Part shown: positions 1-64,000 of the stretch, piece after piece
Layout of the letters: each line of letters starts with the position of its first letter
Position numbering within the stretch: position 1 is the stretch's first letter
Origin: a virus
Taxonomy: Duplodnaviria; Caudoviricetes
IMG/VR virus record: IMGVR_UViG_3300037312_000804
Span: 206-64,205 of that record
Length of the DNA: 64,000 bases
Reading direction: 5' to 3' (one strand)
The notes under the pieces: model-generated
Seen by the model: the letters and a program-made list of their open reading frames with translations, nothing else
Told to the model about the DNA's origin: nothing
Databases searched by the model: none
Program-made: the position numbers and the translations under genes

Positions 1-7086: not shown

Positions 7087-7514
7087 TTGCGATACTCCTT
7101 CGGGATATAGATGCAGTTCTTGCGCAGCAGGCCGGTCGTGATCACGGCGCCGGTGCTGCACGCGTCCGGGTGGTAGCCCTCGCGCGCAAACCCAAGGTGC
7201 AGGTTGAACGCCAGCGCCTTCGTATTGCTCTCGGCAATGGGCGATGACACGCGCGGCAGGCCGCATTGCACGAACGGGTAGACGAACGCCCGCTTCAGGA
7301 ACTCGCGCGTGAGCCAGTGCCCGCCGCCATCGCTTGCCACGTGCATGAAGCAGTCGTGCGACGAGAACGTGTCGAACACGACCACGGCCACGACGGCGTC
7401 ATCGCGCGCCAGCCCGATCGCCTGCGCGTCGCTGCGGAATGCGCCAATGCCGATTTTCTCGGCCGACCATGCCAGCAGGCGTTCTCGCTCGTCGTAGATC
7501 AGTCTGGTCGCCAT
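7083..7514 (-). CDS. GNAT-family acetyltransferase (virion morphogenesis-associated)
   Basis: VAVVVFD...MHVAS...WLTREFL...N.KALAFNLHLGF..EG GNAT pattern. Confidence 0.8.
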   Translation of the reverse strand: MATRLIYDERERLLAWSAEKIGIGAFRSDAQAIGLARDDAVVAVVVFDTFSSHDCFMHVASDGGGHWLTREFLKRAFVYPFVQCGLPRVSSPIAESNTKALAFNLHLGFAREGYHPDACSTGAVITTGLLRKNCIYIPKEYRK

Positions 7515-7519
7515 GCCGC

Positions 7520-7548
7520 ATTCTACCCCTCATGTTGCCGTGGAACAA
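7520..7548 (-). promoter_or_regulatory. sigma70 promoter, probably leaderless transcript of the GNAT gene
   Basis: TTGTTC-17 nt-TAGAAT only 5 nt before ATG; no SD. Confidence 0.55.
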
Positions 7549-7549
7549 T

Positions 7550-7825
7550 CTATAGGCCGGTGAATTTGGCGCCCATGGCGTTCAGGGCGGCGGCCAGGGC
7601 GCGCACGTCGTCAACCAGTGCGTTGTGTTCGGCGGCGGTAGGCGGGGCGGATACCTTGGCCGACATCAGGCGCACGGCGCCCTGCGCGGCCATGTCGCCG
7701 CGGGTGACGGCCTGTTTTTCGGGGGCGGTATCGGTGCGCGCCCCGGCCAGCGCATCGACGCGCTCGGCGCGGGCGCGCGCCTGCGGGGTGGGTTTGACGT
7801 CCTTGCGATCCGGGTATCCCATCAT
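7550..7825 (-). CDS. Small virion/tail protein
   Basis: ATGA overlap with upstream gene; MMGYPDRKDVKPT...YNALVDDV-like pattern. Confidence 0.7.
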   Translation of the reverse strand: MMGYPDRKDVKPTPQARARAERVDALAGARTDTAPEKQAVTRGDMAAQGAVRLMSAKVSAPPTAAEHNALVDDVRALAAALNAMGAKFTGL

Positions 7826-9567
7826 GCGCTCCGTAGTTCCTGCGCCGTGCCGGCCATGGTGATTTCCTGGATGTTGATGTTGCCGGTGACTTCGATTTCC
7901 CACTGGCGCGCGAGCATGGGAGGTACGCGGTCCATCTCGCCGATGCTGGTGATCGTCACGAGGAACTTGTCGTCGGCGTAGATGTTCACGGCCATCTGCG
8001 GGCCGGACGGCATGGGTTTCAACAGGTCGCCGTTCACGGACAGTTTGCCGATCGAGGACACGCCCAGCGCGCCGCCGATGTGGCCCGTGGCCAGCAGCGC
8101 CGCATTGTAGCTGGCCACGGCATCACGCGCGGCCTGGTACGCCAGCAATGCATCGTTGTCGTCGCGGCTGTCGGCTTCGATCAGGATCGCGCCGAAGCTG
8201 GTCGGCTGCGGCGTCACGAACGCTTTACTCAGGTACGTGAACAGGTCGTTGTCCGACAACAGGGAATCCCACTCGTAGACGTTGGTGCCGATCGCCATGT
8301 ACAGGCGGTTATCGGTGATGTCGTAGAACATCGCGTCGGCGCGGTGCTGGCTGCGGATCAGGAACGGCTGCTGGCCGGTGATGTCGAAAATCAGCGTGCC
8401 CTGCTGCAGATTGTCGTCGTTGTCCTCGTAGCGATACGAGGCGTAGAAGCGGCCGTAGAACTGGCCGCACACCATCGTGGCCGGGTCCATGCGCAGCCAC
8501 TGGTCGCGCGTCAGCAGCGAACCCGAGATCAGGTTCGGCACGCCGCCGGCCACCTGCACCAGCCCGTCATTCGACGGGTACAGCACGGCATAGCCCATGT
8601 CGACCATCCCCTGCGCGTTCAGGCAGGGCATGTTGAACTCGATGTGCTCCATCACCATCGTGTCGGGCGAGGTGCCGCCGACGATGACCGGCATGCCCTT
8701 GGTGCCGACGATCAGGGTCGAGCCTGATACGGCCAGCCCGGTGATGTCGTAGTTGGCCGCCTGCGCGTATTTCACGGGCCACGCGTGCGGCCGGTATGGC
8801 TCGCAGAAATACAGGTCCTTGCCGACGTAGCCGGCCATGATCCCGTTGGGCATCGCGACCAGACCTTTCAGGTCGGCCGGCGGCGGGTTCCAGTCGAGCG
8901 ACGGCAACTGCTCGTTGAACTGGTCGACCGCGATGTTGTCGGTAAAATTGGCTGCGCTGTCGTCGCGCTCGGCGATGAAGTACAGGTTGGCGCCGCCCGT
9001 CGTTCCGGTCTGCGATCGGTAGATCCGCTGCTTCGTAAAGCCGCGGCCGGCCGGCGCGGCGGCAAAGCCGGACAAGGTGACGGTGTTGCCCGGCGAGACG
9101 ACGACTTCAGCGCTGATCGGCGACGGCTCCGACTCTTCGCCGAACTGGGTCACGCGGGTGTAGACGTACAGGCGCGTCGCGCTCGTGGCCGGGTCCAGCG
9201 TGCCGACGCGCGCGCACGACAGCGCCACGGACGGCGCGGCCAGCGCCAGGTCGTACACCGTGCCGCCGACCTTCATTTTCGGGACACCGTCGCCGGTGTA
9301 GTACAGGCGGTCCTGCGCCACCGGGCCGGGCACGGCGTGCACGACCTTGTCCCACCACAGCCAGTTACCCATGTGGCGATAGATCGTCTTGACCTGGCCC
9401 GACACGGCGCCGGCCAGTTCGGCGACCAGATACGGCTTGCGGTATGGCGCAAGTTCGCCATCTTCCAGGCGCACCGATTGCGCGACCTGGGCGCCGGTAT
9501 CGGGCAACAGCCGCGGCGTGGTTCTCGGGGATTCGCCGGTGAACGCGGCCAGCTTGATGATCGTCAT
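7822..9567 (-). CDS. Tail nozzle/tubular protein (podovirus stabilization-protein-like)
   Basis: 581 aa, beta-rich, start MTIIKLAAFTGESPR, FCEPYRPHAWP motif; position. Confidence 0.75.
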   Translation of the reverse strand: MTIIKLAAFTGESPRTTPRLLPDTGAQVAQSVRLEDGELAPYRKPYLVAELAGAVSGQVKTIYRHMGNWLWWDKVVHAVPGPVAQDRLYYTGDGVPKMKVGGTVYDLALAAPSVALSCARVGTLDPATSATRLYVYTRVTQFGEESEPSPISAEVVVSPGNTVTLSGFAAAPAGRGFTKQRIYRSQTGTTGGANLYFIAERDDSAANFTDNIAVDQFNEQLPSLDWNPPPADLKGLVAMPNGIMAGYVGKDLYFCEPYRPHAWPVKYAQAANYDITGLAVSGSTLIVGTKGMPVIVGGTSPDTMVMEHIEFNMPCLNAQGMVDMGYAVLYPSNDGLVQVAGGVPNLISGSLLTRDQWLRMDPATMVCGQFYGRFYASYRYEDNDDNLQQGTLIFDITGQQPFLIRSQHRADAMFYDITDNRLYMAIGTNVYEWDSLLSDNDLFTYLSKAFVTPQPTSFGAILIEADSRDDNDALLAYQAARDAVASYNAALLATGHIGGALGVSSIGKLSVNGDLLKPMPSGPQMAVNIYADDKFLVTITSIGEMDRVPPMLARQWEIEVTGNINIQEITMAGTAQELRSA

Positions 9568-9570
9568 GGG

Positions 9571-10107
9571 TTACACCTTGTAGGTGATCGTGATCGAGCC
9601 GCCCGTCGGCACGACGACGGAGTAGGACGCCATCGCGGTGACGGGAACGTTGGTGAACGCCACATCGGAAGCCGGCCCGCCTGCGCCACCCGGGAACACC
9701 TTGCCGAAGCCGGTGGCGCTGGCGCCAGTCGTGGCGGGGCTTCCGCCGACCGTGCGCACGCGATGGTAGTAGCACACGATCTTTCGATAGTAGACCGTGC
9801 TTTCCGCCGTCGTGTAATCAATCGGCGGATCGCAGTAGTCCGTGCCGGTGCCACCCCATCCGGGAATGTCGCTTTCAACGTAGTCGATGCCACCAGCACG
9901 GCGATACAGGCTGTTGACGACGTGCGTATAGAACTCGTCCGTGCCAGGCACTGCCGGCGTGCCGGGGGCGCCGTGGCCGGTGACACTGTCCAGCAGCGAC
10001 ACGCCAGCCGGCATGGTGAACGATTCGTTCTTCGTAAAGGTCTTGGTGTACGTGGTGGGCACGTAGACTTTTTTCTGGCCGAAGAACGCCAGCATCATCA
10101 TGCTCAT
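9571..10107 (-). CDS. Glycine-rich tail-associated protein
   Basis: SFTMPAGVSLL...GGAGG...YSVVVPTGGSITITY. Confidence 0.65.
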   Translation of the reverse strand: MSMMMLAFFGQKKVYVPTTYTKTFTKNESFTMPAGVSLLDSVTGHGAPGTPAVPGTDEFYTHVVNSLYRRAGGIDYVESDIPGWGGTGTDYCDPPIDYTTAESTVYYRKIVCYYHRVRTVGGSPATTGASATGFGKVFPGGAGGPASDVAFTNVPVTAMASYSVVVPTGGSITITYKV

Positions 10108-10829
10108 CGCGCGACCTTGGCGTAACGGGTGATGCCGCCGTCGGGCGACCAGAACATGATCATGTCCAGGCCGTTGGTCTGCAGCGCGGCGCCGTGGTTG
10201 CTGTTGAGCGAATTCGAGCGCGAGAGCGTACCGTCGCTATTCAGGAAATTGACCGGCGCGCCGTCGATCGTGATGGTGGCGGCGCCACCGTTGACGAGGT
10301 ACAGCAGCAGTTCGCCGTGCGAGTTGGCCGGCGGCCAGCCGATGATGGTCATCGTCTGCGCGCCCGGGCTGGGTGCCCAGCGCTGCGCGTTGCCGTTGCG
10401 GATGTCGATCGTGTTGCTGGCATCCGGTTTATAGGCAGGCGCACAGTCGCGAAAGATCGCCTGCGTGATCTGGTTGTCTCCCATGTCGATGGCGCCCGTA
10501 AAGGTGGCGCCGTCCAGGTTGGCCTTCAATGCGACACAGCCGGCGGTCAGGTGGCAACCCGCATAGTCGCCCGCGCTGAACGATGCGGCCAGCGTGTTTT
10601 CCTGCGCGCGCAGCACCGTGCACGAATCGACGTTGCGCGCGGTGACGTAGACGATCTCGCGCGCTGGCGTGCCGCCCCCCGATTTCACGAGCGTCAGCGG
10701 GAAGAACTCGTCGGCATCCAGCACCGGGAAGAACTGGCCGGTACCGGGGGCCAGCAGGATCGTCGTTGTCGTCTCGCTGATCGCGCCGGCCAGCGTCGTT
10801 TCGCCGTTGTTGGTCAGTTTGAGTTTCAT
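10104..10829 (-). CDS. Tail protein
   Basis: NNGETTLAGAI...TGQFFPVL...REIVYVTAR..D..TVLRAQENT conserved N-terminal pattern. Confidence 0.7.
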   Translation of the reverse strand: MKLKLTNNGETTLAGAISETTTTILLAPGTGQFFPVLDADEFFPLTLVKSGGGTPAREIVYVTARNVDSCTVLRAQENTLAASFSAGDYAGCHLTAGCVALKANLDGATFTGAIDMGDNQITQAIFRDCAPAYKPDASNTIDIRNGNAQRWAPSPGAQTMTIIGWPPANSHGELLLYLVNGGAATITIDGAPVNFLNSDGTLSRSNSLNSNHGAALQTNGLDMIMFWSPDGGITRYAKVAR

Positions 10830-10830
10830 G

Positions 10831-11115
10831 TCAGGCGTCCTTGACGATCAGGATGAAATCGGCTTCCAGCGTGCGGCCGCGCGCGGTGGTGATCAGGAGG
10901 GTGATCTTGTAGGATTTTTTGTCGGTGCCACCAGATACCCACACTTTTGCCGTGGTGTCGCTCCATTCGCAGCGTTCGACCACCAGCGCCAGGTCGGGGC
11001 CGGAATAGGTACCGGTGACGCCGGTGATGACGTCGCCAGCAGTCAGCCGGCGCGTGCAGATGATGTCGAAGTCCTCGATCTCGCGCGGTTGTTTCGTCTT
11101 GCGTTCCATGTTCAT
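10831..11115 (-). CDS. Small virion protein (fibre-tail adaptor-like)
   Basis: KQPREIEDFDI...VWVSGG...YKITLLITTARGRTLE. Confidence 0.7.
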   Translation of the reverse strand: MNMERKTKQPREIEDFDIICTRRLTAGDVITGVTGTYSGPDLALVVERCEWSDTTAKVWVSGGTDKKSYKITLLITTARGRTLEADFILIVKDA

Positions 11116-11118
11116 CCC

Positions 11119-11745
11119 TTACATGTAGTTGGCGCGCGAGCGGGCCGCGGCGCGCTGCTCGCCGATGTCGCCTTGCCACGCGAGCGAAGCCAGTTTGTTC
11201 GTGAACATGGCGGCGTACGTCGGCCCCATCGTCAGGTCCGTGAACGGTTGATTGGGCGTGACCAGCAATCTCCCCAGCGCGCCCCATGCGACCAATTCCC
11301 GGTATTTCTCGAACAGGAAGTCGGGCACCTGATCGGCGTCGGCTGCCGGCTTCAGGAACGCATTGATCGTCAGGATGCCGTTTTCCAGCGGGGCGATGCG
11401 CAGCGTGTTGTGCGCGAGCTGCGTGTAATAGCGCGGCAGGCCGACGATCGTGCCGCGGCGCCAGCCGCGCATGCAGCGGTCCATCCACGCCACCGTCTTC
11501 GACTCGAGCGGGATATCGGTGTCGCCGAACGAGGCGGATTCGAAGTCGACCAGCAGCGCCTGCGCGGGCGGCGAATACTCGATGTCGTCCAGGTCCATCA
11601 CGGGCACGGTGCTGGAATCGCGCCATTCGCGCGTGCGCTCGCAGATCGCGGTGCAGGCGTGCAGGATGGCGGCGAACGCGGCCGGCGTAGAGACGCCCGG
11701 CGCCTTGGGCGCGATGTCGGGCAGGAAGTTATCGAGGTCGATCAT
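11119..11745 (-). CDS. Head-tail adaptor protein
   Basis: 208 aa; FLPDIAPKAPG start; position after paralog-like adaptor. Confidence 0.7.
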   Translation of the reverse strand: MIDLDNFLPDIAPKAPGVSTPAAFAAILHACTAICERTREWRDSSTVPVMDLDDIEYSPPAQALLVDFESASFGDTDIPLESKTVAWMDRCMRGWRRGTIVGLPRYYTQLAHNTLRIAPLENGILTINAFLKPAADADQVPDFLFEKYRELVAWGALGRLLVTPNQPFTDLTMGPTYAAMFTNKLASLAWQGDIGEQRAAARSRANYM

Positions 11746-12431
11746 GCAGAATTCCCGGTAGCGGAGTTGACTTGCGCGGCTTGGGCCGGCGCGCCGATGG
11801 CGTCGGTGAACGCCTGATAGTGCAGCGCCGCGACGGCGCCCTGGCTGTATTCGGAATCCTTGGTGTGCGCGCGGTAGATCATCCAGTTCAGGATGGCATT
11901 GATGAATTCCGGGCGCATGTCCATCGTATCGTCGGCGGTCAGGACGGCCGGCGCGGGTTTCGATACCAGCATCTCCACCATGGCGCCATCGACTGCAGGC
12001 GGGTAGACATAGAACGTCGTGGGAGAGCGCTCGTCGACCATGTAGTGGCGCGTTGGCGCGGCGCGCATGCTGTACCAGTCGGGCGCATGGTCGTCGATCT
12101 GCTGACGGTCGGCGATGCGGATCGCGCGGCCCGGCCGCCCATCACTGCCGATATTACGGATTACGTCCATCACCTGCGCGGCGCCTTCGGAGGCGCGCTG
12201 GAATGCCCCTGGCGCCAGCGCGATTTTTTCGGTGATGGCGCGAGCGGCGGGCCGGCGCAGGACGATCTCGGTGGCGCCGTCGTTCATCCAGTCGATCGCC
12301 TCCTGCTCGGTCCAGCGCACGCTTTTCATGTCCAGCATGATGGTCCGGAAGCGGCGCAGCAGGTCACCCACGTGGATGCCGAGCCCGTTTTCGGTGGAAC
12401 CGATGCTGTTGCTGTCGACGATGATGGTCAT
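11742..12431 (-). CDS. Head-tail adaptor protein (DUF6682-like)
   Basis: VRWTEQEAIDWMNDG..EIVLRRP...FYVYPP...YRAHTKDSEY. Confidence 0.75.
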   Translation of the reverse strand: MTIIVDSNSIGSTENGLGIHVGDLLRRFRTIMLDMKSVRWTEQEAIDWMNDGATEIVLRRPAARAITEKIALAPGAFQRASEGAAQVMDVIRNIGSDGRPGRAIRIADRQQIDDHAPDWYSMRAAPTRHYMVDERSPTTFYVYPPAVDGAMVEMLVSKPAPAVLTADDTMDMRPEFINAILNWMIYRAHTKDSEYSQGAVAALHYQAFTDAIGAPAQAAQVNSATGNSA

Positions 12432-12463
12432 GTGGCGGTCGCGGTATTTATGTTGTAAAAACG

Positions 12464-14710
12464 TTAGGCGATCGGGAACGCAATCTGGAAGATCACATAG
12501 TCACCAGCCGTCCATGCGCCGGGGATTGCATTGGTCGCAAAGTTGTTCTGACTGTCGCCCAGCAGGACGTTGACGGTGTCCGTTCCAGGAACGTTCATGC
12601 AGTCACCATCTCGAAATACGGTGCCGACCTTTGCGATTGCCGCCCCGATGTTGTTGACGACATCCGCCTGGCTGGTAAATGGCATCTTGAAAAAGAACTG
12701 CCCGGTGCCCAGCGATGTCGTCGAGCCGATCAGCAATTTGCCCTTGGCGATGCAATGCCCGTCGCGGGTGCTGTATTCGACCACGAGGGAGCCGTTACCG
12801 AGCGTTGGCGGGGTGGCGCCGGTGCCGCCTGTCGTCCACGCCGATGCGAACGTTTTCGACCTGCGGGTAAATTGGCTGTAGTTGCCAAAGATTGAAGAAT
12901 CAACGGCAAAATCCTTGCCGGACATGTTCGATATAACAAGATTGCCCGCCGTGTTGACATCGCGAATCGTGGCGCTACCCTTGAGGCCCAATCCATCGAT
13001 CGTGATGACGTTGCGACCAGCACTCGTCCCCAGCGCCAGCCCATCCACGCGCACGTTGTAGATGTACTCGCCGGTCCAGTTGTCAGGTGTCCGCGTAAAC
13101 AGTCGCACCGCGTCGCCAAGCATGTTTTGCAGAGAGCGGCCAACACCACGAAGGGTCAGGTTGGTGATCTCGTGCCCGCGGCTGTCGATGGTGTCAGCCG
13201 CACCGGTCGAATCGTACTTGCGCACGACGAACAGGCTTTGCATCTTGTCACTTACGGATGCCTCGACATCGAAGCTGATGTCCAGGTTCTGGATCTTGAC
13301 CGGCGCAGGATTCGTGCTGTTGAGTTGGCAATCGATGGCAACCAGTGCTTCGTTTGAGCTCTGGTTGCCCGATCCGGCGTAGCGGCCGCGCGAGGCGTAG
13401 TGCACGCGGCCATTCTCCAGGCGCGAGTCCCAGTCGGTCGAACCGTACACCTTCAGCAAGACCGGCGAGAACGGGCCACCGTGCTCATCGTCGATCCAGA
13501 CGTCGTAGTTGCGGATGTTGTAGGCGAAGAATGCGCGGCCCGAATTACGGGTCCGAATATTCGCCACGATGTTGTCGCCGGCATTTTGCAGGTGCAGCGG
13601 GTAATAGGTGCCCAGCGTATTGAAATTGCTGATGCGGATATTGCGCACGCGGTCAGTATCCACGCCAGCACTTTGGCTGATGCCGCGCGCAGTGAAGCCC
13701 GAGACGCCGTACTGGCAATCCATGTTGTCGATCACGATGTCGTGCGAACCCCAGGTCGCCTCGATCCAGTCAATGCCGGCGGTGTGGATCAGTACCTTGT
13801 AGTCCGATTCGAAGCGCGCGTTCGTGATGCGCACCAGCGAGCATGCGTTCAGGCCGATGCAGGACTGGGACAGTTGGCAGTTGCCGACGTGGATCAGCGC
13901 CCCGTTGAAATTCAGGGTCAGGCCCTTCACGTTCTGGAAGCCCAGCAGGTAGCCCCGCGACGTGCCGCCGTCCGGCAGCGCGCGGTAGGCGGCGCCAGGG
14001 CGGAATTCCACGCGCCCGCCGCCCTTTGCGTTGATGTAGGCAGCGACAGCCTGCAGCGCGTCCGTGTCGTCGGTCGTATTGTCGCCAGCGGCCTCGTAGT
14101 ACTCCGGAGTGACGTAGTCGGATTGGCGCTTGAAGCGCACGCCGTTGTCGGTGACGATGACCATGCCGCCATCATCTTCCGTCGTGGTGTCGTGGTCATC
14201 GCGCACGAACATACCGGCGATGCCGGACGGTGCCGCAGTGCCCAGGTAGCCGGTCACATACACCGATTTGCGCGGCCCATTGTAGGCACGCAGGGCATCG
14301 TAGTCAGGAAGCTGCAGGGCGCTGAATGACTGGGCCACCGTCTCGCCGCCGTTTCCGACCAAAGTGGTGCCGTAGGTGGCGGCCAGTTGTTCCTGAAACC
14401 CCTGCACGGCCGCCGACGTTTCGGTGACGCGCGTTTCGAGGTCGCTGTCTTCCAGGTCGAACATCAGGTAATCAAGCTTGTGGCCGACGCGCAGGCCGTT
14501 GATCATGACGTAGATGTCATAGCGGCCATTCGGCGCATAGAACGAGAACACGCCCGTGCGGTCGGTGCGCGGATCGGTAATGACGTCCTGACCTTCGGCG
14601 TCGGCAAATACGGTCGCAGGCGTTTCGGTACCCGCCACCATGACCAGCATGGGGGCCAGGGCGATGATGTCGCCGCGCAGGTTCTGGACTGGTTCTTCGA
14701 ACTTCTGCAT
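12464..14710 (-). CDS. Tailspike/depolymerase with beta-helix (pectate-lyase-like) domain
   Basis: Head-binding-type N-terminus (FSFYAPNGRYDI), DYDALRAY...DDGG module, TPEYYEAAGDNTTDDTDALQA beta-helix start; lower-GC C-terminal part. Confidence 0.85.
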   Translation of the reverse strand: MQKFEEPVQNLRGDIIALAPMLVMVAGTETPATVFADAEGQDVITDPRTDRTGVFSFYAPNGRYDIYVMINGLRVGHKLDYLMFDLEDSDLETRVTETSAAVQGFQEQLAATYGTTLVGNGGETVAQSFSALQLPDYDALRAYNGPRKSVYVTGYLGTAAPSGIAGMFVRDDHDTTTEDDGGMVIVTDNGVRFKRQSDYVTPEYYEAAGDNTTDDTDALQAVAAYINAKGGGRVEFRPGAAYRALPDGGTSRGYLLGFQNVKGLTLNFNGALIHVGNCQLSQSCIGLNACSLVRITNARFESDYKVLIHTAGIDWIEATWGSHDIVIDNMDCQYGVSGFTARGISQSAGVDTDRVRNIRISNFNTLGTYYPLHLQNAGDNIVANIRTRNSGRAFFAYNIRNYDVWIDDEHGGPFSPVLLKVYGSTDWDSRLENGRVHYASRGRYAGSGNQSSNEALVAIDCQLNSTNPAPVKIQNLDISFDVEASVSDKMQSLFVVRKYDSTGAADTIDSRGHEITNLTLRGVGRSLQNMLGDAVRLFTRTPDNWTGEYIYNVRVDGLALGTSAGRNVITIDGLGLKGSATIRDVNTAGNLVISNMSGKDFAVDSSIFGNYSQFTRRSKTFASAWTTGGTGATPPTLGNGSLVVEYSTRDGHCIAKGKLLIGSTTSLGTGQFFFKMPFTSQADVVNNIGAAIAKVGTVFRDGDCMNVPGTDTVNVLLGDSQNNFATNAIPGAWTAGDYVIFQIAFPIA

Positions 14711-14743
14711 GCTGCTGGCTCCTTGCTGGTGATGGTGTGGTTC

Positions 14744-15322
14744 TTACTGCTTGGCGGCGATCAGTTCGCGCAGCTTCTTGACGCCGGTGCGCGCGTGCGG
14801 CGCTTCGCCGTAGAGCTTGGTGTACTGATCGACCAGTGCGGTGCGTTCGTCTTCGGTGCTGGCCGCCTGCTCGCCGGCCGCGTCGATGCGATCGAGTTCG
14901 GCTTCGATCTTGCCGTCGCGCTCGTCTTCCGGCAGGGCGTTCCAGGCTTCGACGGTCAGGCCAGAGGATTCATGCGCGGCCGCGACGACGTCGCCCAGCG
15001 CATAGGTCTTGCCGTGGATGTCGAACGATGCCGGGAAGTCGCCGCCCAGCAGGATCTCGGGCGCGGCTGCGGTGACGATCACGGGCTGTTCGATCGGCGC
15101 TGGTGCGGGCGCGGCGGTGCTGCCGTCGGCCGGCGTGCCTTCGCCGCGGTACAGCTTGAAGCCCTCCGTGATCGACAGGAAGCGGTCGGCGTGGTCTTCG
15201 TTGGTGACTTCGCACACGTGCGCGCCATCGGTGTACGGCTTGAAGTGGTAGTCGATCCCGTCCAGAGGGATGATCGAGCCGCCGACGCGGCGCAGTTTGG
15301 ATTCGATGCGGGTGGACGACAT
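14744..15322 (-). CDS. Conserved virion-region hypothetical protein
   Basis: IESKLRRVGGS...YHF...HVCEV; C-terminal YGEAPHARTGVKKLRELI (Rho-N/HeH-like). Confidence 0.75.
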   Translation of the reverse strand: MSSTRIESKLRRVGGSIIPLDGIDYHFKPYTDGAHVCEVTNEDHADRFLSITEGFKLYRGEGTPADGSTAAPAPAPIEQPVIVTAAAPEILLGGDFPASFDIHGKTYALGDVVAAAHESSGLTVEAWNALPEDERDGKIEAELDRIDAAGEQAASTEDERTALVDQYTKLYGEAPHARTGVKKLRELIAAKQ

Positions 15323-15356
15323 GCTGCTCTCCTTGGGATTGTTCTATGTCGTGGAA

Positions 15357-15382
15357 GGGAAAACGGGGCCGGCTGGCCCCGT
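15357..15382 (-). terminator. Intrinsic terminator after the capsid operon
   Basis: ACGGGGCC-AGCC-GGCCCCGT then TTTCCCTT. Confidence 0.65.
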
Positions 15383-15392
15383 CGGGTGCTGC

Positions 15393-15875
15393 TTAGAACG
15401 TGAACGCGCTGTTGACCGGCGCCATGCTGACCAGCAGGCGCAGGCGGCCGGCGGCGGCGGTGGCCGGGCCGGTGACGATCTTGGCGCCGATGGAACGGTC
15501 GGCGGCGCTGGCGGTCAGCGTGAAGCCGGTCTTCAGCGTCATCGCAGCCACGGCGCCGGTCTGCGCGGCGGTCGATGCCGAGAACATCTCGGCGCCCACG
15601 GTGCGGGCGGAAACGCCATCGCCCGGCGTGCCGGACATGATGCCGACGTCCAGCGTGATGGTCGGCGTGCCGTTGGTGTCCAGGTCGTCCGCCACCAGCA
15701 CGGCGTCGGTGACAGTGTGGCCAGCCGGCAGGATGCCCAGGTCGATGACGTTGTTGGCGACCAGATCGGCAGCCAGCAGGTCGACGAAGAAGCGGTTGAC
15801 GACGACATCGCCGTGGCAATCGCCGTTGATGGTGTTCCGCACGCGCTTGGCGAAATCGGACAGGATAGTAGCCAT
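15393..15875 (-). CDS. Capsid decoration/cement protein
   Basis: 160 aa beta-rich, directly after MCP; DDLDTNGTPTITLDVG motif. Confidence 0.75.
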   Translation of the reverse strand: MATILSDFAKRVRNTINGDCHGDVVVNRFFVDLLAADLVANNVIDLGILPAGHTVTDAVLVADDLDTNGTPTITLDVGIMSGTPGDGVSARTVGAEMFSASTAAQTGAVAAMTLKTGFTLTASAADRSIGAKIVTGPATAAAGRLRLLVSMAPVNSAFTF

Positions 15876-15933
15876 GATATTTTCCTTGAAAGATAGGTAG
15901 GAGGAAGGCCCGGATCACTCCGGGCCGGGTCCA

Positions 15934-17034
15934 TTACGAGTTCGGGTCCTTCGCTGCGACGTCGATCGACAGCACGCCGAAGTCGCGGCCGTTGAAGCGC
16001 GTCTTCTTGACACCGAAGATGCAGCCGGCGGAAACGGTCGGCTCGTTGTCGTAGTCCTTCATCTTCTCTTTCCAGGTGTAGCGCATGCCGCCCGAGGTAC
16101 CGTAGGCGACGACCGCAGCCTGGCGGCCCAGCAGCAGGCAGCGCGATGCGCTGATGTTGCCGCCCGCGCCGTAGTCGCTGAAGCGGATGACGGAACGGTG
16201 CTTGTGCAGCACGGCGCCGCCGATCATGCCCAGGCCACCCTTGAAGATCGGGTTGTTGCGGCCTTCGGCGGCGGTAGCGGCCTTCTGGATGTCCAGCCAC
16301 GAACCGGTCGTCGCATCGTTGCGCAGGTCGTATTCGTTGTCCGGGTTCATCAGGAACACGTAGTTGCCTTCCGAACCGGTCTTGACCGGGACCATGTTCG
16401 CCGTTTCCGGGTTGCGGGCCTGCATCATCTCGGCCTTGTTCAGCGCGCGCTCGATCACGGCGCGGTTGATCTTGTCCGTGGCCTGCAGCGTGGCCTTGCT
16501 GGTGGCGACGCCGCCATACAGCAGGTGGTCCGAGTCCGGCGCCTGGAACGCGTTGCCGGCGAAGCCGGTGTAACCCAGCGGACGGATGAAGTCTTCGTTG
16601 ATGCCGCGCGCACCGGCGAGGTACATGAAGAACAGTTCGTCGGTCAGGCGGGCGAAGTAGTCAGCCAGCAGGTCCTTTGCGGTCGAGCGCAGGTCGTGCA
16701 CGGTGCGCTTGCGGGTCATCTCGCCGCCGGCCGACACCGGTTTGCGGACCTGGTCGATGTAGACCTCGTCCTGGTAGTACTTCTGATTTTCTTCGCTGCC
16801 TTCGGCGCGATCATCGCCGTCGGTCGGCTGGCCGCGCAGTTGGACGCACAGATCGAACTTGACGCGATCGCCCGCGCCCGACTCGAGTTCGGTCTTGCGG
16901 TGGATGATGCTGTTGTTGCTCGTGCCGATGAAGCGCTGCTCGAAGTACGATTGCGCGCGCTGGTCGATCCACAGGCCGGTGGACCATTTTTGTACGGTCT
17001 GCGGCGAAGCCGAACCGAAAGTCGTGGTGCTCAT
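15934..17034 (-). CDS. Major capsid protein, N4-gp56/DUF4043 family
   Basis: TTFG...VQKWS...LESGAGDRVKFDL...EYQDEVYIDQVRKPVSAGGEMTRKRTVHDLR-type motifs. Confidence 0.93.
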   Translation of the reverse strand: MSTTTFGSASPQTVQKWSTGLWIDQRAQSYFEQRFIGTSNNSIIHRKTELESGAGDRVKFDLCVQLRGQPTDGDDRAEGSEENQKYYQDEVYIDQVRKPVSAGGEMTRKRTVHDLRSTAKDLLADYFARLTDELFFMYLAGARGINEDFIRPLGYTGFAGNAFQAPDSDHLLYGGVATSKATLQATDKINRAVIERALNKAEMMQARNPETANMVPVKTGSEGNYVFLMNPDNEYDLRNDATTGSWLDIQKAATAAEGRNNPIFKGGLGMIGGAVLHKHRSVIRFSDYGAGGNISASRCLLLGRQAAVVAYGTSGGMRYTWKEKMKDYDNEPTVSAGCIFGVKKTRFNGRDFGVLSIDVAAKDPNS

Positions 17035-17083
17035 AGGAGTGCCTTTCTAAAGGGTTGAATTTGAAAATTCGACCGGCACTCCT
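17035..17083 (-). promoter_or_regulatory. Structured MCP 5' UTR sequestering the RBS
   Basis: AGGAGTGCC (17083-17075) pairs with GGCACTCCT (17043-17035), ending at the ATG; inner GAATTT/AAATTC hairpin. Confidence 0.65.
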
Positions 17084-17102
17084 GCGCTGGTTGATGTGCG
17101 CG

Positions 17103-17131
17103 ATTATATGGCTACATTTTACGCATGGCAA
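17103..17131 (-). promoter_or_regulatory. Near-consensus sigma70 promoter of MCP
   Basis: TTGCCA-17 nt-TATAAT. Confidence 0.8.
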
Positions 17132-17161
17132 CAAAATTAATGATCGAAAGCAACACAAGGT

Positions 17162-17356
17162 TCATGATGTCATGATGCCCTTGGCGGCGATCAGGCCGAT
17201 GCCGGGCGCCTCGTCCGCCACCTTCTTGACGGTCATGGAGCGCGGCGCATCGACCGCGAGCCGGCCGGACTGGCCCGACTTCTTCTCGAACGTCACGGTG
17301 ACGTCGCCGATTTGCAGTTGCTCGCCGGGTTTCAGGTCGATGCGCATCAGGGCCAT
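17162..17356 (-). CDS. CsrA/RsmA-like small protein
   Basis: 64 aa; LMRIDLKPGEQLQIGDVTVTFEKKSGQSGRLAVDAPRSMTV fits the CsrA beta pattern (G-E-I-G..V...R-I-AP). Confidence 0.65.
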   Translation of the reverse strand: MALMRIDLKPGEQLQIGDVTVTFEKKSGQSGRLAVDAPRSMTVKKVADEAPGIGLIAAKGIMTS

Positions 17357-17380
17357 GTGTCGCTTTCAGTAGTGATTTTG

Positions 17381-18328
17381 TTAAGCGCGGAGGTAGCGCG
17401 CGCGCTGGGCTTCGGACAGATTGGCGACAGCCGCTTCGTACGCTTCGACGTCGCCCGACTTCTGCAGGGCGTTCAGGGATGCGAACTCGCCGCCGCTGGT
17501 GTCGTTCATGTCGGCCGCCGGCAGGGTGCCGATGTTCAGCGGCGCGGCCGGCTTGGGCACCTTGTGCTGCGTGACCTTGGCGGGCGGCGCCTGCGTCGTT
17601 GCGGCCGGCGCGGGCGTCTCGCCCATTTCCAGCTGGACCATGCGGTGCGCCTTGGCCAGCGCCTTCTCGTTCGACAGGCCCTGATTGCTCGGCATGCTGG
17701 CCAATGCCATGATGGATTCGTTCAGGAGCTTGTAGCGTTCGCTGGCCTTGTCCGCATATTCCGGGTGCGAGTTGAGGAAGGCATTGCAGTCGGCAACCCA
17801 CTGGTTCTGGACGCGCTGCTCTTCCATCTTTTGGGCGAGCTCGGCTTCGCGCACCTGCGCCTTGAGGTCGAACTGCTTGTCGTTCAGGGCGTCCAGTTGG
17901 GTCTGGTATTCCTTGCCGGTGACTTCGCCCGTCTCCCACTTCTCGATCAACGCGGCCTTGTCGGCGGCGATCTTGTCGAGTTGTTCCTTGGCGTCGGCGG
18001 GCGCCTGGACGATCAGGATCGGTGCGGGTGCCGGCGCTGCTTGCGGTTGCGGTGCAGGTTCAGCAGCAGCGGCGGGCGCGGGTTCCGGCTCGGCGTCGGG
18101 AGCAGGGGCCGCGTCTGCATCTGCAGCGCCAGCAGCGGGCTCATCGCCAGCAGCAGGAGCGGGATCAGCGGCAGGCGCGGCAGCGTCAGCATCAGCGGCC
18201 TGGGTTTCTGGGTCAGCGTCCGGGTCGACAATTTTTTTCTCCTCTTCTGCGTCGCCTTTGTAGGCGAGGGCGGCTTCTTCTTCAGGGGTCAGGCCGTGGT
18301 CGTCGTTGACGATGTGCTCGTTGCTCAT
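17381..18328 (-). CDS. Capsid scaffolding protein
   Basis: Acidic, Ala/Pro linker, coiled coil; between portal and MCP. Confidence 0.8.
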   Translation of the reverse strand: MSNEHIVNDDHGLTPEEEAALAYKGDAEEEKKIVDPDADPETQAADADAAAPAADPAPAAGDEPAAGAADADAAPAPDAEPEPAPAAAAEPAPQPQAAPAPAPILIVQAPADAKEQLDKIAADKAALIEKWETGEVTGKEYQTQLDALNDKQFDLKAQVREAELAQKMEEQRVQNQWVADCNAFLNSHPEYADKASERYKLLNESIMALASMPSNQGLSNEKALAKAHRMVQLEMGETPAPAATTQAPPAKVTQHKVPKPAAPLNIGTLPAADMNDTSGGEFASLNALQKSGDVEAYEAAVANLSEAQRARYLRA

Positions 18329-18341
18329 GGGGTGCTTCTCC

Positions 18342-20615
18342 TTATTGTGGTTGTGCTGCGACTGGTGCCGGCCCGGCCGGCGGTTGATCTGGTGCGGGTT
18401 GCGGCGGCGGCAGGCCCTGCGCGGCGGCCGACGGCAGATTCAGCGGCACAGGCAGGCCACCTTGCCATCCGCCCTGCTGCAGCAGCCCGTCGCCCACGCG
18501 CGCGATCGTCGGCGCCTGGATCGCCTGCGTGGCGGCGCTCATGGCGCTGTTCGCCGCGGTCATGTTCAGGTTGAGCATGGTGGCGCGCGCGACGTCGACA
18601 TCGGCGTGCTTCTTGGCCGCGCTGGCTTCCTTGTCCGCGATGTTGGCCGCCTGCTCACGCATGGCAAGTTCGGCTTGAGCCTGAGCCATCTGCGCCTGCT
18701 GCGCCTTGGCCTGCTCGGCTGCCATGTCCTCGGGCGTAGGCTCCAGCGCATCAGGGTCTTTCTGGCCGTTGATCGAGCGGATGCGCTTGACGAGTTCTTC
18801 GCGGTTCTCGATGTCCAGCGTGTCGGCCCACAGGTCCAGGATCTGGACGGTGATCTCGGGCGGCAGGCGGGTCATGAGTTCGCCCAGTTGCTCGTTCGAC
18901 GCCTGGCGCATGGTGGCGCGCCAGTCGGCCTCGGAGACGATGAAGTCGGCCTTGCTGCGTGTGATGTCGTTCTCGGGCAGGCCGTCGTTCATGGTGACGA
19001 ACTCGGGCACGCCGCGCATGTTCGTGACGCGGAACTGCTTTTCTTCGGTGGCGAACTGTTCGACCAGCGACAGTTTCTTCTCGCCGTGGATCTGGTGCGC
19101 CAGGCGCAGGTTGTCGAACGGGCCGGACGTTGCGAGACTGCCTTGCTCCTGGCGCTTCTCGACGGCGACGCCCGACACGGCATTCGTCTTGCGGCCCATG
19201 AGCTCGTCGGTGACGCCGCCCACCTGCTGGATCATGCCGACGTCGTGCGCCAGCATCTGCATGTGCGCCTGATCCATGCCGCGCTCGGAATCGGTTTTGA
19301 TCCGTCCGAGCCCACCCTGCGCGAGCCGCACGATGCCATCCGGGCGATTCACCTCCGTCATGAACTCGTCCGGTTTCATGTCGGGCGACAGGGCGCCGTC
19401 CTCGATGTAGACCTTGTTGGTGTTCAGGATGTGCAGCGCCTTCGATGCGCGCTTGTTCACGCCGTCCTGGATCGGGCGCAGGTTGCGCACGAAGCCGTAG
19501 GGCGCGCCGTTGCGGCCGCGGCGGAAGCACCAGATCGGCGTCAGGCTGAAACCGTTGTGGCGGTAGATCGACGGGCCTTCGTGGATCAGGAAGGAGGGTG
19601 TCATGATGGCCACGCGCATGCGCATCATCGGTTTCGTGACGATGGACGCCATGCCCAGGTCGATCTGCTCCTGATGGCGCGGGTCGTTCTCGTCGAAGAT
19701 CTGGCCGTTGAACGGTCCGCCGCGCAGCTTCTTGACGTCCTCGGGGTTGCGGTATTCGGCCTGGATCAGGCGCACGCGGCGGCGCTTGAACTCGGACAGG
19801 CTGCGGCCGGTTGCCGTCTCGCGGTCGGCTTCGGCGCCATCCATGGCCGGATCGCCGTCCACGCCGTCGTAGCCGGTCAGCACCGTGGATTCCTGCACCG
19901 AACGGGAAATCTTGTCGGCCGCGCCAGGGATGTGTTTGAACATGGCGATGGCCACGTCCTCGTCCACCCAGCGGATGCGGAAGCGGTAGCGGTGGTCGTC
20001 GTCGGTGATCTTGCTGCCGGCCGAATCGTAGATGACATTGCGCCACGATTCGCTGCGCTCGTAGATCGGTTCGCCGTCGTCCTCGTCCTGCAGGCCACAC
20101 TCGAGCCAGCCGACGCCCACCTTGGCGGAATCCTCGAACGCGGACGAGCGGTGAAAGCCCGCATAGTTCACGTCCGACAGGTACTTCATGTATTTCGATT
20201 TGCGCTCGGCCGGCTTGGCGTCTTCCTTCCCGCGCGGCAGGATCTTGTCGTCGGTGCGTCCGCGCTTCTCGGAACCGAAGATCCAGTTCAGCGTGACGGC
20301 CAGCACGTTATACGTCGTGGCCGGCTGGCCGCGCTCGTGCAGGATGGCTAGGTCTTCTTCCGATAGCTGGATGCCATCGTAGTAGTCCTCATCCATCGCC
20401 TGCTCGAAGCGGTTGTCGGCCTGAATGTCGAGCTCGCGCCGGTAGAACGACATCAGCTTCGCATGCAACTGCTCCAGGCGTTCCTCTTCGGCGCGCTCGG
20501 CGGCGCCCTTCTCCGTCTCGGGGAACAGCGGGGCGTCTTTCGCCACGCCGCGGTCGGCAGGAGCCGCTTTGACCAGTTTGGTCCGCTTCGGGTCATTCAG
20601 GTCAATGGGCTCCAT
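18342..20615 (-). CDS. Portal protein
   Basis: 757 aa; DEDYYDGIQLS...TYNVLAVTLNWIFGSE...RNLRPIQDGVNKRASK...NAVSGVAV. Confidence 0.92.
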   Translation of the reverse strand: MEPIDLNDPKRTKLVKAAPADRGVAKDAPLFPETEKGAAERAEEERLEQLHAKLMSFYRRELDIQADNRFEQAMDEDYYDGIQLSEEDLAILHERGQPATTYNVLAVTLNWIFGSEKRGRTDDKILPRGKEDAKPAERKSKYMKYLSDVNYAGFHRSSAFEDSAKVGVGWLECGLQDEDDGEPIYERSESWRNVIYDSAGSKITDDDHRYRFRIRWVDEDVAIAMFKHIPGAADKISRSVQESTVLTGYDGVDGDPAMDGAEADRETATGRSLSEFKRRRVRLIQAEYRNPEDVKKLRGGPFNGQIFDENDPRHQEQIDLGMASIVTKPMMRMRVAIMTPSFLIHEGPSIYRHNGFSLTPIWCFRRGRNGAPYGFVRNLRPIQDGVNKRASKALHILNTNKVYIEDGALSPDMKPDEFMTEVNRPDGIVRLAQGGLGRIKTDSERGMDQAHMQMLAHDVGMIQQVGGVTDELMGRKTNAVSGVAVEKRQEQGSLATSGPFDNLRLAHQIHGEKKLSLVEQFATEEKQFRVTNMRGVPEFVTMNDGLPENDITRSKADFIVSEADWRATMRQASNEQLGELMTRLPPEITVQILDLWADTLDIENREELVKRIRSINGQKDPDALEPTPEDMAAEQAKAQQAQMAQAQAELAMREQAANIADKEASAAKKHADVDVARATMLNLNMTAANSAMSAATQAIQAPTIARVGDGLLQQGGWQGGLPVPLNLPSAAAQGLPPPQPAPDQPPAGPAPVAAQPQ

Positions 20616-20633
20616 GCTTCTCCACTTTCAGGT

Positions 20634-21086
20634 TCAGGCTTGCGCCAGAGGTTTGTAGTCGACGACTTCGACCGTGCGCCGCGTGCCGTCGTCGAACGAG
20701 AACGTGGCGTCGGCCGTGATGATCGAACTCATCGGGTTGTTCGGCATCTTGATCAGGTCGCCCAGGTGCGAGTTCACCAGTTCGGCCACCTTCATCGCGT
20801 TGCTCATGCAGTCTTCCATGCCCAGCATGTACAGGAATTCTTTCGACATGCGGGCGAGGTAACGCGCACCGTTGTGCTCGGGATTATATTGCCATGCGGA
20901 ACTTAAAGCTATACAGCAAGGCTTAAATCCTCGCCGGCGGTAGCGCGGGACCAAAACCAGACACGGTTCATAGTCCTGCTGGTCGGTGTTGTAGACCCAT
21001 GTGCCGAAGATCACGAGGTCGCCCGATGGGCGCATGAAGTGGTAGCGCGTCAGGTCGAGCGCCGGGATGCGGGCGGGCGCGTTCAT
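20634..21086 (-). CDS. Conserved hypothetical protein
   Basis: Start MNAPARIPALDLTRYHF; clean coding frame between TerL and portal. Confidence 0.75.
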   Translation of the reverse strand: MNAPARIPALDLTRYHFMRPSGDLVIFGTWVYNTDQQDYEPCLVLVPRYRRRGFKPCCIALSSAWQYNPEHNGARYLARMSKEFLYMLGMEDCMSNAMKVAELVNSHLGDLIKMPNNPMSSIITADATFSFDDGTRRTVEVVDYKPLAQA

Positions 21087-21274
21087 CAGGCGCCACCGAT
21101 GCCGTCGCGCGGCTGCACGTGCTCGGATGGAATCTCCATGCACAGGCCGTCATTGATCTTCACGGCATACAGCACTTTTTTTTCGTCGAAATAGACGCTC
21201 GTGATAGATCCCTCAATCTTCACTTTGTCGCCGACTTGGAATCGGGACGGCAGGGTGATGTCTTCGGTGCTCAT
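21086..21274 (-). CDS. Hypothetical protein (SH3-like)
   Basis: SD AGGAG; LPSRFQVGDKVKI. Confidence 0.65.
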   Translation of the reverse strand: MSTEDITLPSRFQVGDKVKIEGSITSVYFDEKKVLYAVKINDGLCMEIPSEHVQPRDGIGGA

Positions 21275-21612
21275 GGCTTCTCCTTGTTTTTCATGACGGT
21301 GTTGTAGTGATCGCGCACGCTGGTCAGTTCCGCAATTTCTTCATCGACGTGAGGCATGTCATCGTCTCCTTGGCCCTCGCCATCAATGACAAAATTGCGC
21401 TCGGTCGATACCGTAATCACAACGCCGTTCGCGGCCGTGTATGAATCGCCGTCGGACATCGTGGTGCCCACGGAATATCCGATCTCACTTTCCTTTTCGT
21501 AAACCTCATTGATGGCATCCTTGACCATCAGCGAAAACATCCTGTCGCCAGTATTGGGGTGATAGAACGTAAAGCTCACTTGCCGCGCAGGCCATTCGAC
21601 CTTATTGCCCAT
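21271..21612 (-). CDS. AT-richer hypothetical protein (moron-like)
   Basis: SD AAGGAG; visibly lower GC than flanks. Confidence 0.65.
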   Translation of the reverse strand: MGNKVEWPARQVSFTFYHPNTGDRMFSLMVKDAINEVYEKESEIGYSVGTTMSDGDSYTAANGVVITVSTERNFVIDGEGQGDDDMPHVDEEIAELTSVRDHYNTVMKNKEKP

Positions 21613-21679
21613 TGTTCTCTCCTTGGTTGTCGTTCTGTTCGCGCTCGTTGTCGCGGCGCGGGCGGATTGCGTGGTCCAT
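21602..21679 (-). CDS. 25-aa peptide MDHAIRPRRDNEREQNDNQGENNGQ
   Basis: AAGGAG 7 nt before ATG, right after the terL stop. Confidence 0.45.
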   Translation of the reverse strand: MDHAIRPRRDNEREQNDNQGENNGQ

Positions 21680-21702
21680 GTGGTTCTCCTTGTGGTTGTG
21701 GT

Positions 21703-23277
21703 TCAGCCGGCCCGCCAGGAGCCGGTGGTCTTGCGCTTCCAGTTGCCGCTGCTGCCTCCGGCCGACCGGATCATGCCCGCGGCGCGCGCCTGGGCGAACT
21801 GACGGAAGCTGTCGGCGCCTTCGGTGTGGATGTTCTTGAGCGGCTGGTCGGTGTAGCACTGCTGCTGCTCGTTGAACTTCTTCCTGTACATCTCCAGGTG
21901 GGTGAATCCCTCCTTCGTGCCTTCCTTGTCGAACAGGCAGGTGGCGAACGCGTCGCGCGTGGCGCTGATGCCGTGCTGGAGTTCGGACACGACCGGCACG
22001 ATCTCCACGCGCTGCAGGCCCAGTTTCACCAGCATCTGCTGCGGGCTCAGGTTCTCCAGTTCGCCCTGGCGCACGTGCGCGCCGTCGTGCGGCAGGTAGT
22101 GCGTGCCCCAGACGTAGCCCAGCTTCTGCATCTCCTTGACAAAATGTGCATAGGGCTCGCCCCAGCCCTCGATGAACTTGATGAAGTGGTCGCGCAGGCC
22201 GACTTGCTGGTGGAACCAGATGGCCGTGCCGTCGCCGTGGCCGATGTCCCAGAACGTATTGACCGGGATGCCGGGCAGGTAGGGCACGTCGGTCAGGCGG
22301 CCGTCGCGGCGCACCGCGGCGATCTGCTCGCGGTAATAGGTGCCTTCGGTCGACACTTGGAAGCTCTCCTTGAAGGTGGACGGGTATTCCTGCCACATGC
22401 GCTCGGGCCGGCCGGCGAAGTCGGAATCGCGCGTGGCGATGTACCAGTTACGCTGCTCGATGTCGATCTTGTGGCCGACCTCGGCTTCGAGCGCGTCGAA
22501 ATAGGCGTGGTCCTTCTCGCTGATCGGCACGGAGCCGGCGGGCAGGCGGTAGTTCGGTTCCTGCCACCACGCATAGAAGTGCAGGCGGTAGTCGCGCGGC
22601 GTCAGCGGGCGTTTCTCCTGCGCGGTGGCGTCGGACTTCGTGGCGATCTCGTAGAACTCGCCGTCGCGTCCTTCCGTCGTGGACTCGATCACCAGCACGC
22701 CAGACTTCGGCACGGCCGGGATCGAGCCGGTCACGACCTCGCGCGCCTTGTCCGGGTACTTCGCGCAGATCTTGCCGAACTCGGACACGTGCAGGCGGTG
22801 GATCGTGCCGCCGCGCACCGACGTGGCCACGCGGATGACGCTGTTGTTGGAAAAGCGCAGTTCGGTCGCCGTGCACTTCTTGAGCGGCACGGCCGCGCGC
22901 AGTTCATCGGGCAGGTTCTCGTAGGCGAACTTCACCTTGTCGCTGAAGATTGCCTCGGCCGTCTCGCGGTCCTGGGCGATGATGCCGCACCTGCTGTTCG
23001 GGTTGAACAGCGCGTGGTCCAGCCACAGGATGCAGATCAGGGTCGTGAATCCAAGCTGGCGCGCCTTGACGATGACGTTGCGGTGCCACATCCGTTTGAT
23101 GAAGCGGCGCTGCGCCCGGTTCGGCTTGAACGGCATGACCAGCCCGTCGTCGCCGTCGCCGTCGCCCTTGATGATAATTTTGTAAAGCTCGCCCGAACAG
23201 ATGCGCCACATCGGATCGCCAAACCTGGCTTCCAATGCGGCCATTGCCTCCTGCTGGGCGAGCGTATGCGCACTCAT
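21703..23277 (-). CDS. terL: Terminase large subunit
   Basis: IVKARQLGFTT Walker A, LHVSEFG Walker B, VIEST, WDIG..D..AIWF nuclease, H.ADSFR. Confidence 0.95.
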   Translation of the reverse strand: MSAHTLAQQEAMAALEARFGDPMWRICSGELYKIIIKGDGDGDDGLVMPFKPNRAQRRFIKRMWHRNVIVKARQLGFTTLICILWLDHALFNPNSRCGIIAQDRETAEAIFSDKVKFAYENLPDELRAAVPLKKCTATELRFSNNSVIRVATSVRGGTIHRLHVSEFGKICAKYPDKAREVVTGSIPAVPKSGVLVIESTTEGRDGEFYEIATKSDATAQEKRPLTPRDYRLHFYAWWQEPNYRLPAGSVPISEKDHAYFDALEAEVGHKIDIEQRNWYIATRDSDFAGRPERMWQEYPSTFKESFQVSTEGTYYREQIAAVRRDGRLTDVPYLPGIPVNTFWDIGHGDGTAIWFHQQVGLRDHFIKFIEGWGEPYAHFVKEMQKLGYVWGTHYLPHDGAHVRQGELENLSPQQMLVKLGLQRVEIVPVVSELQHGISATRDAFATCLFDKEGTKEGFTHLEMYRKKFNEQQQCYTDQPLKNIHTEGADSFRQFAQARAAGMIRSAGGSSGNWKRKTTGSWRAG

Positions 23278-24005
23278 TCGTCGTCGCTATCGTCCGGCTG
23301 GCCTGACGCGATCGGCAGCGCAGAGCCGGCGACCTTGTCCATCAGCGCCAAGATCGGGTTGTCGGCCTGACCGCCGTGGTTCAAGTCGACCCTCTCGCCG
23401 TAGCGCTTCGGGTCCCACTTCGCCAGCAACTTCAGGCGCGTTTCGATGCGCAGTTTGGAGCGGGCAATCCATTCCGTGTTCGCGCGCGGCCCGTTCTCGC
23501 CCATGATGGTGTCGTTCGTCGTGTCGTCCGCGATGTCCAAGGTTTCCTCGGCAATCGCGTCGAAACCTGCTACGCGCGCGTGCGCGATGCGTGCATCGAA
23601 CTCTGGATGGGCGGCGCGCCACGCATAGACCGTTCTCCATGCAGGCATGTCCGGATGGCGGCATATTTGTCGTAATGGAACGCCCTCGGCAATCAGATCG
23701 CATATGTTCGCTGCCACGTCCTCGTTGTAGGTCGAGACTTGCCCGCGCGGCTTTGCGGCCTGTTTTTCCTCCGATTTAACAGTTTCCGGTTGTTTCTCCG
23801 GTTTTTTCGTCACTTTCTCTTTCTCTTTGGTAACACTGTTAATTTTCGGTGGCTTGTTTGCCCCTTCGGAAAGTACCTTTGCAATATGGTCCTTCCTCTG
23901 CTGCTCATCCATACCAGCCAAGTCGGTCACTTTCCAATTCTTGTTGGAACGTGGCTTCGCTGGCTGTGTGTCGGCCTGCTTCTTGGGTGGCGTCTTGGTG
24001 GTCAT
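23274..24005 (-). CDS. terS: Terminase small subunit (Sf6-like)
   Basis: YNEDVAANICDLIAEGVPLRQIC...RLRIETRLKLLAKWDPKRYG-type motifs. Confidence 0.88.
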   Translation of the reverse strand: MTTKTPPKKQADTQPAKPRSNKNWKVTDLAGMDEQQRKDHIAKVLSEGANKPPKINSVTKEKEKVTKKPEKQPETVKSEEKQAAKPRGQVSTYNEDVAANICDLIAEGVPLRQICRHPDMPAWRTVYAWRAAHPEFDARIAHARVAGFDAIAEETLDIADDTTNDTIMGENGPRANTEWIARSKLRIETRLKLLAKWDPKRYGERVDLNHGGQADNPILALMDKVAGSALPIASGQPDDSDDE

Positions 24006-24056
24006 GCTGCTATCCGGCAACGTTATAGTTGCCTTATGGTATCACGCAGTCATGAT

Positions 24057-24350
24057 TTAAAGAAACATCGAGGCTTCGCCGCTCTTGGCGGGGCCGTCCA
24101 GGTTCAGTGGGACATGCGTGCGGCGGCTGGCGATGCCGATCTCGTTGCAGATGATCAGGTTGACGCGGCCATCGTCGTGCACGTGGCAGATGTCGGCGCG
24201 GAAGGGCTGGTTGTGGTCGTGGGACTTTTCGCACTGCAAGGGCCAGTAGTGGACGATCTGGCCGACGTGCGGGGCGCGCTTGATGATGCACCCGGGGCGG
24301 GCGCTCAGGGCTTCGCCGGTGTTGAAGTATTCCGCTTGAAAAGATGGCAT
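24057..24350 (-). CDS. Hypothetical protein
   Basis: P.VGQIVHYW...ADICHVH..GRVNL phage motif; SD GGAG. Confidence 0.7.
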   Translation of the reverse strand: MPSFQAEYFNTGEALSARPGCIIKRAPHVGQIVHYWPLQCEKSHDHNQPFRADICHVHDDGRVNLIICNEIGIASRRTHVPLNLDGPAKSGEASMFL

Positions 24351-24430
24351 TTCAGGACTCCGTTGTTGTTCTGAAACACCATCGTATTGCCTTTCCTCAG
24401 TGCATTGGTTGCTACCGAGATACACTGTTC

Positions 24431-24610
24431 CTATTCTTTTTCCTTCTCACGAGCTCGCGAGCGGCGGTCGCCCTTGCGGCGGTCTTCCTGGCCGGCGGGC
24501 GGCTGGCCGTTGCTGCGGCGCCGGTCCGAGCCGTAGCGCGCCTGTTCCTCGCGCAAGGTGATCTGTGCATCGATCGTCTTGAACAGCGCTTCCATCTTTT
24601 CGTCCTTCAT
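24431..24610 (-). CDS. Hypothetical 59-aa charged protein
   Basis: SD AAGGAG; MKDEKMEALFKTIDAQ. Confidence 0.6.
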   Translation of the reverse strand: MKDEKMEALFKTIDAQITLREEQARYGSDRRRSNGQPPAGQEDRRKGDRRSRAREKEKE

Positions 24611-24655
24611 GATGCCTCGCTCCTTGGGATGTGCCGGGCGAGCCGCCGGCTGGCT

Positions 24656-25048
24656 TTATTGCTTCTCGTTATTCTGCAACTCGTCAGGAACTTCGTCACC
24701 GAATTTCGATGCCACGTAGGCGCGCATGGCGGCGATCAGCGCGGTGTCTGCGACGCATTCCGGTTCGAGTATCACTGGGGTATGGATGCGTGAATAGCTT
24801 GCCCGCCAGGTGCCATCCACCAGCGACGGCAGCAGGCGGATGCGCTCACGATCAATAATCGGCCCGCCGTGATCCCAGTTGGTGGACGGCTCGTAATCAT
24901 CAGTGCTGCTCTGCATGTTCGGGAATCGCTCCCAGTAGTCAGCGAAATTGCAAAGTACCGGGCGCGGCCATTTTTGATCGACACTTGCGCCTTCAGCTTT
25001 CGCAACCCAGTAATCCAGCAGCGCACCAGTCAGTTCAGCGGTTTTCAT
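24656..25048 (-). CDS. DUF2591-like phage protein
   Basis: MKTAELTGALLDYWVAKAEG...PSTNWDHGGPIIDRE...IAAMRAYVASKFG. Confidence 0.8.
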   Translation of the reverse strand: MKTAELTGALLDYWVAKAEGASVDQKWPRPVLCNFADYWERFPNMQSSTDDYEPSTNWDHGGPIIDRERIRLLPSLVDGTWRASYSRIHTPVILEPECVADTALIAAMRAYVASKFGDEVPDELQNNEKQ

Positions 25049-25217
25049 GTTTGCCTTTCTCTTGCCGTTGTTGAAATAGCTCTTTGCATTCGCGGCTGTT
25101 GTACAGCGCCGAGGGCGTCAGGCCGTTGGCTTTCGCGGCCTGGTAGCGCGTCAGCGTCGGATCGGCGCGCAGCATGGCGATGGCGTTGCGCACCTTGTCG
25201 GTCTGACGGGCGCTCAT
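25035..25217 (-). CDS. Small HTH protein
   Basis: LTRYQAAKANGLTPSALY. Confidence 0.65.
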   Translation of the reverse strand: MSARQTDKVRNAIAMLRADPTLTRYQAAKANGLTPSALYNSRECKELFQQRQEKGKHENR

Positions 25218-25387
25218 AGATCCCCTGTCAGAAGGCAGACGGCAAGGACCAGCACGATCGTCACGCCGATGGAGAAGGCGAACATCTTGCCCGCTTCCCG
25301 CGCGCCCATGTCACGGGCCATTCCGATAAACCATGCGGCAAAGAACGACACCAGTGTGGCAGCGCCTATGATCTGCTTGGGGGTCAT
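25214..25387 (-). CDS. Small membrane protein
   Basis: Two hydrophobic segments. Confidence 0.6.
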   Translation of the reverse strand: MTPKQIIGAATLVSFFAAWFIGMARDMGAREAGKMFAFSIGVTIVLVLAVCLLTGDL

Positions 25388-25596
25388 GAGTTCTCCAGCA
25401 CACGCCAGCCGCAGGGCACGTTCTGGTCCTGCTCGCTGAACGTGTGCCGCGCCACGATGGATATCGGCCACGGCCCGATGCTGTAGTCGTGGAACATCAC
25501 CACCGGCGTCTCCATGAACCGCGTCACGGCGCGATCGAGCGCGCGCGGGTAGTTGAGAATGAAGCGCTCGAATTCCTCGCATGTCACCGCTCTCAT
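25384..25596 (-). CDS. Hypothetical protein
   Basis: Coupled start/stop overlaps on both sides. Confidence 0.6.
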   Translation of the reverse strand: MRAVTCEEFERFILNYPRALDRAVTRFMETPVVMFHDYSIGPWPISIVARHTFSEQDQNVPCGWRVLENS

Positions 25597-26048
25597 GCCG
25601 CCTCCAGTGCGGAAAACCAGTTATTGGGGGCCACGCGCAGGCGCTGGACGGTTTCGTCGGCCTGCGCCAGGCGCACGTGCTTGACGTAGCGCTGGTCGAA
25701 TTCCTTGCCGGCGAGCGCGTTCTTGACGGCGCGCTCCACGTTCTTGCGCCAGCGCTTGCTGTAGTAGCCTGGGTTTTTCTCGGTCGGCGCCGGCTCGTCT
25801 TCTCCCGGCCCGGCGAACCATACAGCGGCAGGATTGCCCACCGTCGGGTTCCATTTGCCGACATGCGCCATGCCGTCGGCGCGCAGCTTGCGCAGGTGCT
25901 TGCAGATGGTCGGCTCCCACATGCCGGTCTTTTCCGCGATGTAGGCGACCGTGCCGCGGCGCCCGCGCTTGATCTTCGGCCAGGTCTTCGCTTCGGGCTC
26001 GAGTAGCAGGGCGCGCACTTCCTCGATTCGGCTCGGGGCTGGCATCAT
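25593..26048 (-). CDS. Winged-HTH protein
   Basis: GTVAYIAEKTGMWEPTICKHLRKLRADGMAHVGKW. Confidence 0.7.
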   Translation of the reverse strand: MMPAPSRIEEVRALLLEPEAKTWPKIKRGRRGTVAYIAEKTGMWEPTICKHLRKLRADGMAHVGKWNPTVGNPAAVWFAGPGEDEPAPTEKNPGYYSKRWRKNVERAVKNALAGKEFDQRYVKHVRLAQADETVQRLRVAPNNWFSALEAA

Positions 26049-26863
26049 TGCTCCTTTACGCTGGCGATGATGGCATCGAGGTTGATGGAAACCGGCGTGT
26101 TGCTTTTGATGGCGCGGGCAGTTTCAATCCTAGTCGTGCGCTCAACAGCGATTGCAATCGCCATGTCGCGCACGGCGCGGCCTTCGATGGCGCGCTTGAC
26201 CCCCTGCACCACGTCCTTGACGCCACTGATCGCGCCGAAGCCGTCGATATGCTCCTGCCAGCGCGGAGCTTGTGCAAAGCTGGAAAGATCAGGGCTGGTT
26301 ATCGCGGCCACCTTGCGACCAACTTCCGCCAACTTATCGGCGTGATCTTTCATCGTGATGACCTGCCCGTTGTCGATCGCGTGGCGTAGGGCGGCGTTGG
26401 CGACGGCGAACATGCCGGGATGGATGCAGCCTTCCGAGTTGTAAATGCCCCACAGCACATCGCCAGCCATCCCCGTTACCGGGTACTGCTTCGCCGGCGC
26501 CGGCCAGCGCGCGCACTCGTCGGTCCAGGTGCCTGCCCAGGTTGGCTCTGCCTTGACGCGCTTCCACTCGTCCGGCTTCGCCATGCACTTCAGCTCGATC
26601 TCGTCGCCCACGAACACCGGCTTGCCGTCGATGTAGCCGAGCGGAGTCATCACGAGGCGGGTAACACTCATGAAGTTTGCCGCCGGCTCGCCGTCCATCG
26701 CCCATTGCTGGACATACTCATTATCGCTGCGAAGGCCGAGGATCGGGCAGTTGCCTGATTTCATGTCCCACTTGACGATCTCGACCTTCTCGCCGCTGGC
26801 GGTGCAAAACGGTGCGCCGGCCTTGGCGTGCTCCAGGTTGAATGGTTTCGTTTCTTTCATCAT
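26045..26863 (-). CDS. Modular hypothetical protein
   Basis: KPFNLEHAKAGAP N-terminal module plus KQYPVTGM...ANAALRHA module. Confidence 0.7.
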   Translation of the reverse strand: MMKETKPFNLEHAKAGAPFCTASGEKVEIVKWDMKSGNCPILGLRSDNEYVQQWAMDGEPAANFMSVTRLVMTPLGYIDGKPVFVGDEIELKCMAKPDEWKRVKAEPTWAGTWTDECARWPAPAKQYPVTGMAGDVLWGIYNSEGCIHPGMFAVANAALRHAIDNGQVITMKDHADKLAEVGRKVAAITSPDLSSFAQAPRWQEHIDGFGAISGVKDVVQGVKRAIEGRAVRDMAIAIAVERTTRIETARAIKSNTPVSINLDAIIASVKEQ

Positions 26864-27171
26864 TTATCCTTGTTGTCGTTGGTGAGGCGTCGCACCTGCA
26901 TTTCCGGCTTGCGGGCGCGCACTTCGGCGGCGATGCGGCGCGCGCGGACAAGATTCGACTCGGGCCTGTTCGCCCACGCGTTCAGCACGCCTTGCACGGG
27001 AAATTCGGCGGCATTCTGCAACGCGGCCATCTGGCTCATCGGGATGTTGAGCGCCGCCCGTTGCATAGCAGCGGCGGCCATCGGCCCCCCACCTTGCAGG
27101 TAGACGCGGCGCTCGCCTTCGATCCACGCCTGTTTCGACTGGATCAGGCCGTTGATCAGATGCATGCTCAT
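26860..27171 (-). CDS. Hypothetical protein
   Basis: ORF track; coupled overlaps. Confidence 0.6.
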   Translation of the reverse strand: MSMHLINGLIQSKQAWIEGERRVYLQGGGPMAAAAMQRAALNIPMSQMAALQNAAEFPVQGVLNAWANRPESNLVRARRIAAEVRARKPEMQVRRLTNDNKDK

Positions 27172-27554
27172 GGCTCAGTCTCCAGCATCATGTCGGCGTA
27201 GAACCAGCGCCAGGCGAAGAACTTCTTCTGGCGCATCTCCTGGCGCCACGCTTCGGCGCGCAACCGGGCCTGCTCGTAGCGCTTCCAGAACACTTGGACG
27301 TCGTCGCTGGCGGCGGCCGGCGGCAGCGTGCCTTCCTTGATCATGGCGAATTCGGCGCGCTCGGCCGCGTCCCAGTTTTCCGGCACGGCCGGGATCTTCG
27401 TCGGCATGTCCTCGACGTCCAGGCGGAACCACTCGGGCGCGTTCGGCGCGTGCGCGGCGTACCACTGGCGCATGGTCATGCCGGGATGATCACTTGTCAG
27501 CGGCTCTTTCTGCGGAAATGCCGGGCCGCCATCCTTAAGCCTGATCGCCATCAT
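27168..27554 (-). CDS. Conserved phage protein (GGPAFP...GMT.R.WYAA family)
   Basis: KDGGPAFPQ...GMTMRQWYAAHAP...YADMML. Confidence 0.75.
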   Translation of the reverse strand: MMAIRLKDGGPAFPQKEPLTSDHPGMTMRQWYAAHAPNAPEWFRLDVEDMPTKIPAVPENWDAAERAEFAMIKEGTLPPAAASDDVQVFWKRYEQARLRAEAWRQEMRQKKFFAWRWFYADMMLETEP

Positions 27555-27760
27555 TGCCCCTCGTCGCCAGCGCCGTACACCTTGGCGCGGTGCTCGGCTT
27601 CCATCGCGCGCATCCAGGCGTCGTGATCCATCTGCGCGCGCGCCTCGGCTTCGCCATGCGCCCACAGGATCACCAACACCAGCACCATGATGACCACGGC
27701 CACAGCGACGGCCACGCCCAGTTCCATGTAGCCGTTCTCGTACAACTCGGCATATCCCAT
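27551..27760 (-). CDS. Small single-TM protein
   Basis: LGVAVAVAVVIMVLVLVILW; SD AAGGAG. Confidence 0.65.
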   Translation of the reverse strand: MGYAELYENGYMELGVAVAVAVVIMVLVLVILWAHGEAEARAQMDHDAWMRAMEAEHRAKVYGAGDEGQ

Positions 27761-27786
27761 TTCATTTCTCCTTGTTATCGAAAGGA

Positions 27787-27939
27787 TCAGCGGTATTTCC
27801 GCTGCAGTTCCTCGGCCTGGACCAGCGCCCAGCCCAGTTGCTCCCGGATCTGCGCCGGGGTCGGCGGCGGCCCGCCCTGCGTGCGGCGGTCTTGCAGATA
27901 CTGCTTCAACTGCTCTTTCGTCGGGCGGGTCGTGGTCAT
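27787..27939 (-). CDS. Small protein (RPTKEQ...PPTP..IREQLGW family)
   Basis: SD GGAG; motif recalled from Oxalobacteraceae small proteins. Confidence 0.65.
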   Translation of the reverse strand: MTTTRPTKEQLKQYLQDRRTQGGPPPTPAQIREQLGWALVQAEELQRKYR

Positions 27940-27997
27940 GGCTGTCTCCGGTTGTTGATCTTGTGGTGCGCCCACCGAAGCGGGCGCGGGTTGGTGT

Positions 27998-28246
27998 TTA
28001 AGCGACGATGCCGTAAGCGGCATAAAACGGGGCTGCGGCTTTGAATTCTTTGCAGCAGGCCAGCAGAGTCTTGGCGGATTCGATCCAAGCATCGATGAAG
28101 GCGGCACTGTAGCTGCTGGAGCTTTCCCATACGGCATCAACCATCGTGCCCGCGTTATCGCCAGCCGAACCAGCAACAACGCTAACTTCGGTGCAGTCGT
28201 TGCCGATGGCTTCGTTGAGCATCTGTTTGAAGGTTGCATTGTTCAT
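27998..28246 (-). CDS. Hypothetical protein, first gene after an AT-rich promoter
   Basis: SD AAAGGG; 82 aa. Confidence 0.6.
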   Translation of the reverse strand: MNNATFKQMLNEAIGNDCTEVSVVAGSAGDNAGTMVDAVWESSSSYSAAFIDAWIESAKTLLACCKEFKAAAPFYAAYGIVA

Positions 28247-28296
28247 GATCCTGCCCTTTCAGTATTCGCCGCGCCCAGTGCGCCGCCACGTATTAA

Positions 28297-28336
28297 ATAT
28301 AATACGATGCGAAAGAACTTTCAAGGTTTATTTGAA
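28297..28336 (-). promoter_or_regulatory. Promoter/operator (TTCA-N9-TGAAAGT box)
   Basis: TTCAAATAAACCTTGAAAGTTC; TTGAAA-17 nt-TATATT. Confidence 0.55.
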
Positions 28337-28338
28337 CA

Positions 28339-28578
28339 TTACTTCGCAGGCGGGCGCAGGTGTGGCGCGTGTGCACAGCCCTTGCATCCGGAATCGGTGG
28401 CGCTGGCGTCATACTGGCATTCGGTCGACATCACGAATGGGATCGTGACCCACTTCGGCGTGCGCGTCACGGCGGCGTACTTCGGATCGTAGGAACCGAA
28501 GTAGCCGTCCTGCACGAGAATCGGTGCGTTCGCCACGGGCCGCGGGCGGTTGTTGCAGCCATAGGTGAAATCAGTCAT
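28339..28578 (-). CDS. Cys-containing hypothetical protein
   Basis: YGCNNR...ECQY...GCKGCAH. Confidence 0.65.
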   Translation of the reverse strand: MTDFTYGCNNRPRPVANAPILVQDGYFGSYDPKYAAVTRTPKWVTIPFVMSTECQYDASATDSGCKGCAHAPHLRPPAK

Positions 28579-28984
28579 GGCTTCCCCCTTCCGTGTCTTC
28601 GCCTTCCAGCGGCGGCAGGTGTGCGGCCAGCACTTGGATGACCTGCTGGTGCGCCTGCTGCTGGCCGGCCTTGTCCAGTGCGATGGCAGCGTGTTCCAGC
28701 GCCACCTCGGCGTCGAGCGGCAGTTTTGCGTGCGCCAGGTCGCGGCGCCGCTCGATCGGCGGAGCTGGCGCCGTGCTGGGATCGTCTTGCGCAGCAACTG
28801 CCGCGCGCAACCGCTCGACTTCGGCGATCAGTTCAAGCACAGCAGCGGGGATCGCCTCGGCGCAGAACTCCAATCCCCGGATCTCGCGGTCGCTGTAGCA
28901 GCGGTCTTCCTCGTAGGGTGCGGGCGGTGTCCAATCTTTCGCCGCAAGTGCCAGCGCCTTCAGCTTTTCGATGTCCACGGTCAT
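28571..28984 (-). CDS. Ead/Ea22-like protein
   Basis: MTVDIEKLKALALAA...PAAVLELIAEVERL. Confidence 0.75.
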   Translation of the reverse strand: MTVDIEKLKALALAAKDWTPPAPYEEDRCYSDREIRGLEFCAEAIPAAVLELIAEVERLRAAVAAQDDPSTAPAPPIERRRDLAHAKLPLDAEVALEHAAIALDKAGQQQAHQQVIQVLAAHLPPLEGEDTEGGSHD

Positions 28985-29217
28985 TTGAATGCCTCTTTTG
29001 AAAAACAGCGGTATTTATCGCCGCGCAAAGCACCGTAGATGCCGCCCCGCTCCTCGCACAGTTCGCGCTCACTCTTTACTTTCATCGTGCTCATGGCCGG
29101 CGCCAGCACGGCATATGCGAACCACGCGGCCAAAGCAAGGCCACACAGGGCTGCCATAAGGGCAGCAATTGCATCCCCGTTGCTCATCTTTTCATCGTCT
29201 CTCGTGTCGATATCCAT
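28981..29217 (-). CDS. Single-TM hypothetical protein
   Basis: Hydrophobic segment then CEERGG...C. Confidence 0.6.
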   Translation of the reverse strand: MDIDTRDDEKMSNGDAIAALMAALCGLALAAWFAYAVLAPAMSTMKVKSERELCEERGGIYGALRGDKYRCFSKEAFK

Positions 29218-29218
29218 T

Positions 29219-29476
29219 TCATGCCTCATCTTTAAATTCGCCGCATACGTGCTCGCGCGGTGTCATGATGTGGCCGACGCCGGGCATCAGGCTGCTGCTT
29301 TCTATGCCGAGCATGGCGAAGCGTTCGGCGCCAGAAACTGGCGCACTTTTGATGCACTCGCCAGCCAGGGAGTTATGCCAACGCCACCAGTCGCACCCCG
29401 CGCAGCACGGGCCACGCGCCTTGTAGAAGTCGTCGATGATCGCCTGCGTGCGGTCTTGTCTTGAAACGACGGTCAC
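29219..29476 (-). CDS. Cys-rich hypothetical protein
   Basis: GTGA overlap; GPCCAGCDWW...GECIKSAPVSG...HVCGEFK. Confidence 0.65.
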   Translation of the reverse strand: MTVVSRQDRTQAIIDDFYKARGPCCAGCDWWRWHNSLAGECIKSAPVSGAERFAMLGIESSSLMPGVGHIMTPREHVCGEFKDEA

Positions 29477-30273
29477 GCTTCCTCCTTCCCACTGTCCGTA
29501 GGTGTAGGGGCGGCAGCGATCATGGCGGCATAGCAGTCTTCCATCTCGCAATCGTCAATGCAGCGCGCTTTGCTATACCACTGCTCCGCGAAGGCCACGA
29601 TCATGTCGTCGGTAGGCTCGACCGGCATTAACTTCCAGCCCTTTGGCGATGTTCCAGCGGTGCGACCGTCGATGTGGTCGATGAGTGCTTCATGAGCGCG
29701 CTTGTTGCGCTCGGCCGGACCCTCGTCGTAGGCATTCCTCCATTCCCACACGATCCGCCAGAACTCGGGCGTATCGATGCTCGCCGTCTTCCGTTCTGCC
29801 AGATCGCGCTCAAGCTGGCGGATACGCTCGGCTGATTTGTCGACCACGTCTTGATAATCCCGAACCGCAGTCATGCGGCCGCGTTGGTATGCGTGCTGCT
29901 GGCCTTCGCGGAACTGCTCAACGGTGTATAGCGGCGCGCGACTATAGCCCTTTTTCTCCCAGTGCTTGTCGTGGTCCCAAACTGCAGGATCGCCAACGCC
30001 ATGCGTGAAGCAGTTCACGACCTTGCCATGCTGCAGCCAAAGCGAAAACCGATCTTCCGGCAGCGGCGGCAGTTCTGGACCCATAGGGGCGGAGACAGGA
30101 GCGGTGCGGCTGGAGGCTTGCCACGCTCGCCATGCCGAATCTACGTTCGGCTCGATGTAGTGGCCGTCCTCAAATGTTTTCGCTTCATCGTCGCCGAAAA
30201 TCCATGTGGCGGCGCCCCATGCCCACGCTTCAAACGCCGCGCGCTCGGCTTCCATGTTCAGTTCGTCGCTCAT
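29473..30273 (-). CDS. Mosaic early protein
   Basis: ERAAFEAW...AWRAWQA; GWKLMPVEPTDDM...YAAMIAAAP modules. Confidence 0.75.
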   Translation of the reverse strand: MSDELNMEAERAAFEAWAWGAATWIFGDDEAKTFEDGHYIEPNVDSAWRAWQASSRTAPVSAPMGPELPPLPEDRFSLWLQHGKVVNCFTHGVGDPAVWDHDKHWEKKGYSRAPLYTVEQFREGQQHAYQRGRMTAVRDYQDVVDKSAERIRQLERDLAERKTASIDTPEFWRIVWEWRNAYDEGPAERNKRAHEALIDHIDGRTAGTSPKGWKLMPVEPTDDMIVAFAEQWYSKARCIDDCEMEDCYAAMIAAAPTPTDSGKEEA

Positions 30274-31520
30274 TTCTTCTCCTTCGCGCTGGCGGCGATT
30301 GCTGCGCGCTCTCGAATTGCGATGGGCACGTCGTCACAGCCGAGCCGTTCGCCAAGCTTCATGATCGCTGCGTCTACGAATGGAGGCTTGCCATAGGCGA
30401 CCGGAAGGCGGCGGTACAGCCACATCATCATGTTCAGCGAATCGGCAAGAAGCTTCTCGTCGCCCTCGCCAGCATTCGATGCATGGGATGCGCGGGTGCC
30501 TTGCCATTGCATCCTGACCTTGAAGTCGTCGGCGCTACGGTGATACAGAATGTCGGGCTTGGTAACGTCGTAGTACACGACGATGCTTTCGCCACGCTTC
30601 GGGCCGGCGCCGTTGGAATAGCCGATCACTTCGTATTCGCCACCCTTGCCGATGCAGGTGAAGACTTGCACGGCCTTCGCGTTTTCGCGGCTTCGTGCTT
30701 GGGATGCGCCCTGCTGGGCGAGGGCTGCATTTCTGGCGAACAATCCCGCGAGTTCGGCGGCGTCCCATGCCTTGCGCGCGCTGTAGTGGTCAAGAGTTGC
30801 GCCGGGCGGGTGCCCGGTGGTCGGATTCGGCGTGATCCACCATGCGTCGAAAGACAGCGGCGCAGCATCCCGGCTGGGTGCTTGGGCACGGCGGGCACGC
30901 TCCATCCAGGCGTCGTGCGCAGCAGCGTGGCAGGCATCAATCAGCTCCTGACTTTCGCTGCCGTTGCACGACAGAGTCATGCAGAAATAGTTTTCAAAGG
31001 CGGCACTCTCCCCGCTCGCGCTTGCCGTGGTGGCCTCGGGCGGGTGTTGCGGACAAGGCCAGCGCAACGATCCATCGCCACTCGGGCAGGTGCAGGTTGC
31101 GGTGCTTGCCGTGGTGGCCGCAGGTTGGATTACCGTTGTGGTGGTGTCATTCGCATAGTTGATGGCTTGGCTGTAATTGGTCAGGTCAAGTTTCGCCGCT
31201 CCTGCCTGCTGTGCGGCCGGTGCGGTCGCGACTCGTGAAAGCAGAGTGCGGAACGCTGCGATCAACTGCCGATACTCGTAGACGTAACCGATCTTATCCG
31301 TAGCAGTTGGCAGCGGATCTGGCTTCCAGCCCCGGCCCGACGCATCCCACAGCACATCGATAATTTCTGCATCGGCAGGTGCTTCGGGCGCGGCTTGCCG
31401 GGAAAGTTCGCCAATAGTTACGTGTAGCTCTGCGACGTAGGCACGCATGTACGCGGGATCGGCAAGTTCTTCATCAGTCAGAAGCTTGTCCAGGTCTACG
31501 CCTGCGGTGTGGTTATCCAT
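30270..31520 (-). CDS. Mosaic early protein (multi-module)
   Basis: CTCPSGDGSLRWPCPQHPP module; GKGGEYEVIG...VVYY...LYHR (DUF1653-like) module; Ala-rich linkers. Confidence 0.75.
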   Translation of the reverse strand: MDNHTAGVDLDKLLTDEELADPAYMRAYVAELHVTIGELSRQAAPEAPADAEIIDVLWDASGRGWKPDPLPTATDKIGYVYEYRQLIAAFRTLLSRVATAPAAQQAGAAKLDLTNYSQAINYANDTTTTVIQPAATTASTATCTCPSGDGSLRWPCPQHPPEATTASASGESAAFENYFCMTLSCNGSESQELIDACHAAAHDAWMERARRAQAPSRDAAPLSFDAWWITPNPTTGHPPGATLDHYSARKAWDAAELAGLFARNAALAQQGASQARSRENAKAVQVFTCIGKGGEYEVIGYSNGAGPKRGESIVVYYDVTKPDILYHRSADDFKVRMQWQGTRASHASNAGEGDEKLLADSLNMMMWLYRRLPVAYGKPPFVDAAIMKLGERLGCDDVPIAIRERAAIAASAKEKK

Positions 31521-31532
31521 TGTTCTGTCCTT

Positions 31533-31772
31533 TCAGCCGGCACGTACGCTATTGGTTTCATGAACGATGTTGTCGTCGCGTTGGTCCTCGACCTGCATGA
31601 TTTCCCAGGCCCCCAGCTTTCGCTGCGTCACCCATTGACCGTCTGCTCCTTTGCCGAACAGCCAGCCGTGATAGCGGCTACCATCGAGGCAGGCAGCGTA
31701 TGCAGCTTTACCGTTGTGCCGCTGGAGCAAAACAAAGCCATCCGGTACTTCTTTAAATTGGTTTGCGGACAT
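31533..31772 (-). CDS. Hypothetical protein
   Basis: ORF track, plausible composition. Confidence 0.6.
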   Translation of the reverse strand: MSANQFKEVPDGFVLLQRHNGKAAYAACLDGSRYHGWLFGKGADGQWVTQRKLGAWEIMQVEDQRDDNIVHETNSVRAG

Positions 31773-31776
31773 ACAT

Positions 31777-31917
31777 TTACCCTTCCACAGCCATCAGGCC
31801 GTATTCGTTGCTGCTGTAATATTTGTTTGCGACGTGGGTTACCGCCTCACCCTTCGTCATTGCTTGGGCCAAAGCGACAAACTCGCCATGCAGGTAAACT
31901 CTGTAGGTCTTATTCAT
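31777..31917 (-). CDS. Hypothetical 46-aa protein
   Basis: SD AAGGGG; MNKTYRVYLHGEF. Confidence 0.5.
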   Translation of the reverse strand: MNKTYRVYLHGEFVALAQAMTKGEAVTHVANKYYSSNEYGLMAVEG

Positions 31918-32899
31918 CGTCGCCCCCTTCCTGGGTGTTAGCTGATCCAGTCTGGACCCTGTCCATCGCTTGATCGATTGCCGCGTCAAGTTCGTCACCG
32001 GCGCGGTATTCGTAGGTGTGATAGCCGCCGATTCCCGGCATGCCTTCCTCAGGCGGCACCCAGCCGGTGCGCTTGTCCAGCACCATGCCAACATCAATGT
32101 CAGGATTGCGCAGCCAGCGATAGCGGGCCGCATCACGCGCATCGTCGGATTCCGCCTGATTGCGGATTGCCTCGGCGTTCTGTGCGCCGGCCGAATTTGG
32201 CAGGATTGCTTTCAACTGATCGGCGCGAATCACCACGGCCATGCTGTTGCTCATGGATTCTGGGTAATCGGTGCCGTCGCCCTGCCAGAACCACACATCG
32301 TTTTTTTCGTGCAGTCTCCGCAGATCCAGGTGTTCGCGCAGGACTGCGATAGTTTCAGCGCGTGCCTCTGCCTCTTCTTTCCATCCGTCGCGCTCCTTGC
32401 GAAGCTGCGCGGCTTCGGTTTCCTGTGCGCCGGCAGGAGCTACCGGAGCGGAGAGGTAGAGCGGGATTGCGGTGCCCTTGCCATCGTCGAGCGCCTTGAG
32501 TACATCGGCCTCGTCGAAGTTCACCATGCCCCGGTGATACCAAGCATGTGCTCCAATGACCGGCTCGGCCTGCGCCTGTCTTGCGAGGCGTGCGCGCTGC
32601 ATTTTCGCTTTGACCAGCTTTGCCAACTCCTGTCCTGCTGCGTGGCCTTCATTCGAAGCACGGCCAAACAGGTAGACGAGGTCGCACTCGATTTCGTCGT
32701 ACAAATCCAGTGGCCGTTCGCTCGGCTGCTTTGCTTTCGGTTGGCGTTCCAGGTGGGCGGCAATCGCAGCGCGGGCGATAGCGATGTCGTAACCTTCGGG
32801 GTTGCCCTGAAAGTCGCTCAGGTAAATGCCCTGAACGGCGTCTTGGATCTGCTCATCCGTCAGATCTCCGGTCGGCTGCTCTACTTGGTTTTTATTCAC
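31910..32899 (-). CDS. Mosaic early protein (multi-module)
   Basis: GTG start with AAGGAG; DLTDEQI, IPLY..P, DARDAARYRWLR...ELDAAID modules. Confidence 0.75.
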   Translation of the reverse strand: MNKNQVEQPTGDLTDEQIQDAVQGIYLSDFQGNPEGYDIAIARAAIAAHLERQPKAKQPSERPLDLYDEIECDLVYLFGRASNEGHAAGQELAKLVKAKMQRARLARQAQAEPVIGAHAWYHRGMVNFDEADVLKALDDGKGTAIPLYLSAPVAPAGAQETEAAQLRKERDGWKEEAEARAETIAVLREHLDLRRLHEKNDVWFWQGDGTDYPESMSNSMAVVIRADQLKAILPNSAGAQNAEAIRNQAESDDARDAARYRWLRNPDIDVGMVLDKRTGWVPPEEGMPGIGGYHTYEYRAGDELDAAIDQAMDRVQTGSANTQEGGDDE

Positions 32900-33101
32900 T
32901 GATTTCTCCTTCGTTATCGTTAATCCAGAACACACCCCAGTCGTCGCGTTCGATGCGTTCGCGCACAGCGCAGCCCGGATGCGTGCAGGCGCGGTGCGTG
33001 TTCCACCGGCCGGTCGGTGCGCTGTATCTCCAGGTGTGGACGATGTGCAGCGAGCGCAGCAGGATGAGCGGCGCCAGCAGGACGGCGCGCATGTCAGCCA
33101 T
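32892..33101 (-). CDS. Hypothetical protein (possible Zn ligands H..H/C...C)
   Basis: HIVHTW...RACTHPGC. Confidence 0.55.
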   Translation of the reverse strand: MADMRAVLLAPLILLRSLHIVHTWRYSAPTGRWNTHRACTHPGCAVRERIERDDWGVFWINDNEGEISE

Positions 33102-33489
33102 GATCGGCCTCGCGCCGCGCCGGGGCGCCGACTTCCCGCTGCAGCACGGACCAGCGCGCGGCCGCTTTCCAGACCGCATACACGCGCCGCGTGATCGGAT
33201 GCAGGAACTCGCCGTTGTCCAGGCGCGCGACGTTGAACGATGCCAGCTTCGCCGCCGCGTCGAACGCCTCGACTTCTTCCGGCACGGGCCGCGCGCGCAG
33301 ACCCTCAAGCACGGCCTCGACATCGAGCGCGCGCAGCGCCTTGACTGCTTCCGTCAGGATCTCGGCCCGGCGCATGTCGTCGCCTTGCCGCGCATCGGGG
33401 ATGTCGTGGCTGATTCTGTCGATCGCCGCGTCGCGCAGCGCTTCCACCACGCGCACCGACAGCACCACGTCCAGCGCGCGCGGCGTCAC
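33094..33489 (-). CDS. Hypothetical protein
   Basis: ORF track, good codon pattern. Confidence 0.65.
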   Translation of the reverse strand: MTPRALDVVLSVRVVEALRDAAIDRISHDIPDARQGDDMRRAEILTEAVKALRALDVEAVLEGLRARPVPEEVEAFDAAAKLASFNVARLDNGEFLHPITRRVYAVWKAAARWSVLQREVGAPARREADHG

Positions 33490-33683
33490 TTCTGCCTCCG
33501 TGCCAGCGCCAGCGCCTCGCGCACCTTCTGCACGGTTTCGTAGGTCACCGCGCCCTGGTTCTGGATGTCGCGGTCGACCGCCTCGCAGGCGCCCAGCAGC
33601 GCGTCAAACGGGCGGTTCTGGCTGGCGATGCCCGGCGCCGGTTCGCTGACATAGAACCGCGTCGTGAATTCCGGGGCTTTCAT
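33486..33683 (-). CDS. Hypothetical protein
   Basis: ATGA-coupled. Confidence 0.6.
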   Translation of the reverse strand: MKAPEFTTRFYVSEPAPGIASQNRPFDALLGACEAVDRDIQNQGAVTYETVQKVREALALARRQK

Positions 33684-33826
33684 GCCGACACCTTGCGGCC
33701 CGCCACCCAGGCGCCGAACAGGGTAAACACGGCGGCGTCGCTGCCGGCCTGGCGCAGCACGCGCAGCGCGCCGCGGAACGTCAGGGCCAGCGTGCGCGTG
33801 CCCCCGGTGCAGTGGATCAGGTACAT
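33680..33826 (-). CDS. Hypothetical 48-aa protein
   Basis: SD AAAGGA; MYLIHCTGGTRTLAL. Confidence 0.55.
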   Translation of the reverse strand: MYLIHCTGGTRTLALTFRGALRVLRQAGSDAAVFTLFGAWVAGRKVSA

Positions 33827-33860
33827 GATTGAATTTCCTTTCATGATTTTGGAAACACAA

Positions 33861-33914
33861 TCATTGTATTACAATGCCGCTTTCCCGTGCAAATACTTTC
33901 AAATTTATTTTGAA
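33861..33914 (-). promoter_or_regulatory. Promoter with TTCA-N9-TGAAAGT box
   Basis: TTCAAAATAAATTTGAAAGTAT-TTGCAC-18 nt-TACAAT. Confidence 0.6.
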
Positions 33915-33918
33915 CTTG

Positions 33919-34401
33919 TCACACCTCGTGCACATCCAGCCCATGCACGGTTTTCATGAGGTGCTTCTTGATCCGGTACACCGGCAAATTCTTGGTCGCG
34001 ATGCTTTTCGTGTCCTCGACGACAAGTTCCCCATCGCGTCGATAGGTGAAATCGGCGATGAAGCGTATGGCCGGCTTCATCTTGCTGTCGCCCAGCAGGC
34101 GCGCGGCCGGCGCCAGCTCGAACACCACCTGGCGCTGCAGGTCGGCAATCTCGCCGGCCGCCAGCATCAGCTGGAGCACGGCCCAGCGCCGCGCCTCCTT
34201 CCGCGAATCGAACTCGATGCCGTCGACTGTGACCTTGTTGTTGCGGTACTTGCGCTGCTTGGATTTGTCTTTCGCCAGCGTGGCCAGAGGTGTCAGTATG
34301 TCGGCCTTACCTCCATTCAACGACTGGTGCGATGGTGATTTCAATCGTCGCTGAGTTTCAGCCTGAAACTCAGCAATTAGTTCAGGAGTCCATCTGATCA
34401 T
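33919..34401 (-). CDS. DUF1064-family (VRR-NUC-like) endonuclease
   Basis: KYRNNKVTVDGIEFDSRKEARRW...LQRQVVFEL...FIADFTY...VVEDTKS. Confidence 0.85.
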   Translation of the reverse strand: MIRWTPELIAEFQAETQRRLKSPSHQSLNGGKADILTPLATLAKDKSKQRKYRNNKVTVDGIEFDSRKEARRWAVLQLMLAAGEIADLQRQVVFELAPAARLLGDSKMKPAIRFIADFTYRRDGELVVEDTKSIATKNLPVYRIKKHLMKTVHGLDVHEV

Positions 34402-34865
34402 TTCTTCCTTGCTCCGGGTCGATTTTTTGTGCGAGATGGCGTCTTAACGGCATCCTGATCGCTCCACCCCTTCAAAAGGCGAAGTCTGATTGCCGTAGCA
34501 GTTATCCCATAGCGCATAGCCGCTGTTACCACATTCATTCGCTCTCCATCCACCACAACAAATTTGCTTCTCGTTGTGTTCAGGCTCTGATCTTTGATGC
34601 TCGCCCATCGGCAGTTTTCCGGCTCGTAGTTGCCGTTCACGTCCTTGCGATCGATGCTCATGCCAGGCGGCGGATCGCCCATGTCTTCATAGAAGTTTTC
34701 GAACTTCATCCAGCGCTCGCATACCGTGATGCCGCGCCCGCCATAGTTTGGGTAATTCTCCCTATTTTCATTTTTGCACCTGCGCACCATATCTATCCAT
34801 ATCTGATAAATCTTGGTGCCACGCTTCCCATGCGTCGCATTCCAATGCGGATTATTTTTACCCAC
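34398..34865 (-). CDS. HNH homing endonuclease
   Basis: GTG start with GGAGG; HG..GT.IY.IW..M.RRC...YPNYGGRGITVCERW..F..F..DMG...SIDR.D.NGNYEPENCRWA. Confidence 0.92.
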   Translation of the reverse strand: MGKNNPHWNATHGKRGTKIYQIWIDMVRRCKNENRENYPNYGGRGITVCERWMKFENFYEDMGDPPPGMSIDRKDVNGNYEPENCRWASIKDQSLNTTRSKFVVVDGERMNVVTAAMRYGITATAIRLRLLKGWSDQDAVKTPSRTKNRPGARKK

Positions 34866-35121
34866 TGGCCACCTCCACCAGATCGATCTGCCGCGGGTCT
34901 TTCTCGACCAGCACGTAGATGACGCCCTTGTCGCAGTCCTGCATGCCCGCGCGCACCGCGGCCGCGCTGGCGCGCTTGCAGACCTCGGACCACTGCCCGT
35001 CGAAGATGCAGCCCTTGCAGCGCTTGGCCGGCGCCGGCTGGTCGCGGTAGGCCATCGATTCCGGTTCCAGCGCCACCGGATCGCGCTTGCCGCGCCATTT
35101 CTCAAGGTTGACGTTTCTCAT
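34858..35121 (-). CDS. Cys-rich hypothetical protein
   Basis: RCKGCIFD...VC...CD. Confidence 0.65.
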   Translation of the reverse strand: MRNVNLEKWRGKRDPVALEPESMAYRDQPAPAKRCKGCIFDGQWSEVCKRASAAAVRAGMQDCDKGVIYVLVEKDPRQIDLVEVASG

Positions 35122-35124
35122 TGA

Positions 35125-35310
35125 TCACTCCTTCGGCGCCAGCCGGATCGCCAGCCGGAACAGCCATGCCGCCATGTGTCGGCGTGCATGGTGGACGTGC
35201 AGCGCTTCGTTGAACGACAGCTTGAGCATGCCAGGGTGATTCGGCGTCATGGCGATGTCGACCAGCAGTTCGATGCGTCGCTCGGCGGCGGTGAGTTCGC
35301 GTTCGATCAT
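35125..35310 (-). CDS. Hypothetical protein
   Basis: SD GGAGG; MIERELTAAERR. Confidence 0.6.
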   Translation of the reverse strand: MIERELTAAERRIELLVDIAMTPNHPGMLKLSFNEALHVHHARRHMAAWLFRLAIRLAPKE

Positions 35311-35963
35311 GGCGCCTCCCCGTTTTCCAGCACGGCCGGCAGCAACTCGGCGCTTGGCGTCATGTGGTTCAGCACCAGCGAGGCGATACGCGTGCCGCTC
35401 AGGTACACCATGCGGCATTTCTCCAGGTCGCCGATGGTGCGCGGCGGTACGTTGTAGGCAAGGCCCTGGCGCGCGTTCTGGGCCTGCGCCAGGCCGATCA
35501 TCACGGGTTGATAGTCCGGCGTCTCGGAACGCACCGAAAAGCCCCTGTAGCGCGTCTGGAACTCCTTGGCGACGAATACGAAATCGTCCTCGCTCGGGCA
35601 CGAGCACAACTTGACCCAGCCGCCCATGTCGTCGATCACGCGGTGGATCAGGGCGTCGTCGAACACCACGCTGGCGTATTGCCCCACCGACCGCACGGCC
35701 CGGTCGACCTTCGACCATGCCATCAGCGCGGCGTCGGTGCTGGTGCCGCCCAGCATCTTGACGACATCGGCCGGCTTGGGCATGAACTGGCCGCTGTCCG
35801 GGTTGACGGCGTACCGGCTCAGCGCCTGCGACACGGCCGGGAAATCGTAGTGGCGCAGCGCTTCCCACCACACGGCACCCGCGAACGTCGAAAAATCCTT
35901 GTTGTAAAACGCGTGAACGTCCGCCAGCAAGGTCAAAAACTCCTTTTTGTCACCAGCCCTCAT
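35307..35963 (-). CDS. Helicase-loader-like replication protein (DUF6475-type)
   Basis: F...L..V..FY...WW.AL..Y...V..AL...NPDSGQFMPKPADVV; follows initiator. Confidence 0.75.
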   Translation of the reverse strand: MRAGDKKEFLTLLADVHAFYNKDFSTFAGAVWWEALRHYDFPAVSQALSRYAVNPDSGQFMPKPADVVKMLGGTSTDAALMAWSKVDRAVRSVGQYASVVFDDALIHRVIDDMGGWVKLCSCPSEDDFVFVAKEFQTRYRGFSVRSETPDYQPVMIGLAQAQNARQGLAYNVPPRTIGDLEKCRMVYLSGTRIASLVLNHMTPSAELLPAVLENGEAP

Positions 35964-36760
35964 GGATTATCCCCAGTTTGTTCATCGGCCATCATTCGGT
36001 CCACCACGGCGCGGTTGCTCGCCTCCAGCGCCTCCTGCCGATTGACTCGGGCCGGGGCGACGCCTGCGGAAACGATACCTCCTTTTATTTCGAACAGCCC
36101 CTGCCAGCAATTCAACACCGATTGTTCCAGGACAGACTTTGGATCATGACCTTCGCCGCGCAGCTTTTCCAACCGCACAACGGCAAGATGGATCGCATCA
36201 TCGGTCAACGGTTTTTTGATTTTGTTTCTCATCGTTACGAATGCATGCCATGCGTCGATCGGCATCCATTCGGGGAAATCCTCGCGCGCCGCAGGCGCGT
36301 TATGGTTTTGATTTTCTTCTTCTCTTCTCTTCTCTTCTCTTCTCTTCTCTGGTCCGCTTTTTGTCCGCTTTTTGTCCGCTTTTTGTCCGCTTTCGTCGTC
36401 GACATTTTCCGGACTTTTCCGGCTGTCGCGCTTGCGCTTCTGGTCCTCTGCCCGCCTCTTGCCGGACTTGCCGTTATGCTCGTCGAAGTCAGGGAGGGAC
36501 AGGGTTTCTTGGCCATCGAACAGCAGCCATTCGACGGCGATCATGGCTGCCGAAAAGCCGGGCCATCCGATGATGTGGTCCATCGTGTCCGGTGTGTAGC
36601 CGGACAGTTTTCCGTCCGCCGAGTGCGTGTCGAACACACTCCATACCGCATGCAGTCCGCCGATTGCGCGAAATTTGTCCGACTTCGTTGCGGACAAAAT
36701 GCGGACAACTTTCGGATGCGTTTGCAGGTCGAGCCGCATTTTGATCCAGTCGCCAGCCAT
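35960..36760 (-). CDS. Phage replication initiator/replisome organiser
   Basis: MAGDWIKMRLDL..HPKV; EKRREEKRREE; C-terminal PEW...W.AFV.MR..IKKPLT...LEQSVLNCWQGLF. Confidence 0.88.
   Translation of the reverse strand: MAGDWIKMRLDLQTHPKVVRILSATKSDKFRAIGGLHAVWSVFDTHSADGKLSGYTPDTMDHIIGWPGFSAAMIAVEWLLFDGQETLSLPDFDEHNGKSGKRRAEDQKRKRDSRKSPENVDDESGQKADKKRTKSGPEKRREEKRREEENQNHNAPAAREDFPEWMPIDAWHAFVTMRNKIKKPLTDDAIHLAVVRLEKLRGEGHDPKSVLEQSVLNCWQGLFEIKGGIVSAGVAPARVNRQEALEASNRAVVDRMMADEQTGDNP
36317..36393. repeat. Putative replication origin: TTCTC pentamer run plus 4 x 11-bp tandem iterons GTCCGCTTTTT
   Basis: Units at 36352, 36363, 36374 and 36385 (last one partial), inside the initiator gene. Confidence 0.75.
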
Positions 36761-36761
36761 G

Positions 36762-37070
36762 TCACACCTCGGCGGTTTCCCGGCGCCTATTCATGAACCG
36801 GTTCAGCACATCGGCCCGCGACGGGCACAGCACCTCGGCGCGCAGGGCGCCGTTCGACGCCACCTCCAGCGCGATCGAGTATTCCAGGCTGATCGGCATG
36901 TGGCCGCGCGCCATGCGCGACAGAATCGATGCCTCGATGCCGCTGGCCTCGGCCGTGGCCTTCTGGCGCCCGATGCGGCTCTGGAAATACTCGTGCAGGA
37001 TCGCCTGCGCGGCGCGCTCGGCGGCCACCTGCTCGGGATGCGGTACATGATCGGCGCGTTTCTTCGGCAT
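36762..37070 (-). CDS. Cro/YdaS-like HTH regulator
   Basis: QKATAEASGIEASILSRMARGHMPIS...ALEVASNGALRAEVLCP. Confidence 0.8.
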   Translation of the reverse strand: MPKKRADHVPHPEQVAAERAAQAILHEYFQSRIGRQKATAEASGIEASILSRMARGHMPISLEYSIALEVASNGALRAEVLCPSRADVLNRFMNRRRETAEV

Positions 37071-37096
37071 AATTTCCTCCTGTTATTGGTACGTTG

Positions 37097-37125
37097 ATGA
37101 TAATGCTCTTGGTTTAAATGGTCAA
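37097..37125 (-). promoter_or_regulatory. sigma70 promoter for the cro-replication operon
   Basis: TTGACC-17 nt-TATCAT. Confidence 0.75.
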
Positions 37126-37157
37126 AGACTATTTAGAAATATCAATCGAATCGTGGT

Positions 37158-37180
37158 AAAAAAGCCCGCGCGCAGCGGGC
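37158..37180 (-). terminator. Intrinsic terminator
   Basis: GCCCGC-TGCGC-GCGGGC-TTTTTT. Confidence 0.75.
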
Positions 37181-37196
37181 CGGCTCGTGCACGTGA

Positions 37197-37646
37197 TCAG
37201 CGCATGGCATCACGCACCGGTTCCCAGCGCGCATAGGCGTTGTCCCATAGGGCAAACTTTTCCTCGCGCGTGAACTGGCCCGATTGGTCGATCGCATGGT
37301 GGCAGTACATGCAGCCGGGCACGGTGTACTTGTCGTGCGCCTTGATGCCGCGCCCCTTGCCGTGCCGCGCCTGGTTACTGTGACAGGGCACGACGGTGTC
37401 AACCGGGTGCGCCGGCACGCCCGGCACCAGCAGGTAGCACGGCTGGCCGCGGCACAGTTCCGCCTCGCCGGTCTTCGGGCGCGGGTCGCTGTTGGTCTTG
37501 CTGCGCGATCGCATCGGCGCGGCCGCGCGCGCCATCGGCTTCGTGCTCTTGAGCGTGCTGGCCCCGCGCGACATCGGCGTGCGCTTCATCTCCTTGCCGC
37601 CCTGCTTGAGCGGGGTGGAGCGCTTCAGCGGGCCGCCGCGCTTCAT
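37197..37646 (-). CDS. DUF1364-like Zn-binding nuclease-domain protein
   Basis: CRGQPCYL...VVPCHSN...GKG.GIKAHD...PGCMYCH..ID. Confidence 0.8.
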   Translation of the reverse strand: MKRGGPLKRSTPLKQGGKEMKRTPMSRGASTLKSTKPMARAAAPMRSRSKTNSDPRPKTGEAELCRGQPCYLLVPGVPAHPVDTVVPCHSNQARHGKGRGIKAHDKYTVPGCMYCHHAIDQSGQFTREEKFALWDNAYARWEPVRDAMR

Positions 37647-39286
37647 GTCCCGGTCCCGAATAGATCGCCCTGGTCTACCTGCAAACGCGGAGGGCGCGGC
37701 TTGCGGCGGGTTTTGATCGGCGACGCTGGAACATCGTCGACCGGCTCGGGCACAGGCGCGGTCGTCGCTGGCGCTGCGTGGTTCGCTTCGTGCGTGATCC
37801 TGGCGCGCGCAATCTCGACATATTCCGGTGTCATATCGATGCCGATGAACTGGAAGCCCTCGCGCATGCATGCCTTGCCGGTCGATCCACTTCCCATGAA
37901 CGGGTCGAGCACCACGCCGCCAGGCGGCGTCACGAGGCGCGCGAGGTAGGCCATGAGGTCGGTCGGCTTCACGGTCGGATGGTGGTTGCCGTTGCGCGCG
38001 CTCCAGTCCGCGTCCTCGCGCTCGCGCATGGTGGCGCCGGTACCGACAGCCGGTTCGTCACTGCTTGGCAATCCCTCGTTTCGATCAGCGCGGCTGGCCT
38101 TGGCGCAGTAGAAGAAACGCGCGGCGTTGCGGTCGGACTCGCGGCGCGGCATTGGATTACGCGTGACGTGCCGCAGCGCACCGTATGTGCTGTTTCCTTG
38201 ATCAGCGCCATCCGTACGCGCCGTAGCTTGTTGACCGATGGCGTCAGGGAACGCCGCGCGCACTTCGTCACTGCCGTCGTGGATGACGTTGGCGGGCCAG
38301 CGGCCGGCGGCGTGCGGCTGCGCGTTCGCCATCGCTACACCGTCGCCGTACACGCCGCCGTTGCCTCGCGCCGACTTTCCGCCGCCCGGGACGATTTCGC
38401 CAGGATTTACGCGGCAACCGTCAATGTTCAGCGCCCCCGTACCGTGCGCCAGGACGTTTACGGCCACGGTGCCGGCGAGCGGTTTGCGCGCGACACAAAT
38501 CGGCTCGTGCGCCGGCTTGAGGGCCGTGCCCCAGCCCGACCACTGGCGGGCGGCGTCGCTGTTTGCGGCCTTGATCTGGCGCTCTACTTCGACGCGCTCA
38601 CCCTGTCCGACGCCAACAATGCCGGATGGCTCATTCATACGTACATCGACGGCCAGCACCTCGGCGGTCTGCCATGCTTCGCCCGGCGTGCCTTTGCGGC
38701 CGTTCAGACGCCACACTTCCGCGTCCATGTCGTCGCCCAGCGACAGCAAGACTTTCAACTGCAGCCACTGCTCCCACTTTGGGCACTGGCAACGGTGTCG
38801 CAGGCGAGACAGCCACCAGCCACCCATATCTGAGGTGCCCATAGCGGCGTCAACGTCAGCCCGCGCGATGCCCGCGCGTTCAGCTGCGTCAGCCATGAAC
38901 GAGGTCACGCGCAGAATGTCGTCACGGTCGTCTCGGGACTTGTCGATCGCCTTGCTGACATCGAGCGACTTCGGGAAGCCGCTGCCGTAAATCCACATGA
39001 TCTGATCGCGAATCTCGAACCCCGCGTCTTCGATTGCGCACGTCATCCGGTGATACGTGCGCGAGCCCGAGAACGCCAGCAGATGGCCGCCTGGCTTCAG
39101 CACGCGCAGCGCCTCGCGCCACATCTCGATATTGTTCGCAATACCGCTGGCGTCCCAGCTCTTACCCATGAACCCTAGTTCATACGGCGGGTCGGTCACG
39201 ATCGCGTCGACACTACTGTCCGGCAAGTCGCGCATGACCTCGATGCAGTCGCCCATGTGCAGGGCAAATCGCTCTTCCGCTTTCAT
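37643..39286 (-). CDS. DNA N6-adenine/N4-cytosine methyltransferase (beta class) with internal insertion
   Basis: DAIVTDPPY catalytic motif; HPTVKP..LM.YL...VLDPFMGSGSTG SAM motif. Confidence 0.93.
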   Translation of the reverse strand: MKAEERFALHMGDCIEVMRDLPDSSVDAIVTDPPYELGFMGKSWDASGIANNIEMWREALRVLKPGGHLLAFSGSRTYHRMTCAIEDAGFEIRDQIMWIYGSGFPKSLDVSKAIDKSRDDRDDILRVTSFMADAAERAGIARADVDAAMGTSDMGGWWLSRLRHRCQCPKWEQWLQLKVLLSLGDDMDAEVWRLNGRKGTPGEAWQTAEVLAVDVRMNEPSGIVGVGQGERVEVERQIKAANSDAARQWSGWGTALKPAHEPICVARKPLAGTVAVNVLAHGTGALNIDGCRVNPGEIVPGGGKSARGNGGVYGDGVAMANAQPHAAGRWPANVIHDGSDEVRAAFPDAIGQQATARTDGADQGNSTYGALRHVTRNPMPRRESDRNAARFFYCAKASRADRNEGLPSSDEPAVGTGATMREREDADWSARNGNHHPTVKPTDLMAYLARLVTPPGGVVLDPFMGSGSTGKACMREGFQFIGIDMTPEYVEIARARITHEANHAAPATTAPVPEPVDDVPASPIKTRRKPRPPRLQVDQGDLFGTGT

Positions 39287-39504
39287 TCCGTTCCTTCATT
39301 CAGGTTGTGTTGCGCGCGCAGTTGCTCCACCATCCGGCGTCGCTCGTCCAGGTTCGATGCTGGCATGTACAGCACGCACATGATGTCGTTCCAGTCGGCG
39401 GGCCGCTCGAAGGCGCCGCACTGCGCGCGCCCTTGTGTCTTCATGCTGGCCGCCAGCGGGAATTCGCGGCAGCTTGCGCATGTCTTGGTGGTGGCGCGAG
39501 CCAT
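39283..39504 (-). CDS. Cys-rich hypothetical protein
   Basis: CASC...C..F...C. Confidence 0.6.
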   Translation of the reverse strand: MARATTKTCASCREFPLAASMKTQGRAQCGAFERPADWNDIMCVLYMPASNLDERRRMVEQLRAQHNLNEGTE

Positions 39505-39818
39505 CAGTTACCCCCGCGCTTCGCGCGGATAAGGGCAGCGCATTCTTTCGGGCCACTGACAGAATCATCGCCGTCGCCGAACCGCCAGTTGTAATGCCGG
39601 TCGTCGCAGATTTCTGCCGCCTCATCCAGCCCGCGGTCACGGCCATGCCGGTATATCAGCCACAGGTCGGCAATGCCCGCGCGCAGGCCGTGGCGCAGCG
39701 CCCAGATTTCCAGCCCGGCGCGCTCCCCGGCGATCGTGCAGTAGACGCAATCCATCTGCCCCTCGATGTCTTTCGACAGGCTGCCCGTGTCGTCGCAATG
39801 CGTGCAGTCCGGGGTCAT
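39504..39818 (-). CDS. Hypothetical protein (Zn-ribbon N-terminus)
   Basis: CTHCDDTG...CVYC; LDEAAEICD...ECAALIRA. Confidence 0.65.
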   Translation of the reverse strand: MTPDCTHCDDTGSLSKDIEGQMDCVYCTIAGERAGLEIWALRHGLRAGIADLWLIYRHGRDRGLDEAAEICDDRHYNWRFGDGDDSVSGPKECAALIRAKRGGN

Positions 39819-40057
39819 TTGACGGCCTCGGCTTTCTTCTTGCGGCGGCTCTTGGCCTTGTCGGCCTCGGTGATCACGCGATGCACGTTCATCACAGTCC
39901 GATAGCGCGCGCCGTCGAATTTCTCTTCGATCATGTAGTACAGCGTGCGCGACGTGATGCCAGCCTGCGCCGCCACGCGCTCCAGGTCCGACCGCGACAT
40001 CGTGCGCAATCGCTCGCGTACGAATTCCAAATGGTCCTGCTCGGTTGCTGCTGACAT
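39815..40057 (-). CDS. Cro-like HTH regulator
   Basis: SD AAGGAG; DLERVAAQAGITSRTLYYM. Confidence 0.75.
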   Translation of the reverse strand: MSAATEQDHLEFVRERLRTMSRSDLERVAAQAGITSRTLYYMIEEKFDGARYRTVMNVHRVITEADKAKSRRKKKAEAVK

Positions 40058-40120
40058 TGCAACTCCTTTCTTTTGAGTGAAGACTGAACTGTACCACGGC
40101 AGACACGCCACTTGGAAGTC

Positions 40121-40173
40121 ACTTTCAAAAAATTATGAAAGTTCTTGCGCAACTGGTTTCTGTTCGTTATGAT
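40121..40173 (+). promoter_or_regulatory. Palindromic operator plus sigma70 promoter of the recombination arm
   Basis: ACTTTCA-N8-TGAAAGT, then TTGCGC-17 nt-TATGAT. Confidence 0.72.
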
Positions 40174-40234
40174 GCAATCTCGTTGTACCGATCCACCCAC
40201 AGGCCGGGCATAGACTCCGGTAAAGGAAAAATTC

Positions 40235-41119
40235 ATGAACGACAATCGACCCGACGAGCGCGTCCACGACGTGCAGATCGAACCTAAGCTGGCGCCCCTG
40301 CCGGCCAAGCGCCAGCAGGCCAAACCGCTGGCCGTCATCCCCACCTCCCCCGCTGAAATGCTCGGCCTGGCTGTGCAGCAGGGCGCCAGCGTCGAGCAGC
40401 TGGACAAGCTTATCTCCCTGATGGAGCGAACGCGTGCCATCGATGCGCGGCAGGCGTACGTCAATGCGATGGTCGCATTCCGCAACCAGCAAATTACGGT
40501 GTCGACGAACCAGACAGGCGAAGTGCGCAAGGACGGCAAGCTGGCCTACAGCTACCGCTACGCCGATCTGGCCGCCATCAACGACAAGGTGACAGCGGGC
40601 CTCGCGCAAGTCGGCATCAGTCACAACTGGACCACGAAGCAGGAGAGCGGCATGATCCACGTCACCTGCACGTTGACGCACCAGATGGGGCACAGCGAGA
40701 GCACGACGCTGGCGGCCGGCGCGGACCAGTCGGGCGGCAAGAACAGCATCCAGGCGATCGGATCGACGGTCAGCTATCTGCGCCGTTATACCCTGCTGGC
40801 CATCACTGGCATCGCTGTCGAAGGTGAAGATGACGACGGCGCCGGCGTGACCGGCGATGAGCGCGCCGAAATGCGCCAGGCCGCACGCGACATGCGCCGC
40901 CCACCGCGCCCGGCAGATGTCGCCGCCCAGCGCCAGCAGGCGCCCAAGGAAGCTGAGCCCGCGCTGCTGGACGCCGCGCGCGACGCCGCCGATCAGGGCC
41001 GCGCTGCGTTCGAGACATTCTGGAAGTCGATCAACGGCCATAAGCGGACAATGCTCGGGGGGCTGCTGGATGAACTGCAGCGGCGATGCGATGCGGCCGA
41101 CAAGAAGGAGGGCCAATAA
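40235..41119 (+). CDS. erf: ERF-family ssDNA annealing protein
   Basis: Y.YADL..I...L..VGIS...V.C.L.H..GHSE...SGGKN.IQAIGST.SY.RRY.LLAI.GIA. Confidence 0.9.
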   Translation: MNDNRPDERVHDVQIEPKLAPLPAKRQQAKPLAVIPTSPAEMLGLAVQQGASVEQLDKLISLMERTRAIDARQAYVNAMVAFRNQQITVSTNQTGEVRKDGKLAYSYRYADLAAINDKVTAGLAQVGISHNWTTKQESGMIHVTCTLTHQMGHSESTTLAAGADQSGGKNSIQAIGSTVSYLRRYTLLAITGIAVEGEDDDGAGVTGDERAEMRQAARDMRRPPRPADVAAQRQQAPKEAEPALLDAARDAADQGRAAFETFWKSINGHKRTMLGGLLDELQRRCDAADKKEGQ

Positions 41120-41749
41120 ATGCCGCGCTTCCTGGATTGCGTGCAGGGGTCGGACGAGTGGCACACCTACCGCGCCGGCCACGCCACCGCCAGCCGCTTC
41201 GGCGACATCCTGGCCGGCAAGGGCGCACGCGAAGCGTACATGTGGGAACTGGTAGCCGAACGCCTGATCGGCGGCCCGATGCGCGACACGGGCGGCGTCG
41301 CCAAGGCATGGGGCACAGATGCCGAGGACATGGCGCGCCGCGCCTACATGGTCCGCACCGGGCGCATGGTCAAGCAGGTCGGCTTCGCCGTGCACGACAG
41401 GATTAAATGGTGCGGCGCCAGCAGCGACGGCCTGATCACGAGCGAGCGCGGCGGCATCGAGATCAAGTCGCCGTTCAACAGCGGCATCCACGTGCGCACG
41501 CTGGCCAGCGGCATGCCCGACATCCACGCCGCGCAGACGCAGGGAAACCTGTGGGTGCTCGACCTGGACTGGCTCGATTTCATTTCGTACGACCCGGCCA
41601 TGCCGGACCCGCTGGACCTGTACGTGCAGCGCATCGAGCGCCGCCAGAACGAAATCAAGTACCTGGAAGGCGAAGTAAAAAAATTCCTCGCCGAAGTGAA
41701 TGTCGCATATCTCGACCTGAAAAAATCCATCAACCCTGTCATCCACTGA
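41120..41749 (+). CDS. YqaJ/lambda-exonuclease-family protein
   Basis: QGSDEW...R.G..TAS...WG...E..AR..Y...GASSDG...GIEIKSP...Q.Q..LW. Confidence 0.9.
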   Translation: MPRFLDCVQGSDEWHTYRAGHATASRFGDILAGKGAREAYMWELVAERLIGGPMRDTGGVAKAWGTDAEDMARRAYMVRTGRMVKQVGFAVHDRIKWCGASSDGLITSERGGIEIKSPFNSGIHVRTLASGMPDIHAAQTQGNLWVLDLDWLDFISYDPAMPDPLDLYVQRIERRQNEIKYLEGEVKKFLAEVNVAYLDLKKSINPVIH

Positions 41750-41761
41750 AAGAGTCCTCAC

Positions 41762-43066
41762 ATGAACACGACCCAAGACAACAACACCATCGACGGCCAG
41801 ATCTCCGAAGTCAAGGCGCCCGACAATGCACTGGTGATCCTGAATCCGCAGCAGTTCGCCACCGAACTGTTCAAGCCTTTCGAAGACCAACTCGCCAGCG
41901 CGAAGCGCGCCGCCAGCCGCGTCAAGTACGACATCGCGACGAAGGACGGCATGGCGAAGGCGAAGGAACTGCGCGCTACGTTCGTGTCGATCCGGACCAC
42001 GGCCGACAAGGCGAAGACGGCCGCGAAGCGCCCCATCGACGAATCCGGGAAGCTGATCCTGGCGCACTTCAACAAGCTGGCCGAAGCGGCGAAGGCCGAG
42101 GAAGCGAAGCACGACCAGGCCATCAAGGACGAAGAGGCGCGCATCGAAGCCGAGAAGCAGGCCAAGATCGCCGCCGAGCGTGCACGCATCGAAGCGATCG
42201 AGCAGCGCATCGCGCACATCCGCAACATCCCGGCATCTCTGGTGTCGGCCGATTCGGCAACCGTGTCCGCCAAGCTGGAGGAACTGATCGCCAAGCGCCT
42301 CGAACCGGCCATGTACGACGAACACCTGGAAGATGCGATCAACGCGCTGAACGCCACGGTTGATGCGCTGCGCGGCCTGCACCAGCAGGCGCTGGCACGC
42401 GAGGAAGAAGCGCGCCGCGTCGCCGCCGAGCGCGCGGAACTGGAGCGCCTGCGCGCCGAGCAGGCCGAGCGCGAGAAAGCCGAGCGTGCAGCGGAAGCCG
42501 AGCGCCAGCGTCAGATGGCAGAGATGCGCGCGCTGCAGGAAGCCGCAGCCGCCGCGCTGGCCCGCCAGCAGGCGCAGATGGCTACCATCATGGAGATCCA
42601 AGGGCTGGCTGCGGCGCTTCAGGCGGCCGGCGAAGACCGCAACCCCGACGCGATCGAAGCCGCGATGAAGAAGGCCGTGACGTTCAACCCGGGCGACTTC
42701 GGCGCGATGACAGCGGTGGCCCGGATGGCGCGCGACGCCGTGATCCCGCTGCTGGAAAGCCTGATGGACGCGCTGCCCGTCCCGGCCGTGCCGGAACCGG
42801 AACCGGTGCAGTACGAGCCGACGCGGGAAGTCACGCGCATCATCGGCATCGACCTGTCGCCGGAAGGGGATGCGGTGCCCGAACCCATCGGCGCCGTCGT
42901 GCAGGAACCGATGCGCGTGGAGCCGGAACCGGCCGCAGGCCCGACCGACGACGACATCATCGAACTGATGATGAAGCAGTTCGGCATGTCGGCAAAGGAA
43001 GCACTGGACAGGCTGGCGCTGATCAACTACGCGGCCGCCTACGACAAGTTGGCCGAGCAGGCGTAA
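41762..43066 (+). CDS. Long coiled-coil protein
   Basis: YDIATKDGMAKAKELRA; Ala/Glu/Arg heptads. Confidence 0.75.
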   Translation: MNTTQDNNTIDGQISEVKAPDNALVILNPQQFATELFKPFEDQLASAKRAASRVKYDIATKDGMAKAKELRATFVSIRTTADKAKTAAKRPIDESGKLILAHFNKLAEAAKAEEAKHDQAIKDEEARIEAEKQAKIAAERARIEAIEQRIAHIRNIPASLVSADSATVSAKLEELIAKRLEPAMYDEHLEDAINALNATVDALRGLHQQALAREEEARRVAAERAELERLRAEQAEREKAERAAEAERQRQMAEMRALQEAAAAALARQQAQMATIMEIQGLAAALQAAGEDRNPDAIEAAMKKAVTFNPGDFGAMTAVARMARDAVIPLLESLMDALPVPAVPEPEPVQYEPTREVTRIIGIDLSPEGDAVPEPIGAVVQEPMRVEPEPAAGPTDDDIIELMMKQFGMSAKEALDRLALINYAAAYDKLAEQA

Positions 43067-43069
43067 CGC

Positions 43070-43396
43070 ATGCGCGCGCGCACCAGTCCACAGAACCGGC
43101 TGTTCCACGCGCTGGTGCGCGACGTGGCGAACGTGATCGTGCTGGCGCCCTGGCGCCGCGCGCTGGCGACGGAAGCGTGGAAGCGCTATTTCATCGCGCT
43201 GTACGTGCGCGAGGTACGCATCGAAGCCTACGGCGCCGGCGAGCCCGATCCGTTCCCGGTGCGGCCCGTGCCCTCGCGCAGCCTGGATAGCTGGCAGATG
43301 GCGGACCTGATCGAATGCACGTACGCATGGGGCGCGCATCACGGCATCGAGTGGTCCGAGAAAACGAAACGAATTGAAAAGGAAGGGCAGTCATGA
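43070..43396 (+). CDS. ninB: NinB/Orf-family recombination protein
   Basis: RT..QN.LFHA...EAWK..F...SR.L....ADLIE..YAWG...GIEWS. Confidence 0.8.
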   Translation: MRARTSPQNRLFHALVRDVANVIVLAPWRRALATEAWKRYFIALYVREVRIEAYGAGEPDPFPVRPVPSRSLDSWQMADLIECTYAWGAHHGIEWSEKTKRIEKEGQS

Positions 43397-43611
43397 CCTA
43401 TGTACGCGTGACCATCGATCTCGACGAGGTGATCGACGAACTGGATACTGACGATCTCGTGTCGGCGCTTGAAAAGAAAAGCGGGCGTAGCGCCCCCGAT
43501 CCTACCACTGGCCTGCATGAACTTTTCGTGGCATTGAAGCTCGGCCAGTCCGAACGCGCGCTGGAAATCGCGCGCCGCCACGTCAGCGATCAACTTGGCG
43601 TATGCCTGTAA
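43393..43611 (+). CDS. Hypothetical protein
   Basis: V.IDLDEVIDELDTDDLVSAL. Confidence 0.65.
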   Translation: MTYVRVTIDLDEVIDELDTDDLVSALEKKSGRSAPDPTTGLHELFVALKLGQSERALEIARRHVSDQLGVCL

Positions 43612-43625
43612 CAAGAGAGGAAATC

Positions 43626-44054
43626 ATGAAAGCGAATGAACTGGCCCGCCGCCTCGACGGCATGGACCTGGGCGACTTCCCATCCGAACTGAACAGCACG
43701 GCCGAGCGCGCAGGGCTGGTCGTCGTGATCGGGGTAGATAAACGAACTGTCGAATTTTTCGGTGCCATCCAGGACCAGATCGAGATCGAGGACGGCGGCA
43801 CGATCCACCTGGACGCCGACGGCATCCTGCCGGAAGCCGACGAGATCGAGCGCTACGAAGATGTGCAGCGGGCCTACTACGACCGCAAGCGCTTGTCGTT
43901 CCTGATCGATGCGGAATGGGGTATGCACGGCTTCCCGTGGTCGTTCACGACAGCGATTCCGCATCATCGTTTCGTGGTGCTGGGACACGATGGCGGGCGC
44001 TACTGCCGCGGCATCGTGTTCGACAAGTCCATGCTGGGCACAGGTGGCGCATGA
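43626..44054 (+). CDS. Conserved phage hypothetical protein
   Basis: SD GAGG; GLVVV.G...VEF.GAI...W...T.IPH..F.V...CRGIVF. Confidence 0.7.
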   Translation: MKANELARRLDGMDLGDFPSELNSTAERAGLVVVIGVDKRTVEFFGAIQDQIEIEDGGTIHLDADGILPEADEIERYEDVQRAYYDRKRLSFLIDAEWGMHGFPWSFTTAIPHHRFVVLGHDGGRYCRGIVFDKSMLGTGGA

Positions 44055-44284
44055 ACACGGCCGACTACTTCATCGCCTATGCCTGCATGGGCCTGGCGTA
44101 TTCGCTGCCCAAGGCGTACGGCTTTCTTGAATTCCTGAGCCGTGAGCCGGGCTGGCACGAAGAAATCCCCGGCCCGGCATGGGTCGTGTCGTTCGTCGCT
44201 GCGACGATCATCATGGGCGGCACGCTGACGCTGGCCGCAACGTGGCCATTCTGGTTGGTCAAAAGCTTTTTCCGTAGGAGGTAG
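44051..44284 (+). CDS. Membrane protein
   Basis: Two hydrophobic segments; TWPFW. Confidence 0.65.
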   Translation: MNTADYFIAYACMGLAYSLPKAYGFLEFLSREPGWHEEIPGPAWVVSFVAATIIMGGTLTLAATWPFWLVKSFFRRR

Positions 44285-44285
44285 C

Positions 44286-44861
44286 ATGGCAGGTAACAAG
44301 CGCCCGAGTCGCAAGAAGACGCCGAAGGGCATCGGCACGCCGCAGCGCATGGTCGAGCGCATGGAAACGGGCCTCGTCGAGCGCGCCAAGCGCAACCAGG
44401 ACCGGCGCGACCGCAACCTGCGCCTAACGCGGTTGCCGCTCGGGCATCCGACAAACCGCCACGTGCTGGACTGGACATTCGGGCCGCTTGATCGGATGTT
44501 CGCCGAGCACGAGAAGACCGGCGGCCACCTGTTCAGCGACGACGGCGTCGCGGTCATGTGGGTTGAGCGCGACCAGTGCTACACGCCCATCGTCGAAGCC
44601 TGCATGCAGTTGCACCAGCAGTTCGAATACACGGCCGCCGAGCGCGGCTGGGGCGACGTACCGCCTGGCCTGCTGGCCTACGGCGCCAAGCTGGCACGCG
44701 GCGTGCTGCTGGACATGCAGGACCTGGCCGATGCGCGCGAGACGGTGCAATGGATGCGCGACCATCTGTCCGAGATCACGTGCTGGGACTGGTACAACTC
44801 GATGAACCGCATGGAAGCGGAAGAGAAGGCGCAGGCAGGTGCAGTGGAGCAGGCAGCATGA
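44286..44861 (+). CDS. Hypothetical protein
   Basis: SD GGAGG; good codon pattern. Confidence 0.7.
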   Translation: MAGNKRPSRKKTPKGIGTPQRMVERMETGLVERAKRNQDRRDRNLRLTRLPLGHPTNRHVLDWTFGPLDRMFAEHEKTGGHLFSDDGVAVMWVERDQCYTPIVEACMQLHQQFEYTAAERGWGDVPPGLLAYGAKLARGVLLDMQDLADARETVQWMRDHLSEITCWDWYNSMNRMEAEEKAQAGAVEQAA

Positions 44862-45241
44862 GCCGCGCCGGTCCGAACACCATCGCCGCCAATGTGCTGC
44901 AGTACGTCACCGAGCACCCGCGCTGCCTCAAGTCGGAGATCATGCGCGACCTCGGCATCATCCGCAACACGGCCAGCGGCACACTGAACCGCCTGCGCGC
45001 GTCCGGCCATGTGCGCTGCATCCACGATAAGGTCGACGTCGACGGCAAGGCATTCCCGGTCACGCGCTGGGAAATCGGCACCGATCCGGAAGTCGTCATC
45101 AAGGAAAGCACCGAAGGCGTGCCGCGGCGCCGCTTCCTCAAGGAGTGGACCGGCCACGTGGAAGCCGACCAGTTGTTCACGCTGTTTTTCAATAAGCACA
45201 ACAAGGAGAGCACCCAAGATGAAACCGCATATGCATTGTGA
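44858..45241 (+). CDS. Winged-HTH protein
   Basis: VLQYVTEHP...EIMRDLGI.RNTASGTLNRLRASGHV. Confidence 0.7.
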   Translation: MSRAGPNTIAANVLQYVTEHPRCLKSEIMRDLGIIRNTASGTLNRLRASGHVRCIHDKVDVDGKAFPVTRWEIGTDPEVVIKESTEGVPRRRFLKEWTGHVEADQLFTLFFNKHNKESTQDETAYAL

Positions 45242-45701
45242 AGCGATCAAGGCGTGGGCCGATGGTGCGCGCATTCAGTGGCGTGAAGGTGGAGCATGGT
45301 ACGACTGCATCCACGTGCCCGAGTGGAGTATTAATCGGGAATACCGGGTAAAACCTGAGCCGGTGAAGCAATATCCGGTAACGGGGATGACGAACGACGA
45401 ACTGCACCGCGCCGGCTGCTTAGGTATCGGCGATGGTTTCAATGTGAGAATCGCCAACGCCGCCCTGCGCCACGCCTGCGACCACGGCCAGGTCGTGCGC
45501 CGTGATGAATTCGACCGCGCCGTTGGCGAGCGCAAGACGCGCGACGCCGCCATTGCCGATGCAGTCATGCAGGAAGCCGCGAGCATCGTCGAAAGCATGG
45601 CGGCAGGGCTGAATGTCACGCTGGCCGACATGCTCGCCGTCGCAGCCGAGAAGGTGCGCAGCACGGCCGTTGCCGACATCATCAAACGGGCCGCGCCATG
45701 A
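45219..45701 (+). CDS. Modular hypothetical protein
   Basis: H.E.IKAWADGA.IQ...EYRVKP module plus KQYPVTGM...ANAALRHA module. Confidence 0.72.
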   Translation: MKPHMHCEAIKAWADGARIQWREGGAWYDCIHVPEWSINREYRVKPEPVKQYPVTGMTNDELHRAGCLGIGDGFNVRIANAALRHACDHGQVVRRDEFDRAVGERKTRDAAIADAVMQEAASIVESMAAGLNVTLADMLAVAAEKVRSTAVADIIKRAAP

Positions 45702-46276
45702 GCCGCCGTTTCGGACGCAACCAGAAGCGGCGCATGCGCGAGCAGATCGCGGAAGCAGAATTTCGCGCCCAGTCCGGCGAGCAGCGCGCCGCCGCCGCGC
45801 AGAATCATGCCGACATGCTGCGCACGATGCTGGACCTGGAGCGCGGGCTGATGCGCGAAACGAACGACAAGTTGCAGACCTACAAGCGCTTCTTCGTCGA
45901 CGTCGCGCATAAGGTCGGGGCCTATGCGACCATCGCCGGGGTGGCACCGAAACGCATGGGTGAAGTCATGTTCGGACCGACGTTCCGCTGGCCAGTGCGC
46001 CAAAAGATGGATTTCGACCCGGCGCGCTTCGACAGCATGAGCATGGCATCTGCGGTGGCCATCCACGACGAATTGATGGAAGTACTGAGCGTCACTGCCG
46101 TGCATGACCACTTCGCCAACCAGATGCACATGCGCGTCGCGATGGCCGACAAGTGCATGGGATATTCGATATCACGCAGCGCCTTGACCAAGATGAGCGC
46201 GCTGCAACTCGCAGACCAGATTGGACCTGAAATCACGCGAGCACTGGTTGAGGCGATCAAGGGGGAGCGACGATGA
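45698..46276 (+). CDS. Hypothetical protein
   Basis: MSRRFGRNQKRRMRE conserved phage start. Confidence 0.72.
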   Translation: MSRRFGRNQKRRMREQIAEAEFRAQSGEQRAAAAQNHADMLRTMLDLERGLMRETNDKLQTYKRFFVDVAHKVGAYATIAGVAPKRMGEVMFGPTFRWPVRQKMDFDPARFDSMSMASAVAIHDELMEVLSVTAVHDHFANQMHMRVAMADKCMGYSISRSALTKMSALQLADQIGPEITRALVEAIKGERR

Positions 46277-46416
46277 AATCCCCGCACTGCTGCAACCAGA
46301 ACTGCAACCAGGGCGCCGACTGCCCGAACCGCCGCGCCGCGCCGCCGACCGCGCGCGAATGGGCCTTCGTCGTGATCCTGTTGGTTTTCGGGCTCGTGCT
46401 CTCTTGCCTGCGATAA
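46273..46416 (+). CDS. Small Cys-rich membrane peptide
   Basis: CCNQNCNQGADCP plus C-terminal TM. Confidence 0.6.
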   Translation: MKSPHCCNQNCNQGADCPNRRAAPPTAREWAFVVILLVFGLVLSCLR

Positions 46417-46551
46417 AAAGTTGTTGACTGGAATCATCGCTGAATGGAGAATCGAATCAGCAACTGGAAAACGTTGTGAGGGCGCAGCGGGTGGACGTTC
46501 ATCCCCCGATGGGCATGGCTGGTGACACGGACCATGCAGAGGTAACGCGGT

Positions 46552-46594
46552 AAAAGAAAAGGCCACGGCTTGCATGTCCGTGGCCTTTTCCTTT
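46552..46594. terminator. Bidirectional terminator at the convergence point
   Basis: AAAAGGCCACGG-loop-CCGTGGCCTTTT. Confidence 0.85.
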
Positions 46595-46605
46595 TGCGGC
46601 TTCGA

Positions 46606-46860
46606 TTACTTGCAGTCTTTTTTACCCTTTTCGCACTTCGCCGACGGCGTAGCACGCGGGACCACAATCACGGGCGTTACGACGGGACGTGGCGCTGGGG
46701 TGACGCGCGCTGCAACCGGCGCCGGACGGGCCGCGACAACCGGATGCGCAACGGATGCAGGATGAGCGGATACGGCGACGGCATGCGCGCCAACAGCGAT
46801 TGCTTGCGCGGCGCCGGAAAAAGCGAGCATCAGGGCGATAGACAGGATGCGATATTTCAT
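46606..46860 (-). CDS. Small exported Ala/Val/Pro-rich peptide (moron)
   Basis: Signal peptide MKYRILSIALMLAFSGAAQA; SD AAGGAG; C-terminal KCEKGKKDCK. Confidence 0.7.
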   Translation of the reverse strand: MKYRILSIALMLAFSGAAQAIAVGAHAVAVSAHPASVAHPVVAARPAPVAARVTPAPRPVVTPVIVVPRATPSAKCEKGKKDCK

Positions 46861-46876
46861 GGGTATTTCTCCTTGA

Positions 46877-47185
46877 TTAAACGGGATGATGCGCTACGTC
46901 TTCTTTCTGCACAGCCAAGCGCGCGAGCACCGGATACCCCAGCGCCTGCTTCATGTCGCGGATGCTGCAGCCCGTCACCTCGTTCAGCGCGATCAGGATC
47001 GTGGCGCCGATCGGCAGCCAGCCGTTGCGCAGCTTGCTGATCACGGGCGGGCTCATCTCGACCAGCCGCGACAGGTGCGCATCGTTCTTGATGCCGGCAT
47101 CCAGCATCAACTGGTTAAGCAACGCGCCTTGCTTTTCCGCCAGCACCGCGCGCGCCTGCGCATCGTCGGCTTTCTTCTGTTCCAT
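46877..47185 (-). CDS. Xre-like HTH protein of Oxalobacteraceae type
   Basis: KNDAHLSRLVEMSPPVISKLRNGWLPIGATILI...SIRDM; SD AAGGAG. Confidence 0.75.
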   Translation of the reverse strand: MEQKKADDAQARAVLAEKQGALLNQLMLDAGIKNDAHLSRLVEMSPPVISKLRNGWLPIGATILIALNEVTGCSIRDMKQALGYPVLARLAVQKEDVAHHPV

Positions 47186-47259
47186 CGGGCTCTCCTTTGT
47201 AGTTTCGGATTGGAATGTTACCGATGGGAATGATAGCGCAATTAATGTCTTGTGGAAAT

Positions 47260-47289
47260 AAAAAAGCCCCGGCATTTGACTGCCGGGGC
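47260..47289 (-). terminator. Terminator ending the late accessory block
   Basis: GCCCCGGCA-GTCAAA-TGCCGGGGC-TTTTTT. Confidence 0.85.
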
Positions 47290-47324
47290 AAGGCCGCGCG
47301 AACGCGGCACAGGAGAACACCGGG

Positions 47325-47570
47325 TTATAGGTAGATGCGGTTATCTCGGCTGCCCAGCACGATGCAGCGCGCGCGCGGCGCCGGCACGAACGGGGTATCG
47401 GTGGCTGCGGCCGGGTGCGCCAGCGACAGCGCGCCGAGCGTCGAACGGATCACGACCGGCCCGTCCACCGTCAGTTCGATGACGTTGGCGTCGGGCTGCT
47501 CGACGTAGAACTGCGGACCATAGATTGCATGGCCGGCGGCAGTTTTCTGCGGGGAGAAGATGCGGTCCAT
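47325..47570 (-). CDS. Hypothetical protein
   Basis: Last gene of the block, coupled to the upstream stop. Confidence 0.6.
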   Translation of the reverse strand: MDRIFSPQKTAAGHAIYGPQFYVEQPDANVIELTVDGPVVIRSTLGALSLAHPAAATDTPFVPAPRARCIVLGSRDNRIYL

Positions 47571-47572
47571 GA

Positions 47573-49756
47573 TTACGCCACCACCAGCGGGCCACTGAAC
47601 GCGTTATGCAGGACTGCCGGATTACCCCCGCTGTCCGTGACGATCAGCCAGCCGATGGCGCCCGCGGCCAGTTTCGAGTTCGGCAGTGCGATCGTGAGCG
47701 TGCCGACGGCGTCCGTCGTCTCGAGCGTGCCCTTGTCGGTCGGTGATGCAAACAGGTCCGGCGTGGCCTGATCGAACCACGCCCAGCGCAGGCTGGACAG
47801 GTTGGCGGCCGGCGCGTCGGACGGGTTGAACAGCACCAGCGTGACCGTGCGCGCGCCCGGCGTCGGCCCGCCGCTCGATGCGGGTAACGTCGTGTCCTGC
47901 GCCGTCAGTTCATTGGACCGATTGCTGGCAGGATCGAGTGCGCGCACGCGCAGTTTATAGAGCGTGCTGGCTGTCAGGCCGTTGAGTTGCCTGGACAGGA
48001 CATTTCCGACGTCGATCCAGGTGGCGCCGTCGTCCTGGCTGAACTCGTACGACACCACACCGATGTTGTCCGTGCCGGCGCTCCACTGCGCCAGCATGCT
48101 CGTGGCGGTGACGTTGCTGATACTCATCGTGCCCGGCATCGAGGGGGCCGTCGTGTCGGCCGTGGACTGCGCCGGCGCGTCCGGGTTGCCGCTGATGGCG
48201 TAGATCGTCACGGCCGACATGCCGCCGAACGGCAAGCTGGTGCCGTCCGCATTGGTGAAAGTCAGGGTTCCTGGGTCGTAGTTGCCGGGTGCAAGCGTCG
48301 CCGATGCCGTGAACGTGTTGGGCGTCACGCCGGTGTTGATCGTCAGCGCCGCCACCTGCTCCACTGCGCCGTTCGGGTTGCTCGCCGCTGGCGGTACGTC
48401 CAGAAAGCCCGACGTCGCGTTGCTGCAGGTGCCGTGCACGGTCAGGATCTGCCCGGCGATCGGATCTTGCACGACGGTCAGCGCCTTGCCGCCCTCGATC
48501 TCGAAGCCGCCGACCTCGTTGCTGGCCTGGACGTTGTAGGCCGAATTGGACAGCGTCGCCGTCACGCTGTACTTGCCGACCTTGCAGCCGTTGAAGTCGA
48601 TCGTAAAGGTGCCGGAACCGATCGTCATGTTGAGCGGTCCTTGCGCCACCGCGTTGTTGCCCGACAGGGCAATTGGCGTAATGCTGGCCTGCCCTCCGGT
48701 GACGGTGCCCGTAAAAGTGCCGGCAATCGTGGCCTTGTTGCCGACGATGGTGATGCTGGTGATCTTGCCCAGCGGCGCGGACAGCGCTTGCGGGTACTCC
48801 CACGCGCCGATATCGGCCGACGTGCCCATCTGGCGGTTGCCGTTGATTGTCACGGTATTGGTCGCGCCAGGCGCGGCACCGACGTCGATCAAGGGGGCGC
48901 CGGCTTTCAGGCGCAAATCCGATGTCGTGTTGACGAACACGTTGGCGGCGGCCACGTTCTGCAGGTGCCCGCTGCCGGCCACGGTCAGCGTGCCGTCGCT
49001 GGCGCAGTGGTCATACGCGCCATAGGTCGGTTGCATCGTGAAATCGGCGCCGAACACGGCAACGTTGCGGAATGTCTTACTGCCGATGTAGCCGCCGTAC
49101 GTGCCATAAAAACCATACTGACCACGCGCGAATCCAGGCAGGCGCACCACCGTGACATTCTCGATCAGCGCCGCGGTGTTGGTATAGCAGCGCCCGCCGT
49201 AGCTGTTGGCCGATTTCAGCACGATCAGGTTGTTGCGGAAGGTGCCGCCGTGGATCGAGGTGGCGAACGATGTCAGTACAGTCGGGTCGGTACGCGTATC
49301 CGTGCCCGAATACTCGATCAGGCAGTTCTGGACGACGGCAGTGGGATCGGTGACGGCGATGCCGGCGCAGGCATTGGTGCCGCCCGTGTCGATTTGCAAT
49401 CCCTCAACGGTCGTGTAGGGATTGCTATTCTGGATCATGGTCGCGCCATTGAGCGTGCCCTTGAAGCCGACGCCGTTGGCGATGTTGTAGCGCAGCGCAT
49501 TGGTCGCCACGTTCACGTTGTTCGCGAAACCGTGGCCGGCCGCCGGCCGAATCGTGATCGTGTGCGTGGCGTCGGTGTTCTTGCCGGACAGGTTCACCTG
49601 GGTGTTCTGCACGAACTCCGAGTCGTTATAAAACTCGAGCACGTACGATTTATCCGCTGCCACCAGATCGGCCGGGATCGCGGCCCATGCCAGCGGCAGG
49701 GTTGCATAATCCCGGCCGGTGCCCGCGCTGCCGACCTTGAGAGTCACAATTTGCAT
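47573..49756 (-). CDS. Beta-helix plus fibronectin-III domain protein (putative virion adhesin)
   Basis: GTGRDYATL..AW start, N/I/V-rich beta-helix, ADIGAWEY, DTTAPSMPG...W.A.TDNIGV..Y Fn3. Confidence 0.75.
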   Translation of the reverse strand: MQIVTLKVGSAGTGRDYATLPLAWAAIPADLVAADKSYVLEFYNDSEFVQNTQVNLSGKNTDATHTITIRPAAGHGFANNVNVATNALRYNIANGVGFKGTLNGATMIQNSNPYTTVEGLQIDTGGTNACAGIAVTDPTAVVQNCLIEYSGTDTRTDPTVLTSFATSIHGGTFRNNLIVLKSANSYGGRCYTNTAALIENVTVVRLPGFARGQYGFYGTYGGYIGSKTFRNVAVFGADFTMQPTYGAYDHCASDGTLTVAGSGHLQNVAAANVFVNTTSDLRLKAGAPLIDVGAAPGATNTVTINGNRQMGTSADIGAWEYPQALSAPLGKITSITIVGNKATIAGTFTGTVTGGQASITPIALSGNNAVAQGPLNMTIGSGTFTIDFNGCKVGKYSVTATLSNSAYNVQASNEVGGFEIEGGKALTVVQDPIAGQILTVHGTCSNATSGFLDVPPAASNPNGAVEQVAALTINTGVTPNTFTASATLAPGNYDPGTLTFTNADGTSLPFGGMSAVTIYAISGNPDAPAQSTADTTAPSMPGTMSISNVTATSMLAQWSAGTDNIGVVSYEFSQDDGATWIDVGNVLSRQLNGLTASTLYKLRVRALDPASNRSNELTAQDTTLPASSGGPTPGARTVTLVLFNPSDAPAANLSSLRWAWFDQATPDLFASPTDKGTLETTDAVGTLTIALPNSKLAAGAIGWLIVTDSGGNPAVLHNAFSGPLVVA

Positions 49757-49774
49757 GATGGTCCTTGTGGTTGA

Positions 49775-52588
49775 TCAGTTGGGGCCGACTTCGCTCGGCG
49801 GAAGCAGGGCGCCGTGCGACGGGAACAGGTAGGCCATCTTGTACGCCAGCCCGGCTACGCGCTTGGCCTGGTACTGGTCGTAATAGCCCTGCATCTTCGT
49901 GATGGCCGCATCCAGCCGCGGCGCCGGGTAATCCGGGAAATAATCGCGCCGCGCCTTCAGGTACTGCATGTACAGGTGGGCGCAGCCCGGGTGCTCCGCA
50001 GCGCGGTCATTCCACGTCACGAACCAGTTTTTATACTGACGCGTGGAGCCGTAGGTGGCTGCGTCGCCGACCGACGTGCTGGCCGGCAGGGTCGGCTGGT
50101 AGGTGTCGATCATCTGCTTTTGCGCCACCCAGTTGATCGGGACATCGGCGACGGTGTACTGGCTGATGTCGCTCTTTCCCGTCAGCGCCACCGGGTAGTA
50201 GCTGTCGCGGCCGTCCGTGTCGACCATGTAGTCGATGCAGAACAGGTCGAGGTTGCGCAGCATCATTTCCAGCACGGTCTTGCACTTGAACGAGCGCTGG
50301 CGCATGGCGGCCCACATGCCGAACTGGCGCATCAGCACGAGGACGTGCACCATGTACAGGCCGAGCGAACCGCCGACGGTCTGGTAATTGTTGCCAGACA
50401 CGGAGCAGCCGGTACCAAGGTTGCGAATGCAGGCCGAATACAGGGTCTGTGCGTTGTCGATGAAGGCCGGTTTGTAGATCAGGTCGTATATCAGTTCCAG
50501 TTCGATCTGCAGGCGCGCCTCTACTTCCTCTTTCGAGTAGCCGAGCGGGTGTTCGCTGGCGACCTTCCACTGCATGACGTAGGCCAGCATGCGCCAGGCG
50601 TGCACGCGGGTGCCGTAATAGGCGAGGGGGTTGGCGGTGGGCTTGGCGTCGCCCAGCGCGCTCATCCATTCCGTCTCGAAGTCGTGGCGCGCGGCGATGG
50701 CGTGCATGGGGCTGTTGAGCATGACGGCCCACCATGCAGCATTCGTATAGCTGTGCAGCGAATCGCGGTTCCAGCCCGAGTAATACAGGAAGCCTTCCGG
50801 ATCGTTGTGCGTCTTCCAGCGCCCTTTACCGTTGACGATGCCGCACGTGTCGATGGACACCTGCGGTCCGTTCGGTTGGCCCAGCGGCGCATAGGCCGTC
50901 TCGATGCCGTAGTAGGCGCCGACGAACAGGTCGGTGCCAGCCAGCACGTTCGCTTTCGGCATGGATTCGAACGTCTTGACGTTGCGAATCCAGTGGTTCG
51001 AATGGTTGAAATACGCCATGCCCCACGCGTCGATCATGTCGCGGATCGGGACGTTGCCTTCGGGCCGCAGCCAGTTCTGGTTCGACGCGTAGATGGCCAG
51101 GCACGACGGCGCCACCGAACGGTCGAAGCGCACGCCGCCCTTGCCGGTGATCCAGTCGTGGCCGCTCACGGAGCCGGGCTGGTACTTCCAGCCCATGGCG
51201 CGATAGTATGGGTAGTGATCGCGGTTGGTGAACAGGCCTGGATCTTTCGGGCGCGACTCGTAGGCGGTCAGGTAGGCATTGTCCAGCGCAGGGTCGGCCG
51301 CCAGCGGGTACGGTGGCAGTGCATACCAGTGCGCCATACTGTCGGCCTGGCCGAATTCGTAGGCAGCCTGCGGGAAGTAGGCGTTCGAACTGGGGCCGGC
51401 CTTGGCGGCGTAATCGCCGTCGTAGGCAAACGATTCGACGCCCGCGAAATATTTCTTGGCCTTCGACGACATGCGCGTGCGGATGTTTTGCCACGGCAGC
51501 ATCTGTGCGCAGTTGAAGCGCGGCATGGCCGGCTCGTTGACCGTCTGCACCTCGGACAGTTGCGGCGAATTGATCGGCAGCGTCGGCTTGTCGTTGAACG
51601 CTTTCCACTCGTGCGTGTAGAGCGGCGTGCGGCCCGGTGCGCCGCCGTTATAGCCCGCCGTCGTGTACAGGTTGATTTTGAAGGGCGGCAGGACGGTACG
51701 GTCGGCCGTGGCCGCGTTGGAGCAGTCGCCGTAGGTGACCGGCCAGGTCGAGCCGTCGACGACGGGGTATTGCGCGCGCACGAACGTGTCCATGTACGGG
51801 TAGGTGCTCCAGCGCCCATACGGCTTGAAGGACAGCAGCATCTGTTCCAGCGGCACGGTGCCGTCGATGCTGTTGTAGTTCGCCGCGATCATCAGCAAAC
51901 CGCCCAGTTCGAAGCGCCGCGGCGCGATCGGGCTGGTCCATTTGATGGTGTCATCCACCTGGTAGATGGCGACGTCGCCGATCTCGGCGGCCATCTCGGG
52001 GTTCTGGAACACCCAATCGTCCTGACGGGTAGAGGCGCTGAACGTGGCAATGCCGACCACGACCGGGTTCGCGGGATCGGTCCAGTCGACCAGTTCGATG
52101 ATGGTCGGCGTGGCCGAGCGGATCGTCGGCGCGGCAGGGCCGGTGCCGGACGCCAGCAGGCGCGGCGCCTTGGTGCCGGCGGCGGCCGAGAATGCGAACC
52201 CGACATTGCTGGCGCCGGTCGGGCTGGCGGGCAAGGTAAATTCCTTGCCCGATCCGGTCAGGCCCAGCGTGTAATCGATGGTGTGGCCGTTACCCTCCAG
52301 GCGCAGGATCGATGCACCGGTGGCAAGGTCGGCAGCCAGGCGCACGGTGGTGTTGCTGGCGATGCCGAACCCCGTGATGTTGCCGGCCGTGATCGTCATG
52401 TCGCCAGTCACGCCCATGTTGAGAAATTCGGTCCCGGTGGCGGCGGGATCGACGGCGGCCGCATTCGCGTCGCGGAACGCGCGAATGCGGCGGCTGTTGC
52501 CGAGCGCGGACTTGACGGTGTTCGCCCATTGCAGCTTAGTCGTGCATGCGTCCAGTTGGGCCTTGAGAATAGTGCTGATCTTTGGCAT
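49775..52588 (-). CDS. Large hypothetical protein (937 aa), aromatic-rich, possible carbohydrate-active/structural
   Basis: Long clean ORF; no motif recognised. Confidence 0.75.
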   Translation of the reverse strand: MPKISTILKAQLDACTTKLQWANTVKSALGNSRRIRAFRDANAAAVDPAATGTEFLNMGVTGDMTITAGNITGFGIASNTTVRLAADLATGASILRLEGNGHTIDYTLGLTGSGKEFTLPASPTGASNVGFAFSAAAGTKAPRLLASGTGPAAPTIRSATPTIIELVDWTDPANPVVVGIATFSASTRQDDWVFQNPEMAAEIGDVAIYQVDDTIKWTSPIAPRRFELGGLLMIAANYNSIDGTVPLEQMLLSFKPYGRWSTYPYMDTFVRAQYPVVDGSTWPVTYGDCSNAATADRTVLPPFKINLYTTAGYNGGAPGRTPLYTHEWKAFNDKPTLPINSPQLSEVQTVNEPAMPRFNCAQMLPWQNIRTRMSSKAKKYFAGVESFAYDGDYAAKAGPSSNAYFPQAAYEFGQADSMAHWYALPPYPLAADPALDNAYLTAYESRPKDPGLFTNRDHYPYYRAMGWKYQPGSVSGHDWITGKGGVRFDRSVAPSCLAIYASNQNWLRPEGNVPIRDMIDAWGMAYFNHSNHWIRNVKTFESMPKANVLAGTDLFVGAYYGIETAYAPLGQPNGPQVSIDTCGIVNGKGRWKTHNDPEGFLYYSGWNRDSLHSYTNAAWWAVMLNSPMHAIAARHDFETEWMSALGDAKPTANPLAYYGTRVHAWRMLAYVMQWKVASEHPLGYSKEEVEARLQIELELIYDLIYKPAFIDNAQTLYSACIRNLGTGCSVSGNNYQTVGGSLGLYMVHVLVLMRQFGMWAAMRQRSFKCKTVLEMMLRNLDLFCIDYMVDTDGRDSYYPVALTGKSDISQYTVADVPINWVAQKQMIDTYQPTLPASTSVGDAATYGSTRQYKNWFVTWNDRAAEHPGCAHLYMQYLKARRDYFPDYPAPRLDAAITKMQGYYDQYQAKRVAGLAYKMAYLFPSHGALLPPSEVGPN

Positions 52589-52596
52589 GGCGATCT

Positions 52597-52974
52597 TTAT
52601 TCCGGCTGGGGGTTGATGTAGGTGATCGGCGGAATCTTGTAGCGGTTGCCGGTGAGGACGGCGACGCGGCTGGACTCGTTATTCACCAGCAGGATGCGGC
52701 CGGTGCTGTCGACCAGCGCGATGTGCAGCGGGGCGCCCGCGTCGATGGTGGCGCCAGCCACGCCCACCACGCCGTTGAAGATGACCTTGCGGCCGTCGGC
52801 CTCGTTGGCCAGCACGAAGTCAGTCGACGAGATCGGCACGTTCATGATCGCGCTGGCGATGGCCTGCGCGTACGTGGTGCTCTGCGAGAAATCCGGCAGC
52901 AGCAGCGCACGCGTGGCGCTGGCGCGCAGGTGCGCCGGGCCGTTGTCGAGCACATCTGGGTGGACGTATTTCAT
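52597..52974 (-). CDS. Hypothetical virion-associated protein
   Basis: MKYVHPDVLDNG start; beta-rich. Confidence 0.7.
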   Translation of the reverse strand: MKYVHPDVLDNGPAHLRASATRALLLPDFSQSTTYAQAIASAIMNVPISSTDFVLANEADGRKVIFNGVVGVAGATIDAGAPLHIALVDSTGRILLVNNESSRVAVLTGNRYKIPPITYINPQPE

Positions 52975-53384
52975 GCGGCACCTTTGATTTTTTCGACCGA
53001 GCGCATGGCGCCCAGCCCGAGCATGCCCATCAGGACCGTGCTCATTTCCGTGAAGTCGAACTGCGGCAGGGTGATAGGGTGGCCGATCCACTGGGCGACG
53101 ACGAACACCATCGGGCCGCCGAGGAATTTGAAGGCAAAGGCCAGCGCGCAACTCCAGCCCACGGCGGGGCGCCAGCCGGACACGAACAGCGACTGGTTCG
53201 CCGCCTCCACCTTGTTGACGTCGATCTGGCCGGTGGCCAGTTGGAGATCCGCATTCAGTTGCGCCAGTTCGCCAGCCTGCGCCATCTTGAGCATCTCGAG
53301 TTTCGCGTCGGCGGCCACCTTGGGGTCGGGCAGCACGCGGTCAAGCAGGTTGCTGAGCAGGGGGATGATAGCGGCAGGCCACAT
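52971..53384 (-). CDS. 3-TM holin (GTA_holin_3TM-like)
   Basis: IDVNK.EA...FVSGWRPAVGW...L.GMLGLG.MRS.EK.KG. Confidence 0.85.
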   Translation of the reverse strand: MWPAAIIPLLSNLLDRVLPDPKVAADAKLEMLKMAQAGELAQLNADLQLATGQIDVNKVEAANQSLFVSGWRPAVGWSCALAFAFKFLGGPMVFVVAQWIGHPITLPQFDFTEMSTVLMGMLGLGAMRSVEKIKGAA

Positions 53385-53386
53385 GA

Positions 53387-53872
53387 TCAGGCTCCGTTCG
53401 AAAGGTTGAAAGCGATGCGCCGCGCCCAGCCCTTGGCGTTCTGCGGCCAGTTGTTCAGGTTCGTCAGGTAGCCGATGCGCTTGCTGTTGAACAGCGCGAT
53501 GACCTTCCACTGGTCGCATGCACGGGCCGCCGCGACAGTCTTGGCGCCGATGATGCCGTCGGCCGTGACGCCGAGACATTCCTGCAACCACTTGATGGGG
53601 TATCCGCCGTTGTAGGCGGTGTCGAAAACCTGATAGGCCAGCAGGTCGGGGAGTTGGTCGCAGGAATACTTGTCCCAGTATTCTTTCTTGGCGATCTGGC
53701 GAGCAGTGTCGATGGGGAGATCGCGCATGTCGCCGGCATAGCCCCACGCGCGGGCGACGCGCTCGGTGACGCCGTATTTCGTGGCGCCGCCAGGGTCGGC
53801 TTGCTTGTCGCGGTCCGAGAATCCGCCTTCGATGATGGCGATGCTGGTGAATGCCTTGTCGAACGCGCTCAT
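53387..53872 (-). CDS. Endolysin, glycoside hydrolase family 108 with PG-binding domain
   Basis: EGGFS...DPGGATKYGVT...Y...YW...FDTAYNGG...LQ..LGV.ADG.IG.KT...KGW.RR. Confidence 0.93.
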   Translation of the reverse strand: MSAFDKAFTSIAIIEGGFSDRDKQADPGGATKYGVTERVARAWGYAGDMRDLPIDTARQIAKKEYWDKYSCDQLPDLLAYQVFDTAYNGGYPIKWLQECLGVTADGIIGAKTVAAARACDQWKVIALFNSKRIGYLTNLNNWPQNAKGWARRIAFNLSNGA

Positions 53873-53875
53873 GAT

Positions 53876-54163
53876 CTACTCCTGCGCGTCGGGTTTGTTC
53901 GGGGTCCAGGATCGATACACCCGGATCAGTTTGATGGACTGGATGGAGAGCACCACGCAGCCGGTGAGAAAGCCAATGCATAGGGATGCCGTGCCGATGA
54001 AACTCTGCATCATCTCCAGCTTGGCGGCGATTCCCATGCCGGCGGTACTGGTGGCGACGACCGCCGCAACCTTGGGGCTGCCGGCGACGGATTCGACGGT
54101 GGCGCGCAGGCCGTCATGGCCGAACAGATTGAATCCATGGTCGGCGAGTTGTTGTTTGTCCAT
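53876..54163 (-). CDS. Putative holin/antiholin (2 TM)
   Basis: Hydrophobic segments immediately upstream of the endolysin. Confidence 0.6.
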   Translation of the reverse strand: MDKQQLADHGFNLFGHDGLRATVESVAGSPKVAAVVATSTAGMGIAAKLEMMQSFIGTASLCIGFLTGCVVLSIQSIKLIRVYRSWTPNKPDAQE

Positions 54164-54234
54164 CGGAGGCCCGGTTTAGATGTAGGAGGATGCGGCGATT
54201 TTACCTCCGGGCAATCTTTGGAGAAAGAAATTTT

Positions 54235-54266
54235 TGCCGGACAGCACCACAAAATGCCGTCCGGCA
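54235..54266. other. 12-bp hairpin between the polyvalent gene and the lysis cassette
   Basis: TGCCGGACGGCA/TGCTGTCCGGCA, no clear U-tract. Confidence 0.55.
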
Positions 54267-54275
54267 GGCGCTTCG

Positions 54276-57200
54276 TTATTTGCTTTGCATCATCTTCTGC
54301 ATGCGCTCGACTTCCTCGGGGGTGGCGTGTTCGAGGAACTTGCGCATGCGGCCCGCGGTGATGCGGTTCGGCGCCATGATGGTCAGGATCAGTCGGCCGG
54401 CTTCCTTCGGCGTCTGCCCGGCGTCGATCAGCAGTTTCTGTGCCTTATCCGTGTCGCCGCGCATCACGGCGTCCTTGACGTCGGGCATGACGTTGCTGAG
54501 TTTCGCCTGCTGCTCGCGCGCGGCGTAGCGCATCTCGGCCACGGCGTCGCCGCCGGTCAGCTTCGACACGGACAGGCCGGTGGCCGTGCCCATCAGTTTC
54601 GCTTCGTCCATGTCCAGGTCCATGCCCAGCATGCGCACCTTGCCGCCCTTGTGCTGGTTGTCGGTCGCCAAGTTCTTCAACGCCACGAAGTCGTCGAACG
54701 GCACCTGCGATTTCAGCACGTGGCCGATCACCTGCGCGCCCTGCACCAGCAGGTTCGCATCCTCGTCATACACCTGCTTGCCGTTGAATTCCTTGTTGGC
54801 CTTCGCCTCCGCGATCCCTTTCACCAGCGGGCTGGCTTTGGCGTCGATCAGGTCGGACGCGCTCTTCAGATTCAGGTAGGACTTCATCTCTTCGACGACC
54901 TTACCCACCGGCAGGCGCATGTAGTAGGTGTTGCCGTGCTCGTCCTCGCCCAGGCGGATGCGGTCCTGCTTGCCGTGCGGGTTGTCGTGGGTCTGCGACA
55001 GCATCTCCAGGTTTTCGAACGGGTGGCGCAGCAGCGCCAGCGGCAGCCCGGCCTTGCCCCACGTCGGCCCCATGAAGGCCAGCGGGTTTTCCTTGTCGAG
55101 TTTCACACCCAGCGCGTGCGCGCGCTCGAGCAGGTCGCGTTTGAAATCGTCGCCATCTTCGCCCTTGAGCCACGCCTGCATCAGCGTGGTGATGATCGCC
55201 ATGGCGCCGAAGTCGGCCATCAGGATCATGGCGGCCTTCTTCCGCGTCGCGGCCTGCGCCTGCTTCAGCACGTCGCCCGCGGCGTCCATCGCCTCGATGT
55301 CGGTCTTGCCCATGGCGCGGTTCAGCGCGGCGAAGTGCTCCATGATCTGCGCGCGCACGTCGCCCGGCAGGCCGACGATCGGATCTTTCATCGCGCCCAG
55401 GTTGGTCATCGTGAACGATTTCGAAAACAGCATGATGTTGCCGAACGCGTGCGCGGCCTGGCTCATGGCTTCCTGCGGCACGGCGCCGGCGTAGCGGTTG
55501 GCGAAGAACGTGGCAATACGCGTTGCCGTGTACTGGTCGATGCCCTCGTCCATGAAGTGGTTGCGCATCTGGACGGCCATGCCGACCTGCATATCGCCGA
55601 TGCGGTCCCACAGCAGGGTTTCGTGCCAGAAGTGACCCAAGTCGTCGACGTTCTCGCGCATGCCGTCGCCGGTCCCCATCTTCGCTACTACGCGTCCGGT
55701 CTTAGCAATGGTGTGGCCGGTTCGGTTGATGACGCGGCCCGCGATGTTGTCGCCCATCGCCTTGCCCGTGTTACCGATGGCGCGCCCGATTGGCACTGCA
55801 ACCGCATCGACCGCCTTGCCGGCGACGCGTGCCACCGGACCAGTTACAGGCTCTGTCACATCCAGCACGGCGCCGAGCGCCTTGGCCGCCAGCGAGCGCC
55901 CCGGTTTCAAGCCGTTGCCGATGGCCTCGATGTCCGGGTTCATGCCGCGCCCGCCGATCGGCACCAGCCCGCCTTTTACAAGGTCGTTGAACAGCGCGTG
56001 GTCCTTGCGCAACTGGTGGCCCATTACGTAGGTATAGGCGCCGAACGTGCCGATGTTTTTCAGGTTGTTGCGCCAGCCCATCGACGAGATGAGAGACGGC
56101 ATGGCCTTGCCCCAGATGACCGCGTTGTGGGTCATCGGGGAGATCATGATGAGGCTCATGGACATGCCCTTCATCGCCATGAAGGCGCGGTAGACCGCGT
56201 TGTGGTTGCCGGTGAAAACGGCCTTCAGCGGGCCGGCGAAATCCTTGTGCACGAACAGTGGCGCGCGGTCCATGATCGGGTTGCCGTCGGCATCGGTCAC
56301 GATCTCGGTCTTGCCGTCGACCTGCTTGGTGCGCGGGACAAAACGCTTCAGCGCCGGGTGGTCGAACGTCACGAAGTTCGGGCCACCGTCCTCCGACACG
56401 AGTTCCGCGCCGGTGGCCTGGCCGTGCGCCTTGATCTGGTTGACCAGCGTGCGCCCGGCGATCGCCTTTTCCAGTTGCGCCATCGCCATCGGCATCACGC
56501 GGATGTTTTTCACATACGATGCATCCTCGCCCAGTTTGGCCTTGAGCGCGGCTTCGGATTCCTCCGTCGTCTCGTGCATGCGGCGCTTCGTGCTGGATGC
56601 GCTGGTCTTGAGGTTCTTGGCTTCCTTGGAAAACTCGCCGGCCTGCGGGCGCAGCGCGTCCGTGCTGCCGTCGGCGTAGATGTTGGCGGCCACGCGAGGG
56701 GTCCAGTAGTGCACGCCCGCGGCGTCTTCGCTCACGAGCCCCGCCTGCTTGGCGCGCCGCCACAACTGCTCGCCGTACGCGTGCAGCACCTCCACGGTTT
56801 CGCGCTGGTCGGGCGGCAGGGAATTCAGCCCCTTCGTCTCCGACGTCTTGCCATCGCGGCGCAGATCGTTTTCCTGGTCGGCGGCCTCCCACATCTTGCG
56901 CAGTTGCGCGTCGTTGTAGTTGTTGCGCAGCACGGCGTCGAACGCGTTCCACTGCGCCGTGGCCACACGCATGTTGTTGGCGAAATCCTTGGCCAGCGCC
57001 TGCGCCTTCTGCGTGCCCACCGACATCGGGCTGACCAGCATGCCGATGTTGTGCGCGGCCGACCGCAACTGCGCCACCGGGCGGCCGATCAGCTTGGCCA
57101 GTTTCGTGCGCATGTTGTCCGGCACCTCGGGCGTTTCAGGCGTGTAGCTGGCACTTGGCTCGGCAACGATGGACGGGTTGGACGGATCGAATGCGCCGCT

Positions 57201-59780
57201 GTTGCCGGTGGCGCTCTTGATCTGCTCGGGGCTGAATACAGCGAGATTTTTAACGCCTTCCTCGTTCACATACAGCCCGTCGAAGCCGGACTTTTTGATT
57301 GCCGCTAGCAGGGTCCGGTCTTCCAGCCGCTGCCACGACCCTTTTTTGATTTGGTTGATTGCAGCGCTTCCAAGGCTCGCGCGGGCCGCGACCATGTTCA
57401 CATGCTTCTTGTTCTCATAGTCAAATGGATTGGATGCGGCTACGTATACCAGCATAATGTTCGCACCCTCGGCGGTCGCCCCACTTTCTTCAGTGAGGAA
57501 TTTTCCGACCCACTCAGGCGACGGACTGACGAAATGGACGCCGCGCGTATTCTCTCGGAACGCGCTGAAGTCTCCAGTGGTGGCGTGGTACATAACCTGC
57601 GGCCGGCCCTGCTCGTCGACGACCTTGCTGTCTCCAAACCAGCGATAAAACGCCAACTGCTTGTTCATGTCCTCGGCGACCGGGACGCCCTTGCTGTTCT
57701 CGATCGGGCGGCGCACGCCGTCCACCTGGACCGTGTGGATGCGGCGCTCGGGCGTGCCGCGATCCTCGGCGCGGCGGTCGCCTGATTCTTCGACCGGTTC
57801 GGCAACGCGCTGCGATTTCGCCTTGCCCTTGTTGATGAAGTCGCCGGGATGATAGAAACCCTTTCCCTGCAGGCTGTCGCCATCGGCGCTTACCACGTCG
57901 GTAACGACGCCGTGCCCCAGCAGTTTGAGGAACACTGGCGCCTGGATGTTGGCGCCGGACGGCAGGACGATGAAGCGGTTGCCGCCCGCGCCGGCCGTGC
58001 GCGTCATGCGTCGCACCAGCGCTTTTGCGCGCACCATGTCGTCGCCGCTTTTCAGGTTCGCCAGCGCGTCCAGCGGCACGTCAACCAGCAACTGCGTGTC
58101 GCCGCGTGCGGTCGTCAGGATCAGCGTCGCGTGCCCGTTCGGCACCTGCAGCGCCTTGGCCGCGCGCGCCACCGCATCAGGGCTCGTCAGGCGCACTCCC
58201 AGCATCTTGTGCTGCATCTCGGGCATGCCGGTAAAGTCGGTGCCGTTCAGGTGCGGCGCCTGAATTGTTTCTTCGCCCCAGTTGTGGATGACCGAATATT
58301 CGTTGTGGTCGATGACCACGTGGCCCAGGAACCCCGGCAGGTGCTTGTCGACGAAGCGCGTCATCTGGATATCGGCCTGCGACGGCTCGGAATGCCCGCT
58401 CGGGTGGTTGTGCAGCAGGTAGTAGCCATCGGCGCCGAAGCGCTGCTTGTCGTCGTGGATCTGCTGCAGGAGGTCGTTCGGCATGGTGACGGAGGCGGGC
58501 AGGCGCGACGTATAGCCGGCCTCGCCGACGATCGTGCCGTCGCTGTCCGTGTAGAACACGCGGAAGGTTTCGAAGCGCGGGTCGCGGTACACCTGCGCGA
58601 GCACGGCCAGGTCGGCCGGCGTCTTGGCCTGCTGGCCTACGAGTTGGTTGGGTTTTCCGGCGAGGAAGTTGGCGAGCAATCGCGAGCCGAGTACGGAGAC
58701 GTTGCCTCCATCATCACGATTGCGTCGGTTGATACGATCAATGCCGAGCCGTCGGGCCAGGTCCGAGATGGCGGCGCGGGCAGTTTGCTTTTGCGCTTCG
58801 AGCGTGCCGGGCCGGACGGCGATGTCGTCGAACAGATCCTGGCCACCGAACAAGTCTCGAGTGTACGGGTCATCTTTGCGTTCCGTTACGGCGTCGTCGG
58901 CGCCTTCTTCCGCGTTGCCAGTTTCGTCAGCACGGCCCGGCGCAGCTTCGGCGGCACCTTCTTGAGTTTCGCCAGCGCCTGCTTGAGCGGTACGGCTTTG
59001 GGGTCCGAAGATTGCATCAAGTTCCTCATCGGTATCAAGGTTGGAAGGCACGCCCGCGTCCAGGTCGATGTCGGCGTCGCGCGCCGCCTCGACCAGCGCG
59101 TGCGCCTCGTCATCGGTAAAGCCTGCGGCGTGCGCGGCCACCACTTCATCATATACCTGATCTGCGGATTTTCCAGTCGTGTCGATGCCGAGTTTTTCGG
59201 CTTCGGCAAACAGTTCCTCGTCGCGGTCCGGCGCGACTGGCTCGGCCTGCGCCGCCGGCTGGATCACTTCTTTCCGGTGCACGGCGCGTTCGATCATGTC
59301 GGCCAGCTTGCGGGTGCCGCCGTTGTCGGTCGCATCCTGCATGTCGTCGCTGGACAGGAACCCGGCTTCATGCGCGCGCTGCGCCAGTTCGTCCATGCGC
59401 GCGCCGCGCTTGCGGTACAGGGCGCCGTAGCCAGGAATCATCGCGGGCCGCGTCGCTTCGCCGCCCGTGTCGCTTCGCTCGTCCGTGTGCACGCCGTGCT
59501 GGCCGAGGAAAGACAGGAACGGGTTTTCGCTCTGCACGCGCGCGCGCATGCGCTCGCCCGCCGACTTGCCGCCGCGCTTGTCGTAGGCGTCGGCCACGGT
59601 CTGCAGGATGTTCTGTTCTTCGGCGCGCGCGTTCTCCAGGTGCTCGGACACGACGCGTTCCAGCGCCTCGGCCATGGTCATGCCGTCGTTCTCGACGTAG
59701 TGGCTGGCTTCCTCGCGCATGTCCTGCACGGGCAACTTGTCGCTGAGTCCGTGCAGGGATAGGCAGTGTTCAAAGGACAT
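54276..59780 (-). CDS. Large polyvalent virion protein (1834 aa) with JAB/RadC-like and ART-like domains
   Basis: LLHNHPSGHSEPSQAD..T..LGHVVID (JAB); F.RWFGDSKVVDEQGRP.VMYHAT..F..F...HFVS...ANIM.VY...NPFD (ART-PolyVal-like). Confidence 0.85.
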   Translation of the reverse strand: MSFEHCLSLHGLSDKLPVQDMREEASHYVENDGMTMAEALERVVSEHLENARAEEQNILQTVADAYDKRGGKSAGERMRARVQSENPFLSFLGQHGVHTDERSDTGGEATRPAMIPGYGALYRKRGARMDELAQRAHEAGFLSSDDMQDATDNGGTRKLADMIERAVHRKEVIQPAAQAEPVAPDRDEELFAEAEKLGIDTTGKSADQVYDEVVAAHAAGFTDDEAHALVEAARDADIDLDAGVPSNLDTDEELDAIFGPQSRTAQAGAGETQEGAAEAAPGRADETGNAEEGADDAVTERKDDPYTRDLFGGQDLFDDIAVRPGTLEAQKQTARAAISDLARRLGIDRINRRNRDDGGNVSVLGSRLLANFLAGKPNQLVGQQAKTPADLAVLAQVYRDPRFETFRVFYTDSDGTIVGEAGYTSRLPASVTMPNDLLQQIHDDKQRFGADGYYLLHNHPSGHSEPSQADIQMTRFVDKHLPGFLGHVVIDHNEYSVIHNWGEETIQAPHLNGTDFTGMPEMQHKMLGVRLTSPDAVARAAKALQVPNGHATLILTTARGDTQLLVDVPLDALANLKSGDDMVRAKALVRRMTRTAGAGGNRFIVLPSGANIQAPVFLKLLGHGVVTDVVSADGDSLQGKGFYHPGDFINKGKAKSQRVAEPVEESGDRRAEDRGTPERRIHTVQVDGVRRPIENSKGVPVAEDMNKQLAFYRWFGDSKVVDEQGRPQVMYHATTGDFSAFRENTRGVHFVSPSPEWVGKFLTEESGATAEGANIMLVYVAASNPFDYENKKHVNMVAARASLGSAAINQIKKGSWQRLEDRTLLAAIKKSGFDGLYVNEEGVKNLAVFSPEQIKSATGNSGAFDPSNPSIVAEPSASYTPETPEVPDNMRTKLAKLIGRPVAQLRSAAHNIGMLVSPMSVGTQKAQALAKDFANNMRVATAQWNAFDAVLRNNYNDAQLRKMWEAADQENDLRRDGKTSETKGLNSLPPDQRETVEVLHAYGEQLWRRAKQAGLVSEDAAGVHYWTPRVAANIYADGSTDALRPQAGEFSKEAKNLKTSASSTKRRMHETTEESEAALKAKLGEDASYVKNIRVMPMAMAQLEKAIAGRTLVNQIKAHGQATGAELVSEDGGPNFVTFDHPALKRFVPRTKQVDGKTEIVTDADGNPIMDRAPLFVHKDFAGPLKAVFTGNHNAVYRAFMAMKGMSMSLIMISPMTHNAVIWGKAMPSLISSMGWRNNLKNIGTFGAYTYVMGHQLRKDHALFNDLVKGGLVPIGGRGMNPDIEAIGNGLKPGRSLAAKALGAVLDVTEPVTGPVARVAGKAVDAVAVPIGRAIGNTGKAMGDNIAGRVINRTGHTIAKTGRVVAKMGTGDGMRENVDDLGHFWHETLLWDRIGDMQVGMAVQMRNHFMDEGIDQYTATRIATFFANRYAGAVPQEAMSQAAHAFGNIMLFSKSFTMTNLGAMKDPIVGLPGDVRAQIMEHFAALNRAMGKTDIEAMDAAGDVLKQAQAATRKKAAMILMADFGAMAIITTLMQAWLKGEDGDDFKRDLLERAHALGVKLDKENPLAFMGPTWGKAGLPLALLRHPFENLEMLSQTHDNPHGKQDRIRLGEDEHGNTYYMRLPVGKVVEEMKSYLNLKSASDLIDAKASPLVKGIAEAKANKEFNGKQVYDEDANLLVQGAQVIGHVLKSQVPFDDFVALKNLATDNQHKGGKVRMLGMDLDMDEAKLMGTATGLSVSKLTGGDAVAEMRYAAREQQAKLSNVMPDVKDAVMRGDTDKAQKLLIDAGQTPKEAGRLILTIMAPNRITAGRMRKFLEHATPEEVERMQKMMQSK
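58886..59017 (-). CDS. Putative nested +1-frame basic 43-aa peptide (MQSSDPKAVPLKQALAKLKKVPPKLRRAVLTKLATRKKAPTTP)
   Basis: GAGGA 5 nt before ATG; 36 of 43 codons end in G/C while the main frame is often A/T-ending here. Confidence 0.5.
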   Translation of the reverse strand: MQSSDPKAVPLKQALAKLKKVPPKLRRAVLTKLATRKKAPTTP

Positions 59781-60117
59781 GGCGGGCAAACTCCATAATC
59801 AGGTTCAAGATGATCTGTTCTTCTTCGTCGTTCTCGGCGTGCACGCGAATTCGGTATTGCTTCGGCGCATCTTCGTCATGGTAACGCGACAGCGCGCCGC
59901 CGCCACCATAAATCTGCGTTGGCGCGGGCGGCTCGCGCGTGTCGAATTCGGCCCATCCGACGGTGACGTCGGTGATGACGCCGAAGGTGTCGAACTCGGC
60001 GAACCCGACCGTGACGTCAACGACGATGCCGCGCGCGTCGAACTCGGCGAAGCCGACCTGCACATCGACCGGAGGGTGCGCGGCATCCAGCACAGCCCAT
60101 TCGACGGTGACGGCCAT
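59770..60117 (-). CDS. Small protein with 16-aa tandem repeats
   Basis: (V/T)DV(Q/T)VG(F/W)AEFD repeats; C-terminal EEEQIILNLI. Confidence 0.7.
   Translation of the reverse strand: MAVTVEWAVLDAAHPPVDVQVGFAEFDARGIVVDVTVGFAEFDTFGVITDVTVGWAEFDTREPPAPTQIYGGGGALSRYHDEDAPKQYRIRVHAENDEEEQIILNLIMEFARHVL
59930..60115. repeat. Imperfect 48-bp tandem repeat, 3-4 units
   Basis: gtcgaa(t/c)tcggc at 59941, 59989 and 60037; degenerate fourth unit. Confidence 0.75.
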
Positions 60118-60570
60118 TTACAGCGCCTCGAATTCGAAACGCAAGTTGCTGTAGTCGGTGATGCTGTCGCACTGCGCCGCGGTCAGCACCTGCGCGAAAA
60201 CGGTTTGCGTGGCCGGCAGAGATGCGTGGTTCCAGACGGCGATGACCGTCTCGCCCTGTTTCAGGCGCACCGTCAACCCGCTGCCGTTGCTCGATCCCGC
60301 CTTGTAGCGAACGACCTGGCCGTAACTGGTCTGCGGGTCGACGACTGGCGCCAGCCTGATCTCGCATGCCCCCGGCGCGCTGGCGCTCATGGTGACGCCG
60401 TCGTCCTGCTTGATGGCGTCGGCCAGCGATCCACCATCGGAGGCGAGCCACGGTCCGCCGCTGACATCGGACAGCGGACGGGCATAGCGGGCATCCGATG
60501 GAATCGTGGGCGCCGCCTGCGGTTGCCCGCTGAACGGCGCGCCGGAAAGTGGAGCGAAGCCGAAGAACAT
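60118..60570 (-). CDS. Hypothetical beta-sandwich protein
   Basis: MFFGFAPLSGAPFS; YARPLSDV..G.W. Confidence 0.7.
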   Translation of the reverse strand: MFFGFAPLSGAPFSGQPQAAPTIPSDARYARPLSDVSGGPWLASDGGSLADAIKQDDGVTMSASAPGACEIRLAPVVDPQTSYGQVVRYKAGSSNGSGLTVRLKQGETVIAVWNHASLPATQTVFAQVLTAAQCDSITDYSNLRFEFEAL

Positions 60571-60579
60571 GAATGCCCC

Positions 60580-61422
60580 TTATAGCGATTGCAACAGCGG
60601 CACGATGAACTGTGTCGCGATGTACCAGTAGCCATCCGAATTCAGGTGGACATGCGTCGATCCGTCCGTAGTGGAGCTGGTCCAGAATGTCCCGGATGCC
60701 GCCGCCATGGCGTTGAAATGCGCGATCGAGTAGTCGCCCTGCATGTCGAAATACGTCCCTGCCTGCCGCACGTCGAACACGGCATCGAACCCCATCGACT
60801 GGTAATTCGCGAGCAGATAGGCATTCACCTGATCGAGCAGCGCATTGTCGGCGTCGACGATCGACTGATCGGTTGCCGAGTTCATCCGCGGTAGCGCCGT
60901 GCCGGTGAAAATCTTCACCCATGGGTGCGCCGCCCGGCGAGCGGCGGTGTAATCCTTCATGTCCTGGACAACCTGCACCAAGGTCCGTTTCGATGCCCCC
61001 GTCACGGCGTTCGTGATCTCCCATGTCCCGAGGTAGTTTTGCATACCCGATGTTGCGTCGAATGCGCCATCTATATCGCTCGAAGCCTGACCGTCCAGGC
61101 CATTCATCTGGCGCCATGTCTGTCCGCTCACGCCGTAGTTCGACACGAGGATGTTCTTGCTGCTGCGGTACTTGAGCGGCGGGCTGCCGCTGACCACGGT
61201 TGGAGCCGGCGAGAACCCGACAGAAGTCGTCGTTGCGATTGGCGCGATCATGGCCAGGCAGCGCACGAGGTTCTGTGCGCCACCCACGCCAGCGACAAGC
61301 GAGTTACCGTCGAACACGAGGTTGAGCGTCGAATCGAACACGATATTTCCGGCCGGCGTTTCCGGTACGGCTGGCGTGCCGGCGCCTACCCGGCGCCCAG
61401 GGATGGCGTGGCGGCGCATCAT
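60580..61422 (-). CDS. SGNH/GDSL hydrolase (esterase)
   Basis: VFDGNSL block I, YGVSGQT block II, WEITN block III, DGSTHVHLNSDGY block V. Confidence 0.8.
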   Translation of the reverse strand: MMRRHAIPGRRVGAGTPAVPETPAGNIVFDSTLNLVFDGNSLVAGVGGAQNLVRCLAMIAPIATTTSVGFSPAPTVVSGSPPLKYRSSKNILVSNYGVSGQTWRQMNGLDGQASSDIDGAFDATSGMQNYLGTWEITNAVTGASKRTLVQVVQDMKDYTAARRAAHPWVKIFTGTALPRMNSATDQSIVDADNALLDQVNAYLLANYQSMGFDAVFDVRQAGTYFDMQGDYSIAHFNAMAAASGTFWTSSTTDGSTHVHLNSDGYWYIATQFIVPLLQSL

Positions 61423-63398
61423 GCGAAGCCCGTCCATGCCAGCAGTTTTGCAGACGTCGTACCGCAGCAGTCAAGGACCAAGTAAACCTTGGCGGTAGTG
61501 ACCCCGGTAACCGTGTCGATGACGGTGAATGCTCCCGTGCCGTTACGCTGAATGGACAACGTTGTAGACGAGCCAGTCCGGGCGTAACGAATCACGTCGC
61601 CAGCCTGCGGAAGAGTCGCCAAGTTTGCCCCGCCGACGTGGCGATACGCGGCGGGAACGGACCCGCTTCCGCCCGTCGCGTAAAAACCTCCGAGATTGGA
61701 AATGGTCGTTCCGGACTGGACAGTACGGATGCCGAAACCAACTTCTGCACCCGCCGCCAGAATGACGAGATCGACCGTCAGATCGCCGGTAGCCCCCAGT
61801 GTTGAGACGCCACCGGTTTCGCTTGCCAGCGCCGCGCCACCGCCCGTATATGTGTACGGTCCGGTGCCGCTTTCGGTGGTCGTGGCCGACAGGGATTGCA
61901 GGCGCGGATAGCTGATCGCGGCCGGCGTGACGCTGTTCGATGCGGCCGATTCGGCCGATGCGCCCACGCTGTTGTTCGCGTGCACGGTGAACGTGTAGGC
62001 CGTGCCGTTCGTCAGGCCGGTGACGCTGCCGGACGTGGCGCCCGCAGCGGCGGTGCCAGTGATTCCGCCCGGCGACGATGTGATCGTGTAACCGGTGATC
62101 GCGCTGCCGCCGTTCGATGCCGGCGCGGTCCAGGTGACAGTCGCCGATGCGTCGCCTGCGGTGGCGGTGCCGATGGTCGGCGCGCCAGGTGCGGTAGCGG
62201 ACAGCAGGGTAACGGAGGCGGACAGCGGCGTGCCGCGGTTGCCGGCGGCGTCGTAGTCGCGCACGCGCACCTGATCGACGGCGCCCGGCGTGCGGCCCGT
62301 GATGTTCACGGTCAGGACGTTGCCGGCATTCGTGTACGTCGTGCCGCCGTCCAGGCTGTATTCGTAGCCGGTGACGGCCACGTTGTCCGAACCGGCTGGC
62401 CACGTCAGCGTGTAGCTGGTCTGCGTGACGCTCGACGCGGTGATGGCGCCGCTCATGGTGGGCGCCGTGGTGTCGGTCGTGGCCGGCGTGGTGACGGTCA
62501 GCGCCAGCGCGGGCGATGCGCGGTTGCCGGACGTGTCGATCGCGCGCAGCGAGCACTGGTAAGCCGTGCTCGGGCTCATGCCGGTGGCGGTCCACGTCAG
62601 CACGTTGCCGATCTGCGTGTAACTGGCGCCGCCGTTGGTGCTGACCTCGTAACCGGAGATGGCCACGTTGTCGGTCGCCGCCACCCACGTGAGCGTAAAG
62701 CCGGTACTCGTGATGTTGGATGAAGCGAGCGATCCAGCCATCACCGGCAGCGTGGTATCGGCCGTGCTGGTGCTGCCCGCCTCGCTGCCTTCGTAGCTGT
62801 ACGCGCGCCAGTAGTCGACGCCGTCGTACGACATCTCCAGCACGTTGATGGCGTTCGCGGTGTTGTTGTAGGGCGGCGAACCGCTGACGGTCTTGAAAGC
62901 CGACAGGTCGGGCACGTTGCCCGATACGCCGTCGGCCTTGAGGCGGAGGTAGCACACCGCACCCCTGACGGCGCCAGCGGCCGGCGTGAACGTGTATTTG
63001 GCGGCGACGGTCTGCTGCGTCATCCACGAGATGCCGACGCGATCGAGCGGCACCGACTGCGAGAACGGCACGTCGCGGTCGATCGGCATGCGCGCCACGT
63101 GCGCGGCCGTCAGCGTGCAGATGACGGTCTTGGTGCCGGCACTGAAATTGACCAGTGCGCCGCTGTTGGACGAGGCCGAAGGCGTACGCGTAAAAGTGTT
63201 GGCGGCCGTGATGGTGCCGGTGCCGCTTTCCCATTCGGCGGTGGCCGCGTTGCGGATGTTGTAGGGGAACGTGGCGCCCACTGCGCCAACTGCGGCCAGC
63301 GCCTGAAAGCCAGCGGCCGGCGTGCCCGAGACAACGAAGGCGCCCGTACCGGTGGACGTCGATGTGTCCTGCACGAGATCAGCAAAACCCAAGCCCAT
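61419..63398 (-). CDS. Tail-associated protein with three fibronectin-III domains
   Basis: N-terminal D.VQ.T.TSTGTG..WE.G.GT; two DTT.P.M...W.A..DNVA..GYE repeats; one PGAPTIG.A.AG.ASATV.W.AP..NGGS.ITGY. Confidence 0.85.
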   Translation of the reverse strand: MGLGFADLVQDTSTSTGTGAFVVSGTPAAGFQALAAVGAVGATFPYNIRNAATAEWESGTGTITAANTFTRTPSASSNSGALVNFSAGTKTVICTLTAAHVARMPIDRDVPFSQSVPLDRVGISWMTQQTVAAKYTFTPAAGAVRGAVCYLRLKADGVSGNVPDLSAFKTVSGSPPYNNTANAINVLEMSYDGVDYWRAYSYEGSEAGSTSTADTTLPVMAGSLASSNITSTGFTLTWVAATDNVAISGYEVSTNGGASYTQIGNVLTWTATGMSPSTAYQCSLRAIDTSGNRASPALALTVTTPATTDTTAPTMSGAITASSVTQTSYTLTWPAGSDNVAVTGYEYSLDGGTTYTNAGNVLTVNITGRTPGAVDQVRVRDYDAAGNRGTPLSASVTLLSATAPGAPTIGTATAGDASATVTWTAPASNGGSAITGYTITSSPGGITGTAAAGATSGSVTGLTNGTAYTFTVHANNSVGASAESAASNSVTPAAISYPRLQSLSATTTESGTGPYTYTGGGAALASETGGVSTLGATGDLTVDLVILAAGAEVGFGIRTVQSGTTISNLGGFYATGGSGSVPAAYRHVGGANLATLPQAGDVIRYARTGSSTTLSIQRNGTGAFTVIDTVTGVTTAKVYLVLDCCGTTSAKLLAWTGFA

Positions 63399-63401
63399 AT
63401 T

Positions 63402-63713
63402 TTATTCCTCGATGATGTTGATAATGACTTCGCTCATGCGGCCCTCGTCGTCGCGCACGATTTCGGCCTTCAGCTTCTTGGGACGGTTGATGAACTCGCG
63501 CATGGCCGCGGTGTTTTGCGCCTGGCGCTGCGCGATCTCCATCAATGCATCCTGCAGGCCCGACATGTCGACGACGGGTGCAGGCGGCGCAACTGGTACC
63601 GGGGCCGGCGCGGCAACTACCGGCGCGGGCGCTGGCGCTGGCGTCGGCGCTTTTCTCGGGCGCGGGCCGCCAGTGACTTCGTGCAGGTGATCGGAGGTTT
63701 TCACGGACAGCAT
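63402..63713 (-). CDS. Small Pro/Ala-linker protein
   Basis: C-terminal RPKKLKAEIVRDDEGRMSEVII. Confidence 0.7.
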   Translation of the reverse strand: MLSVKTSDHLHEVTGGPRPRKAPTPAPAPAPVVAAPAPVPVAPPAPVVDMSGLQDALMEIAQRQAQNTAAMREFINRPKKLKAEIVRDDEGRMSEVIINIIEE

Positions 63714-63717
63714 GGCA

Positions 63718-64000
63718 TCACCCCTTCATGCATTTCAAAAGCGCTTCGAGGTTGCCGATGTCCTCGCGCACGGATTTCAGGGCGGTATGCGCTGGCACCT
63801 TGGCGGTCTCCCAGCGGCGCTCGTCGCGGATGTAGACGTCATGGTCGACCTTCACCTTTTTCATGAAGGAGCGCGGCACGTCGCGCGCGGGTTCCTGTAT
63901 TGGTGCCGGCGCCTCTGCCGCCGCCGGCTGCGGTTCCTCTGGAATATTTTTTGGAATATTTTGTGGTTCGCTTTGGGGTGCCGATGCGGCCTTGCGCGCC
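63718..64000 (-). CDS. C-terminal fragment of a large protein (probably the giant protein that starts at 3140)
   Basis: Hand translation ...EEPQPAAAEAP...TAKVPAHTALKSVREDIGNLEALLKCMKG*. Confidence 0.7.
   Translation of the reverse strand, partial: ARKAASAPQSEPQNIPKNIPEEPQPAAAEAPAPIQEPARDVPRSFMKKVKVDHDVYIRDERRWETAKVPAHTALKSVREDIGNLEALLKCMKG

Follow-up and report, generated by a model that had tools for sequence, protein, structure and literature searches.

To our knowledge, well-supported nested genes in tailed phages are few, and Rz1 is the textbook case. Gene finders forbid long same-strand overlaps, so genes of this kind are systematically missed. Outside phages, a comparable arrangement gives ComS, a protein of about 46 amino acids that binds MecA. 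In phage lambda, the spanin genes Rz and Rz1 are embedded one in the other and both products are made (PMC6139136, PMC5295617), and comS is nested in srfAB of Bacillus subtilis in a distinct reading frame (PMC12915044). In viral overprinted genes, an ordered, conserved frame is paired with one that is disordered and of odd composition, and their codon usage differs (PMC8227390). Here we analyse a short ORF that lies inside the gene for a polyvalent protein, a large multidomain protein of phages and mobile elements that combines conflict-related domains such as RadC/JAB and ART-PolyVal (Iyer et al. 2017, PMC5512222).

The ORF belongs to a 64,000-nt stretch of a Caudoviricetes genome (the window; positions 206 to 64,205 of IMG/VR record IMGVR_UViG_3300037312_000804), to which all coordinates below refer. 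The following features are central to the analysis.

54276-59789, minus strand: host gene for the polyvalent protein, 1837 codons from a TTG at 59789
59004-59567, minus strand: N-module, an all-helical domain, host residues 75-262
58890-59003, minus strand: acidic low-complexity linker in the host frame, about 38 codons, overlapping the nested ORF
58305-58598, minus strand: RadC-like JAB domain (Pfam), host residues 398-495, downstream of the linker
59023-59027, minus strand: Shine-Dalgarno (SD)-like GAGGA, followed by 5 nt (ACTTG) and the nested ATG at 59017-59015
58886-59017, minus strand: putative nested small gene, ATG at 59017, TAA at 58888-58886, 43 sense codons

The host gene encodes an unnamed N-module, a RadC/JAB domain and an ART domain (Pfam ART-PolyVal, residues 725-867). 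Matches to PF04002 (33 bits) and PF18760 (76 bits), both above their cut-offs, place the product among the polyvalent proteins; its homologues add LPD38, LPD39, SLT and other domains. The true start is likely the ATG at 59780, because homologues begin M-S-F-E-H-C. The N-module, which is carried by 24 proteins, ends in an acidic motif (D-A-D-I-x-L-D ... D-E-E-L-D-A-I-F-G), has a helical AlphaFold2 model (pLDDT 67) and gave no Pfam family match and no fold match. The linker that follows is rich in A/G/E/T and poorly conserved, and its length varies among homologues, always by multiples of 3. It is also the lowest-GC3 43-codon window of the whole host gene (GC3 0.40-0.48, about 0.4-0.5, versus 0.85 gene-wide).

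The ORF had been proposed in a first-pass annotation, whose description agrees with what we find on the minus strand: GAGGA, 5 nt, the ATG, 43 codons of which 36 end in G or C, and the TAA at 58888. The Lys/Arg-rich stretch quoted there is present in the 43-aa product (4.7 kDa, pI 11.8, 12 K+R versus 1 D+E), the host frame is acidic with few G/C-ending codons (21/44), and RadC/JAB does lie downstream, by about 100 codons. The nested ATG, at offset 772 relative to the beginning of the host ORF, is in the +1 frame, and the GAGGA, which could act as the ribosome-binding site, is embedded in host-frame codons for Asp-Glu-Glu. A sigma-70-like site, a match to the consensus only, is found further upstream at 59175-59148.

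Like Rz1, this is a small phage ORF that is entirely contained in a larger gene of the same strand, in the +1 frame and with its own start. However, Rz1, an outer-membrane lipoprotein, carries a signal peptide and a lipobox Cys, is encoded in a lysis cassette and binds Rz, whereas the nested peptide has no Cys, no hydrophobic N-terminus or signal sequence and no lipobox, and lies in the gene of a virion or injected RadC/ART polyvalent protein whose frame is here a disordered linker, not a functional domain; it is thus not an Rz1-type o-spanin. The comS/srfAB pair is similar in that a small protein gene occupies another frame of a giant, multi-modular gene and is co-transcribed with it, but no homology with comS is expected, and comS lies in a cellular NRPS operon and has an unrelated, known function in competence.

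Judged from one sequence alone, the nested ORF is unremarkable. A quarter (25%) of 43-codon +1 windows in the host gene are free of stops, and the gene holds seven ATG-led +1 ORFs of at least 43 codons. The nested frame is Lys/Arg-rich and G/C-ending because the host frame is acidic and rich in G-starting codons (GAA, GCN, GGN): nested third positions are host first positions, which are G in Ala, Gly, Glu and Asp codons. Codon bias and basic composition both follow from the acidic host frame, so neither is independent evidence, and the part of the first-pass case for a recurring design that used them is unsupported. One could therefore regard the ORF as a by-product of composition, in which an acidic G/A/E-rich linker in a GC-rich phage opens a basic +1 frame and Asp-Ala (GAT-G) happens to supply the ATG. 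That at least one further acidic low-GC3 linker of this phage (18017-18292) has no obvious SD- and ATG-led nested ORF is in keeping with such an accident. We nevertheless consider chance highly improbable, because it leaves the comparative data unexplained.

The nested ORF is present in all 15 distinct homologue sequences for which DNA was available (N-module identity down to 45%; these form few clades and so are not independent), at the same place just after the N-module, with a length of 41-63 codons and a start always within or right at the last N-module codons. If ten of the genes are treated as independent, the product of their stop-free probabilities is 3e-8. Three divergent homologues (N-module 45-52% identical, GC3 about 0.6) were obtained as a test set in advance, two of them picked because they were predicted to lack the canonical ATG, and all three carry the ORF. 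In these two the start has been replaced rather than lost: L173 has an ATG 4 codons upstream, preceded only by a weak GAAACA, and L174 uses a GTG with GGAGG 6 nt before it.

Since the SD-like site and the start fall in conserved host-frame residues, only the synonymous choices made there count as evidence. The first Glu codon of the GAGGA motif is GAG in 13/15 homologues, the exceptions being L173 and L174 with their other sites, despite GAA making up 50-60% of Glu codons in the host genes. The Asp codon at the nested start is GAT (24-50% usage), and the Val codon at the nested stop is GTA (8-16% usage) in the eight JAB-linked homologues. Rare synonymous codons preserve both the SD-like site and the start, and in the JAB-linked clade they preserve the stop as well; their fixation is not expected by chance.

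The homologous peptides have in common the motif K-L-K-x-(I/V/L)-P-x-x-(L/M)-R-x-x-V-L-x-(K/E)-L-x-x-R, most of which forms the best-conserved part of the peptide.

58922-58969, minus strand: most conserved peptide core, residues 17-32 (KLK-x-V/I/L-P-x-x-L/M-R-x-x-V-L-x-K/E)

In the alignments M1, R26 and R36 are invariant and L33 is nearly so, Leu33 and Arg36 lying just past this core. Within an ungapped core of 22 codons, pairwise identity averages 0.49 in the +1 frame versus 0.31 in the host frame, the +1 frame is ahead in 102/105 pairs, and BLOSUM62 scores per site are 2.29 versus 1.02. Among 232 ungapped 22-codon windows, the +1 frame is clearly better conserved than the host frame in one, the window of the nested ORF. 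In an alignment of about 270 host codons, variation is highest at host position 3, except in the nested core (about 58985-58900), where that position varies least (0.22-0.27 versus 0.35-0.47 at host position 1). Neither the better conservation of the peptide than of the host protein nor this local reversal is accounted for by a compositional accident.

The pN/pS ratio, as an estimate of selection, is 1.43 for the host frame versus 0.69 for the nested frame, and an overlap-aware ratio for within-clade pairs is 0.87 versus 0.61; the nested-frame values (0.61-0.69) are only moderate. Over all 15 sequences the overlap-aware ratio is about 1.0 (95% CI 0.75-1.33), which probably reflects saturated synonymous sites (p about 0.43). 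Five of the eight close-strain variants listed inside the ORF fall on nested position 3 (worked out by hand). In homologue L018 the host frame has two stops while the small ORF is intact, which a by-product of the host frame again does not explain. Start and stop kept in diverged homologues, purifying selection, and host synonymous variation suppressed only in the overlap are what a nested dual-coding gene presents, and all are found here. The comparative data thus largely refute chance, and the ORF is very probably a real, unannotated protein-coding gene nested wholly in the polyvalent gene, on the same strand and in the +1 frame; the first-pass claim that the arrangement is not accidental stands in so far as the ORF is selected. 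For a nested gene, this comparative support is unusually clean.

What is conserved could also be the nucleotide sequence itself, acting as RNA structure or DNA site, and not an encoded protein. The same gene does contain, about 130 nt downstream, a 39-nt element that is invariant in nucleotide sequence, and RNAalifold draws a small hairpin over the SD-like site and ATG. However, this consensus fold is weak: it reaches -10.9 kcal/mol over 165 nt, and its covariation term is positive, i.e. unfavourable. RNAalifold gave no supported RNA structure over the nested region. Moreover, such an element predicts neither the 3-periodic conservation in the +1 phase nor the conservative replacements (L/M, V/I/L, K/R) that are seen in the peptide. 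We consider a nucleotide-level element highly improbable.

A further way to read the +1 frame is frameshifting, in which ribosomes would leave the N-module for the +1 frame and end at the nested stop, giving a short N-module isoform with a basic tail. The frameshift-made isoforms of dnaX and of the tail chaperones G/GT are models for such a product. In the window and in L010, the sequence GGA-CCC-CAA occurs, where tRNA-Pro could re-pair +1 on CCC-C, and exactly this fusion is created by a natural allele.

59011, minus strand: natural 1-nt deletion allele, joining the N-module in frame to the nested peptide and breaking the giant gene in two

The fusion ends at the nested stop and was seen in L022 (product P0125) and in a second contig, from sequencing run X4, though the two may share one sampling campaign. 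The phage also has a tRNA-like gene with a 4-base anticodon. This anticodon (gcct) would decode AGGC, and in-frame AGG codons are wholly absent from the polyvalent gene, which rules this tRNA-like gene out as a route into the +1 frame. CCC-C is limited to the clade of the window and missing from most homologues, whereas the start codon and an SD-like site are kept or replaced in every member. Furthermore, in the +1 frame a stop immediately precedes the start in L003, L173 and L174 and lies seven codons ahead of it in L012 and L015, which excludes upstream frameshifting as a way in for these homologues. With no conserved slippery site and with stops before the start, a programmed +1 frameshift product was rejected for the family, and we regard it as very improbable.

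Under the nested-gene reading, the small protein would be made by independent initiation at its own SD-like site and ATG (GTG in one relative), with the late polyvalent mRNA as the template. Selection would act on the nested peptide, and the host linker would be a passenger frame. This division resembles that of viral overprinted genes, with an ordered, conserved frame set against a disordered, odd one of differing codon usage. Here, however, it is the small nested frame that has the genome-typical, G/C-ending codon usage, and that has a free-standing relative (below), so it is the linker of the giant gene that looks newer. The small gene is thus probably the older reading, and the linker would have arisen once the reading frame of the giant gene began to run through it, which suggests how polyvalent proteins may gain linkers.

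Among 1.84 billion representative proteins, called copies of the nested peptide are only two: that of the contig with the broken host frame, and the frameshifted allele. A DNA pattern for the peptide core matched only viral contigs already known, a metagenome scan gave a single locus, on the same contig as L003, and blastn against phage and plasmid records gave no match. Genome contigs yielded no relative by protein search; the DNA pattern hit at least 120 loci there, and none among the matches listed fits the peptide HMM. As the genome-contig scans gave no relative, the nested family appears to be one of viral and metagenomic contigs only, among the data searched.

Searches of Pfam, PHROGs, ESM Atlas and Foldseek/PDB with the peptide returned nothing usable, and TnpV (PF14198) was not matched at E <= 1 by any of 12 peptide members. 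A profile search of the 1.84 billion proteins did yield a free-standing relative, P0124 (E 1.3e-10), whose 149 residues include three copies of the unit in tandem; by hhalign the match has a probability of 95.6% and 53% identity over 30 residues. P0124 (L019:4001-4450) has the same hairpin motif, and each of its repeats opens M-S-x-S-D as the nested peptides do. It differs in being an ordinary gene in its own frame, with the unit tripled and less basic, in a cellular or mobile-element context like that of a defence island, beside a Type ISP restriction enzyme. The profile also matches P0122, P0123 and P0127 (E 2e-11 to 9e-4), proteins in which 4-8 repeats each strengthen the match, whereas the nested peptide is a single unit with no Pfam match. 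On reading their sequences, these look like alpha-alpha repeat proteins, HEAT-like or DUF4116-like. Such repeat proteins usually bind proteins.

AlphaFold2 places helices at residues 11-20 and 23-38 (pLDDT 72 overall, 79-84 in the core), with the conserved core covering the end of helix 1, the Pro turn and helix 2, and the peptide is thus predicted to be a basic helix-turn-helix hairpin whose two amphipathic helices are joined at the conserved proline. Amphipathic helices, together with a net charge of +3 to +11, would also suit a cationic membrane-active peptide, one of the two roles suggested in the first-pass annotation, that disrupts, for example, the outer membrane at lysis or genome entry; cationic lysis peptides of phages are described, such as gp28 of phage phiKT (bioRxiv 10.1101/515445). 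Such a role is quite improbable for a gene that sits in a virion or injected-protein gene rather than a lysis cassette, in whose product the charge is poorly conserved but particular positions (Pro, Arg, Leu and Val) are kept, and whose free-standing relative P0124 looks like a soluble protein. In the predicted structure, the conserved hydrophobic and Arg/Pro positions are better explained by a folded unit that binds protein or nucleic acid than by a generic membrane-lytic peptide.

Tentatively, we take docking of the hairpin on a helical or acidic partner as its likeliest mode of action. The best candidate for this partner is the N-module next to it in the polyvalent protein, for which the peptide could be a cis-encoded accessory subunit or chaperone. 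A predicted complex of the two scores 0.40, against 0.01 for the best control, passing a mark that was reached by 58/80 solved complexes and 2/110 mismatched pairs, although only 7 of those 80 solved complexes, yet both passing mismatches, score <=0.60. With agreement between runs in at least 87% of contacts and a partner pLDDT of at least 61, the model points weakly to docking. The 59011 deletion allele, by fusing N-module to peptide, is a hint of a functional link of the Rosetta-stone type. The main alternative to docking on the N-module is a small basic nucleic-acid-binding protein that condenses or escorts phage DNA or works with DNA-directed polyvalent modules. This role is suggested by a pI of 9.8-12 in all members and a helix-turn-helix-like hairpin, and by the many nucleic-acid-binding modules that polyvalent proteins carry (PMC5512222). 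The peptide matches no DNA-binding family, however, and its nearest profile matches are the alpha-alpha repeat proteins, so we judge it unlikely.

More broadly, polyvalent linkers might be made by reading through resident small genes, the small gene being the older frame and still a separate, cis-encoded partner of the preceding module. This phage's two injected giant proteins would then contain at least three hidden genes, and the hairpin would bind the N-module or the acidic tail and so control folding, packaging or release. As a whole this proposal is rather doubtful. If it held, part of the arsenal of polyvalent loci would be invisible to annotation. The nested gene itself suggests that extra small proteins are encoded at loci of polyvalent proteins, for which roles in anti-defence and host takeover have been proposed (PMC5512222). 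It also offers a simple genetic handle, since a mutation that is synonymous in the host frame can abolish its start.

The recurrence asserted in the first-pass annotation is supported by the two nested ORFs that it flagged in the neighbouring giant gene. A search for relatives of the first of these ORFs found no viral relative; local tblastn located it in L015, the one relative on which the check was made. There, both ORFs are kept in the +1 frame with the same start, which points to a recurring pattern in this phage.

The window has a G+C content of about 63% and carries, on its minus strand, a giant gene for a polyvalent protein in which a short ORF is nested in the +1 frame relative to the giant ORF. 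The features of this locus are:

54276-59789, minus strand: polyvalent-protein ORF, 1837 codons, likely start ATG 59780
Residues 398-495 of the polyvalent protein (minus-strand gene): RadC-like JAB domain
Residues 725-867 of the polyvalent protein (minus-strand gene): ART-PolyVal domain
59027-59023, minus strand: Shine-Dalgarno-like GAGGA, followed after 5 nt by the ATG at 59017
59017-58886, minus strand: nested ORF, ATG at 59017, TAA at 58888-58886, 43 sense codons, of which 36 end in G or C

The first-pass annotation had described this arrangement, from the GAGGA through the codon counts to the TAA at 58888, and its description was exact when checked against the sequence. The nested peptide has a mass of 4.7 kDa and a pI of 11.8. 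Over the nested ORF, the host frame encodes an acidic Ala/Gly/Glu/Thr linker (pI 4.1) with 21 of 44 codons ending in G or C; in no other 43-codon stretch of the gene is GC3 as low (0.40-0.48 versus 0.85 overall).

The presence of the nested ORF in a single sequence is insufficient as proof of a gene. Stop-free +1 windows of 43 codons amount to 25% in this GC-rich gene, and the gene contains seven ATG-led +1 ORFs of this length. The G/C-ending codons and the richness in Lys and Arg, previously taken as evidence, lose their weight, as both are automatic consequences of host-frame composition. The third positions of the nested frame are G/C-rich because they coincide with the first positions of host codons, and those for Ala, Gly, Glu and Asp begin with G; nested Lys is frequent because host GAA-G, read one base on, becomes AAG.

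A protein search found seven homologues spanning the whole region (64-93% identity), and we compared their DNA. The ATG is at the same nucleotide in all seven, within a host (L/I)-D-(A/E) whose Asp codon is GAT throughout. The +1 stop also lies at the same place in every one, just upstream of the conserved host motif E-R-K-D-D-P-Y; here the host Val codon is GTA each time, and the next base is A or G. Of the Asp codons in these genes, 24-50% are GAT; of the Val codons, 8-16% are GTA. The +1 peptides have the motif Q-x-(V/L/M)-A-x-K-L-K-x-(I/V)-P-x-x-(L/M)-R-x-x-V-L-x-(K/E)-L-A-x-R-x-K in common, whereas the host linker diverges freely, with length changes that are always multiples of three. 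As a separate observation, a second +1-frame ATG, provided by GAT-G in host K-D-D, occurs four codons past the nested stop and opens a 78-codon ORF (58637-58873, minus strand). It is present in all eight homologues with RadC/JAB downstream of the linker, which carries little weight given that the host protein is highly conserved there.

Two further searches extended the comparison. A degenerate DNA pattern for host D-E-x-x-D-x-I-F-G, without bias between GAT and GAC, found three further viral contigs of the family (L023, L029 and L049) and recovered one known locus (L003, again as L044); all of them have both the GAT and the nested ORF. Because the module after the linker differs in these pattern-found contigs, the small ORF goes with the upstream N-module (host residues 75-262) and not with the JAB domain. 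In L003, a +1-frame TAG directly precedes the nested ATG. A search with the N-module only returned 24 proteins, and as a prospective test we examined the DNA of three among the most divergent, two of which were picked since their protein (D-K or N-R instead of D-A) predicted that the canonical ATG would be impossible. The nested ORF with its motif is found in all three. One gene (L175) keeps the canonical GAGGA-ATG; in another (L173) the ATG has moved four codons farther upstream, with a TAA two codons before it; and the third (L174) starts at a GTG that directly follows a TAA and has GGAGG 6 nt before it. Such turnover of the start codon while the ORF is kept is the behaviour expected of a real gene. 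Altogether, the nested ORF occurs in 15 of 15 distinct sequences (alignment A6). Multiplying each gene's own probability of a stop-free window across ten genes gives 3e-8, a value that overstates significance since the sequences are related.

Substitution patterns point to the frame under selection. In a core of 22 ungapped codons, pairwise differences at nested positions 1, 2 and 3 number 185, 131 and 247 (1005, 712 and 991 with 15 sequences), so that the minimum is at nested position 2, equivalent to position 3 of the host frame. When some 270 aligned host codons are taken in 12-codon windows, host position 3 varies most in all but two places. One is a near-tie that stands alone just upstream (codons 247-258); the other is a series of windows around 58985-58900, where host position 3 varies least (0.22-0.27 versus 0.35-0.47 at host position 1). 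Mean core identity is 0.49 for the +1 frame and 0.31 for the host frame, the +1 value being higher in 102 of 105 pairs, and BLOSUM62 scores per site are 2.29 and 1.02, respectively. Only one of 232 ungapped 22-codon windows has a clearly better conserved +1 frame, and this is the nested core (0.61 versus 0.39). By the Nei-Gojobori method, the nested frame has a pN/pS of 0.69 and the host frame one of 1.43. An overlap-aware count over all pairs gives about 1.0, which is uninformative because sites are saturated (p about 0.43), but within-clade pairs give 0.61 (nested) and 0.87 (host). Close strains from four soil-metagenome runs change phase in the same way: among the variants listed for them, with positions assigned by hand, five of the eight within the ORF are at nested position 3, and those past the nested stop are mostly at host position 3. 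Conservation could in principle come from an RNA or DNA element instead of a protein. However, the consensus RNA fold is weak with an unfavourable covariation term, and the conservation is 3-periodic with conservative amino-acid replacements, which argues against an element of either kind. By these comparisons, selection clearly belongs to the +1 frame. It is moderate, which fits a peptide of 43 residues in which about a dozen positions are constrained.

The peptide segment might also be reached by programmed +1 frameshifting from the host frame. The window does contain a CCC-C where tRNA-Pro could slip into the nested frame, but most homologues lack this site, and several homologues have stops just before the nested start. 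A different route into the +1 frame was considered in the form of a tRNA-like gene predicted by ARAGORN:

3246-3319, minus strand: tRNA-like gene with the four-base anticodon gcct, which would read AGGC

This route needs an in-frame AGGC, and nowhere in the polyvalent gene does AGG occur as a codon; the tRNA-like gene has no connection with the nested ORFs. AGG is rare in the window (54 of about 16,000 in-frame codons), and many AGG-C cases are in doubtful small ORFs of crude gene calls.

A 1-nt deletion at 59011 is present in one relative (L022, 330-520) and in a contig of run X4, two occurrences that may stem from one campaign. It brings the N-module and the nested peptide into one frame as a fusion and breaks the giant gene in two, the downstream part being called from a later start. 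Rather than the normal mode of expression, this allele may be a Rosetta-stone-type hint of a joint role for N-module and peptide.

The peptide has no match in Pfam, PHROGs, Atlas or PDB folds. AlphaFold2, with a 12-sequence alignment, predicts helices at 11-20 and 23-38 separated by a turn at the conserved Pro (pLDDT 72); both helices are amphipathic, and net charge ranges from +3 to +11 across members. A profile of the peptide gave six matches in 1.84 billion representative proteins. They include the product of the fusion allele (P0125), alpha-alpha repeat proteins, whose score is inflated by their 4-8 repeats, and a 49-aa ORF of a 561-bp groundwater contig (L018), where two stops break the host frame and the small ORF, which lies 5 nt past the upstream stop, is uninterrupted. 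Another match is a free-standing protein of 149 aa (P0124) in which the hairpin unit is repeated three times in tandem (53% identical over 30 residues, with an hhalign probability of 95.6%), encoded at L019:4001-4450, and also in L020 and L021, between a Type ISP restriction-modification gene and a region with a resolvase and an AAA_15/AAA_21 ATPase. The hairpin therefore occurs elsewhere as an ordinary protein.

A lone amphipathic hairpin would need a surface to pack on, and the all-helical N-module, which always precedes it, would be the obvious candidate. Complex prediction weakly favours the pairing of the peptide with the N-module, at a score of 0.40 (best control 0.01), with contacts at least 87% alike between runs and a partner pLDDT of at least 61. 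In a benchmark whose counts hold only roughly here, as our own alignments were the input, 58 of 80 solved complexes passed the mark, as did 2 of 110 mismatched pairs. However, only 7 of those 80 had scores of at most 0.60, as did both of the passing mismatches. The N-module is a possible but doubtful partner. Binding to nucleic acid seems unlikely, and the membrane activity proposed earlier more unlikely still.

In the eight JAB-linked homologues, third-position GC is 0.72-0.81 in the nested frame, which has the genome's codon usage, and 0.47-0.53 in the host frame, which does not. Together with the groundwater contig and the free-standing protein, this codon usage suggests that the small gene is older than the linker reading. 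The linker would then have arisen as the ORF of the upstream module came to read across the small gene into the next module.

Two more nested ORFs lie in the window's other giant gene (SLT ... ParB-like):

533-757, minus strand: nested ORF #1, 75 codons, acidic and helical, host GC3 down to 0.17
1-124, minus strand: nested ORF #2, basic, ATG at 124

In one relative (L015), a single giant gene (product P0008, 2976 aa) resembles the SLT-bearing protein (window 3-3140) at its N-terminus and the polyvalent protein (54276-59789) in its later part, so the two window genes represent a single train of modules in fused or split form. ORF #1 is kept in the +1 frame of L015 (2936-3142): it too begins with M-E-S-I, a stop precedes it by two codons, and identity over 71 residues is 42%, opposite a low-complexity Gly/Asp/Ala/Arg host linker. 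ORF #2 is also open there, with 21 identical leading residues and an end after 45 codons, but the host frame is conserved as well, and one homologue cannot separate the frames. Retention of the two ORFs in this one relative supports the idea of a recurring arrangement. A literature search turned up no description of genes nested within polyvalent protein genes.

It had further been proposed that low-GC3 windows with a Shine-Dalgarno-led ATG form a recurring design. When the whole window is scanned in 13,252 segments of 35 codons, on crude gene calls, host GC3 falls below GC1 within genes at few places only: the three nested-ORF sites, a linker at 18017-18292 and two minor ones, the other matches being mis-extended 5′ ends of gene calls. 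The linker at 18017-18292 has no obvious ORF led by a Shine-Dalgarno site and ATG; low GC3 therefore marks linkers here and alone is no proof of a second gene. This linker (minus strand, gene 17384-18439) is a low-complexity Ala/Pro/Asp/Glu stretch with host GC3 of 0.40, and its +1 frame is open for about 90 codons, in which internal Met codons are followed by a Leu/Pro-rich and very hydrophobic segment. Either it holds another hidden ORF, or acidic linkers of this phage simply favour A/T-ending codons.

Judged from sequence, the ORF at 59017-58886 is very probably a real, conserved and unannotated nested gene. As such, it would join the known class of same-strand overlapping phage genes, and it is open to a clean genetic test.

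Elsewhere in the polyvalent gene, a 39-nt stretch (58725-58763, minus strand; host codons 343-355, D-L-A-R-R-L-G-I-D-R-I-N-R) has exactly the same nucleotides in seven of eight homologues. The exception is the gene of L015, with four differing positions; elsewhere, differences at synonymous sites amount to 0.3-0.5 per site. The stretch uses the rare codons CGA, CGG, ATT, GAT and CGT and contains an inverted repeat, TTGAT-CGT-ATCAA, with flanks TCGG/CCGA. It is a candidate nucleotide-level element within coding sequence, such as a protein-binding palindrome or an RNA hairpin.
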